Assembly (NCBI GenBank): GCA_964016885.1
Contig: OZ024764.1
Coordinates: 23,684,001 to 23,748,000, forward strand
Direction: 5' to 3'
DNA from: Eledone cirrhosa
Taxonomy: Eukaryota
Length of the DNA stretch: 64,000 nt
Below are positions 1-64,000 of this stretch, piece after piece. The notes beneath the pieces are model-generated. The model had not been told where the DNA came from and made no database searches. It saw nothing but the letters and a program-made list of their open reading frames with translations. The stretch's first letter is position 1, and every line of letters starts with the position of its first letter. The position numbers and the translations under genes are program-made.

Positions 1-868
1 CTTGGGGACCAGTTCAATCAGTTCTTCATAAATATTAAATTCACAGTCACAGGCCCTGATGAAGAATGCAAGCTGTACTATTCCAGTGATGTCAACAGTC
101 TCTTCAATAGCAATAGAAACATGTTCAAACCTTGATGATACAGCCTTTAACTGTTGTTTCAGATCACCTGACATTTCATTAATCTGTTCAGCAACAGTGT
201 TCCTTGTTAATGTCTTTGAATAACTCTGCTTTCTCTGGACAATTTCAGCTGTTTTTACAAGACATTACTTTACAAAATCTCCTTCACTGTAAGATTTCCC
301 ACTCATGGCAATCATTCGACTGAGTTCATAGCTTGCAGTAACAGAAGTGACATTCTCTTCCTGAATTAACATAAAACAGGTCTGTTGCTGTGTCAAGTTA
401 GACTTCAATTCCTTGAGTCTTGAAACACACATTGGGCCTTCATATTTATCGTAAGATTGATGGTTTGTTTCATAATGTGTTTTTAAATTGTACTCTTTTG
501 GCGTGGAGATGTAGTTGTTGCAAATTAAACAGTGTATCTTTCTGTTCACCATTGGGCAAAAATACTGTAATTCCCACTTTTCTTGAAACACTTGCCCTTC
601 TTCGTTCAATTTCCTTTTTCTCTTAGCTGGAGGAGCACTAACCATTTCAAAAACAAAATCTTTTGAAATTTTGAAAGAAAGTTTTCTGTTAATGAGCTGC
701 ACGTGATTAATGGAAGTTAAAAGTCGTTGACAAAATTTGCCCCCAAAAAATAATTGTATCGAAAATGTTTTAAATTTTATATTACGAAAATGAAACATGC
801 TCGCACTGTAAAAACCTTTGTGTGGGCCGCAGGTTTGCTTGCCAAGGGCCGCATGTTTGACATGTCTG
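1..868 (-). mobile_element. hAT DNA transposon (Charlie/SPIN/GTF2IRD2-like), 5' part, degenerate transposase; truncated by window edge
   Basis: Minus-strand ORF contains KRKRKLNEEGQVFQEKWELQYF..CLIC..KEYNLKTHYETNH, the BED-like N-terminus of SPIN/GTF2IRD2 transposases. Terminus reads CAGACATGTCAAACATGCGGCCC on the minus strand, flanked by ATGTAGGT (869-876). Confidence 0.85.
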
Positions 869-879
869 ATGTAGGTTAC

Positions 880-1432
880 CAACACTAGGCAGGGCAGCAT
901 GTCCATCAGTGTCTTCTGCTACATTAACTACCAGGAGGTCACCACATGAGACAAAGACCAAAGACTACATTTCAAAGAAGGGTCATAAAAGAACTAAATA
1001 CAAAAGTCCTCGCAGCAAAAAACAAATAATTGAGCTTTGGGTCTAGGTCAAGGGGGCAGAAGTGCTGTACCCTGTGGATAAGACTGCAAAAGTATTCGCC
1101 CCGGACAGTGACACCCACTGCAATAGCCACCCCAACCCCATGGGACTCCCTCTTCAGAAGGGCCACCAATGTTCTGATCTTACAGAGGAGCTCGCCCGTA
1201 CAGGGTCCAAGTACTTCTGAGGTCTCGATGGTGACCAGTGTGAAGAGACCTACAATTGATGTCATCCCAGTTATGTTGGACTGTAATATACTGGGGTATA
1301 GAGAGGCCTTAATCTGTCTCAGCCGGGCCACCCAGGGTTGTGTCATCTAGGTACTAGACAGGGGTGACTAGACCATGTTGTCAACTGTCAACACCAATAG
1401 GAGTGAGGCGAGTGGGTCCCCTTGCGAGACAC
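880..1432 (-). mobile_element. Degenerate CRE-like non-LTR retrotransposon RT fragment
   Basis: Minus-strand translation gives GVSQGDPL (~1409-1432) and YLDDTTLGGP (~1324-1353), which are RT motifs. Copies at 12042-12594, 22606-22862 plus 25342-25410 (split by the LTR insertion) and 61610-62163. Confidence 0.6.
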
Positions 1433-1677
1433 CATATATAAAACGTATTTGCTAATTACTTTAATGAATAATTTGTTTCATACGTAATTATTACTTTTAA
1501 CACAATAGGATTTTGTACACGTGTTTGTTTGAAAACATCTTTCAAAGAAGTATGAGACAGTCTTTTGTAGTGTTTATTATAATAAATTACTGTATGTTGA
1601 GCTGTTTTAACTTCTCCACCTTCTATTATTTTATATTGTTTTTGTAAAAAAACGAGATCTTTTTCATATATATATAT

Positions 1678-1890
1678 GAAGGCGTGTGGCTTAGTGGTTA
1701 GAGAATTGGATTCGGAATTATGAGATTGTGAGTTCGATTCTCAGACTGGGCGATGCGTTATGTCCTTGAGCAAGACATTTTATTTCACGTTGCTCCTTCT
1801 AGCTGGAGTTGCGACCGATATATAGTATTAGCAATTGGAAAGACCAATGGAAACATTGTTTCCTCGGTCCGATTTGACGAAAAGTCGATC
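1678..1890 (+). mobile_element. tRNA-derived SINE
   Basis: A-box-like TGGCTTAGTGG, B-box-like GAGTTCGATTC, then TGTCCTTGAGCAAGACA central domain. Copies at 12840-13052 and 62407-62620, an inverted copy at ~42870-43045, and a copy lacking the head at ~25552. Confidence 0.7.
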
Positions 1891-2671
1891 ATAAAAAATA
1901 TATATAGAGAGAGAGAGAAACACACAAACATACACTACTGTATTACATATGTCAGGGGAGATAACTCTCGTTACATCCCCCCTTCTTTTTGATATACGTC
2001 CTTTAAATACTTTGTTCAATGGAATCTACTTTATTTTGTGTCCTAAGTAGATTTCTGTTTAATTATTTACGAGATTCACAATGATTCACGTAACCAAGTT
2101 ACTTACATAGAGATATATTTCACATAGAATCACAACAAATGAAAATATTAAGTCAACACTCTGTCAATCAGTCTCACATCACATGGGGTGCCGGAGTCTC
2201 CCTCTAATACTTTCTGAGACAGTCTTACCTCGAGTGATAGCAAGGCTAAGATGTTGGAACTACCAAACAGCCTCATATGTATCATCTGACACCTCGGTAA
2301 GGAGAGCTGCCAACGATAACAAGAACCTCGTTGTCAGGGACCTATCTCCTCCAAACTTCTCCAACACCACAGACTAGAATATTCTACTCTTTATTCCCTA
2401 TCAAATATATTTCAGTCTAGTCATTTATCTTGTATCTTGTATATGTATTTTCAAAACTAACTGTCACATTTGTGAGACCCCAGTTAGTGATGTTTTTCTC
2501 TTCCTCCCACATCCTACATGCTGTAGTAAAAGTGAGGGTCACTGCTTCTGTAGACGAACGAAATAAAAGTTAAACTACCAGTAATTATCGGCAAAGTATT
2601 TATTCCAGTCTGTGATGTTTGAGAAGCTGGGCTGCTGACAACGAAGTTGTGGTCACTGTTGGCGGCTGGCT

Positions 2672-2927
2672 TTACCGAAGTACCCGATGACTCTTGTGAG
2701 GGTACTTAGCTGTTCTGGCGGTTTAGCCTCTATGACATGATTTTACTGAGATACCCGGTGATCTCTGTCAGGGTACTTAGCTGTTCTGGCGGTTTAGCCT
2801 CCATATGACCCGATCTTACCGAGATACCCGGTGATCTCTGTCAGGCTACTTAGCTGTTCTGGCAACTTAGCCCCCATATGACCCGATTTACCGAAGTACC
2901 CGGTGATCTCTGTAAGAGTACTTAGCT
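2672..2927. repeat. Short tandem array of ~65-67 bp units (probable LTR-derived repeat)
   Basis: About 4 copies of ccgagatacccggtgatctctgtcagggtacttagctgttctggcggtttagcctccatatgacccgatctta. Also at 13834-14089 and 26418-26673; only ~2 copies at 44410-44522. Confidence 0.8.
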
Positions 2928-3568
2928 GGGCATAGGTTAAGTTTTACGTCCTCGAAAATGAAACTAGGTTTTCTGACAAGTGAATGTGTTTTTTTTTTTT
3001 TTACAATGAAATTTACGATACACTCTTTGTTTATTTACAACAGGTCTCTATAGTGATATGGTGTTAATTAGTATTGCGTGTGTGATTATTTTCTCTTATA
3101 TATATATGTGTGGGTGTGTATATGTGTGTGTATATATATGTGTGTCTGTATGTATATATATATATGTGTTTGTATATATATATGTGTTTGTGTCATCATC
3201 ATCGTTTACATTTTTTTACCCAAATCCCTTATCATTCTTTGTCCTTCCTATGACCCGGCCTTAATTTGTTTATAGTTGGTGCCAACTTTGGCAAGATCAT
3301 CTAAACGATGATGATGACACAAACACATATATATATACAAACACACATATATATATATACATATACACACACATATACACACCCACACATATATATATAA
3401 GAAATAATAATCACACACGCAATACTAATTAACACCATATCACTATAGAGACCTGTTGTAAATAAACAAAGAGTGTATCGTAAATTTCATTGTAAAAAAA
3501 AAACAAACACATTCACTTGTCAGAAAACCTAGTTTCATTTTCGAGGACGTAAAACTTAACCTATGCCC
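2928..3568. mobile_element. Foldback/MITE-like palindromic element, ~270-280 bp inverted arms, 6-bp TSD TTAGCT
   Basis: GGGCATAGGTTAAGTTTTACG...CGTAAAACTTAACCTATGCCC. Arms 2928-~3208 and ~3302-3568, loop ~93 bp. TTAGCT at 2922-2927 and 3569-3574; the empty paralogous site at 44517-44522 has a single TTAGCT. Confidence 0.9.
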
Positions 3569-3674
3569 TTAGCTGTTCTATTTTAATTACATTTACTGAT
3601 TTCAACTTCATTTTTTTATTACAAACTTTACATAATTTAATTCCGTAAAATTATTTTTACGTCACAAAAAAACT

Positions 3675-3801
3675 TGACCTTTGACATTGAAGCATGCGCA
3701 GTGGTGCAGTTGTCGACTTCCTGTCCACGTGTCAGTCTTCCTACAACAACATTTAGACAACATTTCTGTAAATACTAAACACCTGAGACTATAATGTAAG
3801 T
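3675..3801 (+). promoter_or_regulatory. Putative promoter / non-coding first exon of ZNF gene A with splice donor
   Basis: Cluster of TGACCTTTGAC, GCATGCGCA (NRF1-like), ACTTCCTG (ETS) and CACGTG (E-box), followed by the donor AAT|GTAAGT at 3796-3801. Conserved upstream of all four ZNF genes. Confidence 0.55.
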
Positions 3802-5145
3802 ATTATGTCTATTAATATTGTAGATTTAAGCTCACTTTTCACATCACAAATATATATTTTCTTGTTTGTTTCATTACTGGAAATATAAAATGTTATCGTA
3901 ATTATCTATATTTTACCTACCTCTAATTAATTAAAGTGAAAACTTTTGTTGTTGCTGAAAAATAAATTAACAAAACTAAATATTTAAATATTCTAAAGGT
4001 CGTTTTTATATTATGTGATGATATAATTAATATATTTTATTACAATTGTATAAATTTACAGTAGAATAACGTTGTAAATATGTTTTAAATATATACATAA
4101 ATAACATAAGTGTGTAAATAACATTATAAATTGCTGGCAATTCCTTGAGAAAGACATTACAAATATATTGTCTAAACTGTGTATTATATTATAATTTATT
4201 GAACAATAATGATAAAGGAAAGAAAAACACAGTGGGAGATGGCAATTGACCACCAAACGAGGTAAACATTTTCAACTTTCCCCTTTTTTTGCTTTGTCCG
4301 AGACAACTCAAAATATTCTTCAAGGAACTGGATTTTCCATTCGGTTGGATCGAACGGATTTTACGATTTATAATCTACGGAGAGGAATAACAGATGTTCG
4401 GAGGAAAAAAGAATTGTTTGTGGCAACAACGTAGGGAACCAACCTGGAGCAATTGTATCACACAATTATACTTTCCTCCTTAACATACACTTAGAATTTT
4501 TCAAAATCAAACCCCCCAAATATAAAATATAAATAATTATAAATGGCGAGGAACCATCCCATCTCCCTCTTGAAATAACCTGAATCTATTTATAGTCAGG
4601 TGTGACTGAAAGGTCAATCCATACTTCCATTCTATTTCACAGAATTAGAAGCTTTGACCACTTGATAGAATTCAGGTCCAGTAATGTAATCACTCCGTAA
4701 TTGTAAACATCTTGTATCACTATCATTCAGGTTTTTATTTTACTCAAGTCTTGCCCATGTTTTTTTTCTTTTTTCTTTTTTACACAAACTCACAATTTCG
4801 GTTTTTACTGCGGATTTACCCATGCGAACTATTACACAAACTCACAGCCTTAGATTTTGTATTTCTAGCGTTTTTATTTTCCTTCTCTTTGCATGTTCAG
4901 TGCTCTTTCTCTCCCACTGTATTTACCTGCCTCTCACATGACCACACTCCTCTCCACGCACTCACCATCTTCTCACTCCTTCCATCCCTCCCCTTGCGCA
5001 ACCCTTACTTCCTCCTCGCGCACAGCCCACCTAGGTATTCGTTCAACCCGCCGGTGGCCCGATGTTTCGACCGAACTATCACCGGCGATTGCCGATTGCT
5101 AAAGTTGCCACCACTTTAACCTAGTCCACTCTAGGTGGCGGTGGC

Positions 5146-5778
5146 ATGCGTCGAACGACCAAGAGACCTGCTTGGTGGAACGACTATGTGACAACCGGTC
5201 AGCCTTCGACCTCTCATTCTCCACCAACTGCAGCACGCACGAGAGGAGCTAACTTGACCCCACCTACCCCTCCTCTCCTTCACGGCAGATTCCGAACGAA
5301 TCCAACCCGGCCAACCACACCACCCCTACAACTGTTAGCTCACCACCCAACCTCCGCTTTAGTTCCACCGTTAGAACCACTGCTGTCTCCTTTACTGACT
5401 CACTCCCTTCACCGAATTCCAACGCTGGCCCTCTACTGCCGGCTGTTGCCAGCCCGCCACCTGATTGCGCCCTCTGTGCTCGCACTAACCAGTACTTAAA
5501 GACAATTAAATGTCACCTATGCCACGCAAGCTACCACAGAAGCTGTGTCGGCATCACCAAAGCTCAAGCCGAAAGGCTTCAACACTGGACCTGTCATCGG
5601 TGCCACTTCAGCTCCGACTATTCCGTAGGGATGACCAACACTCTACCGACGACTCTCCACAGCCCCCCCCCCCGGGCTTCTACAAATCAAAGCTCGTTAA
5701 CCGGACCCTTAAGGGAGCTCGGAACAGCTTTGCAGGTGCCCTCTCTAATTTACTTAAAAACGTTTGCTCGTCCAACAT
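5146..5778 (+). mobile_element. 5' part of CRE-clade LINE ORF with PHD finger, frameshifted and truncated at the ZNF exon
   Basis: The frame from 5463 reads DCALCARTNQYLKTIKCHLCHASYHRSCVGITKAQAERLQHWTCHRCH (C4HC3). The paralog at 45940-47440 continues into a CCHC/RLE region. Confidence 0.7.
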
Positions 5779-5793
5779 TTTTTAGTGGGAGAT

Positions 5794-7039
5794 ATGTTGA
5801 AAAATATAGTAAATTCACCATTCCACTGTGATATCTGTGGTAAATCATTCTCTAACAATACTAAATTAACTAGACACAAACTAAGTCATACAGAAGAGAA
5901 GCCATATCACTGTGATATCTGTGGTAAATTATTCTCTAAAAATAATAAATTAACCAGACATAAACTAAGTCATGCAGAAGAGAAGCCATATCACTGTGAT
6001 ATCTGTAGTAAATCATTCTCTAAAAGTACTAAATTAACCAGACATAAACTAAATCATGCAGAAGAGAAGCCATATCACTGTGATATCTGTAGTAAATCAT
6101 TCTCTAAAAGTACTAAATTAACTAGACACAAACTAAGTCATACAGAAGAGAAGCCATATCACTGTGATATCTGTGGTAAATTATTCTCTAAAAATAATAA
6201 ATTAACCAGACATAAACTAAGTCATGCAGAAGAGAAGCCATATCACTGTGATATCTGTGGTAAATCATTTAGACACAAACTAAGTCACTCAGAAGAGAAG
6301 CCATATCACTGTGATATCTGTGGTAAATCATTTTCTAAAAGTAATAAATTGACTAAACACAAACGTAGTCACACAGGAGAGAAGCCGTGTCACTATATCT
6401 TTGGTAAATCTAAAAATAGTAACTTAGCTAGAGACAAACTAAGTCCCACAGGAGAAACCATATCACAATGATATTTGTGGTAAATATTTCTCTCATGTGA
6501 GTACCTTAACAAATTACAAACATATTCCTGCAGGAGAGACACCATATTATTGTGATGTCTGTGGTAAATCATTCTCTAAAAATACAAAATTAAAAAGACA
6601 CAAACAAAGACATTCAGAAGAGAAGCTATATCACTGTGATATCTGTGATAAATCATTCTCTCGAAGTGATCAATTAACTATCCACAAACGTATTCATACA
6701 GGAGAGAAGCCATATCACTGTGATATCTGTGGTAAATCATTCTTTCATAGTAAAACCTTAACTACCCACAAACGTACTCATACAGGAGAGAAACCATATC
6801 ACTGTGATATCTGTGATAAATCATTCTCTCATAGTCAAACCTTAACTACCCACAAATGTACTCATACAGGAGAGAAGCCATATCACTGTGATATCTGTGG
6901 TAAATCATTCTCTCATACCTTAACTCCCCACAAACGTACTCATACAGGAGAGAAGCCATATCACTGTGACATCTGTGATAAATCATTCTCTCGAAGTGGT
7001 ATCCTAGCCAAGCATGTGCGTATTCATACAGAAGTTTAG
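5794..7039 (+). pseudogene. C2H2 zinc-finger array gene A, frameshifted near 6455 (ORFs 5794-6471 and 6497-7039)
   Basis: About 15 finger units of ~84 bp, several with deletions. ATG at 5794 matches the ATG of genes C and D. GGAGAAACCATATCAC lacks 2 nt of the GGAGAGAAACC consensus. Ends HVRIHTEV* like its paralogs. Confidence 0.85.
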
Positions 7040-7308
7040 CTGTATCAATATCAAACTCATTACATCATACTACAACAACAACAACAAATGTGTAGATCCA
7101 TCATCCTTGCTAAAACTGGGGTCAACCTTGTAGGTTTTACCTAGGACAGGGATCATAAACACCAGATTTCTATTTTTGAAGCCGTGTTTGAAGATTTTGT
7201 GTAAATTAAAGTTTTTCACATTAAACTTTGATTTATTATACTTTAACAGGTAAGATATATATTTGTATTTTTAGTAAAGGTTGGGAACTTCTGTAATTTA
7301 AACCTGCC

Positions 7309-7314
7309 AATAAA
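7309..7314 (+). terminator. Putative polyadenylation signal of ZNF gene A
   Basis: AATAAA about 270 bp after the stop, followed by a T/GT-rich tract. Same context after B, C and D. Confidence 0.4.
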
Positions 7315-7689
7315 ATGAAAACTTTTGTTGTTGTTAGTCAGACATTGATATTAATTCTATTGTCCTGTACATTGTCTCAAATATCACAGATTAAACAGAT
7401 TTTAACAATAACAACAGAAATCAATAACTTGTAAGCCTAATATCTAGCTTCCATTTTAACTATTTGATATTGTTCCCCTCCTGTCTCTTCAGGTCTTTTA
7501 GATTTCAACTTCTATCTACTGTACTATTCCATCACCAAGGCAACATTCATCTGGCTGGCAGCTTACATCAACTCCAGATCTCATCAGTGGTTCACAACAG
7601 GCTGTCTGAAAGAAACTTGCAGATATCTTCTATGTCATAGCTATCAATCTCCTCCTCCTTATCATATGTATCATGTAGAACATCTCTGA

Positions 7690-7940
7690 ATTTATATTTA
7701 ACAGGGAGATCTTTTACTATCCCTACCCTTTCCTCTAGGTTGTCTTGTACCTCTCTCACAGTCCCTCTAGATCTTATATTTAACAGGGAGATATTTTACT
7801 GTCCCTACCCTTTTCTCTAGGTTGTCTTGTACCTCTCTCACAATCCCTGTAGATCTTATATTTAACAGGGAGATCTTTTACTCTCCAACCCTTCTATCTC
7901 GAGATAGTCTTGTATCTGTCAGTCCCTCTAGATCTTACAC
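7690..7940. repeat. ~82-bp minisatellite downstream of ZNF gene
   Basis: Unit gatcttatatttaacagggagatcttttact..ccctacccttttctctaggttgtcttgtacctctctcacagtccctcta. About 3 copies here and at 18850-19100, ~5 at 36100-36530, ~1-2 at 54045-54175. Confidence 0.8.
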
Positions 7941-8227
7941 CTAGTATCTAGTCTATGTTGAGTGGTACGTCCTTCTCCAGTAAAGGAGTTAATATTCCCA
8001 ACCATCTGTCTATCCTGTTTTCTGATGAGAATGAAGTCAATCTAGTTTATCTCTTCACCTGATTGAAGTAACTAGATCAAGTAACTAGATGTTTTCCTGT
8101 AAGTTAGTGTTGCAGTGTTTGTGTCACCATGTAAGGTATATATCTATTAATATAGAGATGTAGTAAAGTTTTCACTGTTGTATCTCTATTTTCTAAATAT
8201 CTTAATAATGTTTCTCTACTATTTCAG

Positions 8228-8595
8228 AATATCACATGACCTTGACAGAAAAGAGTCTTTTAAAGACAACAGAAAGATGTTACATACAAGTGATATAAAC
8301 TTGTTTAGTCTGTGGTGAATTATGGTGAAATATTTCTTCTGAATTGAGATAAATAACAACATTTTCCTTTTTCACTGTCTGGAATATTTACAAGATGATT
8401 TTACATTCTGATTGAACTTTGGATATTTACAAAGGCGTTTTCAAAATATTTGGATATTGACAAAGATCACATTTGATAAAATTATGAACAATAGAAATAT
8501 TTACATCAACATAGGAATATTTTCCAGAAGAGATGGGAAAATCATTATACCACTGTAATATTTGTGGTAAAGTATTCTCTCTTCTTTATATGTAG
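8228..8595 (+). pseudogene. Relic ZNF exon (splice acceptor plus half a finger)
   Basis: Acceptor tttctctactatttcag|aat. Shares the ttcactgtctggaatat.tacaagatgatt motif with the 5' leader of C/D. ATG at 8533 gives MGKSLYHCNICGKVFSLLYM*. Confidence 0.6.
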
Positions 8596-8723
8596 AACAT
8601 CTAACTATACACTTTAATTAACAAACTATTGTGCTATAGAATTGACAAACTTGAGGAATGTTTAATAAATGTTACAGATTTCTCCAAACTGTCGTTTACT
8701 AACTTTAATTTGAAACTATATTA

Positions 8724-9141
8724 TCTATATACTACTACTAAAATTCTGTGATTGTGTCTTGTCTGTAATTTAATACAGCTAAAACAGTGCATAATGGGGA
8801 AATACTTTGAAAAGAATAAAACAATTTTTGTATAAATTGGGGCACAGGTTCCCAAGATACGGGGTTTTCTGGGTACCTTCATAAATATAGGGAGAGAAAG
8901 AGATAGTGGTTGTGAGAGTGTGGATTGAAAAGGAGAGATAGAAGGAGATGGAAGGAAAGGGGAAGAGAGAGACAGAGACCTGGTGGTGATGTTTAATAAA
9001 ATGTGTGTGTATATATATATATGTGTGTCTATATATATATATGTCTATATTTTAACTATTTGAAAATTATTTTTAAGTGAACATGATTTTAGAAAAAATA
9101 GTTTTAAGGGAACGTGACCCAACAGGTCCCGGGTGGTCTAG
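8724..9141 (+). mobile_element. Non-autonomous Helitron
   Basis: A|TCTATATACTACT...short subterminal hairpin (gacc-caaca-ggtc)...CTAG|T, no TSD, internal (TA/TG)n. Confidence 0.75.
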
Positions 9142-9701
9142 TTTGTTACTAAATACTAGATATTAGAGGGTCATGTTGTTCTAGATGTGCTGGAAGAGCC
9201 ATTCCATCTCGTGAGGCTCACACCAGCAGCTAGCCACCTCAGCACCTATGGTGGTATATTTATTATATTATTTAATTTGCTGTTGATCTCAGTTACCACT
9301 TTCACCATTATCCAATCCCTTAGCTGTCACCATGTTTTATCAAATGTTCAACCATACTGTTGTCACCAATCTAGTAAATATTCAATCTCTCAGCTGTCAC
9401 CTAATTTTAAATGTTCCACCATCCTGTTGTCACCTATCTGTAGTAGATATTCCATCTATCATCTGCCACTAGTTTCTTGTAAGTACTGAAGTGAGGCTAC
9501 TGATCTCCCAGACAGACCAAGGATCTGAGACTTATTTACATAAGGTCTCATTAGCTACTGAGTGCACAGAAAAGCTTGTCATGTCTTTGTCATGATTGAA
9601 GAGTTCTCCGACACTATTGTCGGGCAAGCTTTCTATGGCCAGATGTCCTTCACATGACCAACCACATTACAGCCTGTGTTGGGTGTGTTTATCATGTAGG
9701 T

Positions 9702-12030
9702 GAGGCATAAGAAATTGAGGGTTGCCCAAGGTCCACATAGGTACAACTAATTATGTACACGACAACTAATTATTCATTTAATAAAATATATTGCAGAAAG
9801 ATTTGTTACTTAAATTTAGAAACATACAATGTACATACAAATGTTTTAGCAGCATTCATGAATACAAAGTTATGAAGTAGTTTGACAAAAAACTAAAATT
9901 TCACATGTCAACATATACTTGCAGATTGTAACAGCAACAAATACATTGTACACAAATAACAACAGTTGAAAACTGAAGATTTATTTGCTACTATTCAACC
10001 ATTTTTAGTGTTTTGTCCTGAGGCTTGACACTTCTTTCTGTTGACAATGTTTGGTATGTCTGGCTGAAATGTCTGTACAGTTCCAACTTTAATCAGATGA
10101 CAAGTGTTGATCAGTCAGCCTTGTTGTCTGAGAAGTTTTTGTTAATTTCATGAAGGAAAATAACTGTCCACTCACATAGGCAGAACCAAACATTGCCATA
10201 ATCTTTGTGACAAACTTTCTGATGTTAATAAACTTTTCAGGAAGGTATGAAAAGAAACCAGGTATCCCCACTACAAGATACTTTGTTCTGAGTGTAGAAT
10301 CTGACTGCATTTCCAATAGTTCCATCTGCAGGCATTCTTCTGCCTTCATCAAAGGTGAATGGTGCTGAGAATAATGTAAACTGATGTTCAAAAAATGAGA
10401 AATCACAAAATCTTTCTTGAAATTTCTTTAACAACAATTCCAGGTGACTGTCATACTTAGCTAGGCTAAATACAGACTCAGTATTGGCAGTGTTTTTCAG
10501 CTCTTTGCACATAGGGAAATGAACTAAATTTTCAGCTGACAACGGAGATTTCCATAAGCTTAGTTTTCTAATGAAGCACTTGATGTCATCATTCAACTGA
10601 TTGATGGGTTTGTTTTAACCTTGTACTTTCAAATTAAGATCAGTTAATTGTGCAGTAATATCCACAGCAAAAATCAGGTGTTGGAGCCAACCTTCATCTT
10701 TTATTTCATCTGTGTTTTGACCTTTCACCTCCAAAAACATAATTATTTCAACAAATAGAATCTTTTCAGCACTTTGTGACATGTCAACCAGCAGACTTCT
10801 GTGTAGAATGGAACATCGGTGAACTGATTATCCATATCTTCCAACAACTGGCTGAACTGACGGTGTTTGAGAGCACGGCCTCTGATTTAGTTCACTGTCT
10901 TTGTGACCAACCTAAGCACATGATGCAATTTTAAAATCTTTGAACATAAATTTTGCTGATGAATAATACAGTGAAAATGTGCAAATGATGAATCTAGATA
11001 TGAGTTTTCTATTTTTGTTTGTAACTTGGCAGCAACACCATTATGTCTACCAACCATATTTGCAGCACTGTCAGTAGATAAACATGCAAGTTTACTCAGA
11101 TCAAAACCATGCAGACCCTGCTTGACCTTCTCAAAGATGTTCTGGCTTGTTATAGTGTCATGCTTGGGGACCAGTTCAATCAGTTCTTCATAAATATTAA
11201 ATTCACAGTCACAGGCCCTGATGAAGAATGCAAGCTGTACTATTCCAGTGATGTCAACAGTCTCTTCAATAGCAATAGAAACATGTTCAAACCTTGATGA
11301 TACAGCCTTTAACTGTTGTTTCAGATCACCTGACATTTCATTAATCTGTTCAGCAACAGTGTTCCTTGTTAATGTCTTTGAATAACTCTGCTTTCTCTGG
11401 ACAATTTCAGCTGTTTTTACAAGACATTACTTTACAAAATCTCCTTCACTGTAAGATTTCCCACTCATGGCAATCATTCGACTGAGTTCATAGCTTGCAG
11501 TAACAGAAGTGACATTCTCTTCCTGAATTAACATAAAACAGGTCTGTTGCTGTGTCAAGTTAGACTTCAATTCCTTGAGTCTTGAAACACACATTGGGCC
11601 TTCATATTTATCGTAAGATTGATGGTTTGTTTCATAATGTGTTTTTAAATTGTACTCTTTTGGCGTGGAGATGTAGTTGTTGCAAATTAAACAGTGTATC
11701 TTTCTGTTCACCATTGGGCAAAAATACTGTAATTCCCACTTTTCTTGAAACACTTGCCCTTCTTCGTTCAATTTCCTTTTTCTCTTAGCTGGAGGAGCAC
11801 TAACCATTTCAAAAACAAAATCTTTTGAAATTTTGAAAGAAAGTTTTCTGTTAATGAGCTGCACGTGATTAATGGAAGTTAAAAGTCGTTGACAAAATTT
11901 GCCCCCAAAAAATAATTGTATCGAAAATGTTTTAAATTTTATATTACGAAAATGAAACATGCTCGCACTGTAAAAACCTTTGTGTGGGCCGCAGGTTTGC
12001 TTGCCAAGGGCCGCATGTTTGACATGTCTG
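9702..12030 (-). mobile_element. Full-length degenerate hAT transposon (SPIN/GTF2IRD2-like), 8-bp TSD ATGTAGGT
   Basis: TSD at 9694-9701 and 12031-12038. Transposase fragments include SIAIEETVDITGIVQLAFFIR, STDSAANMVG, HFHCIIHQQNLC and MFGSAYVSGQLFSFMK..RLTDQHL, with many frameshifts. Confidence 0.9.
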
Positions 12031-14089
12031 ATGTAGGTTACCAACACTAGGCAGGGCAGCATGTCCATCAGTGTCTTCTGCTACATTAACTACCAGGAGG
12101 TCACCACATGAGACAAAGACCAAAGACTACATTTCAAAGAAGGGTCATAAAAGAACTAAATACAAAAGTCCTCGCAGCAAAAAACAAATAATTGAGCTTT
12201 GGGTCTAGGTCAAGGGGGCAGAAGTGCTGTACCCTGTGGATAAGACTGCAAAAGTATTCGCCCCGGACAGTGACACCCACTGCAATAGCCACCCCAACCC
12301 CATGGGACTCCCTCTTCAGAAGGGCCACCAATGTTCTGATCTTACAGAGGAGCTCGCCCGTACAGGGTCCAAGTACTTCTGAGGTCTCGATGGTGACCAG
12401 TGTGAAGAGACCTACAATTGATGTCATCCCAGTTATGTTGGACTGTAATATACTGGGGTATAGAGAGGCCTTAATCTGTCTCAGCCGGGCCACCCAGGGT
12501 TGTGTCATCTAGGTACTAGACAGGGGTGACTAGACCATGTTGTCAACTGTCAACACCAATAGGAGTGAGGCGAGTGGGTCCCCTTGCGAGACACCATATA
12601 TAAAACGTATTTGCTAATTACTTTAATGAATAATTTGTTTCATACGTAATTATTACTTTTAACACAATAGGATTTTGTACACGTGTTTGTTTGAAAACAT
12701 CTTTCAAAGAAGTATGAGACAGTCTTTTGTAGTGTTTATTATAATAAATTACTGTATGTTGAGCTGTTTTAACTTCTCCACCTTCTATTATTTTATATTG
12801 TTTTTGTAAAAAAACGAGATCTTTTTCATATATATATATGAAGGCGTGTGGCTTAGTGGTTAGAGAATTGGATTCGGAATTATGAGATTGTGAGTTCGAT
12901 TCTCAGACTGGGCGATGCGTTATGTCCTTGAGCAAGACATTTTATTTCACGTTGCTCCTTCTAGCTGGAGTTGCGACCGATATATAGTATTAGCAATTGG
13001 AAAGACCAATGGAAACATTGTTTCCTCGGTCCGATTTGACGAAAAGTCGATCATAAAAAATATATATAGAGAGAGAGAGAAACACACAAACATACACTAC
13101 TGTATTACATATGTCAGGGGAGATAACTCTCGTTACATCCCCCCTTCTTTTTGATATACGTCCTTTAAATACTTTGTTCAATGGAATCTACTTTATTTTG
13201 TGTCCTAAGTAGATTTCTGTTTAATTATTTACGAGATTCACAATGATTCACGTAACCAAGTTACTTACATAGAGATATATTTCACATAGAATCACAACAA
13301 ATGAAAATATTAAGTCAACACTCTGTCAATCAGTCTCACATCACATGGGGTGCCGGAGTCTCCCTCTAATACTTTCTGAGACAGTCTTACCTCGAGTGAT
13401 AGCAAGGCTAAGATGTTGGAACTACCAAACAGCCTCATATGTATCATCTGACACCTCGGTAAGGAGAGCTGCCAACGATAACAAGAACCTCGTTGTCAGG
13501 GACCTATCTCCTCCAAACTTCTCCAACACCACAGACTAGAATATTCTACTCTTTATTCCCTATCAAATATATTTCAGTCTAGTCATTTATCTTGTATCTT
13601 GTATATGTATTTTCAAAACTAACTGTCACATTTGTGAGACCCCAGTTAGTGATGTTTTTCTCTTCCTCCCACATCCTACATGCTGTAGTAAAAGTGAGGG
13701 TCACTGCTTCTGTAGACGAACGAAATAAAAGTTAAACTACCAGTAATTATCGGCAAAGTATTTATTCCAGTCTGTGATGTTTGAGAAGCTGGGCTGCTGA
13801 CAACGAAGTTGTGGTCACTGTTGGCGGCTGGCTTTACCGAAGTACCCGATGACTCTTGTGAGGGTACTTAGCTGTTCTGGCGGTTTAGCCTCTATGACAT
13901 GATTTTACTGAGATACCCGGTGATCTCTGTCAGGGTACTTAGCTGTTCTGGCGGTTTAGCCTCCATATGACCCGATCTTACCGAGATACCCGGTGATCTC
14001 TGTCAGGCTACTTAGCTGTTCTGGCAACTTAGCCCCCATATGACCCGATTTACCGAAGTACCCGGTGATCTCTGTAAGAGTACTTAGCT

Positions 14090-14730
14090 GGGCATAGGTT
14101 AAGTTTTACGTCCTCGAAAATGAAACTAGGTTTTCTGACAAGTGAATGTGTTTTTTTTTTTTTTACAATGAAATTTACGATACACTCTTTGTTTATTTAC
14201 AACAGGTCTCTATAGTGATATGGTGTTAATTAGTATTGCGTGTGTGATTATTTTCTCTTATATATATATGTGTGGGTGTGTATATGTGTGTGTATATATA
14301 TGTGTGTCTGTATGTATATATATATATGTGTTTGTATATATATATGTGTTTGTGTCATCATCATCGTTTACATTTTTTTACCCAAATCCCTTATCATTCT
14401 TTGTCCTTCCTATGACCCGGCCTTAATTTGTTTATAGTTGGTGCCAACTTTGGCAAGATCATCTAAACGATGATGATGACACAAACACATATATATATAC
14501 AAACACACATATATATATATACATATACACACACATATACACACCCACACATATATATATAAGAAATAATAATCACACACGCAATACTAATTAACACCAT
14601 ATCACTATAGAGACCTGTTGTAAATAAACAAAGAGTGTATCGTAAATTTCATTGTAAAAAAAAAACAAACACATTCACTTGTCAGAAAACCTAGTTTCAT
14701 TTTCGAGGACGTAAAACTTAACCTATGCCC
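14090..14730. mobile_element. Foldback element copy (TSD TTAGCT)
   Basis: Same as 2928-3568. Confidence 0.9.
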
Positions 14731-14836
14731 TTAGCTGTTCTATTTTAATTACATTTACTGATTTCAACTTCATTTTTTTATTACAAACTTTACATAATTT
14801 AATTCCGTAAAATTATTTTTACGTCACAAAAAAACT

Positions 14837-14963
14837 TGACCTTTGACATTGAAGCATGCGCAGTGGTGCAGTTGTCGACTTCCTGTCCACGTGTCAGTCT
14901 TCCTACAACATCATTTAGACAACATTTCTGTAAATACTAAACACCTGAGACTATAATGTAAGT
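14837..14963 (+). promoter_or_regulatory. Putative promoter/first exon of ZNF gene B
   Basis: Copy of 3675-3801. Confidence 0.55.
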
Positions 14964-16307
14964 ATTATGTCTATTAATATTGTAGATTTAAGCTCACTTT
15001 TCACATCACAAATATATATTTTCTTGTTTGTTTCATTACTGGAAATATAAAATGTTATCGTAATTATCTATATTTTACCTACCTCTAATTAATTAAAGTG
15101 AAAACTTTTGTTGTTGCTGAAAAATAAATTAACAAAACTAAATATTTAAATATTCTAAAGGTCGTTTTTATATTATGTGATGATATAATTAATATATTTT
15201 ATTACAATTGTATAAATTTACAGTAGAATAACGTTGTAAATATGTTTTAAATATATACATAAATAACATAAGTGTGTAAATAACATTATAAATTGCTGGC
15301 AATTCCTTGAGAAAGACATTACAAATATATTGTCTAAACTGTGTATTATATTATAATTTATTGAACAATAATGATAAAGGAAAGAAAAACACAGTGGGAG
15401 ATGGCAATTGACCACCAAACGAGGTAAACATTTTCAACTTTCCCCTTTTTTTGCTTTGTCCGAGACAACTCAAAATATTCTTCAAGGAACTGGATTTTCC
15501 ATTCGGTTGGATCGAACGGATTTTACGATTTATAATCTACGGAGAGGAATAACAGATGTTCGGAGGAAAAAAGAATTGTTTGTGGCAACAACGTAGGGAA
15601 CCAACCTGGAGCAATTGTATCACACAATTATACTTTCCTCCTTAACATACACTTAGAATTTTTCAAAATCAAACCCCCCAAATATAAAATATAAATAATT
15701 ATAAATGGCGAGGAACCATCCCATCTCCCTCTTGAAATAACCTGAATCTATTTATAGTCAGGTGTGACTGAAAGGTCAATCCATACTTCCATTCTATTTC
15801 ACAGAATTAGAAGCTTTGACCACTTGATAGAATTCAGGTCCAGTAATGTAATCACTCCGTAATTGTAAACATCTTGTATCACTATCATTCAGGTTTTTAT
15901 TTTACTCAAGTCTTGCCCATGTTTTTTTTCTTTTTTCTTTTTTACACAAACTCACAATTTCGGTTTTTACTGCGGATTTACCCATGCGAACTATTACACA
16001 AACTCACAGCCTTAGATTTTGTATTTCTAGCGTTTTTATTTTCCTTCTCTTTGCATGTTCAGTGCTCTTTCTCTCCCACTGTATTTACCTGCCTCTCACA
16101 TGACCACACTCCTCTCCACGCACTCATCATCTTCTCACTCCTTCCATCCCTCCCCTTGCGCAACCCTTACTTCCTCCTCGCGCACAGCCCACCTAGGTAT
16201 TCGTTCAACCCGCCGGTGGCCCGATGTTTCGACCGAACTATCACCGGCGATTGCCGATTGCTAAAGTTGCCACCACTTTAACCTAGTCCACTCTAGGTGG
16301 CGGTGGC

Positions 16308-16940
16308 ATGCGTCGAACGACCAAGAGACCTGCTTGGTGGAACGACTATGTGACAACCGGTCAGCCTTCGACCTCTCATTCTCCACCAACTGCAGCACGC
16401 ACGAGAGGAGCTAACTTGACCCCACCTACCCCTCCTCTCCTTCACGGCAGATTCCGAACGAATCCAACCCGGCCAACCACACCACCCCTACAACTGTTAG
16501 CTCACCACCCAACCTCCGCTTTAGTTCCACCGTTAGAACCACTGCTGTCTCCTTTACTGACTCACTCCCTTCACCGAATTCCAACGCTGGCCCTCTACTG
16601 CCGGCTGTTGCCAGCCCGCCACCTGATTGCGCCCTCTGTGCTCGCACTAACCAGTACTTAAAGACAATTAAATGTCACCTATGCCACGCAAGCTACCACA
16701 GAAGCTGTGTCGGCATCACCAAAGCTCAAGCCGAAAGGCTTCAACACTGGACCTGTCATCGGTGCCACTTCAGCTCCGACTATTCCGTAGGGATGACCAA
16801 CACTCTACCGACGACTCTCCACAGCCCCCCCCCCCGGGCTTCTACAAATCAAAGCTCGTTAACCGGACCCTTAAGGGAGCTCGGAACAGCTTTGCAGGTG
16901 CCCTCTCTAATTTACTTAAAAACGTTTGCTCGTCCAACAT
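16308..16940 (+). mobile_element. CRE LINE 5' fragment with PHD finger (copy)
   Basis: Copy of 5146-5778. Confidence 0.7.
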
Positions 16941-16955
16941 TTTTTAGTGGGAGAT

Positions 16956-18201
16956 ATGTTGAAAAATATAGTAAATTCACCATTCCACTGTGATATCTGT
17001 GGTAAATCATTCTCTAACAATACTAAATTAACTAGACACAAACTAAGTCATACAGAAGAGAAGCCATATCACTGTGATATCTGTGGTAAATTATTCTCTA
17101 AAAATAATAAATTAACCAGACATAAACTAAGTCATGCAGAAGAGAAGCCATATCACTGTGATATCTGTAGTAAATCATTCTCTAAAAGTACTAAATTAAC
17201 CAGACATAAACTAAATCATGCAGATGAGAAGCCATATCACTGTGATATCTGTAGTAAATCATTCTCTAAAAGTACTAAATTAACTAGACACAAACTAAGT
17301 CATACAGAAGAGAAGCCATATCACTGTGATATCTGTGGTAAATTATTCTCTAAAAATAATAAATTAACCAGACATAAACTAAGTCATGCAGAAGAGAAGC
17401 CATATCACTGTGATATCTGTGGTAAATCATTTAGACACAAACTAAGTCACTCAGAAGAGAAGCCATATCACTGTGATATCTGTGGTAAATCATTTTCTAA
17501 AAGTAATAAATTGACTAAACACAAACGTAGTCACACAGGAGAGAAGCCGTGTCACTATATCTTTGGTAAATCTAAAAATAGTAACTTAGCTAGAGACAAA
17601 CTAAGTCCCACAGGAGAAACCATATCACAATGATATTTGTGGTAAATATTTCTCTCATGTGAGTACCTTAACAAATTACAAACATATTCCTGCAGGAGAG
17701 ACACCATATTATTGTGATGTCTGTGGTAAATCATTCTCTAAAAATACAAAATTAAAAAGACACAAACAAAGACATTCAGAAGAGAAGCTATATCACTGTG
17801 ATATCTGTGATAAATCATTCTCTCGAAGTGATCAATTAACTATCCACAAACGTATTCATACAGGAGAGAAGCCATATCACTGTGATATCTGTGGTAAATC
17901 ATTCTTTCATAGTAAAACCTTAACTACCCACAAACGTACTCATACAGGAGAGAAACCATATCACTGTGATATCTGTGATAAATCATTCTCTCATAGTCAA
18001 ACCTTAACTACCCACAAACGTACTCATACAGGAGAGAAGCCATATCACTGTGATATCTGTGGTAAATCATTCTCTCATACCTTAACTCCCCACAAACGTA
18101 CTCATACAGGAGAGAAGCCATATCACTGTGACATCTGTGATAAATCATTCTCTCGAAGTGGTATCCTAGCCAAGCATGTGCGTATTCATACAGAAGTTTA
18201 G
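16956..18201 (+). pseudogene. C2H2 zinc-finger array gene B, frameshifted (duplicate of A)
   Basis: Same frameshift as A. Differs at HADEK vs HAEEK and HKRTH vs HKCTH. Confidence 0.85.
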
Positions 18202-19882
18202 CTGTATCAATATCAAACTCATTACATCATACTACAACAACAACAACAAATGTGTAGATCCATCATCCTTGCTAAAACTGGGGTCAACCTTGTAGGTTTT
18301 ACCTAGGACAGGGATCATAAACACCAGATTTCTATTTTTGAAGCCGTGTTTGAAGATTTTGTGTAAATTAAAGTTTTTCACATTAAACTTTGATTTATTA
18401 TACTTTAACAGGTAAGATATATATTTGTATTTTTAGTAAAGGTTGGGAACTTCTGTAATTTAAACCTGCCAATAAAATGAAAACTTTTGTTGTTGTTAGT
18501 CAGACATTGATATTAATTCTATTGTCCTGTACATTGTCTCAAATATCACAGATTAAACAGATTTTAACAATAACAACAGAAATCAATAACTTGTAAGCCT
18601 AATATCTAGCTTCCATTTTAACTATTTGATATTGTTCCCCTCCTGTCTCTTCAGGTCTTTTAGATTTCAACTTCTATCTACTGTACTATTCCATCACCAA
18701 GGCAACATTCATCTGGCTGGCAGCTTACATCAACTCCAGATCTCATCAGTGGTTCACAACAGGCTGTCTGAAAGAAACTTGCAGATATCTTCTATGTCAT
18801 AGCTATCAATCTCCTCCTCCTTATCATATGTATCATGTAGAACATCTCTGAATTTATATTTAACAGGGAGATCTTTTACTATCCCTACCCTTTCCTCTAG
18901 GTTGTCTTGTACCTCTCTCACAGTCCCTCTAGATCTTATATTTAACAGGGAGATATTTTACTGTCCCTACCCTTTTCTCTAGGTTGTCTTGTACCTCTCT
19001 CACAATCCCTGTAGATCTTATATTTAACAGGGAGATCTTTTACTCTCCAACCCTTCTATCTCGAGATAGTCTTGTATCTGTCAGTCCCTCTAGATCTTAC
19101 ACCTAGTATCTAGTCTATGTTGAGTGGTACGTCCTTCTCCAGTAAAGGAGTTAATATTCCCAACCATCTGTCTATCCTGTTTTCTGATGAGAATGAAGTC
19201 AATCTAGTTTATCTCTTCACCTGATTGAAGTAACTAGATCAAGTAACTAGATGTTTTCCTGTAAGTTAGTGTTGCAGTGTTTGTGTCACCATGTAAGGTT
19301 TATATCTATTAATATAGAGATGTAGTAAAGTTTTCACTGTTGTATCTCTACTTTCTAAATATCTTAATAATGTTTCTCTACTATTTCAGAATATCACATG
19401 ACCTTGACAGAAAAGAGTCTTTTAAAGACAACAGAAAGATGTTACATACATGTGATATAAACTTGTTTAGTCTGTGGTGAATTATGGTGAAATATTTCTT
19501 CTGAATTGAGATAAATAACAACATTTTCCTTTTTCACTGTCTGGAATATTTACAAGATGATTTTACATTCTGATTAAATTTTGGATATTTACAAAGGAGT
19601 TTTCAAAATATTTGGATATTGACAAAGATCACATTTGATAAAATTATGAACAATAGAAATATTTACATCAACATAGGAATATTTTCCAGAAGAGATGGGA
19701 AAATCATATACCACTAATATTTGTGGTAAAGTATTCTCTCTTCTTTATATGTAGAACATCTAACTAAACACTTTAACTAACAAACTATTGTGCTATAAAA
19801 TTGACAAACTTGAGCAATGTTTAATAAATGTTACAGATTTCTCCAAACTGTCGTTTACTAACTTTAATTTGAAGCTATGTTA

Positions 19883-20249
19883 TCTATATACTACTAAAAC
19901 TCTGTAATTGTGTCTTGTCTAATTTAATACAGCTAAAACAGTGCATAATGGGGAAATACTTTGAAAGGAATAAAACAATTTTTGTATAAATTGGAGCACA
20001 TGTTCCCAAGATACGGGGATTTCTGGGTACCTTGATATATATAGGGAGAGAAAGAGATAGTGGTTGTGAGAGTGAGGAGACAGATGGAAGAGATAGAGAG
20101 AGAGCTGGTGGTGTTGTTTAATAAAATGTGTGTGTGTGTATATATATATATACGTATGTGTATATTTTAACTAATTAAAAATCATTTTTAAATGACTTTT
20201 AAAAAATAGTTTTAAGGGAACGTGACCCAACAGGTCCCGGGTGGTCTAG
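19883..20249 (+). mobile_element. Non-autonomous Helitron copy
   Basis: A|TC...hairpin...CTAG|T. Confidence 0.75.
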
Positions 20250-20656
20250 TTTGTTACTAAATACTAGATATTAGAGGGTCATGTTGTTCTAGATGTGCTG
20301 GAAGAGCCATTCTATCTTGTGTGGCTCACACCAGCAGCTAGCCACCTCAGCACCTATGGTGGTATATTTATTATATTATTTATTCTTTATCATTAACATT
20401 AATATAAAAGATAATTATATATTTTTAGAGAAGAACCTCTAATTTCATATAGCTTAGGGCTTCAGTAGGTAAAAGTCTGGCCCTGCTTGTCTTGTATTTT
20501 TTAGGGGAGAAGTTAAGGAATACGGTTATTGTGTGAAAGTTTTCTAAATCTTCTTCAACCACTAACATGGAGAAGATATTTCAGTAAGAAGGTTCACATC
20601 CTGACATCTATAGCTGTTAACAATGAGATTGGAATTCATTATTAAACAAATGTTAT

Positions 20657-21350
20657 ATCATCATCACTGTTTTACATCAGTTTTTTCACGCTGGCATGGG
20701 TTAGACGAGTTATCCTGTTGTAAGCAAAGCCAGGTCAGGTGATAATGTGTTGCTCTTACAGAACAAATTTTGGTTTGGTTTCTGCAGCTGGATGCCCTTC
20801 CTAGCACCAACCTTATTTACATTGAGTACTGGGTGCATTTTATCATCTCACCATCAGGACCACTTTACAGTATAGGCTGGGTGCTTTTTGTTGTGACACA
20901 TACATGACCATTTTATACTGTGGACTGGGTACTTTTTGTTGTGACACCTACACGACCCCTTTAAAGTTTGGGCTGGGTACTTTTTGTCATGTCACCTACA
21001 TTACCACTTTACAGTGTGGACTGGTTTCTTTTTGTCATATCACCTACATGACCACCTTATAATGTTGACTGCGTGTTCTTTACAGTGTGGGCTGGTTTCT
21101 TTTTGTCATATCACCTACATGACCACCTTATAATGTTGACTGTGTGTTCTTTACAGTGTGGACTGGTTTCTTTTTGTCATATCACCTACATGACCACCTT
21201 ATAATGTTGACTGTGTGTTCTTTACAGTGTGGGCTGGTTTCTTTTTGTCATATCACCTACATGACCACCTTATAATGTTGACTGTGTATTCTGTATAGTG
21301 TGGGTTGGGTGCTTCTTGTCATATCTCCTACCCAACCACTTTGCAGTGTG
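20657..21350 (-). mobile_element. RTE-tail SINE/LINE 3' end with expanded 48-70 bp minisatellite
   Basis: (cat)n tail and ctggatgcccttcctagcaccaacc (reverse complement of the RTE 3' UTR motif), then repeats of cacctacatgaccactttacagtgtgggctgg. Paralogs at 38394-39300 and 57770-58410. Confidence 0.65.
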
Positions 21351-21399
21351 GGCAGTGAAATATCAGTAATGCACCAGCTCCAATATTCACTAATCAGAA

Positions 21400-21890
21400 G
21401 AAGGGAGGTAGGCATAAAAGCCAAACTTGCTGTCTTCAATTAGGTTTTTGTGCCAACCCTTACCTATGGTCACATATCTTGGGTAATGACCAAAAGAATA
21501 TGATTGGGAATACAAATGGCAGATATGGGATTCCTCTGAAGGGTCTTTGAAGGAACGTTTCTCAATAAAGTGCATAGCTCTGAGATCAGAGAGTCACTCC
21601 AGGTGGAGCTGTTACTTCTCCTAATTGAGAGATCACAGCTGCAATACTATGGCCATGTGGTTAGAATGTCTGAGGAAAGAATCACTGGATAGATTTTACA
21701 GGCAAAACTAACCGGCAGGAGACCCAGGGGTAGACCTGAGCAAGATGGTCACATAACATCCATGAGCTTGGCTGGTCTCTCTGGGAGATCCAGCCAGACC
21801 AGTTGGAGTGGGTTGCTTCTGACAGGACCTGTTGGGGGGAGTGTTTGAGGACTCTGCCCCCAAGACCCTCTCTGGAATAAGTGGGTTAAT
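21400..21890 (+). mobile_element. RTE/Rex3-like LINE C-terminal fragment
   Basis: Translates to VFVPTLTYG..WVMT..IERSQLQYYGHVVRMSEER..GRRPRGRP with stops. Copy at 58470-58950. Confidence 0.7.
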
Positions 21891-22188
21891 AAGCAGAGGT
21901 TGAGGTTACATAATCAACATCAGATTTCCCTGCTAGCAAGGGTTTAATGAGTCTACTTCAACCAAGTAAGTACTGAAGTGAGGCTACTGATCTCCCAGAC
22001 AGACCAAGGATCTGAGACTTACTTACATAAGGTCTCATTTGCTACTGAGTGCACAGAAAAGGTTGTCATGTCTTTGTCATGATTGAAGGGTTCTCCGACA
22101 CTATTGTTGGGCAAGCTTTCTATAGCTAGATGTCCTTCACATGACCAACCACATTACAGCCTGTGTTGGGTGTGTTTATCATGTAGGT

Positions 22189-22605
22189 GAGACATAACAA
22201 CCTGAGGGTTCCCCAAGGGCCACATAGGTCACATGTGTTGTCTGAGAGTAGCACAGTGCAACTAATTATGTACACAACAACTAATTAAAGTCATTTAATA
22301 AACTATATTGCAGAAAGATTTGTTACTTAAATTTAGAAACATACAATGTACATACAAATGTTTTAGCAGCATTCATGAATACAAAGTAATGAAGTAGTTT
22401 GACAAAAAACTAAAATTTAACATGTCAACATATACTTGCAGATTGTAACAGCAACAAATACATTGTACACAAATAACAACAGTTGAAAACTGAACATTTA
22501 TTTGCTACTATTCAACCATTTTTAGTGTTTTGTCCTGAGGCTTGACACTTCTTTCTGTTGACAATGTTTGGTATGTCTGGCTGAAATGTCTGTACAGTTC
22601 CAACT
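22189..22605 (-). mobile_element. Truncated hAT copy (3' end only)
   Basis: Follows ATGTAGGT (22181-22188). A deletion at ~22605 joins it directly to the CRE RT fragment. Confidence 0.8.
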
Positions 22606-22866
22606 GTACGGACGATGGACAGTTACAGCCACCCCAACCTCATGGGACTCCCTCTTCAGAAGGGCCACCAACGTACTGATCTTACAGAGGAGCTTGGCAG
22701 TACGGGGTCTAAATACTTCTGAGGTCTCAATGGTGACCAGTGTGAAGATACATACAAATGATGTCATCCTAGTTATGTTGGACTGTAATATACTGGGGTA
22801 TAGAGAGGCCTTAGCCTGTCTCAGCTGAGTCACCCTGGGTTGTGTCATCTAGATACCAGATAGGGG

Positions 22867-25337
22867 TATAGCGAGATTACTGAGATTGTATGAATGTAAC
22901 AAAACGAGACATGGTTTGTGTATATAATATTTAATTAACGGTAGATGGAATACTTGACATGTCAAAGATAGATGTTAGAATGAAACAAAGTTAGTAGTTA
23001 CCGTTTTGATTGCCAGGCAAACGCGGCTGGCAGAGGGCGCCTGGCTAAGGCCAGGCGCCTGTTGGCCAAATTAATGGCAGAGCCAAATGAGAAGACTCTT
23101 GACCTGGTGCCGAAAAGGCAAAGAGAGCAAGGAAGCTTAAAGTTGTTAGTTTTATAGCGAGATTACTGGTTGCATGAATGTAACAAAACGAGCCAATGTT
23201 TGTGTATATAATATTTAATTAACGGTAGATAGAATACTTGACATGTCAAAGATAGATGTTAGAATGAAACAAAGTTAGTAGTTACCGTTTTGATTGCCAG
23301 GCAAACGCGGCTGGCAGAGGGCGCCTGGCCTTAGCCAGGCGCCTGTTGGCCAAATTAATGGCAGAGCCAAATGAGAAGACTCTTGACCTGGTGCCGAAAA
23401 GGCAAAGAGAGAGAGGAAGCTCAAAGTTGCTAGTTTTATAGGGCTCTGACCGGAAGTTGCAGAAAGGGTTCCACTTCCCGTCTAGATCCCAATCAAAACA
23501 AGGGAGACAACCGCTACATAACCTCCCGCCAGAATTTTAGTGTATAAAAATCGAAATGAAAATATGTAGCAAGTTGGCGAGAATGTTGTAACAGGCATGA
23601 AAATTACGACAAAAGAATGTTTGGAAAAATCAATGATAGATATCAAGGTAGCCAACCGCTCTTGGCCAGAGCACGACTGGACATCCATCTATCCATCACC
23701 CAAAGATACAATGTAATAAAGTAAAAGTAATAAAAGAGCTCAAAGTTCAAAATATAGTTCACAGGTGTGCAATCACATGACAGCTGGAAAGAAAGTGTGT
23801 TCCAGAGAATGAATGCAGGTGGTTTCTGTTCTGTGGTATATCGTGAAATTTCCAACCTCCGAATGGATTTTCTCACAGGAAGAGTGCTGCAAAAATAAAT
23901 TCTCTGGCTTTGGTGAAGCTGTGTTGATGTATTGCTGTTGCTGTTATATTGCTGTTGCTGCTGCTGTTGTCTCGCTGAGTGAGCGTATTCGGTGTTTAAA
24001 TTCACAGTAAAAAAATTTTTTTTTTAGAAAAAAATGAGTTGCGCAAAGTGCTAGAAATAGCAGCCGAAGTTGATGGTCGATGTTGAGAATGCGTTGACCT
24101 GGAAGGGTCAAGAGGCCAGCGACCAGAGAAATAAGCATTCTTAATAAATGCGCGGTTATCAACGGTAAATTTACATTGTAAATTTATAAACCGGCAAATA
24201 GAAGAATATAGCTTAAGGCTGAAGAATCCTTGGGGGAGAAATGGCGTGCGGCTGTCTGTGAGTAAGAGACATCTCAGTGAATCGAGAATTTATGCTGCCT
24301 ACACGTGCCAATACAAGGTTGAAAAAAAATATTTCTAACGCGCGAGAAAATGATAGTGCAATTTTGAAAGTGACAATGATGAAAAAGAAAGGCTTCAATC
24401 AGCATAATTATTGGTGTGAACTTAGGAAAAAAACAAAAAACTTGAACGATGAAGAAAACGAAGAACAAAAGGCAATGGTTCATCGAAAATAAATGTTCCT
24501 GTTGAAATGTTTTTTAAAGAATATCAAATTTCTTTTTTTTTTTGTGTTTTGAAAGAGTTCGTTGTAAGAAACGAGAAACATATATATATATATCGTGAAA
24601 TGTTTTTTTTTGTTTTGAAAGTGTTCGTTGTAAGAAACGAGAAACATATATATATATATTGGTGAAATGCGACAGTTAATTGATGCGTGAGAGAAAAAGT
24701 ATGTCTGTGCGAATTCCACATGTGCGTGTGTGCGTGTCCTTGAGTATTTTCATAGTTTGTCGCTAAATTTGCTGTGTATTCGTAATGTTACTCACAAAAC
24801 CAGATGTGCTATTTTTTTCTTTTTTTGGGGGTGACCACTTATAGCGATGAACGGCTGCGTGTTCGTATCACGTCGGGGTCACCAATATAGCGAGATTACT
24901 GGTTGCATGAATGTAACAAAACGAGCCAATGTTTGTGTATATAATATTTAATTAACGGTAGATAGAATACTTGACATGTCAAAGATAGATGTTAGAATGA
25001 AACAAAGTTAGTAGTTACCGTTTTGATTGCCAGGCAAACGCGGCTGGCAGAGGGCGCCTGGCCTTAGCCAGGCGCCTGTTGGCCAAATTAATGGCAGAGC
25101 CAAATGAGAAGACTCTTGACCTGGTGCCGAAAAGGCAAAGAGAGAGAGGAAGCTCAAAGTTGCTAGTTTTATAGGGCTCTGACCGGAAGTTGCAGAAAGG
25201 GTTCCACTTCCCGTCTAGATCCCAATCAAAACAAGGGAGACAACCGCTACAGTTTTATAGGGCTCTGACCGGAAGTCGCAGAAAGGGTTCCACCTCCCGT
25301 CTAGATCCCAATCAAAACAAGGGAGACAACCGCTACA
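22867..25337 (-). mobile_element. Older solo LTR (Gypsy-like), split by a nested insertion; 4-bp TSD GGGG
   Basis: Halves at 22867-23152 and 25256-25337. GGGG at 22863-22866 and 25338-25341; the empty site CAGGGGTGACTAG is at ~1360 in unit A. Confidence 0.85.
23153..25251 (-). mobile_element. Young non-autonomous LTR retrotransposon: two 366-bp LTRs, tRNA-Trp PBS, PPT, 4-bp TSD GTTT
   Basis: LTRs at 23153-23518 and 24886-25251 appear identical (minus strand TGTAGCG...CGCTATA). PBS TGGTGACCCCGACGTGAT (24867-24884, minus); purine-rich GGCGGGAGGTTA before the 3' LTR; no gag/pol in the 1.37-kb interior. Confidence 0.9.
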
Positions 25338-26673
25338 GGGGTAACTAGACCATGTTGTCAACTGTCAGCACCAATAGGAGTGAGGCGAGTGGGTCCCCTT
25401 GCTAGACACCATATATAAAAACGTATTTGCTAATTACTTTAATGAATAATTTGTTTCATACGTAATTATTACTTTTAACACAATAGGATTTTGTACACGT
25501 GTTTGTTTGAAAACATCTTTCAAAGAAGTATGAGACAGTCTTTTGTAGTCTTCTGGAGTTGCGACCGATAGATAGTATTAGCAATTGGAAAGACCAATGG
25601 AAACATTGTTTCCTCGGTCCGATTTGACGAAAAGTCGATCGTAAAAAAAATATATATAGAGAGAGAAACACAAACATACACTACTGTATTACATATGTCA
25701 GGGGAGACAACTCTCGTTACATCCACCCTTCTTTTTGATATACATTCATTAAATACTTTGTTCAATGGAACCTGCTTTATTTTGTGTCCTAAGTAGATTT
25801 CTGTTTAAGTATTTACGTGATTCACAATGATTCACGTAACCAAGTTACTTACATAGAGATATATTTCACATAGAATCACAACAAATGAAAATATTAAGTC
25901 AACACTCTGTCAATCAGTCTCACATCACATGGGGTGCCGGAGCCTCCCTCTAATACTTTCTGAGACAGTCTTACCTCGAGTGATAGCAAGGCTAAGATGT
26001 TGGAACTACCAAACACCCTCATATGTATCACCTGACACCTCGGTAAGGAGAGCTGCCAACGATAACAAGAACCTCGTTGTCAGGGACCTATCTCCTCCAA
26101 ACTTCTCCAACACCCCAGACTAGAATATTCTACTCTTTATTCCCTATCAAATATTTTTCAGTCTAGTCATTTATCTTGTATCTTGTATATGTATTTTCAA
26201 AACTAACTGTCACATTTGTGAGACCCCAGTTAGTGATGTTTTCGTCTCCCTCCCACATCCTACATGCTGTAGTAAAAGTGAGGGTCACTGCTTCCGTAGA
26301 CGAACGAAATAAAAGTTAAACTACCAGTAATTATCGGCAAAGTATTTATTCCAGTCTGTGATGTTTGAGAAGCTGGGCTGCTGACAACAAAGTTGTGGTC
26401 ACTGTTGGCGGCTGGCTTTACCGAAGTACCCGATGACTCTTGTGAGGGTACTTAGCTGTTCTGGCGGTTTAGCCTCCATGACATGATTTTACTGAGATAC
26501 CCGGTGATCTCTGTCAGGGTACTTAGCTGTTCTGGCGGTTTAGCCTCCATATGACCCGATCTTACCGAGATACCCGGTGATCTCTGTCAGGGTACTTAGC
26601 AGTTCTGGCAACTTAGCCCCCATATGACCCGATTTACCGAAGTACCCGGTGATCTCTGTAAGAGTACTTAGCT

Positions 26674-27326
26674 GGGCATAGGTTAAGTTTTACGTCCTCG
26701 AAAATGAAACTAGGTTTTCTGACATGTGAATGTGTTTCTTTTTTTTTACAATGAAATTTACGATACACTTTTTGTTTATTTACAACAGGTCTCTATAATG
26801 ATATGGTGTTAATTAGTATTGCGTGTGTGATTATTTTCTCTTATATATATATGTGTGGGTGTGTATATGTGTGTATATATATGTGTGTCTGTATGTATAT
26901 ATATGTGTTTGTATATATATATATATGTGTTTGTGTCATCATCATCGTTTACATGTTTTTACCCAAATCCCTTATCATTCTCTGTCCTTCCTATGACCCG
27001 GCCTTAATTTGTTTATAGTTGGTGCCAACTTTGGCAAGATATTACAAAAACATCTAAACGATGATGATGACACAAACACATATATATATACAAACACACA
27101 TATATATATATATATATACATACAGACACACATATACACACCCACACATATATATATAAGAAATAATAATCACACACGCAATACTAATTAACACCATATC
27201 ACTATAGAGACCTGTTGTAAATAAACAAAGAGTGTATCGTAAATTTCATTGTAAAAAAAAACAAACACATTCACTTGTCAGAAAACCTAGTTTCATATTC
27301 GAGGACGTAAAACTTAACCTATGCCC
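26674..27326. mobile_element. Foldback element copy (TSD TTAGCT)
   Basis: Same termini and TSD as 2928-3568, with small indels. Confidence 0.9.
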
Positions 27327-27432
27327 TTAGCTGTTCTATTTTAATTACATTTACTGATTTAAACTTTCATTTTTTTATTACAAACTTTACATAATTTAAT
27401 TCCGTAAAAATATTTTACGTCACAAAAAAACT

Positions 27433-27559
27433 TGACCTTTGACATTGAAGCATGCGCAGTGGTGCAGTTGTCGACTTCCTGTCCACGTGTTAGTCTTCCT
27501 ACAACATCATTTAGAAAACATTTCTGTAAATACTAAACACCTGAGTCTATAATGTAAGT
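27433..27559 (+). promoter_or_regulatory. Putative promoter/first exon of ZNF gene C
   Basis: Same motif cluster; donor GTAAGT at 27554-27559. Confidence 0.55.
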
Positions 27560-28091
27560 ATTATGTCTATTAATATTGTAGATTTAAGCTCACTCTTCAC
27601 ATCACAAATATATATTTTCTTGTTTGTTTCATTACTGGAAATATAAAATGTTATCGTAATTATCTATATTTTACCTACCTCTAATTAATTAAAGTGAAAA
27701 CTTTTGTTGTTGCTGAAAAATAAATTAACAAAACTAAATATTTAAATATTCTAAAGGTCGTTTTTATATTATGTGATGATATAATTAATATATTTTATTA
27801 CAATTGTATAAATTTACAGTAGAATAACGTTGTAAATATGTTTTAAATATATACATAAATAACATAAGTGTGTAAATAACATTATAAATTGCTGGCAATT
27901 CCTTGAGAAAGACATTACAAATATATTGTCTAAACTGTGTATAATAATATAATTTATTGAACAATAAAGATAAAGGAAAGAAAAACACAGTGGGAGATGG
28001 CAATTCACCACCAGGTGTGATAATAGGCCACATCTCACACCTTAGGGGTTAACTACACACTTTGAGGAGAGCCAACACACTGGCAGCATTA

Positions 28092-28308
28092 CTAAGGTGT
28101 TGAAATAACCAGGTACCCTCACGGGTATCACCTGGTACCTCAGTAAGGTGAGGCTAAGGATCTGAAATAACCAGGTACCCTCACGGGTATCACCTGATAC
28201 CTCGGTAAGGTGAATCTAAGGGGCTGAAATAACCAGGTACCCTCACGGGTATCACCTGACACCTTCGTAAGGTGAGTCTAAGGGGCTGAAATAACCAGGT
28301 ACCCTCAT
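28092..28308. repeat. 59-bp tandem repeat in an LTR-like segment
   Basis: Unit ctgaaataaccaggtaccctcacgggtatcacctgacacctcggtaaggtgaggctaagg, ~3.7 copies; ~1.7 copies at 47770-47866. Confidence 0.75.
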
Positions 28309-28666
28309 GGAAACGACTAGATTTGTAGAAAAAGTAGGGTGAAAGTATACGAAGAGATGTAGTTTCACAGATCTACTCACACCTCACGTTGGGTGGGAAA
28401 TAATTATTTTTCTTAGATTTTTTTCTAGACCCCTTTTCAATATTTTCTCTGAACCCCTTAGATACTTGCAATAGACGTTTTATTCCCCAGTATTAGGGTT
28501 AGGGTTTCTGTTTTCAGGAAGAAAAGTCGATTGCAAACATCTAAGAGGTCGAGAAATAAAATTAAGGAAAGATAATTATTTCCCAGCCAACTGGAGAAGT
28601 GTGTAGCTCTTCTAAACTCTGATAATCCTGTCTCCCACTTCTTTATCTACAAATCTAGTCGTTTCC
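28309..28666. mobile_element. MITE with ~21-30 bp TIRs
   Basis: GGAAACGACTAGATTTGTAGA...TCTACAAATCTAGTCGTTTCC; no TSD recognised. Copies at 47868-48226 and partially at 63323-63430. Confidence 0.7.
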
Positions 28667-29068
28667 TGCTACTTTGAAGGCCCTATTTATTGATAACACC
28701 ACTTGTAAATCTTTGTCAACTTTTCATACGTAAATTGTGAATCAGTTATTTTTAAACAAACTATCAAAGAAGTGATCTCACAGTAACTGTGTTTGATTTA
28801 ATCAACTTATTCCCCCCAAACATTGTCGACCTTGTGTCTAAATCAGAAACTATTATAAGATCTTAAATCAACCTCGTAAAGATGAAGGGCAAAGCTAACC
28901 TCGGCGGGATTTCAACCCTTTATGTTATGAGTTCAAATCCCACCAAAGTTAACTTTGTCTTTCATTCTAAAGGAGTGGATAAATTAAAGTTCCAGTAATC
29001 TACTGGGGTCTGAGATATTAAGGTTTGAGTAGATTCTATCTTTTTGTTTGTTTGTATTTATAATCTTA

Positions 29069-29211
29069 CTAGAAACCCTGTGACCTGTTGGATCACGTTC
29101 CCTTTAAAAATAATATTTAAATAATTAAAATGTACACAGACATGTATATAATGTAAAATGAAATTAGTAGGCCCATGTATATATATATATATATATATAT
29201 GCGTGTGTGTG

Positions 29212-29263
<52 letters not shown>

Positions 29264-29540
29264 CACACACGTCACTTGTTATAATTTTATAACTTTGTTC
29301 AACAGCCCCACCAGCTATCTCTCTCACACACACCCATTATCTTTCTCTCTCTATTTATAAAGGTACCAGAAAAACCCCATATCTCGGGAACCTGTGCATT
29401 GATTTACGTGAAACTTATTTTATCCCATTTGTATTCCCATTTCAGGGTCAACTTCCTTTCAAACTATTTTCCCGTTATGCCCCGTTTTAGCTGTATTACA
29501 TTACAGACAAGACACAATCACAAAGTTTTAGGTTTATAAT
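29069..29540 (-). mobile_element. Diverged inverted Helitron of the same family as 8724-9141
   Basis: Reverse complement of gggaacgtga.ccaacaggtc...ctag and of tgtgattgtgtcttgtctgtaat..aatacagctaaaac. Confidence 0.65.
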
Positions 29541-29689
29541 GTTATAGTATCATGAGAGGGTAATACAGTTATTTATAGACCTGTGGTAAATGTTGGTTCA
29601 GTCCACCCTGGGGGGTGTAAGTGTTGGTTCAGTCTACCCTGAGGGGTGTCAGTGTTGGTCAATGATAACCTTTATAACTAGAGGCCTGT

Positions 29690-30090
29690 TGGTGAGGACA
29701 AGCTGGAAGTGGTGACATCTTTCTGCTACCTGTGTGACATGTCAGCTGGAAGTGGTGCCAAGTTCACTGCCATCGTGCTGTGCCACTCCACAGGTAACAA
29801 GTTTAGGCAGCTTCTAATCCTCAAGACATGCTGGCTACCATTAGACACCATGGGGCAGATTTATAACACCTGTGGGAGAAGCGTGTTGTTTCATGCCAGC
29901 GAGACCTGGGCCATGTTATCTGACTGTCTGAATTGACTCTGAAGAAATGACAGAGCTATGATCCACTGGATGTGTAGTGTGACCATTGAGGATGATGTCA
30001 GCTCAACTAAGCTCCTAAAATAACTGCTGATCGACGACCTCAAGGATGTGTTTCACAGGAGACACATGCACTGGTATGGCCATGTTGTTC
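29690..30090 (+). mobile_element. Old RTE LINE fragment
   Basis: LEVVTSFCYL, SVLFHASETW and WYGHV-like segments homologous to the C-terminus of the RTE at 55853-56575. Confidence 0.6.
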
Positions 30091-30094
30091 ATTC

Positions 30095-32360
30095 TCTCTC
30101 AACTCATCTATGCTTGGTCGTTGATGCACATTGACATTGCACATCCAACGGAGCATACTTGCTTCATTTTTCTCCAGCCATCGCATATCCTCCACAGTTG
30201 CTGTCCATGTCTCACTACCGTGCAGCATCACACATCTCACGCAGGCATCACCAGCCATTCGTTCTTAGGGAGAAACGCTTCTTTGTCAACAGAGGAAGCA
30301 GCTCCCTAAACGTCTTCCAACCTGTCCTTATTCTAGATACTATGGTCTCACAGCACCCTCCCCCCATGCTAATCTGATCACCTAGGTATCAGAAGCTATC
30401 AACCACCTCTGTAGAGCCTACCTGCATTTGAAAAATGTGTCTATCACTGCGACTTCTACTGTCAAATTTCCCTGTACATCTACTGCATATGTAGTTTTCC
30501 CTACCTGTTAGTTTGCCTGCTATCCCACTACATTTCTTGTGTACCCAAAATCTGCATTGTGTACATTATAGAATTTATGCCAGTTCCTTTTCTACATATC
30601 GAACAAGGCCATTTCCCTGATGGAATGACAGTTTTGTCCTCTTTTCTACTCATCAACACTTTTGACTTAGCTAGGTTCACTCTCAGTCCTCTTGATTCCA
30701 ACTGCTGTTGCAATAGCCAGAATTTATTCTCTAGCTCCTCTACTGATTCTGCTATAAGAACCAGATCGTCAGCATAGAGAAGTTCCCATGGGCAGCCAGT
30801 CTTAAACTCTTCTGTTATGACTTGGAGGACTATAATGAACAAGAGCGTGCTGAGGACCGAAACCTGATGTACTCCTACTTGTATTCTGGAATTCCTCACT
30901 AAACTCCATGCCTACCCTCACTTTACTGACAGTACCTCTGTACATAGCTTGCACTGTCCTCACAAGCCATTCCTCTACACCTAGTTTCCTTAGGGACTAC
31001 CAGATGACAGATTGGGGTACTCTATCAAAGGCCTTCTCTAGGTCAACAAAAACTAAGTATAGTGGTTTTCTTCTCTAAGAACCTCTCTTGTAGTTGTCTC
31101 ACTAAGAAGAGGGCATCTGTTTGACCCTTTCTCTAAGTTGCGCTAGTATTCTTTCTGTCACTTTCATAACCTGATCCATCAGTTTTATACCCCTATAATT
31201 ACTCCTCTCCAGAACATCCCCTTTACCTTTACCTCAATTTATGAGAATACTGCTGCACCAGTCTTTGGGTATGACACCACCATATATAGCTTGATTAATG
31301 ATGCATGCAACCAGTTTAATTCCTACATCCCCTGATGCCTTCAGCATCTCAGCAACTATCCCCAACAGTCCAGCGGACCTACCATTTTTCATTTCCTTAA
31401 TTGCCTCTTGGACCCTATAGTCGTCAATCTCAATAGCTGGTCCCTCTGTCGGGTCTACTGAGGGTAGTTTCTCTCCCTTTCATTCTCCACATTCATCAGT
31501 CTCATAATGACATTTCCAGGCCTCCTTTTTTTTGAGAATCAGTGACACTAAGTGCACCAACATCCTGATTTACACTGACACACTGCCTTGCAATGCGGAA
31601 CACTGCACATCTCTGATCTCCCCATCGCAGGACATTGGCAAACCTTCTCCTCTCAGCCTCCCTGCATGTTAAGTAGACCTGACATCTAGCTTCTCTCTTA
31701 GTGGCTGTGTATCGGTCTCTACCCCTACCATTTTTCCAAGCCTTTTGTCTCTAATGGCTCTATCTACCATGCTGTTCCACCACCAGGTCACCCTCTGTCT
31801 GGTTGGAGCTCTGCTCCAGCCACAAGTTTCTTCAGTAACCTGAAGTAAGTTGTAACGTAAGAAATTCCAGTTATCATCCATGTCATAGGACTCTAAATCG
31901 TCTTCTTTTTCGTCATACACATCTTGAAGGGCTTTCCAAAATTTATATTTTAGTGAAAGGTCTTTTAGTTTCCAGACCTTCCTTTTTCACACTTTCTTGT
32001 ATGTCTCACTTTGTCTCTTGCTTACTGAGATGTCACTAACGACTAACCTATGTTGGTGGGTTACATTGTTCCCTGGGGTATGCCTTAGTATTTGACACCA
32101 TCTGTCTCTCTTGCTGCCTAACTAGGAAGAAGTCAATCTGTCTCATGTGCTAACCTGATTGGTAGGTTGTTAGGTGGTTGGTAGGTTTCTTGAAGTGTTG
32201 CAAATGGTTAGTTCACTTGCATCACAAAATACAAGAAGCCTCACTCCTTCTTCATTTCTTGAGCCATAACCATGACCACCATGTACCCCAGTATATCCAT
32301 CCTGGAACTGTCCAACATGACCATTCAAGTCCCCTGCTATTATAACTAGGTCTCTGTCAT
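30095..32360 (-). mobile_element. Degenerate RTE LINE (AP endonuclease and RT)
   Basis: Minus strand gives IIAGDLNGHVG..GGHGYGSRNEEG, RVTWWWN, GVHQVSVLSTLLF, CPWELLYADDL and MLHGSETW, with frameshifts. A further RT fragment lies at 32370-32700. Confidence 0.85.
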
Positions 32361-32909
32361 TGTGGTTATCTCTACTTATTCCTTTTCTACATATGGAGCA
32401 GGGCCACTTTCCCTAAGGGGTCAGGGTCTTCTCTCCTATCCATTACCACTTTAGTTTTGGCTAAGTATATTCTCAGAACTTACCATTTCAAATTCTATAT
32501 CTATAGTTGGTCATCTACATAGAGAAGTTTCCATAGACAGCCAGTCTTAAACCTCTCTGTTATGGCTTGGAGAACTATGATGAACAACAGTGGGCTAAGA
32601 ACTAAACCATGATGAACTCCTACCTGTACCTTCAATTCCTCACTAAACACACTTTACTGACAGCTTCTCACAAGCCATTCTTCTACACCTAATTTCTTTA
32701 ACCCTTTAGTATATAAACTGGCCATATCTGGCCAGAATTCTCCCACATCTTTCTGTTCAAACTGGCCGTAACTGGTCACTTATACTTATGTTACGGTATT
32801 GTTCTCAAATTAAGTAACATCAATATCTCATAGATTTGATATTATGAGAGATAAAGCATTTACTGTGAAAATATAATAGTAAATATAGAGTAATGTGAAT
32901 ACTAAAGTG

Positions 32910-33560
32910 TTAATCTAATGTCACTAATAACTACTTTTATCTGTCAGTTTAATCTAATGTCACTAATAACTACTTTTATCTGTCAGTTTAATCTAATGTC
33001 ACTAATAACTACTTTTATCAGTCAGTATAATCTAATGTCACTAATAACTACTTTTATCAGTCAGTATAATCTAATGCTACTAATAACTACTTTTATCAGT
33101 CAGTATAATCTAATGTCACTAATAACTACTTTTATCTGTCAGTTTAATCTAATGTCACTAATAACTACTTTTATCAGTCAGTATAATCTAATGTCACTAA
33201 TAACTACTTTTATCAGTCAGTATAATCTAATGCCACTAATAACTACTTTTATCAGTCAGTATAATCTAATGTCACTAATAACTACTTTTATCAGTCAGTT
33301 TAATCTAATGTCACTAATAACTACTTTTATCAGTCAGTATAATCTAATGTCACTAATAACTACTTTTATCAGTCAATTTAATCTAATGTCACTAATAACT
33401 ACTTTTATCAGTCAGTATAATCTAATGCCACTAATAACTACTTTTATCAGTCAGTTTAATCTAATGTCACTAACAACTACTTTTATCAGTCAGTTTAATC
33501 TAATGTCACTAATAACTACTTTTATCAGTCAGTATAATCTACTGCCACTAATAACTAACC
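32910..33560. repeat. 39-bp minisatellite (~16-17 copies)
   Basis: Unit aatctaatgtcactaataactacttttatcagtcagt(t/a)t. Confidence 0.95.
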
Positions 33561-34521
33561 TATGTTAGTCAGCACATTCTTCACAAAAGAAGGCCTTAGT
33601 ATTTATTACAGTCCATTTATCAATATAGAAATATTATATGAAATTTGTACTGATGTATTACAAGTTTCTGAGTATCTTATAATGTTCTTTTATTATTTCA
33701 GAATACCAGAGGACATTGGCATTAAAGAGCACGTTACATCAGACATATCCTCAATATTAACCATTTCTAATGAAAGAAACTACCCATCATTTTCAAATAA
33801 TTTTGAAAACACTCAACACTTTGAAGGGATTTAGTAATATAACTAAATTTATCAGTATTAAGCTGCTATTTGGAACATAACTTTGCACAATTTCATGAAG
33901 TTACAATGGAAAGTTTTTAGATAAATATAAAGACTGATATGAAAAGGATAAAACACTATTATATAAGTTGTTTCATCAACACCATTATTTAAAGACGAAA
34001 GGAAGCTGTTATACAGAACAGATACAACCTTGTTTATATAAATCTATGGGAGAAATACTGGAAAATATTTCTTGTAAACTCAATAACACTTCTATTCTTT
34101 GCTGTCTGGAATATGTAGAAGATACAAAATAAGGCTGAAGAAATTCACAAATGATTTTGTAAGATCTTCATATATTGACAAAGTTGATAGTTGATGGAAC
34201 TACAGGAGTAGAAATATTTCCATTATTACAGGAATAACTAATCAAATAAAAACCAGAAAAATTAGATTCTTCACTGTCTGGAATATGTACAAGATGATTT
34301 TATATGTATATTAAACTTGAAGAGATCTACAAAACAGTTTGTATCATCTTTAAATATAAAGAAAGACCAAAGTTGATAGAAATATATCTGGAGGAATATA
34401 TTTTAGGAATAATATTATAAACATAAAGAAGAAAAATATCCATATATATTAAGAGGAGAAAAATATTAAAACTGTGAATTATGTGAGAAACTGAGGTGAT
34501 TGATGTCTTTTAGTGGGAGTT

Positions 34522-35469
34522 ATGTCGAAAAATATAGTAAAATCACCATTCCACTGTGATATCTGTGGTAAATCATTCTCTCGTAGTAATCACCTAACTA
34601 CTCACAAACGTATTCATACAGGAGAGAAGCCTTATAAGTGTGATATCTGTAACAAATCATTCAGTCACAGAAGTAGCGTCAGAGTTCACAAAAAAATTCA
34701 TACAGGAGAGAAGCCACATCACTGTGACATCTGTAGTAAATCACTCTCTTGCAGATATCGCTTAACTAATCACAAACGTATTCATACAGGAGAGAAGCCA
34801 TATCACTGTGACATCTGTGGTAAATCATTCTCTCATAGTCAAAACCTAACTACTCACAAACATATTCATACAGGAGAGAAACCATATCACTGTGACATCT
34901 GTGGTAAATCATTCAGTCTGAGTAATACCTTAACTACTCACAAATGTATTCATACAGGAGAGAAACCATATCACTGTGATATCTGTGGTAAAACGTTCTC
35001 TAAAAATAATAACCTCACTACTCACAAACGTATTCATACAGGAGAGAACCTATATCATTGTGATATCTGTGGTAAATCATTCACTTGTAGTAATAACCTA
35101 ACTACTCACAAACGTATTCATACAGGAGAGAAGACATATCACTGTGACATCTGTGGTAAATCATTCAGTCAGAGTAATACCTTAACTGGCCACAAACGTA
35201 CTCATACGGGAGAGAAACCAATTCACTGTGACATCTGTGGTAAATCATTCTCTCATAGACATAACCTAACTACTCACAAACATATTCATACAGGAGAGAA
35301 ACCATATCACTGTGACATCTGTGGTAAATCATTCAGTCTGAGTAATACCTTAACTACTCACAAACGTACTCATACAGGAGAGAAGCCATATCACTGTGAC
35401 ATCTGTGGTAAATCATTCTCTCAAAGTGCTAACTTAACCAAGCATGTGCGTATTCATACAGAAGTTTAG
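34522..35469 (+). CDS. C2H2 zinc-finger protein C, 11 tandem fingers, no effector domain
   Basis: Intact [22 protein letters not shown]...HVRIHTEV with TGEKPY linkers. Candidate acceptors at 33701 and 34513. Confidence 0.9.
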   Translation: MSKNIVKSPFHCDICGKSFSRSNHLTTHKRIHTGEKPYKCDICNKSFSHRSSVRVHKKIHTGEKPHHCDICSKSLSCRYRLTNHKRIHTGEKPYHCDICGKSFSHSQNLTTHKHIHTGEKPYHCDICGKSFSLSNTLTTHKCIHTGEKPYHCDICGKTFSKNNNLTTHKRIHTGENLYHCDICGKSFTCSNNLTTHKRIHTGEKTYHCDICGKSFSQSNTLTGHKRTHTGEKPIHCDICGKSFSHRHNLTTHKHIHTGEKPYHCDICGKSFSLSNTLTTHKRTHTGEKPYHCDICGKSFSQSANLTKHVRIHTEV

Positions 35470-37253
35470 CTGTATCAATATCAAACTCATTACATAATAC
35501 TACAACAACAACAATTGTGTAGATCCATCATCCTTGCTAAAACTGGGGTCAACCTTGTAGGTTTTACCTAGGACAGGGATCATAAAACCAGGTTTCCATT
35601 TTTGAAGCAGTGTTTGAAGATTTGGTGTAAATTAAAGTTTTTCACATTAAACTTTGATTTATTATACTTTAACAGGTAAGATATATATTTGTATTTTTAG
35701 TAAAGGTTGGGAACTTCTGTAATTTAAACCTGCCAATAAAATGAAAACTTTTGTTGTTGCTAGTCAGACATTGATATTAATTCTATTGTCCTGTACATTG
35801 TCTCAAATATCACAGATTAAACAGATTTTAACAATAACAACAGAAATCAATAACTTGTAAGCCTAATATCTAGCTTCCATTTTAACTATTTGATATTGTT
35901 GTTCCCCTCTTGCCTCTTCAGGTCTTTTAGATTTCAACTTCTATCTACTGTACTATTCCATCACCAAGGCAACATTCATCTGGCTGGCAGCTTACATCAG
36001 CTACAGATCTCATCAGTGGTTCACAACAGGCTGTCTGAAAGAAACTTCCAGATATCTTCTATGTCATAGCTATCAATATCCTCCTCCTTATCATATGTAC
36101 CACTCTCACAGTCCCTCTAGATCTTATATTTAAGAGGGAGATCTTTTACTGTCCCTTCTCTTTTCTCTAGATAGTTTTGTACCACTCTCACAGTCCCTAT
36201 AGATCTTATATTTAACAGGGAGATTCTTTACTGTCTCTACCCTTTTCTCTAGGTTGTCTTATACCTCTCTCACAGTCCCTATATATATCTTATATTTAAC
36301 AGGGAGATCTTTTACTATCCCTACCCTTTTCTCTAGATTGTCTTGTATCTCTTTCACAGTCCCTCTAGATCTTATATTTAACAGGGAGATCTTTTACTAG
36401 CCCTACCCTTTTCTCTAGGTCGTCTTGTACCTCCCTCACAATCCCTGTAGATCTTATATTTAACAGGGAGATATTTTACTCTCCAACCCTTCTATCTCCA
36501 GATAGTCTTGTATCTGTCAGTCCCTCTAGATATTACACCTAGTATCTAGTCTATGTTGAGTCGTACGTCCTTCTCCAGTAAAGGAGTTAATATTCCCAAA
36601 CATCTGTCTATCCTGTTTTCTGATGAGAATGAAGTCAATCTAGTTTATCTCTTCACCTGATTGAAGTAACTAGATCAAGTAACTAGATGGTTTCCTGTAA
36701 GTTAGTGTTGCAGTGTTTGTGTCACCATGTATGGTTTATATCTATTAATATAGAGATGTAGTAAAGTTTTCACTGTTGTATCTCTATTTTCTAAATATCT
36801 TAATAATGTTTCTCTACTATTTCAGAATAGCACATGACCTTGTGGTGAATTATGCTGAAATATTTCTTCTGAATTGAGATAAATAACAAATTATTCCTTT
36901 TTCACTGTCTGAAATATTTACAACATGATTTTACATTCTGATTAAACTTTGGATATTTACAAAGGAGTTTTCAAAATATTTGGATATTGACAAAGATCAC
37001 ATTTGGTAAAATTATGAACAATAGAAATATTTACATCAACATAGGAATATTTTCCAGAAGAGATGGGAAAATCATTATACCACTGTAATATTTGTGGTAA
37101 AATATTCTCTCTTCTTCATATGTAGACCATCTAACTAAACACTTTAACTAACAAACTATTGTGCTATAGAATTGACAAACTTGAGGAATGTTTAATAAAT
37201 GTTACAGATTTCTCCAAACTGTCATTTACTAACTCTAATTTGAAGCTATATTA

Positions 37254-37463
37254 TCTATATACTACTAAAACTCTGTGATTGTGTCTTGTCTGTACTTTAA
37301 AACAGTGCATAATGGGGAAATACTTTGAAAGGAATGAAACAAGTTTTGTATAAAATGGAGTACAGGTTCCCAAGATACGGGGTTTTCTGGGTACCTTCGT
37401 AAATATAGGGAGAGAGCGAGACAGTGGTGGTGAGAGAGTGGGAGCTGGTGGTGTTAAATAAAA

Positions 37464-37530
<67 letters not shown>

Positions 37531-37986
37531 CTATATATATATACGTATGTGCATATATATGTATCTGTATATATACGTAGGAAGCATATAGACAATATGC
37601 CCCCACACCCTCCCACTGCAAGGTGGTCGTGGAGGTGCCACAGCAAAAAAGCACCGAGCCCACACTGTAAAGTGGACATGTAGGCGCCACGAAAAAGCAC
37701 CCAGCACTCACTGTAAATGAGGTTGGTGTTAGGAAGGGCATCCAGCTGTAGAAATCGAGCCAGATCAGTTCCTGTATGAGCAAGGCATGGTCAGCCGACC
37801 AGACGCTGCCCACAACAGGACAACTCGTCTAACCCATGCTAGCGTGGAAGAACAGACGCATAACGGTGATGATGATGATATATATATATACGTATGTGTA
37901 TATTTTAACTGTTTAAAAATTATTTTAAATGACTTTTAAAAAATAGTGTTAAAGGAACGTGACCCAACAGGTCGCGGGTGGTCTAG
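37254..37986 (+). mobile_element. Helitron copy carrying a nested RTE-tail SINE-like insertion
   Basis: A|TC at 37254, CTAG|T at 37983-37986, hairpin cgtgacc-caaca-ggtcgcg. Confidence 0.75.
37552..37879 (+). mobile_element. Short retroposed RTE-3'-tail element with ~19-bp TSD
   Basis: ggttggtgttaggaagggcatccagctgtagaaa motif and a (gat)n tail, flanked by atatatatatacgtatgtg on both sides. Empty site at ~20140-20160; copy at 57387-57724. Confidence 0.75.
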
Positions 37987-39407
37987 TTTGTTACTAAATA
38001 CTAGATATTAGAGGGTCATGTTGTTCTAGATGTGCTGGAAGAGCCATTCCATCTCGTGAGGCTCACACCAGCAGCTAGCCACCTCAGCACCTATGGTGGT
38101 ATATTTATTATATTATTTATTCTTTATCATTAACATTAATATAAAAGATAATTATATATTTTTAAAGAAGAACCTCTAATTTCATATAGCTTAGGGCTTC
38201 AGTAGGTAAAAGTCTGGCCCTGCTTGTCTTGTATTTTTTAGGGGAGAAGTTAGGGAATACTGTTATTGTGTGAAAGTTTTCTAAATCTTCTTCAGCCACT
38301 AACATGGAGAAGATATTTCAGTAAGAAGGTTCACATCCTGACATCTATAGCTGTTAACAATGAGATTGGAATTCATTATTAAACAAATGTTATATCATCA
38401 TCACTGTTTTACATCAGTTTTTTCACGCTGGCATGGGTTAGACGAGTTATCCTGTTGTAAGCATTGCCAGGTCAGGTGTTCACGTGTTGCTCCTACAGAA
38501 CAAATTTTGGATTGGTTTCTACAGCTGGATGCCCTTCCTAGCACCAACCTTATTTACATTGAGTACTGGGTGCATTTTACCATCTCACCATCACGACCTC
38601 TTTACAGTGTGGGCTGGGTGCTTTTTGTTGTGACACCTATATGACCACTTTACAGTGTGGGCTGGGTGCTTTTTGTTGTGACAGCTACATGACCACTTTA
38701 CAGTGTGCATTGGTTGCTTTTTGTTGTGACACCAACATGACCACTTTATAGTGTGGACTGGGTGCTTTTTGTTGTGACACCAACATGACCATTTTAAAGT
38801 TTTGGCTGGGTACTTTTTGTTGTCACCTACATGACCACTTTACAGTGTGGGCTGGGTGCTTTTTGCCGTGACACCTATGCAACCGCTTTACAGTGTGGGC
38901 TGGTTTCTTTTTGTCATGTCACCTACATGACCAGTTTATAGTATTGGCTGTGTGTTCTTTACAGTGTGGGCTGGTTTCTTTTTGTTATATCACCTACATG
39001 ACCACCTTATAGTGTTGGCGGTGTGTTCTTTGCAGTGTGGGCTGGTTTCTTTTTGTCATGTCACCTACATGACCAGTTTATAGTATTGGCTGTGTGTTCT
39101 TTACAGTGTGGGCTGGTTTCTTTTTGTTATATCACCTACATGACCGCCTTATAATGTTGACTGTGTGTTCTTTGCAGTGTGGGCTGGTTTCTTTTTGTCA
39201 TATCACCTACATGACCACCTTATAATGTTGACTGTGTGTTCTTTACAGTGTGGGTTGGGTGCTTTTTGTCATATCTCCTACCCAACCACTTTGCAGTGTG
39301 GGTAGTGAAATATCAGTAATGCACCAGCTCCAATATTCAGTAATCAGAAGAAGGGAGGTAGGCATAAAAGCCAAACTTGCTGTCTTCAATTAGGTTTTTG
39401 TGCCAAC

Positions 39408-40720
39408 CCTTTGGATATTTACAAAGGAGTTTTCAAAATATTTGGATATTGACAAAGATCACATTTGATAAAATTATGAACAATAGAAATATTTACATCA
39501 ACATAGGAATATTTTCCAGAAGAGATGAGAAAATCATTATACCACTAATATTTGTGGTAAAGTATTCTCTCTTTATATGTAGAATATCTAACTAAACACT
39601 TTAACTAACAAACTATTGTGCTATAGAATTGACAAACTTGAACAATGTTTAATAAATGTTACAGATTTCTCCAAACTGTCGTTTACTAACTTTAATTTGA
39701 AGCTATATTATCTATATACTACTAAAACTCTGTGATTGTGTCTTGTCCGTAATTTAATACAGCTAAAACAGTGCATAATGGGGAAATACTTTGAAGTTTT
39801 GTATAAATTGGAGCACAGGTTCCCAAGATACGGGGTTTTCTGGGTACCTTCATAAATATAGGGAGAGAGCGAGACAGTGGTGGTGAGAGAGTGGGAGCTG
39901 GTGGTGTTAAATAAAATGTATGTGTGTATATATATATATATATATAGATATACGTATATATATATATATATATACGTATGTGCATATATATGTATCTTTA
40001 TATATATATACGTATGAAGCATATAGACAATATGCCCCCACACCCTCCCACTGCAAGGTGGTCGTCGAGGTGCCACGGCAGAAAAGCACCGAGACCACAC
40101 TGTAAAGTGGACATGTAGGCACCACGAAAAAGGAATAAAACAAGTTTTGTATAAATTGGAGCACAGGTTCCCAAGATATGCAGCTAACAGCTAGCCACCT
40201 AAGCACCTATGGTGGTATATTTATTATATTATTTATTCTTTACCATTAACATTAATATAAAAGATAATTATATATTTTTAGAAAAGAACCTCTAACTTCA
40301 TATAGCTTAGGGCTTCAGTAGGTAAAAGTCTGGCCCTGCTTGTCTTGTATTTTTTAGGGGAGAAGTTAGGGAAAACAGTTATTGTGTGAAAGTTTTCTAA
40401 ATCTTCTTCAGCCACTAACATGGAGAAGATATTTCAGTAAAAAGGTTCACATCCTGACATCTATAGCTGTTAACAATGAGATTGGAATTCATTATTAAAC
40501 AAATGTTATATCATCATCACTGTTTTACATCAGTTTTTCCACGCTGGCATGGGTTAGACGAGTTATCCTGTTGTAAGCAATGCCAGGTCAGGTGACCACG
40601 TGTTGCTCCTACAGAACAAATTTTGGTTTTGTTTCTGCAGCTGGATGCCCTTCCTAGCACCAACCTTATTTACATTGAGTATTGGGTGCTTTTTGCCATG
40701 GCACCTACATGACCACTTTA
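39408..40720 (+). repeat. Local duplication (with deletions) of ~36948-38570
   Basis: Junction tgccaaccct|ttggatatttac. Repeats the relic ZNF exon, the Helitron start and the downstream sequence. Confidence 0.8.
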
Positions 40721-40809
40721 CAGCATTAAGAAATCAGAAGATCGCTGTTTTCTATAATTTTATAATATACATATACACACACATACAAACACACACATAT
40801 ATATATATA

Positions 40810-42838
40810 CAGTGGTACCTTGACTTACGAGTGTCCCAAGTAAAGAGTTTTCGAGATACGAGCTGGCCCTCGGCTGATTTTTTGCGTTTTGTTCCAGTTC
40901 TCGTTGGCATAGCGACCGCCACAGGGAATACCATAACACCCGTCCAGCATCCCATGGCTTCGAAGAAAGTGAGGGCGAAGGACAGTTCTGAGAAGAAGAA
41001 GCAGATGATGTGTATTGAATTAAAGAAAGAAATTATAGAAAAACATGACCAAGGTGTGTGTAGTGGACTTGGTGAAGTAGTACGAGCGTAGCACTTCTAC
41101 GATATGTACCATACTGAAGAAGAAGGACTTGATAAAGGCTATAACCCCAGCTAAGGGTGGTAAAATAATTTCTAAACAGCGGACATCTATCCATGAAAAT
41201 GTGGAAAAGCTGCTGATGGTGTGGTTGACGGAGAAGCAGGTCGCAAGAGATACTGTGATGAAGATTATAATATGTGAGAAGGCACGAGCTATTTACGCTG
41301 ATTTGCTGCAGCAGACCCCAGGTACTTCTACGGACGAGCCATCGGCAAGCCCTTTAATGCCAGTCGGGTTTGGTTTGAGAATTTTAAAAAGAGGACCGGC
41401 ATTCACTCCGTTGTCAGGCATGGTGAGGCAGTGAGCGCGGATATGAAGGCAGCTGAGGATTACCTCAAAACCTTTGCCGGAATTATAGCAGCCGAAGGAT
41501 ACATCCCTCAGCAAGTCTTTAACTGTGATGAAACAGGACTTTTTTGGAAGAAGATGCCAAGGAGGACTTATATAATGGCAGAGGAGAAGAGGATGCCTGG
41601 CTACAAACCCATGAAGGATAGGCTAACCCTCTCACTGTGTGCCACTGCGAGCGGTGACTGTAAGATTAAGCCGCTGCTCGTTTATCATTCAGAAAACTCC
41701 AGAACCTTTAAGTCACATAAGATTCTGAAAGAAAAACTGCAGGTTTTGTGGAGGGCAAACCCGAGGTCATGGGTCACCAGGTAGTTCTTTGTGGAGTGGG
41801 TGAATTTGGTCTTTGGTCCTGACGTTAAAAAATATCTCCAGGAAAATAACCTACCCCTGTAAACTCTTCTTGTCCTAGACAGTGCAACTGCTCACCCACC
41901 CACCCTCGAAGAGTTCAAGTTTATAAAGGTCCTCTACCTTCCACCAAAGACGACCCCTATCCTACAGCCCAAGGACCAGCAGGTACTTTCTAATTTCAAG
42001 AAGCTCTTCACCAAGCACCTGTTCAGTCGCTGCTTTGAAGTGACGGAGAGCACAAACTTCACCCTTGAGAGGTCTGGAAGGACCATTATAACATCGTGAT
42101 ATGCCTCAGAATTATCGATATGACCTGGCAGGGTCTTACAAAGAGGACCTTGACCTCTACATGGAAGAAGCTGTGGCCTGAAGTTGTGTCTAAAACAGAC
42201 TTTGAAATACTCGAACCCGAAGCGGCAGTGGTGGAGGAGATTGTACCCCTCGGTAAGTCCATGGGCCTGGACATGGATGAAGGTGACATCAACGAGCTCA
42301 TTGAGGAGCACCCCGAGGAAATGACAACGAAGGAATTAAAGGAGCTACAGACACAGCAACACACGGAGTTTTTGCAGGAAATAGGTGATACAGAGGAGGT
42401 TATCTCAACAAGTGAGATGAAACAAACCTTATTAGACAGGTTTTTATTGAAAATCCCTGCAGATAAAAGTGAGGAAAGCGTGGCGAAAAGAGCAAAAATC
42501 AGCGAATAAGATTCAGTTATTCAGTTCATCCTTTCTCCTCCGTCAACATCCTCAAGTCGTCTGATCTCCAAGATAGATGCTGTACATTATACTTAATAAA
42601 ACAAGTTTATTGTAGTACATTCTATTGTATTGTTTTTTATATACAATATTTGTCATTTATAAGTACATTTTTCTTATTTAAAAACACATAACAAAACAAA
42701 CTGTGGTTTTTGGGGGGTCTGGAACGGATTAACGGCATTTTATTTTATTTCAGTGGGGAAAATTGATTTGACATATGAGTAATTTAAGTTATGAGGTCCT
42801 CCACGGAACAAATTAAACTCGTAAGTGAAGGTATCACA

Positions 42839-42839
<1 letters not shown>
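40810..42839 (+). mobile_element. Tigger/pogo-like Tc1-mariner DNA transposon, degenerate transposase
   Basis: TA|CAGTGGTACCTTGACTTACGAG...CTCGTAAGTGAAGGTATCACAG TIRs. Fragments IELKKEIIEKH (psq HTH), EKLLMVWL (CENP-B HTH) and QQVFNCDETGLFWKKMPRRTYI..KDRLTL (DDE). Confidence 0.9.
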
Positions 42840-42870
<31 letters not shown>

Positions 42871-44625
42871 GAAGGAACGATCGACTTTCGTCAAATCGGA
42901 CCGAGGAACCAATGTTTCCATTGGTCTTTCCAATTGCTAGTACTATCGGTCGCAACTCCAGGTATAAGGAACAACGTGAAATAAAGTGTCTTGCTCAAGG
43001 TCATAACGCATCGCCTGGTCCAGGAATCGAACTCACAACCTCAAGATATATATATATATATATAAATGAAGAATATAGAAATTATTGTAGCAAAAAGCCA
43101 ACAGTATTCCATTATATATATGTATATATGTATATATAGTATAAAAGAGAAAACACAGGTAAGCATTAAGAGAAGGATTTTATCCAGGTATTTACGACCG
43201 TTTCATTGGTAAGTGCAACCTTATATTTCTATCCTGCAAATAGCAGCCACTCAATTATAATTGTTGTTCACAGTCCAAATTTTCAAAATAGTAAGTTACT
43301 CTTGAAATAATTCTTAATATATAGAGAAAAACATTTATTTGGAATTGTATTTACTAGTATAGAGAGAGAGGAATCAGAAGGTGAGGGGACAGACGGAATA
43401 GTATAGAGAGAGAGGAAGGGGGAAGAGGTAGGAAGTAGAGTGACAAACTGAGATGGAGGGAGGGGTAGAGGTGGCAGGATTCTTTGGTCAGTTTTGACAG
43501 CAGACTTCATGTCGTGGAATGTAGTGAGTTAAAGAGAATTAAATTGATCATTTTTGGAGGGATGGATATATATATATATAGTTAAATATTAGACAGGAAC
43601 AAAAAACAGGCAGTGCAAATGGTAGTTTATACCGAGAGAGAGACAGACAAACACATCTATACCCCTACTACAGTAAAACAAAACATATGTAAGGGGAGAC
43701 AACTCTCGTTACATCCCCCCTTCTTTTTGATATACGTCCTTTACATACTTTGTTCAATGGAATCTGCTTTATTTTGTGTCCTAAGTAGATTTCTGTTTAA
43801 TTATTTACGAGATTCACAATGATTCACGTAACCAAGTTACTTACATAGAGATATATTTCACATAGAATCACAACAAATGAAAATATTAAGTCAACACTCT
43901 GTCAATCAGTCTCACGTCACATGGGGTGCCGGAGTCTCCCTCTAATACTTTCTGAGACAGTCTTACCTCGAGTGATAGCAAGGCTAAGATGTTGGAACTA
44001 CCAAACACCCTCATATGTATCACCTGACACCTCGGTAAGGAGAGCTGCCAACGATAACAAGAACCTCGTTGTCAGGGACCTATCTCCTCCAAACTTCTCC
44101 AACACCACAGACTAGAATATTCTACTCTTTATTCCCTATCAAATATATTTCAGTCTAGTCATTTATCTTGTATCTTGTATATGTATTTTTAAAACTAACT
44201 GTCACATTTGTGAGACCCCAGTTAGTGATGTTTTTCTCTCCCTCCCACATGCTACATGCTGTAGTAAAAGTGAGGGTCACTGCTTCCGTAGACGAACGAA
44301 ATAAAAGCTAAACTACCAGTAATTATCGGCAAAGTATTTATTCCAGTCTGTGATGTTTGAGAAGCTGGGCTGCTGACAACGAAGTTGTTGTCAATGTTGG
44401 CGGCTAGCTTTACCGAAGTACCCGATGACTCTTGTGAGGGTACTTAGCTGTTCTGGCAACTTAGGCCCCATATGACCCGATCTTACCGAGATACCCGGTG
44501 ATCTCTGTAAGAGTACTTAGCTGTTCTATTTTAATTACATTTACTGATTTCAACTTTCATTTTCTTTATTACAAACTTTACATAATTTAATTCGGTAAAA
44601 ATATTTTTACGTCACAAAAAAAATT

Positions 44626-44751
44626 GACCTTTGACATTGAAGCATGCGCAGTGGTGCAGTTGTCGACTTCCTGTCCACGTGTTAGTCTTCCTACAACATC
44701 ATTTAGAAAACATTTCTGCAAATACTAAACACCTGAGACTATAATGTAAGT
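44626..44751 (+). promoter_or_regulatory. Putative promoter/first exon of ZNF gene D
   Basis: Same motif cluster; donor GTAAGT at 44746-44751; no upstream foldback element. Confidence 0.55.
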
Positions 44752-45939
44752 ATTATGTCTATTAATATTGTAGATTTAAGCTCACTTTTCACATCACAAA
44801 TATATATTTTCTTGTTTGTTTCATTACTGGAAATATAAAATGTTATCGTAATTATCTATATTTTACCTACCTCTAATTAATTAAAGTGAAAACTTTTGTT
44901 GTTGCTGAAAAATAAATTAACAAAACTAAATATTTAAATATTCTAAAGGTCGTTTTTATATTATGTGATGATATAATTAATATATTTTATTACAATTGTA
45001 TAAATTTACAGTAGAATAACGTTGTAAATATGTTTTAAATATATACATAAATAACATAAGTGTGTAAATAACATTATAAATTGCTGGCAATTCCTTGAGA
45101 AAGACATTACAAATATATTGTCTAAACTGTGTATAATAATATAATTTATTGAACAATAATGATAAAGGAATGAAAAACACAGTGGGAGATGGCAATTGAC
45201 CACCAAACGAGGTAAACATTTTCAATTTTCCCCTTTTTTTGCTTTGTCCGAGACAACTCAAAATATTCTTCAAGGAACAGGATTTTCCATTCGGTTGGAT
45301 CGAACGGATTTTACCATTTATAATCTACGGAGAGGAATAACAGATGTTCGGAGGAAAAAAGAATTGTTTGTGGCAACAACGTAGGGAACCAACCTGGAGC
45401 AATTGTATCACACAATTATACTTTCCTCCTTAACATACACTTACAAGTTTTCAAAATCAAACCCCCCAAATATAAAATATAAATAATTATAAATGGCGAG
45501 GAACCATCCCATCTCCCTCTTGAAATAACCTGAATCTATTTATAGTCAGGTGTGACTGAAAGGTCAATCCATACTTCCATTCTATTTCACAGAATTAGAA
45601 GCTTTGACCACTTGATAGAATTCAGGTCCAGTAATGTAATCACTCCGTAATTGTAAACATCTTGTATCACTATCATTCAGGTTTTTATTTTACTCAAGTC
45701 TTGCCCATGTTTTTTTTTTTTCTTTTTTTTTACACAAACTCACAATTTCGGTTTTTACTGCGGATTTACCCATGCGAACTATTACACAAACTCACAGCCT
45801 TAGATTTTGTATTTCTAGCGTTTTTATTTTCCTTCTCTTTGCATGTTCAGTGCTCTTTCTCTCCCACTGTATTTATCTGCCTCTCACATGACCACACTCC
45901 TCTCCACGCACTCATCATCTTCTCACTCCTTCTACACAT

Positions 45940-47670
45940 TCCAACGCTGGCCCTCTACTGCCGGCTGTTGCCAGCCCGCCACCTGATTGCGCCCTCTGTG
46001 CCCGCACTAACCAGTACTTGAAGACAATTAAATGTCACCTATGCCACGCAAGCCAAAGCTCAAGCCGAAAGGCTTCAACACTGGACCTGTCATCGGTGCC
46101 ACTTCAGCTCTGACTATTCCGTGGGGATGACCAACACTCTACCGACGACTTTGCCACAGCCCCCCTGGGCTTCTCCAAATCAAAGCTCCTTAGGAGCCCC
46201 GATCACAGACCTGGCCTTCGAGTCAACCATCCAATCGAAGATGGTTGGCCTTGAGCAGCTGCTGAGGAATATTGAAGATATCGAACCCCATCAAAGTTTC
46301 TTCTTACTCAGGAACTACCTGTCTATTCCTAAGCTTCTGTATCTACTCAGGGTCAGCCCCTCTCACAGATTTCCATCCTGCCTCCAACGCTTCGACGACC
46401 TAATCTTCGAGAGACTCGAATGTCTGGTCAATGTTAGTAAGTGTTCGTCCCTCTCTCTGCCCTGCTTCCTTTCCTCCACCCAAGCTTGCAGCATCCTCTC
46501 CTCTCCAACATGGACTAGTTCCAACAGGGAGTTGTGTGAAGCTCTCCAGCAATGGAGTGAGTTGGGCTTGTCTCTTCCTGAGAAGGTGGAGGACAGGATA
46601 CGTTGGAATGCCACCTTCGACTCCCTCTTCGTCCTCTCAGATCAGTTTACAAGGTGCCGCTTACCATCTGCCAGCGCCAAATACTCCGGTGACTGGGTCG
46701 ATGCCTTACCCGTGGCCAACGTTGGAGGCCTACTCAGCCTGGATGAACTTCGTGTCTCCATCACCCTCAGAGTGGGAGCTGACGTCTGCATAGGTTTGAG
46801 ATGTGGCTAACTCCTCGACTCCACAGGCCCCCACGGTCTTTCTTGCTGCCTGAATGCCGGCCACTTTGCCCGTCACACGGAGCTAAACTTTATTCTGAAG
46901 AGAGCTTTGGCCCGGGCAAACATCCCCTCGGTCTTGGAACCATCTGGGTTGTCCAGAAGTGACGGCAAAAGACCTGACGGCCTTACCCTGTGCCCCTGGT
47001 CGAGAGGCAGGTGCTTAATCTGGGACGTCACTGTTAGTGACTCCATTGCTCTTTCCCACATCCTTGATGCTGCGGTAAGGACGAGAGCCACAGCTTCGGC
47101 AGCCGAGCGGAGTAAGACCCTCAAATACTCTGATCTGTCGGCCAGCTACATTTTTCAGCCTGTGGCTTTCGACACATTTGGGGGAGTCGGGCCGCTGACT
47201 GCGAGGTTCCTTTCCTCACTGGCGGCTCGCCTTGTAGAGGTAACTGGCGAAATCGCGAGGGCGCTTGGCTGTTTCAGCACCTCAGCCTCGCCATCACCCG
47301 ATGTAACACTGCCAGTGTGCTGGCTTGTCTCAAAACTCATTAGAGAGGTTTCCCAGTACCCCTCGTTGCTGTCTTTTGCTCTGGTGTTGGCTCCGTTGTC
47401 CACCCCTTCCTTTACATTTTCTTTAATATTGCAACATTGAAGAATTTATCTTTCATTGTATCATCCTTTATAGTGTTACCGAGGCATTTGTAATGTTATT
47501 TATATATTTAAAACATATTTCTTATGTTATTCTACTGTAAATTTATTTATATGCTCTGTTTATATTTTCATTCTGAAGGAACTTATCCACTTGTGTTGAT
47601 ATAAGTGATGCTATGACTTTCCTCTAAGCATTGTGTCATTATATATGTTATTATAAACGTGAATAAATTG
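45940..47670 (+). mobile_element. CRE-clade (RLE-type) non-LTR retrotransposon, internally deleted
   Basis: PHD remnant, LGAPI, FFLLRNYLSIPKLLYLLRVSP, a CCHC-like region (CG*LLDSTGPHGLSC..GHFARH), endonuclease DGKRPDGLTLCPWSRGRCLIWDVTV and FQPVAFDTFG; AATAAA near 47662. Confidence 0.85.
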
Positions 47671-48235
47671 AATTTATAGTGTGATAATAGGCCACACCTC
47701 ACAACCTAGGGGTTAACTACACACTTTGAGGCAAGACAACACACTGGCAGCATTACAACGGGTGATGGTGAGGCTAAGGTGCTGAAATAACCAGGTACCC
47801 TCACGGGTATCACCTGACACCTCAGTAAGGTGAGGCTACGGTGCTGAAATAACCAGGTACCCTCACTGAAATGACTAGATTTGTAGAAAAAGTAGGGTGA
47901 AAGTATACAAAGAGATGTAGTTTCACAGATCTACTCACACCTCACGTTGGGTGAGAATAATTATTTTTCTTAGAATTCTTGCTATACCCCTTTTCCAGTA
48001 TTTTTTCTCTGGACCCCTTAGATACTTGCGATAGACGTTTTATTCCCCAGTATTAGAGTTAGGGTTTCCGTTTTCAGGAAGAAAAGTCGATTGCAAACAT
48101 CTAAGAGGTCGAGAAATAAAATTAAGGAAAGATAATTATTTCCCAGCCAACTGGAGAAGTGTGTAGCTCTTCTTAACTCTGATAATCCTGTCTCCCACTT
48201 CTTTATCTACAAATCTAGTCGTTTCCTGCTACTTT

Positions 48236-48880
48236 GTTCCCTGGGGTATGCCTTAGTATTTGACACCATCTATCTGTCTTACTCCCTAACTAGAAAGAAG
48301 TCAATCTGTCTCATGTGCTCATGATTAGTAGGTTATTAGGTAGGTTATTAGGTGGTTGGTAGGTTTCTTGAAGTGTTGCAAATGGTTAGTTCACTTGCAT
48401 CACAAAATACAAGAAGCGTCACTCCTTCATCGTTTCTTGAGCCATAACCATGACCACCATGTACCCCAGTGTATCCATCCTGGAGCTGTCCAACATGACC
48501 ATTGAAGTCCCCTGCTATTATAACTAGGTCTCTGTCATTGTGGTTACCTCTACTTATTCCTTTTCTACATATCGAGCAGGGCCACTTTCCTGAAGGGGTC
48601 AGGGTCTTCTCTCCTATCCATGACCACTTTAGTTTTGGCTAAGTATATTCTCAGAACTTACCATTTCAAATTCTATATCTATAGCTGGTCATCTACATAG
48701 AGAAGTTTCCATAGACAGCCAGTCTTAAACCTCTCTGTTATGGCTTGGAGAACTATGATGAACAACAGTGGGCTAAGAACTAAACCATGATGAACTCCTA
48801 CCTGTACCTTCAATTCCTCACTAAACACACTTTACTGACAGCTTCTCACAAGCCATTCTTCTACACCTAATTTCTTTAAC
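48236..48880 (-). mobile_element. RTE fragments (paralog of 32068-32700)
   Basis: AGDFNGHVG endonuclease motif; also at 63440-64000. Confidence 0.75.
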
Positions 48881-49087
48881 CCTTTAGTATATAAACTGGC
48901 CATATCTGGCCAGACTTCTCCCACATCTTTCTGTTCAAACTGGCCGTAACTGGTCACTTATACTTATGTTAAGGTATTGTTCTCAAAATAAATAACATGA
49001 AAATCTCATAGATTTGATATTATGTGAGATAAAGCATTTACTGTGAAAATATAATAGTAAATATAGAGTAATGTGAATACTAAAGGG

Positions 49088-51260
49088 TTAATCTAATGTC
49101 ACTAATAACTACTTTTATCAGTCAGTTTAATCTAATGTCACTAATAACTACTTTTATCAGTCAGTATAATCTAATGTCACTAATAACTACTTTTATCAGT
49201 CAGTATAATCTAATGTCACTAATAACTACTTTTATCAGTCAGTATAATCTAATGTCACTAATAACTACTTTTATCAGTCAGTATAATCTAATGTCACTAA
49301 TAACTACTTTTATCAGTCAGTATAATCTAATGTCACTAATAACTACTTTTATCAGTCAGTTTAATCTAATGTCACTAATAACTACTTTTATCAGTCAGTT
49401 TAATCTACTGCCACTAATAACTACTTTTATCAGTCAGTTTAATCTAATGTCACTAATAACTACTTTTATCAGTCAGTTTAATCTACTGCCACTAATAACT
49501 ACTTTTATCAGTCAGTTTAATCTAATGTCACTAATAACTACTTTTATCAGTCAGTTTAATCTACTGCCACTAATAACTACTTTTATCAGTCAGTATAATC
49601 TAATGTCACTAATAACTACTTTTATCAGTCAGTATAATCTAATGTCACTAATAACTACTTTTATCAGTCAGTATAATCTAATGTCACTAATAACTACTTT
49701 TATCAGTCAGTTTAATCTAATGTCACTAATAACTACTTTTATCTGTCAGTTTAATCTAATGTCACTAATAACTACTTTTATCAGTCAGTTTAATCTAATG
49801 TCACTAATAACTACTTTTATCAGTCAGTATAATCTAATGTCACTAATAACTACTTTTATCAGTCAGTTTAATCTAATGTCACTAATAACTACTTTTATCA
49901 GTCAGTATAATCTAATGTCACTAATAACTACTTTTATCAGTCAGTATAATCTAATGTCACTAATAACTACTTTTATCAGTCAGTATAATCTAATGTCACT
50001 AATAACTACTTTTATCAGTCAGTATAATCTAATGTCACTAATAACTACTTTTATCAGTCAGTATAATCTAATGTCACTAATAACTACTTTTATCAGTCAG
50101 TATAATCTAATGTCACTAATAACTACTTTTATCAGTCAGTATAATCTAATGTCACTAATAACTACTTTTATCAGTCACTATAATCTAATGTCACTAATAA
50201 CTACTTTTATCAGTCAGTATAATCTAATGTCACTAATAACTACTTTTATCTGTCAGTTTAATCTAATGTCACTAATAACTACTTTTATCAGTCAGTTTAA
50301 TCTAATGTCACTAATAACTACTTTTATCTGTCAGTTTAATCTAATGTCACTAATAACTACTTTTATCAGTCAGTATAATCTAATGTCACTAATAACTACT
50401 TTTATCAGTCAGTTTAATCTAATGTCACTAATAACTACTTTTATCAGTCAGTATAATCTAATGTCACTAATAACTACTTTTATCAGTCAGTATAATCTAA
50501 TGTCACTAATAACTACTTTTATCAGTCACTATAATCTAATGTCACTAATAACTACTTTTATCAGTCAGTATAATCTAATGTCACTAATAACTACTTTTAT
50601 CTGTCAGTTTAATCTAATGTCACTAATAACTACTTTTATCAGTCAGTTTAATCTAATGTCACTAATAACTACTTTTATCTGTCAGTTTAATCTAATGTCA
50701 CTAATAACTACTTTTATCAGTCAGTATAATCTAATGTCACTAATAACTACTTTTATCAGTCAGTTTAATCTAATGTCACTAATAACTACTTTTATCAGTC
50801 AGTATAATCTAATGTCACTAATAACTACTTTTATCAGTCAGTATAATCTAATGTCACTAATAACTACTTTTATCAGTCACTATAATCTAATGTCACTAAT
50901 AACTACTTTTATCAGTCAGTATAATCTAATGTCACTAATAACTACTTTTATCTGTCAGTTTAATCTAATGTCACTAATAACTACTTTTATCAGTCAGTTT
51001 AATCTAATGTCACTAATAACTACTTTTATCTGTCAGTTTAATCTAATGTCACTAATAACTACTTTTATCAGTCAGTATAATCTAATGTCACTAATAACTA
51101 CTTTTATCAGTCAGTTTAATCTAATGTCACTAATAACTACTTTTATCAGTCAGTATAATCTAATGTCACTAATAACTACTTTTATCAGTCAGTATAATCT
51201 AATGTCACTAATAACTACTTTTATCAGTCAGTTTAATCTACTGCCACTAATAACTAACCT
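49088..51260. repeat. 39-bp minisatellite (~55 copies) with a 351-bp higher-order repeat
   Basis: Same unit as 32910-33560. The variant cagtcac recurs at ~50177, 50528 and 50879. Confidence 0.95.
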
Positions 51261-52217
51261 ATGTTAGTCAGCACATTCTTCACCAAGGAAGGCCTTAGTA
51301 TTTATTACAGTCCATTTATCAATATAGAAGTATTATATGAAATTTGTACTGATGTATTACAAGTTTCTGAGTATCTTATAATGTTCTTTTATTATTTCAG
51401 AATACCAGAGGACATTGGCATTAAAGAGCACGTTACATCAGACATATCCTCAACATTAACCATTTCTGATGAAAGACACTACCCATCATTTTCAAATAAT
51501 TTTGAAAACACTCAACACTTTGAAGGGATTTAATAATATAACTATATTTCTCAGTATTAAGCTGCTATTTGGAACATAACTTTGCATAATCTCATGAAGT
51601 TACAATGGAAAGTTTTTAGATAAATATAAAGACTGGTATGAAAAGGATAAAACACTTTTATATCAGTTGTTTCATCAACACCATTATTTAAAGACTAAAG
51701 GAAGCTGTTATACAGAACAAATACAACCTTGTTTATATAAATCTATGGGAGAATTACTGGAAAATATTTCTTGTAAACTCAATAACACTTCTATTCTTTG
51801 CTGTCGGAATATGTAGAAGATACAAAATAAAGCAGAAGAAATTTACACATGATTTTGTAAGATCTTCATATATTGACAAAGATGATAGTTGATGGAACTA
51901 CAGGAGTAGAAATATTTCCATTATTACAGGAATAACTAATTAAATAAAAACCAGACAAATTAGATTCTTCACTGTCTGGAATATGTACAAGATGATTTTA
52001 TATGTATATTAAACTTGAAGAGATGTACAAAACAGTTTGTATCATCTTTAAATATAAAGAAAGACCAAAGTTAATAGAAATATATCTGGAGGAATATATT
52101 TTAGGAATAATATTATAAACATAAAGAAGAAAAATATCCATATATTGAGAGGAGAAAAATATTAAAACTGTGAATTATGTGAGAAACTGAGGTCATTGAT
52201 ATCTTTTAGTGGGAGTT

Positions 52218-53501
52218 ATGTCGAAAAATATAGTAAAATCACCATTCCACTGTGATATCTGTGGAAAATCATTCTCTCGTAGTAATCAGCTAACTACTCA
52301 CAAACGTATTCATACAGGAGAGAAGCCTTATAAGTGTGATATCTGGAACAAATCATTCAGTCACAGTAGTAGCATCAGAGTTCACAAACAAATTCATACA
52401 GGAGAGAAGCCACATCACTGTGACATCTGTAGTAAATCATTCTCTTGCAGATATAGCTTAACTAAACACCAACGTATTCATACAGGAGAGAAGCCATATC
52501 ACTGTGACATCTGCGGTAATTCATTCTCTCAGAGTAATCACCTAATTTCTCATAAACGTGTTCATACAGGAGAGAAACTATATCACTGTGATATCTGTGG
52601 TAAATCATTCTCTCAGAGTAATCACCTAACTACTCACAAACATATTCATACAGGAGAGAAACCATATCACTGTGATATCTGTGGTAAATCATTCTCTCAG
52701 AGTATTCACCTAACTACTCACAAACGTATTCATAGAGGAGAGAAACCATATCACTGTGATATCTGTGGTAAATCATTCTCTGACAGAAGTAGCTTTGTTA
52801 AACAGCATCGTATTCATACAGGAGAGAAGCCATATCACTGTGACATCTGTGGTAAATCATTCTCTGACAGAAGTAACTTTGATAAACACCATCGTATTCA
52901 TACAGGAGAGAACCCATATCACTGTGATATCTGCGGTAATTCATTCTCTCAGAGTATTCACCTAACTACTCACAAAGGTATTCATACAGGAGAGAAACTG
53001 TATCACTGTGACATCTGTGGTAAATCATTCTCTGACAGAAGTAGCTTTGTTAAACACCATCGTATTCATACAGGAGAGAAGCCATATCACTGTGACATCT
53101 GTGGTAAAACATTCTCTAAATATAACAACCTAACTACTCACAAACGTATTCATACAGGAGAGAAACTGTATCACTGTGACATCTGTGGTAAATCATTCTC
53201 TGACAGAAGTAGCTTTGTTAAACACCATCGTATTCATACAGGAGAGAAGCCATATCACTGTGACATCTGTGGTAAATCATTCTCTCATAGTGGTAACTTA
53301 ACTATCCACAAACGTACTCATACAGGAGAGAAGCCATATCACTGTCACATCTGTGGTAAATCATTTGCTGACAGAAGTTGCTTAGCTACCCACAAACGTA
53401 CTCATACAGGAGAGAAGCCATGTCACTGTGACATCTGTGGTAAATCATTCTCTCAAAGTAGTAACTTAACCAAGCATGTGCGTATTCATACAGAAGTTTA
53501 G
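52218..53501 (+). CDS. C2H2 zinc-finger protein D, 15 fingers (finger 2 C->W, finger 7 H->Q)
   Basis: Intact ORF; N- and C-termini match gene C. Candidate acceptors at 51400 and 52209. Confidence 0.9.
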   Translation: MSKNIVKSPFHCDICGKSFSRSNQLTTHKRIHTGEKPYKCDIWNKSFSHSSSIRVHKQIHTGEKPHHCDICSKSFSCRYSLTKHQRIHTGEKPYHCDICGNSFSQSNHLISHKRVHTGEKLYHCDICGKSFSQSNHLTTHKHIHTGEKPYHCDICGKSFSQSIHLTTHKRIHRGEKPYHCDICGKSFSDRSSFVKQHRIHTGEKPYHCDICGKSFSDRSNFDKHHRIHTGENPYHCDICGNSFSQSIHLTTHKGIHTGEKLYHCDICGKSFSDRSSFVKHHRIHTGEKPYHCDICGKTFSKYNNLTTHKRIHTGEKLYHCDICGKSFSDRSSFVKHHRIHTGEKPYHCDICGKSFSHSGNLTIHKRTHTGEKPYHCHICGKSFADRSCLATHKRTHTGEKPCHCDICGKSFSQSSNLTKHVRIHTEV

Positions 53502-54902
53502 CTGTATCAATATCAAACTGATTACATCATCCTACAACAACAACAACAATTGTGTAGATCCATCATCCTTGCTAAAACTGAGGTTAACCTTGTAGGTTTT
53601 ACCTAGGACAGGGATCATAAACACCAGGTTTCCATTTTTGAAGCAGTGTTTGAAGATTTTGTGTAAATTGAAGTTTTTCACATCAAACTTTCATTTATTA
53701 TACTTTCACAGGTAAGATATATATTTGTATTTTTAGTAAAGGTTGGGAACTTCTGTAATTTAAACCTGCCAATAAAATGAAAACTTTTGTTGTTGTTAGT
53801 CAGACATTGATATTAATTCTATTGTCCTGTACATTGTCTCAAATATCACAGATTAAACAGATTTTAACAATAACAACAGAAATCAATAACTTGTAAGCCT
53901 AATATCTAGCTTCCATTTTAACTATTTGATATTGTTGTTCCTCTCCTGCCTCTTCAGGTCTTTTAGATTTCAACTTCTATCTACTGTACTATTCCATCAC
54001 CAAGGCAACATTCATCTGGCTGGCAGCTTACATCAACTACAGATCTCCAACCCTTCTTTCTCCAGATAGTCTTGAATCTGTCAGTCCCTCTATATCTTAT
54101 ATTTAACAGGGAGATCTTTTACTCTCCAACCCTTCTTTCTCCAGATAGTCTTGTATCTGTCAGTCCCTCTAGATATTACACCTAGCATCTAGTCTATGTT
54201 GAGTGGTACGTCCTTCTCCAGTAAAGGAGTTAATATTCCCAACCATCTGTCTATCCTGTTTTCTGATGAGAATGAAGTCAATCTAGTTTATCTCTTCACC
54301 TGATTGAAGTAACTAGATGGTTTCCTGTAAGTTAGTGTTGCAGTGTTTGTGTCGCCATGTAAGGTATATATCTATTAATATAGAGATGTAGTAAAGTTTT
54401 CACTGTTGTATCTCTATTTTCTAAATATCTTAATAATGTTTCTCTACTATTTCAGAATATCACATGACCTTGACAGAAAAGAGTCTTTTAAAGACAACAG
54501 AAAGATGTTACATGCGAGTGATATAAACTTGTTTAGTCTGTGGTGAATTATGGTGAAATATTTCTTCTGAATTGAGATAAATAACAACATATTCCTTTTT
54601 CACTGTCTGGAATTTTTACAAGATGATTTTACACTCTGATTAAACTTTGGATATTTACAAAGGAGTTTTCAAAATATTTGGATTTGACAAAGATCACATT
54701 TGATAAAATTATGAACAATAGAAATATTTACATCAACATAGGAATATTTTCCAGAAGAGATGGGAATATCATTATACCACTGTAATATTTGTGGTAAAGT
54801 ATTCTCTCTTCTTTATATGTAGAACATCTAACTAAACACTTTAACTAACAAACTATTGTGCTATAGAATTGACAAACTTGAGGAATGTTTAATAAATGTT
54901 AC

Positions 54903-57076
54903 TGATAGAGGGACCAGCAGTGTTAGTCGAAGGTAGTATAATAAGTAAGGCAATCAAAGATATGAAGACGGGTAAGGCGGCTGGGCCTTCGGAAATAGTT
55001 GCTGAGATGCTGAAAGCCTCCGGTACGGTGGGACACACCATGGTCACCCGGATAGTAAACCAAGTCATACAGAATGGGGTTGTTCCGAAGGACTGGCATA
55101 GCAGCAACATCGTTAACTGTTATAAGGGTAAAGGAGACGCCCTAGATAGGAGTAACTATAGAGGCATTAAATTAATCGACCAGGTCATGAAGGTCACGGA
55201 AAAAGTAATAGCGCAACTAATCAGAGAGAGAATTGACCTAGATGAAATGCAGTTCGGGTTTGTGTCAGGCAAAAGTACCACAGACGCTCTTTTCATTGTA
55301 CGACAACTACAGGAGAAGTACCTAGCTAAAAGTAAACTCCTATACTTAGCTTTTGTCGACTTGGAGAAAGCCTTCGACAGAGTCCCCCGTTCCATTATCT
55401 GGTGGGCTCTTAGAAAACTAGGTGTTGACGAATGGCTTGTGAGAGCCATACAAGCCATGTATAAAGAAACAGTCAGCAAGGCTAGAATTAACAACGAATA
55501 TAGTGAAGAGTTTAGCGTAAAAGTTGGTGTCCATCAGGGCTCTGTTCTTAGCCCCCTACTATTTATTATTGCCCTTCAGGCTATAACAGAGGAGTTCAAG
55601 ACCGGCTGCCCATGGGAACTCCTATACGCAGATGATCTAACGCTCATAGCTGAATCAATGGCCGAGCTAGAGAAGAAATTCCAAACATGGAAGCACGGCC
55701 TAGAATCAAAAGGCCTTAAAATTAACCTGGCTAAGACTAAAGTTCTAGTTTGTAGGAAAGAAAATAAGGCGCCGGTCCCCTCCGGGAAATGGCCAGTGTG
55801 TAGGAAAGGCGTAGGTAGAAACTCCATTTTATGTCCCAAATGCAAAGTATGAGTGCATAAAAGATGTAGTGGGATCACAGGTAAGCTAACTAAGAACACA
55901 GATTTTACATGGGGCCGGTGCTCTGGTGCAATAAGTAGCAGCAAGTGCCCAGAAAATACTAGCTCATTCAACTGCGCAGAGGGTTCTATAGAAATAGTGG
56001 ACAGCTTCCGTTACCTGGGTGACAAAATCAGCAGTGGGGGAGGGTGCTCTGAAAGTACAGTAGCTAGAGTCAGAACTGGATGGAAAAAGTTCAGAGAGCT
56101 TATAATACTATTAGCCGCTAAAGGGTTCTCCCTAAAAATGAAAGGCAGGTTGTATGATGCCTGCATACGAACAGCAATGTTGCATGGCAGTGAGACCTGG
56201 GCATTGTGTGCAGAGGATATACGCAGACTAGAGAGGAACGAAGCTTGCATGCTCCGCTGGATGTGTAATAGTAATATACGTGAACAGCAAAGCATAAATG
56301 AACTAAGGAAAAAATTAGAAATAAGATGGATCAGATGTTGTTTACTCGAGAGAAGACTACGTTGGTATGGTCACGTGATGCGCATGAAAGACGACAGCTG
56401 TATAACAAAGTGCAGGGCAATAAAGATAGATGGTAGCCACGGAGTAGGCAGACCCAGAAAAACCTGGGACGAGCTGATAAATTCCGACCTCACACACTTA
56501 CACCTCTCCAAGCCAATGTCACTGGACCGAGACCTTTGGCGGTACTCAGTAACAGAGAAGACCCGCCCTACCTAAATACAAAGTAAAACCTACTACAGTC
56601 AGTAGGCATCTCTAACAAAATACACCCCCGTCCCACCACCCCCACCCCATCCACACCGCCCCTTTCAATGTAAAGTTATGTTGGTGCCACAACATCCAGG
56701 CCGAAACAAACGAGATCGTGTAGGTGTCACGACAAAAAAAACACACAGTCCACGCTGTAATGTGGCCGTGTAGGCAACACGTTAAAAACCTCCTAGTCCC
56801 ACACTGTAAATGTGGTTGGTGTTAGGAAGGGCATCCAGCTGTAGAAAACACGCCAGACAGTCCACGCTGTAATGTGGCCGTGTAGGCAACACGGTAAAAA
56901 CCTCCCAGCCCCACACTGTAAATGTGGTTGGTGTTAGGAAGGGCATCCAGCTGTAGAAAACCCGCCAGACAGTCCTATGCGAGCAAGACAACCACTCTTG
57001 CCTCAAGTAGGAAAACCCCCGTCCAAACCCATGCAAGCGTGGAACAGGGACGTTAAACGATGATGATGATGATGAT
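54903..57076 (+). mobile_element. 5'-truncated RTE-clade LINE, RT nearly intact, (GAT)n tail
   Basis: KGKGDALDRSNYRGIKL, AFVDLEKAFDRV, GVHQGSVLSPLLF and LLYADDL; one TGA at 55850-55852; ORF ends 56575. Inserted into ttacagatttctcc, which is empty in the paralogs. Confidence 0.92.
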
Positions 57077-57120
57077 TTCTCCAAACTGTCGTTTACTAAC
57101 TTTAATTTGAAGCTATATTA

Positions 57121-57344
57121 TCTATATACTACTAAAACTCTGTGATTGTGTCTTGTCCGTAAATTAATACAGCTAAAACAGTGCATAATGGGGAAATACT
57201 TTGAAAGGAATAAAACAAGTTTTGTATAAATTGGAGCACAGGTTCCCAAGATACGGGGTTTTCTGGGTACCTTCATAAATATAGGGAGAGAAAGAGATAG
57301 TGGCGGTGAGAGAGTGAGAGCTGGTGGTGTTGTTTAATAAAATA

Positions 57345-57378
<34 letters not shown>

Positions 57379-57765
57379 CGTATGTGCATATATATATATC
57401 TGTATATATATATACGTATGAAGCATATAGACAATATGCCCCCACACCCTCCCATTGCAAGGTGGTCGTGGAGGTGCCACGGCAAAAAAGCACCGAGCCT
57501 ACACCGTAAAATGGACATGTAGGTGCCACGAAAAAGCAGCCAGCACTCACTGTAAATGAGGTTGGTGTTAGGAAGGGCATCCAGCTGTAGAAATCAAGCC
57601 AAATCAGTTCCTGTATGAGCAAGGTATGGTCAGCCGAGCAGACGCTGCCCACAACAGGACAACTCGTCTAACCCATGCTAGCATGGAAGAACGGACGTAA
57701 AACGGTGATGATGATGATGATGATATATATATATACGTATGTGTATATTTTAACTATTTAAAATA
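57121..57765 (+). mobile_element. Helitron copy with nested RTE-tail element, 3' end deleted
   Basis: A|TCTATATACT start; same nested insertion and TSD as 37552-37879. Confidence 0.65.
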
Positions 57766-59232
57766 TACACAGCTGGATGACCTTCCTAGAACCAAGCTTA
57801 TTTACATTAAGTACTGGGTGCTTTTTGTCGTGACACCTACATGACCACTTTACAGTGTGGACTGGGTACTTTTTGTTGTGACACCTACATGACCACTTTA
57901 CAGTGTGCGTTGGGTGCTTTTTATTGTGACACCTACATGACCACTTTACAGTTTGGACTGGGTGCTTTCTGTCGTGACACCTACATGACCACTTTATAGT
58001 GTGGACTGGGTACTTTTTGTTGTGACACCAACATGACCATTTTAAAGTTTTGGCTGGGTACTTTTTGTTGTCACCTACATGACCACTTTACAGTTTGGGC
58101 TGGGTGCTTTTTGCCGTGACACATACGCAACCGCTTTACAGTGTGGGCTGGTTTCTTTTTGTCATATCACCTACATGACCAGCTTATAGTGTTGGCTGTG
58201 TGTTCTTTACAGTGTGGGTTGGGTGCTTTTTCTCATATCACCTACATGACCACCTTAGAGTGTTGGCTGTGTGTTCTTTGCAGTGTGGGTTGGGTGCTTT
58301 TTGTCATATCACCTACATGACCACCTTATAATGTTGACTGTGTGTTCTCTACAGTGTGGGTTGGGTGCTTTTTCTCATATCTCCTACCCAACCACTTTGC
58401 AGTGTGGGCAGTGAAATATCAGTAATGCACCAGCTCCAATATTCAGTAATCAGAAGAAGGGAGGTAGGCATAAAAGCCAAACTTGCTGTCTTCAATTAGG
58501 TTTTTGTGCCAACCCTTACCTATGGTCACATATCTTGGGTAATGACCAAAAGAATATGATTGGGAATACAAATGGCAGATATGGGATTCCTCTGAAGGGT
58601 CTTTGAAGGAACGTTTCTCAATAAAGTGCATAGCTCTGAGATCAGAGAGTCACTCCAGGTGGAGCTGTTACTTCTCCTAATTGAGAGATCACAGCTGCAA
58701 TACTATGGCCATGTGGTTAGAATGTCTGAGGAAAGAATCACTGGATAGATTTTACAGGCAAAACTAACCAGCAGGAGACCCAGGGGTAGACCTGAGCAAG
58801 ATGGTCACATAACATCCATGAGCTTGGCTGGTCTCTCTGGGAGATCCAGCCAGATCAGTTGGAGTGGGTTGCTTCTGACAGGACCTGTTGGAGGGAGTGT
58901 TTGAGGACTCTGCCCCCAAGACCCTCTCTGGAAAAAGTGGGTTAATAAGAATAAGTTGAGGTCACATAATCAACATGAGATTTCCCTGCTAACAAGGGTT
59001 TAATGAGTCTACTTCAACCAAGTAAGTACTGAAGTGAGGCTACTGATCTCTAGACAGACCAAGGATCTGAGACTTATTTACATAAGGTCTCATTTGCTAC
59101 TGAGTGCGCAGAAAAGGTTGTCATGATTGAAGGTTTCTCCGACACTATCGTCGGGCAAGCTTTCTATGGCTAGATGTCCTTCATATGACCAACCACATTA
59201 CAGCCTGTGTTGGGTGTGTTTATCATGTAGGT

Positions 59233-61599
59233 GAGCCATAACAAACTGAGGGTTGCCCAAGGTCCACATAGGTCACGTGTTGTCTGAGGGTTGCACACTA
59301 CAACTAATTATGTACATTACAACTAATTAAGGTCATTTAATAAAATATATTGCAGAAAGATTTGTTACTTAAATTTAGAAACATACAATGTACATACAAA
59401 TGTTTTAGCAGCATTCATGAATACAAAGTAATGAAGTAGTTTGACAAAAAACTAAAATTTAACATGTCAACATATACTTGCAGATTGTAACAGCAACAAA
59501 TACATTGTACACAAATAACAACAGTTGAAAACTGAACATTTATTTGCTACTATTCAACCATTTTTAGTCTTTTGTCCTGAGGCTTGACACTTCTTTCTGT
59601 TGACAATGTTTGGTATGTCTGGCTGAAATGTTTGTACAGTTCCAACTTTAATCAGATGACAAGTGTTGATCTGTCAGCCTTGTTCTCTGAGAAGTTTTTG
59701 TTAATTTCATGAAGGAAAATAACTGTCCACTCACATTGGTAGAACCAAACATTGCCATAATCTTTGTGACAAACTTTCTGATGTTAATAAACTTTTCAGG
59801 AAGGTATGAAAAGAAACCAGGTATCCCCACTACAAGATACTTTGTTCTGAGTGTAGAATCTGACTGCATTTCCAATAGTTCCATCTGCAGGCATTCTTCT
59901 GCCTTCATCAAAGGTGAATGGTGCTGAGAATAATGTAAACTGATGTTCAAAAAATGAGAAATCACAAAATCTTTCTTGAAATTTCTTTAACAACAATTCC
60001 AGGTGACTGTCATACTTAACTAGGCTAAATACAGACTCAGTATTGGCAGTGTTTTTCAGTTCTTTGCACATAGGAAAATGAACTAAATTTTCATCTGACG
60101 ACGGAGATTTCCATAAGCTTAGTTTTCTAATGAAGCACTTGATGTCATCATTCAACTGATTGATGGGTTTGTTTTAACCTTGTACTTTCAAATTAAGATC
60201 AGTTAATTGTGCAGTAATATCCACAACAAAAGCCAGATGTTGGAGCCAACTTTCATCTTTTATTTCATCTGTGTTTTAACCTTTTATCTCCAAAAACATA
60301 ATTATTTCTTTTCTCAACAAATAGCATCTTTTCAGCACTTTGTGACATGTCAACCAGCAGACTTCTGTGTAGAATGGAACATCGGTGAACTGATTATCCA
60401 TATCTTACAACAACTGGCTGAACTGACGGTGGTTGAGAGCACGGCCTCTGATTTAGTTCACTGTCTTTGTGACCAAGCTAAGCACATGATGCAATTTTAA
60501 AATCTTTGAACATAAATTTTGCTGATGAATAATAGTGAAAATGTGCAAATGATGAATCTAGATATGAGTTTTCTATTTTTGTTTGTAACTTGGCAGCAAC
60601 ACCATTATGTCTACCAACCATATTTGCAGCACTGTCAGTAGATAAACATGCAAGTTTACTCAGATCACAACCATGCAGACCCTGCTTGACCTTCTCAAAG
60701 ATGTCCTGGCTTGTTATAGTGTCATGCATGGGGACCAGTTCAATCAGTTCTTCATAAATATTAAATTCTCAGTCACAGGCCCTGGTGAAGAATGCAAGCT
60801 GTACTATTCCAGTGATGTCAACAGTCTCTTCAATAGCAATAGAAACATGTTCAAACCTTGTTGATACAGCCTTTAACTGTTGTTTCAGATCACCTGACAT
60901 TACATTAATCTGTTCAGGAACAGTGTTCCTGGTTAATGAAATGTCTTTGAATAACTCTGCTTTCTCTGGACAATTTCAGCTGTTTTTACAAGACATTGCT
61001 TTACAAAATCTCCTTCACTGTAAGATTTCCCACTCATGGCAATCATTTGACTGAGTTCATAGCTTGCAGTTACGGAAGTGACATCCTCTTCCTGAATTAA
61101 CATAAAACAGGTCTGTTGCTGTGTCAAGTTAACCTTCAATTCCTTGAGTCTTGAAACACACATTGGGCCTTCATATTTATCGTAAGATCGAGGGTTTGTT
61201 ACATAATGTCTTTTTAAATTGTACTCTTTGGGCGTGGCGATGTAGTTGTTGCAAATTAAACAGTGTATCTTTCTGTTCACCATTGGGCAAAAATACTGTA
61301 ATTCCCACTTTTCTTGAAACACTTGCCCTTCTTCGTTCACTTTCCTTTTTCTCTTAGCTGGAGGAGCACTAACCATTTCAAAAACGAAATCTTTTGAAAT
61401 TTTGAAAGAAAGTTTTCTGTTAATGAGCTGCACGTGATTAATGGCAGTTAAAAGTAGTTGACAAAATTTGCAAAAAGAAAATAATTGTATCGAAAATGTT
61501 TTAAATTTTATATTACGAAAATGAAACATGCTCGCACTGTAAAAACCTTAGTGTGGGCCGCAGGTTTGCTTGCCAAGGGCCGCATATTTGACATGTCTG
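59233..61599 (-). mobile_element. Full-length degenerate hAT copy, TSD ATGTAGGT
   Basis: TSD at 59225-59232 and 61600-61607; transposase fragments as in 9702-12030. Confidence 0.9.
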
Positions 61600-64000
61600 A
61601 TGTAGGTTACCAACACTAGGGAGGGCAGCATGTCCTTAAGTGTGTTCTGCTACATTAACTACCAGGAGGTCACCACATGAGACAAAGACTACATTTCAAA
61701 GAAGGGTCATAAAAGAACTAAATACGAAAGTACCCACAGCAACAAGCAAATAATTGAACTTTGGGTCTAGGTTAAGGGGCAGAAGTGCTGCGCCCTGTGG
61801 ATAAGACTGCAGAAGTATTCGCCCCGGACGATGGACAGTGACACCCACTGCAACAGCCACCCCAACCTCATGGGGCTCCCTCTTCAGAAGAGCCACCAAC
61901 GTTCTGATCTTACAGAGGAGCTTGGCAGTACGGGGTCCAAGTACTTCTGAGGTCTCGATGGTGACCGGTGTGAAGAGACCTACAATTGATGTGATCCCAG
62001 TTATGTTGGACTGTAATATACTGGGGTATAGAGAGGCCTTAACTTGTCTTAGCCGGGCCACCCAGGGTTGTGTCATCTAGGTACCAGACAGGGGGAACTA
62101 GACCATGTTGTCAACTGTCACCACCAATAGGAGTGAGGCGAGTGGGTCCCTCTGCTAGACACCATATATAAAACGTATTTGCTAATTACTTTAATGAATA
62201 ATTTGTTTCATACGTAATTATTACTTTTAACACAATATGATTTTGTACACGTGTTTGTTTGAAAACATCTTTCAAAGAAGTATGAGACAGTCTTTTGTAG
62301 TGTTTATTATAATAAATTACTGTATGTTGAGCTGTTTTAACTTCTCCACCTTCTCTTATTTCATATTGTTTTTGTAAGAAAACGAGATCTTTTTCATATA
62401 TATATATGAAGGCGTGTGGCTGAGTGGTTAGAGAATTGGATTCGGAATTGTGAGGTTGTGAGTTCGATTCTCAGACTGGGCGATGCGTTCTGTCCTTGAG
62501 CAAGACATTTTATTTCACGTTGCTCCTTCTACCTGGAGTTGCGACCGATAGATAGTATTAGCAATTGGAAAGACCAATGGAAACATTGTTTCCTCGGTCC
62601 GATTTGACGAAAAGTCGATCATAAAAAATATATAGAGAGAGAAACACACAAACATACACTACTGTATTACATATGTCAGGGGAGACAACTCTCGTTACAT
62701 CCACCTTTCTTTTTGATATACGTCCTTTAAATACTTTCTTCAATGGAACCTGCTTTATTTCGTGTCCTAAGTAGATTTCTGTTTAACTATTTACGAGATT
62801 CACAATGATTCACGTAACCAAGTTACTTACATAGAGATATATTTCACATAGAATCACAACAAATGAAAATATTAAGTCAACACTCTGTCAATCAGTCTCA
62901 CATCACATGGGGTGCTGGAGTCTCCCTCTAATACTTTCTGAGACAGTCTTACCTCGAGTGATAGCAAGGCTAAGATGTTGGAACTACCAAACACCCTCAT
63001 ATCTATCACCTGACACCTCGGTAAGGAGAGCTGCCAACGATAACAAGAACCTCGTTGTCAGGGACCTATCTCCTCCAAACTTCTCCAACACCACAGACTA
63101 GAATATTCTACTCTTTATTCCCTATTAAATATATTTCAGTCTAGTAATTTACTTGTATCTTGTATATATATTTTCAAAACTAACTGTCACATTTGTGAGA
63201 CCCCAGTTAGTGATGTTTTTGTCTCCCTCCCACATCCTACATGCTGTAGTAAAAGTGAGGGTCACTGCTTCTGTAGAGGAACGAAATAAAAGATAAACTA
63301 CCAGTAATTATAAACTACCAGTAATTAAGGAAAGATAATTATTTCCCAGCTAACTGGAGAAATGTGTAGCTCTAATAAACTCCGATAATCCTGTCTCCCA
63401 CTTCTTTATCTACAAATCTAGTCATTTCCTGCTACTTTGTTCCCTGGGGTATGCCGTAGTATTTGACACCATCTATCTGTCTTACTCCCTAACTAGAAAG
63501 AAGTCAATCTGTCTCATGTGCTCACCTGATTGGTAGGTTATTAGGTGGTTGGTAGGTTTCTTGAAGTGTTGCAAATGGTTAGTTCACTTGCATCACAAAA
63601 TACAAGAAGCCTCACTCCTTCTTCATTTCTTGAGCCATAACCATGACCACCATGTACCCCAGTGTATCCATCCTGGAGCTGTCCAACATGACCATTGAAG
63701 TCCCCTGCTATTATAACTAGATCTCTGTCCTCTGTCATTGTGGTTATCTCTACTTATTCCTTTTCTACATATGGAGCAGGGCCACTTTCCTGAAGGTGTC
63801 AGGGTCTTCTCTCCTATCCATTAGCACTTTAGTTTTGGCTAAGTATATTCTCAGAACTTACCATTTCAAATTCTATATCTATAGTTGGTCATCTACATAG
63901 AGAAGTTTCCATAGACTGCCAGTCTTAAACCTCTCTGTTATGGCTTGGAGAACTATGATGAACAACAGTGGGCTAAGAACTAAACCATGATGAACTCCTA

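Follow-up and report, generated by a model that had tools for sequence, protein, structure and literature searches.

A probable tRNA-Trp read-through fixed behind the LTR of a CsRn1-like retrotransposon family in Eledone cirrhosa

Background

The methylated adenosine at position 58 of the primer tRNA (m1A58) is needed for the strong stop, and plus-strand strong-stop DNA normally ends before it (PMC8599865). When m1A is followed by A, the C signal obtained in vitro is low (PMC4787781). In Ty1 and Ty3, the 3' end of the minus strand carries R-U5 and the primer site is inherited from the RNA (PMC5371799); work on the mouse ETn/MusD/IAP elements likewise describes Ty1/Ty3 as strictly inheriting the site, and draws no link between the mouse elements and tRNA modifications (PMC7472051). 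For HIV-1, 44 proviruses with tRNA inserts of 7-54 nt have been described, five of which are changed at position 58 and all of which are defective (PMC12657518). The CsRn1 clade of Ty3/gypsy elements, whose range is treated in PMC3587641, has a native primer site of ~12 nt, LTR ends of the form TGT...ATA/AAA and a Gag motif CX2HX9CX3C (PMC2582038).

The locus considered here lies in a stretch of 64,000 nt of the Eledone cirrhosa assembly GCA_964016885.1 (contig OZ024764.1, positions 23,684,001 to 23,748,000, forward strand), referred to as the window. An initial annotation, made from the letters alone, had proposed that a tRNA-Trp primer site at this locus preserves a read-through of m1A58. 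No retrotransposon family in which a tRNA read-through became fixed was found described in the literature covered, which extended neither to subscription papers nor to older retrovirus work. Relative to that literature, the fixation in a family of ~550 copies, the built-in control on where reverse transcriptase (RT) stops, and an in vivo record of 31 events at position 58 are new, while the accident itself was already known.

Results

The window element is a young, non-coding gypsy (CsRn1-like) element of 2.1 kb on the minus strand (Table 1), whose interior of ~1.3 kb has no coding capacity according to the ORF list and Pfam, and which is lodged within a solo LTR of its own family. Paired LTRs, a primer site, a polypurine tract, the lack of coding sequence and a high copy number are all traits of the TRIM/LARD type, the 2.1 kb being intermediate between the usual sizes of TRIMs and LARDs. 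The tRNA-Trp primer site, the 4-bp target duplication and the TGT...ATA LTR ends are features of CsRn1. The ORF and Pfam check of the element revealed no gag, and thus no CX2HX9CX3C motif, for which reason it would, judged from its sequence, be at most a non-autonomous dependant of that clade.

Table 1. Features of the window element and its insertion site (positions within the window)
Feature	Position	Strand	Remarks
18-nt primer-binding site	24867..24884	-	fully complementary to tRNA-Trp 59-76
T in place of the host-gene A at tRNA position 58	24866..24866	+	host-gene comparison
13-nt extension, match to tRNA-Trp 45-57	24853..24865	-	
Junction spacer, 5 nt	24848..24852	.	may be untemplated or due to slipped copying
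Duplicate of LTR (U5) end + 2-nt spacer	24838..24847	-	compare 24885-24893
Older short primer site, 11-12 nt	24826..24837	-	altered at 24833 in young clade
5' LTR	24886..25251	-	366 bp, ends TGT...ATA; sequence same as 23153-23518
3' LTR	23153..23518	-	366 bp, no difference from 24886-25251
Internal region, non-coding	23519..24825	-	sole ORF of at least 120 aa without Pfam match
Polypurine tract	~23519-23530	-	within internal region
Target-site duplication, 4 bp	23149..23152	.	second copy at 25252-25255
Solo LTR, same family, hosting the insertion	22867..23152, resuming 25252-25337	-	sequence comparison
4-bp duplication of the solo LTR	22863-22866 and 25338-25341		

The motif was found in seven further LTR clusters that have this primer site, family B among them, and a DUF7041 Gag, a protease and an RT are encoded by other elements that share the site. 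Family B (35 pattern-matching sites; coding and CsRn1-like, with RVP and RVT_1 domains detected by Pfam in one copy) has its own extension to tRNA position 45, with T47/A58 and a shared change at position 52. In one chimera (L163), the interior and primer site of the window family are joined to a family B LTR a few bases into U5, and on the basis of this one chimera family B is the likely coding family by which the window element would be mobilised. Elsewhere, the window contains a 9.3-kb direct duplication whose copies are 99% identical, tandem arrays of a 39-bp unit and a number of large elements with inverted repeats (1-20382, 32755-33700, 48900-51400).

Counting from CCA, 24867-24884 corresponds to tRNA positions 59-76 and 24866 to position 58, and the whole of 24853-24884 equals tRNA-Trp 45-76 (CCA included) except for the T at 58. 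An extended site at 24853..24885 beside the 5' LTR had been claimed, which holds for 24853-24884 but not for 24885, a 1-nt spacer between match and LTR that lies outside the match. That the match runs 13 nt past the primer-binding site of 18 nt is borne out with host genes as the reference, as is the claim that its only mismatch is the T at 24866: nine host gene copies of tRNA-Trp(CCA) agree with 24853-24881 in 28 of 29 positions and depart from it only at 58, where they have A instead of T. The CCA is present in the element and absent from the genomic tRNA-Trp gene copies inspected, and therefore the element's copy derives from mature tRNA. A chance match is excluded, because reversed-pattern controls gave no matches in the genome pattern searches. 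A remnant of a tRNA gene or pseudogene was also considered and rejected, as no tRNA gene is called by ARAGORN anywhere in the window and the stretch has the CCA and lacks a 5' half.

The initial annotation had named a T at this position in the host genes, or a failure of these to match the upstream 13 nt, as evidence against it. The 13 nt do match, and position 58 is A in 69 of the 73 distinct ARAGORN gene calls, which come from tRNA-Trp cluster stretches only within the 3.0-Gb genome and are no full census (nor is a generic Rfam tRNA search, which scored only 63 candidates); of the others, two have T, one degenerate call has G and one is unreadable. Each of the two T58 genes (L209:9789 and L215:6717) has one other difference from the window, at position 49 or 57, and both bear further changes in the anticodon loop or D stem. 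Among the tRNA-Trp genes seen, none has changes at both 67 and 72, and one intact gene (L298) combines the change at 67 with A58. On C4, the stretches 353.39-353.49 Mb and 277.40-277.44 Mb hold tRNA-Trp genes by the dozen in tandem arrays, and many of these genes are decaying.

The tRNA copy is part of a 46-nt insertion, consisting of tRNA 76-45, five spacer bases and ten bases of LTR end plus spacer, which precedes the old primer site. In insert-free copies (L221, L224, L241, L245) a 12-nt primer site stands straight behind the LTR, and this arrangement appears to be the ancestral one. Genome-wide, the family counts 541 copies by an internal 21-mer and 555 sites by the junction pattern. Of 70 copies taken in list order on chromosome C1, 61 bear the insertion, seven have the short site only and two are deleted or interrupted; three more in the same range, outside this count (L065, L066, L069), all bear the insertion, the exact site and T58. 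All seven insert-free copies of this sample retain an intact old site. Insert-free copies are confined to the old clade, where they are intermixed with insert-bearing ones (some of them may be losses rather than ancestors), and none was seen in the clade with the altered old site.

Position 58 is T at 548 of the 555 junction sites, C at seven and A at none. When the search was relaxed to admit A, C or G at 58 next to the family's junction, eight sites came up, all C, seven of them inside the 555. Contigs from three public runs (two of one study, maybe the source of the assembly) had no variant of 24866 at 3% or more, a count in which Organism B, with one low-depth contig over the site, was left out. 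The suggested check on whether extension and T58 are fixed or variable thus came out clearly, with T58 fixed genome-wide and no A, and the claim that the element fixed a read-through copy is supported. What the initial annotation missed is that the insertion includes a duplicated LTR end and an older short primer site, that most family copies carry two mismatches with the window copy being a repaired one, and that many other families have met with this accident as well. The 46-nt unit occurs in tandem in L071, L074, L189, L191, L193, L201 and L252, as second-site priming or transfer would give, and a minority of family copies (L009, L080, L155) combine A49 or A57 with T58.

The two mismatches to the tRNA are at positions 67 (24875; 54 of 61 copies) and 72 (24880; 51 of 61), and make up 72% and 75% of depth in X1, respectively. 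Escape from silencing by tRNA fragments is a possible cause of their prevalence. In a tree of 87 copies based on 900 interior bases (of 97 rows, 10 were left out because their cover was short; the bootstrap had not settled completely), copies with an exactly matching site are scattered in the young clade, and their flanking markers stay young. At least 18 changes between the exact and the two-mismatch state are needed on 70 rows (a sample in which exact sites are over-represented), with five starred sister pairs. Given the scattered exact sites and young flanks, the primer copy therefore sometimes overwrites the site, at least as far as 67. All 46 of the young exact-site copies are C47/G57/T58, i.e. 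the part from 59 to 76 is occasionally rewritten from the primer, while 47, 57 and 58 are not; among the independent read-through events described below, by contrast, A58 is found in 23 of 31 and A57 in 8 of 31. Since the repaired copies all keep T58, RT as a rule halts before 58; the read-through was probably a one-off founding event, and the extension has since been inherited as ordinary sequence. A read-through that refreshes the extension every cycle was ruled out by the same 46 of 46 copies, and a swap of the site by recombination with old-clade RNA by the markers on both sides, which are those of the young clade.

The first LTR bases after the primer (24886-24915; 62 young copies) are hypervariable, with minor fractions of 0.21-0.52 in columns 9-12 after CCA. 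The first 20 nt after CCA show 39 haplotypes among the 62 young copies, against 10-21 in the next four windows of this size. This suggests error-prone initiation of minus-strand synthesis.

A genome-wide search for a T-loop match with any base at 58 and an exact site with CCA returned 167 genomic sites (103 + 64), 154 of which were analysed (three unlisted sites and 10 tandem copies on C14 were left out). These form 38 junction clusters, of which 32 reach at least position 47, or 31 after L015 was merged by hand into the window family; L122 (A58, short, with a different junction), which the script grouped with the family, was not counted apart, and six short clusters with ends at 48-53 (two with T, three with A and one with C) were set aside because they might match by chance. 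Of the 31 events, 8 have a base other than A at position 58, compared to changes at 13 of 341 of the remaining free positions (p 9e-5, Fisher); this background is an underestimate, as it is by matching that an extension is defined. The excess persists against control positions 48-52 (8/154; p 1e-3) and control A positions (2/76; p 7e-4), as well as without the window family (7/30 vs 13/336; p 4e-4). The idea that RT misincorporates at position 58 is thereby strengthened, since a mismatch hot spot there is what m1A predicts.

The non-A events comprise T (the window family and L152), C (L033, L035, L040), G (L158) and two one-junction lineages with A/T and G/T; in these lineages a single junction goes with differing states at 58 (A in L049/L140/L142 versus T in L157/L037; G in L156 versus T in L159). 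The remaining 23 events have A58, and eight of the 31 have A57. A57 is the majority state of the host genes (51/73), yet G57 prevails in the read-through events (23/31). End points, which are blurred by microhomology, lie at 28-29 (3 events), 35-38 (10), 39-41 (9) and 43-47 (9). A jump to a copy of the LTR end is also seen in L035, L036, L130, L122 and the lineage of L049, while comparison of L038 with L008 shows one that went downstream.

Several further observations were made on these events. The longest read-throughs, L033, L034, L039, L040 and L309, end at 27-29 (L309 at ~25), and L033 has C in place of G37; positions 26 and 37 of tRNAs are commonly modified. A change of G49 to A recurs in unrelated events (L026, L034, L035, L102, L140) as well as in the family copies L009, L080 and L155, while position 49 is no CpG site and A49 occurs in only one degenerate gene. 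L035:1450-1950 and L036 are single LTRs of other families with a primer site, a tRNA extension and an LTR-end copy abutting microsatellite DNA, and it seems that there the duplicated LTR end served as the integration end. In L314 and L204, primer sites of two different families are joined head-to-head.

Discussion

Taken together, the T58 extension within the 46-nt insertion is probably the product of one founding RT read-through past a presumably methylated A58, likely with incorporation of a wrong base, followed by a jump to the LTR end. RT would have run once past its usual stop at the presumed m1A58 of the tRNA-Trp primer, placing dA opposite the modified base, which would be read as T, and plus-strand strong-stop DNA would have copied the tRNA up to position 45. 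The unpaired 3' end of this strong-stop DNA would have been unable to anneal at the old site, and may instead have been elongated with the 3' end of the minus strand as template, an end that bears U5 in Ty elements; the integrated heteroduplex would then have been resolved to the new strand. That a complete primer site of 18 nt was left where it is needed may be why the insertion survived, and the later change in the old site could have halted its loss. With R-U5 at the minus-strand 3' end and a site inherited from the RNA, the Ty elements fit both the jump onto an LTR-end stub and the persistence of mismatched sites, while the repair of the site from the primer seen here departs from the Ty1/Ty3 model. 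The 5-nt junction spacer counts against the proposed course of events, in that the mechanism does not account for it.

Whether the T itself stems from misincorporation is not certain for a single event, although it is likely. Plain A in 23 of the 31 events speaks against it, and C makes up 3 of the 8 non-A events, which is above the in vitro share for m1A followed by A (with a different enzyme, and small numbers here). An A58 that escaped methylation could have been read through in the ordinary way, with T arising afterwards by point mutation and becoming fixed in the founder lineage; the prevalence of A58 among the independent events fits such a course, as does the fact that the family fixed other nearby changes (67, 72, and 72 of the old site). 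It is nevertheless rather unlikely, as no A58 intermediate with this junction exists in the genome, including in the old clade, which predates the other changes, as the other 13 columns of the extension have no shared variant, and as change across events is concentrated at 58. A second way to obtain T without misincorporation would be the read-through of a rare tRNA-Trp variant with U58, which is unmethylatable and poses no RT stop, so that T58 would simply be templated by a gene. Two T58 gene copies do exist in the clusters (in an incomplete census limited to cluster stretches), the three family copies with A49 or A57 beside T58 recall them, and event L159 fits the haplotype of L215. However, neither T58 gene has the main haplotype of the family and both carry other changes, none of the intact genes seen carries C58 (3 events) or G58 (2), lineages with the same junction differ at 58, and G49A also recurs with A or C at 58, all of which makes this explanation unlikely. 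Highly improbable is a capture of the 45-76 segment from co-packaged RNA of family B with subsequent divergence: both families stop exactly at 45, the L163 chimera exists, and a few window-family copies have the T47 of family B, but T47/A58 (in its 35 copies) versus C47/T58 would require two changes instead of one, C47 is the main state of the host genes, the junctions differ, and blast found no match between the element and family B loci.

Compatible with the founding read-through, rather than opposed to it, is that the extension has since been kept by selection, in that it would pair with tRNA 45-57, open or hold the primer and buffer the two mismatches. The predicted duplex energies (which assume unmodified RNA and an unfolded tRNA) are -66 kcal/mol for 32 nt versus -37 kcal/mol for 18 nt, and -58 versus -29 kcal/mol in the two-mismatch copy. 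Two of the largest families end at 45, and not one of the 13 columns of the extension has a shared variant, against 14 of the 85 in the internal flank. This last difference is not significant, however, family B tolerates a shared change at 52, and the full 18-nt site or drift may suffice to explain the success of the family, so that selection is conceivable but doubtful. Folding the leader gave no structure that was consistent from copy to copy. More speculative still is the wider idea that the primer sites of LTR retrotransposons form a fossil modification map (with mismatches at m1A58, once at G37, and ends near modified positions), and that pairing over 32 nt to G45 was selected twice, once in a coding gypsy family and once in the parasite of that family, as a novel means of opening the primer.

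Comparison with known systems

The delayed second-strand transfer of HIV-1 resembles the window family in that tRNA sequence is contiguous with the primer site and changed at position 58 (PMC12657518), and this trait is present in the window element as tRNA sequence beyond 59 that is contiguous with the primer site, CCA included. In contrast, the HIV-1 products are defective single proviruses with a downstream join and a deletion (PMC12657518), whereas the window family has an upstream jump with a duplication and ~550 germline copies. With the 23-nt insertion of the HIV-1 MAL type it shares a partial primer-site duplication downstream of the site that is fixed in successful lineages; that insertion, however, is a duplication of viral sequence rather than a tRNA copy beyond 58 (PMC3185550). 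The CsRn1 clade has in common the tRNA-Trp site, the 4-bp duplication, the TGT...ATA ends and, in coding relatives, the CHCC Gag (PMC2582038), while the window element differs from its described members in being non-coding and in having a 32-nt tRNA match and a duplicated LTR end and old site. As in mouse ETn/MusD/IAP (PMC7472051), the commonest site has two mismatches and exact copies are scattered over the tree, but here it is a gypsy element that is repaired from the primer, with a mismatch at a presumably modified position. Arrest combined with misincorporation is also the RT signature of m1A described in vitro, with a laboratory enzyme and a lower share of C (PMC4787781).

Set beside these systems, the family provides germline, in vivo evidence from a genome alone for where a gypsy RT stops on its primer and how it behaves at position 58. 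An error known from HIV solely as a dead end can give rise to a large family, and a gypsy element can, unlike yeast Ty1/Ty3, inherit a copy of its primer. It is likely that the genome thereby keeps a DNA record of a tRNA modification, and the same scan could be applied to any genome, in search of footprints of tRNA modification in species for which tRNA data are lacking.
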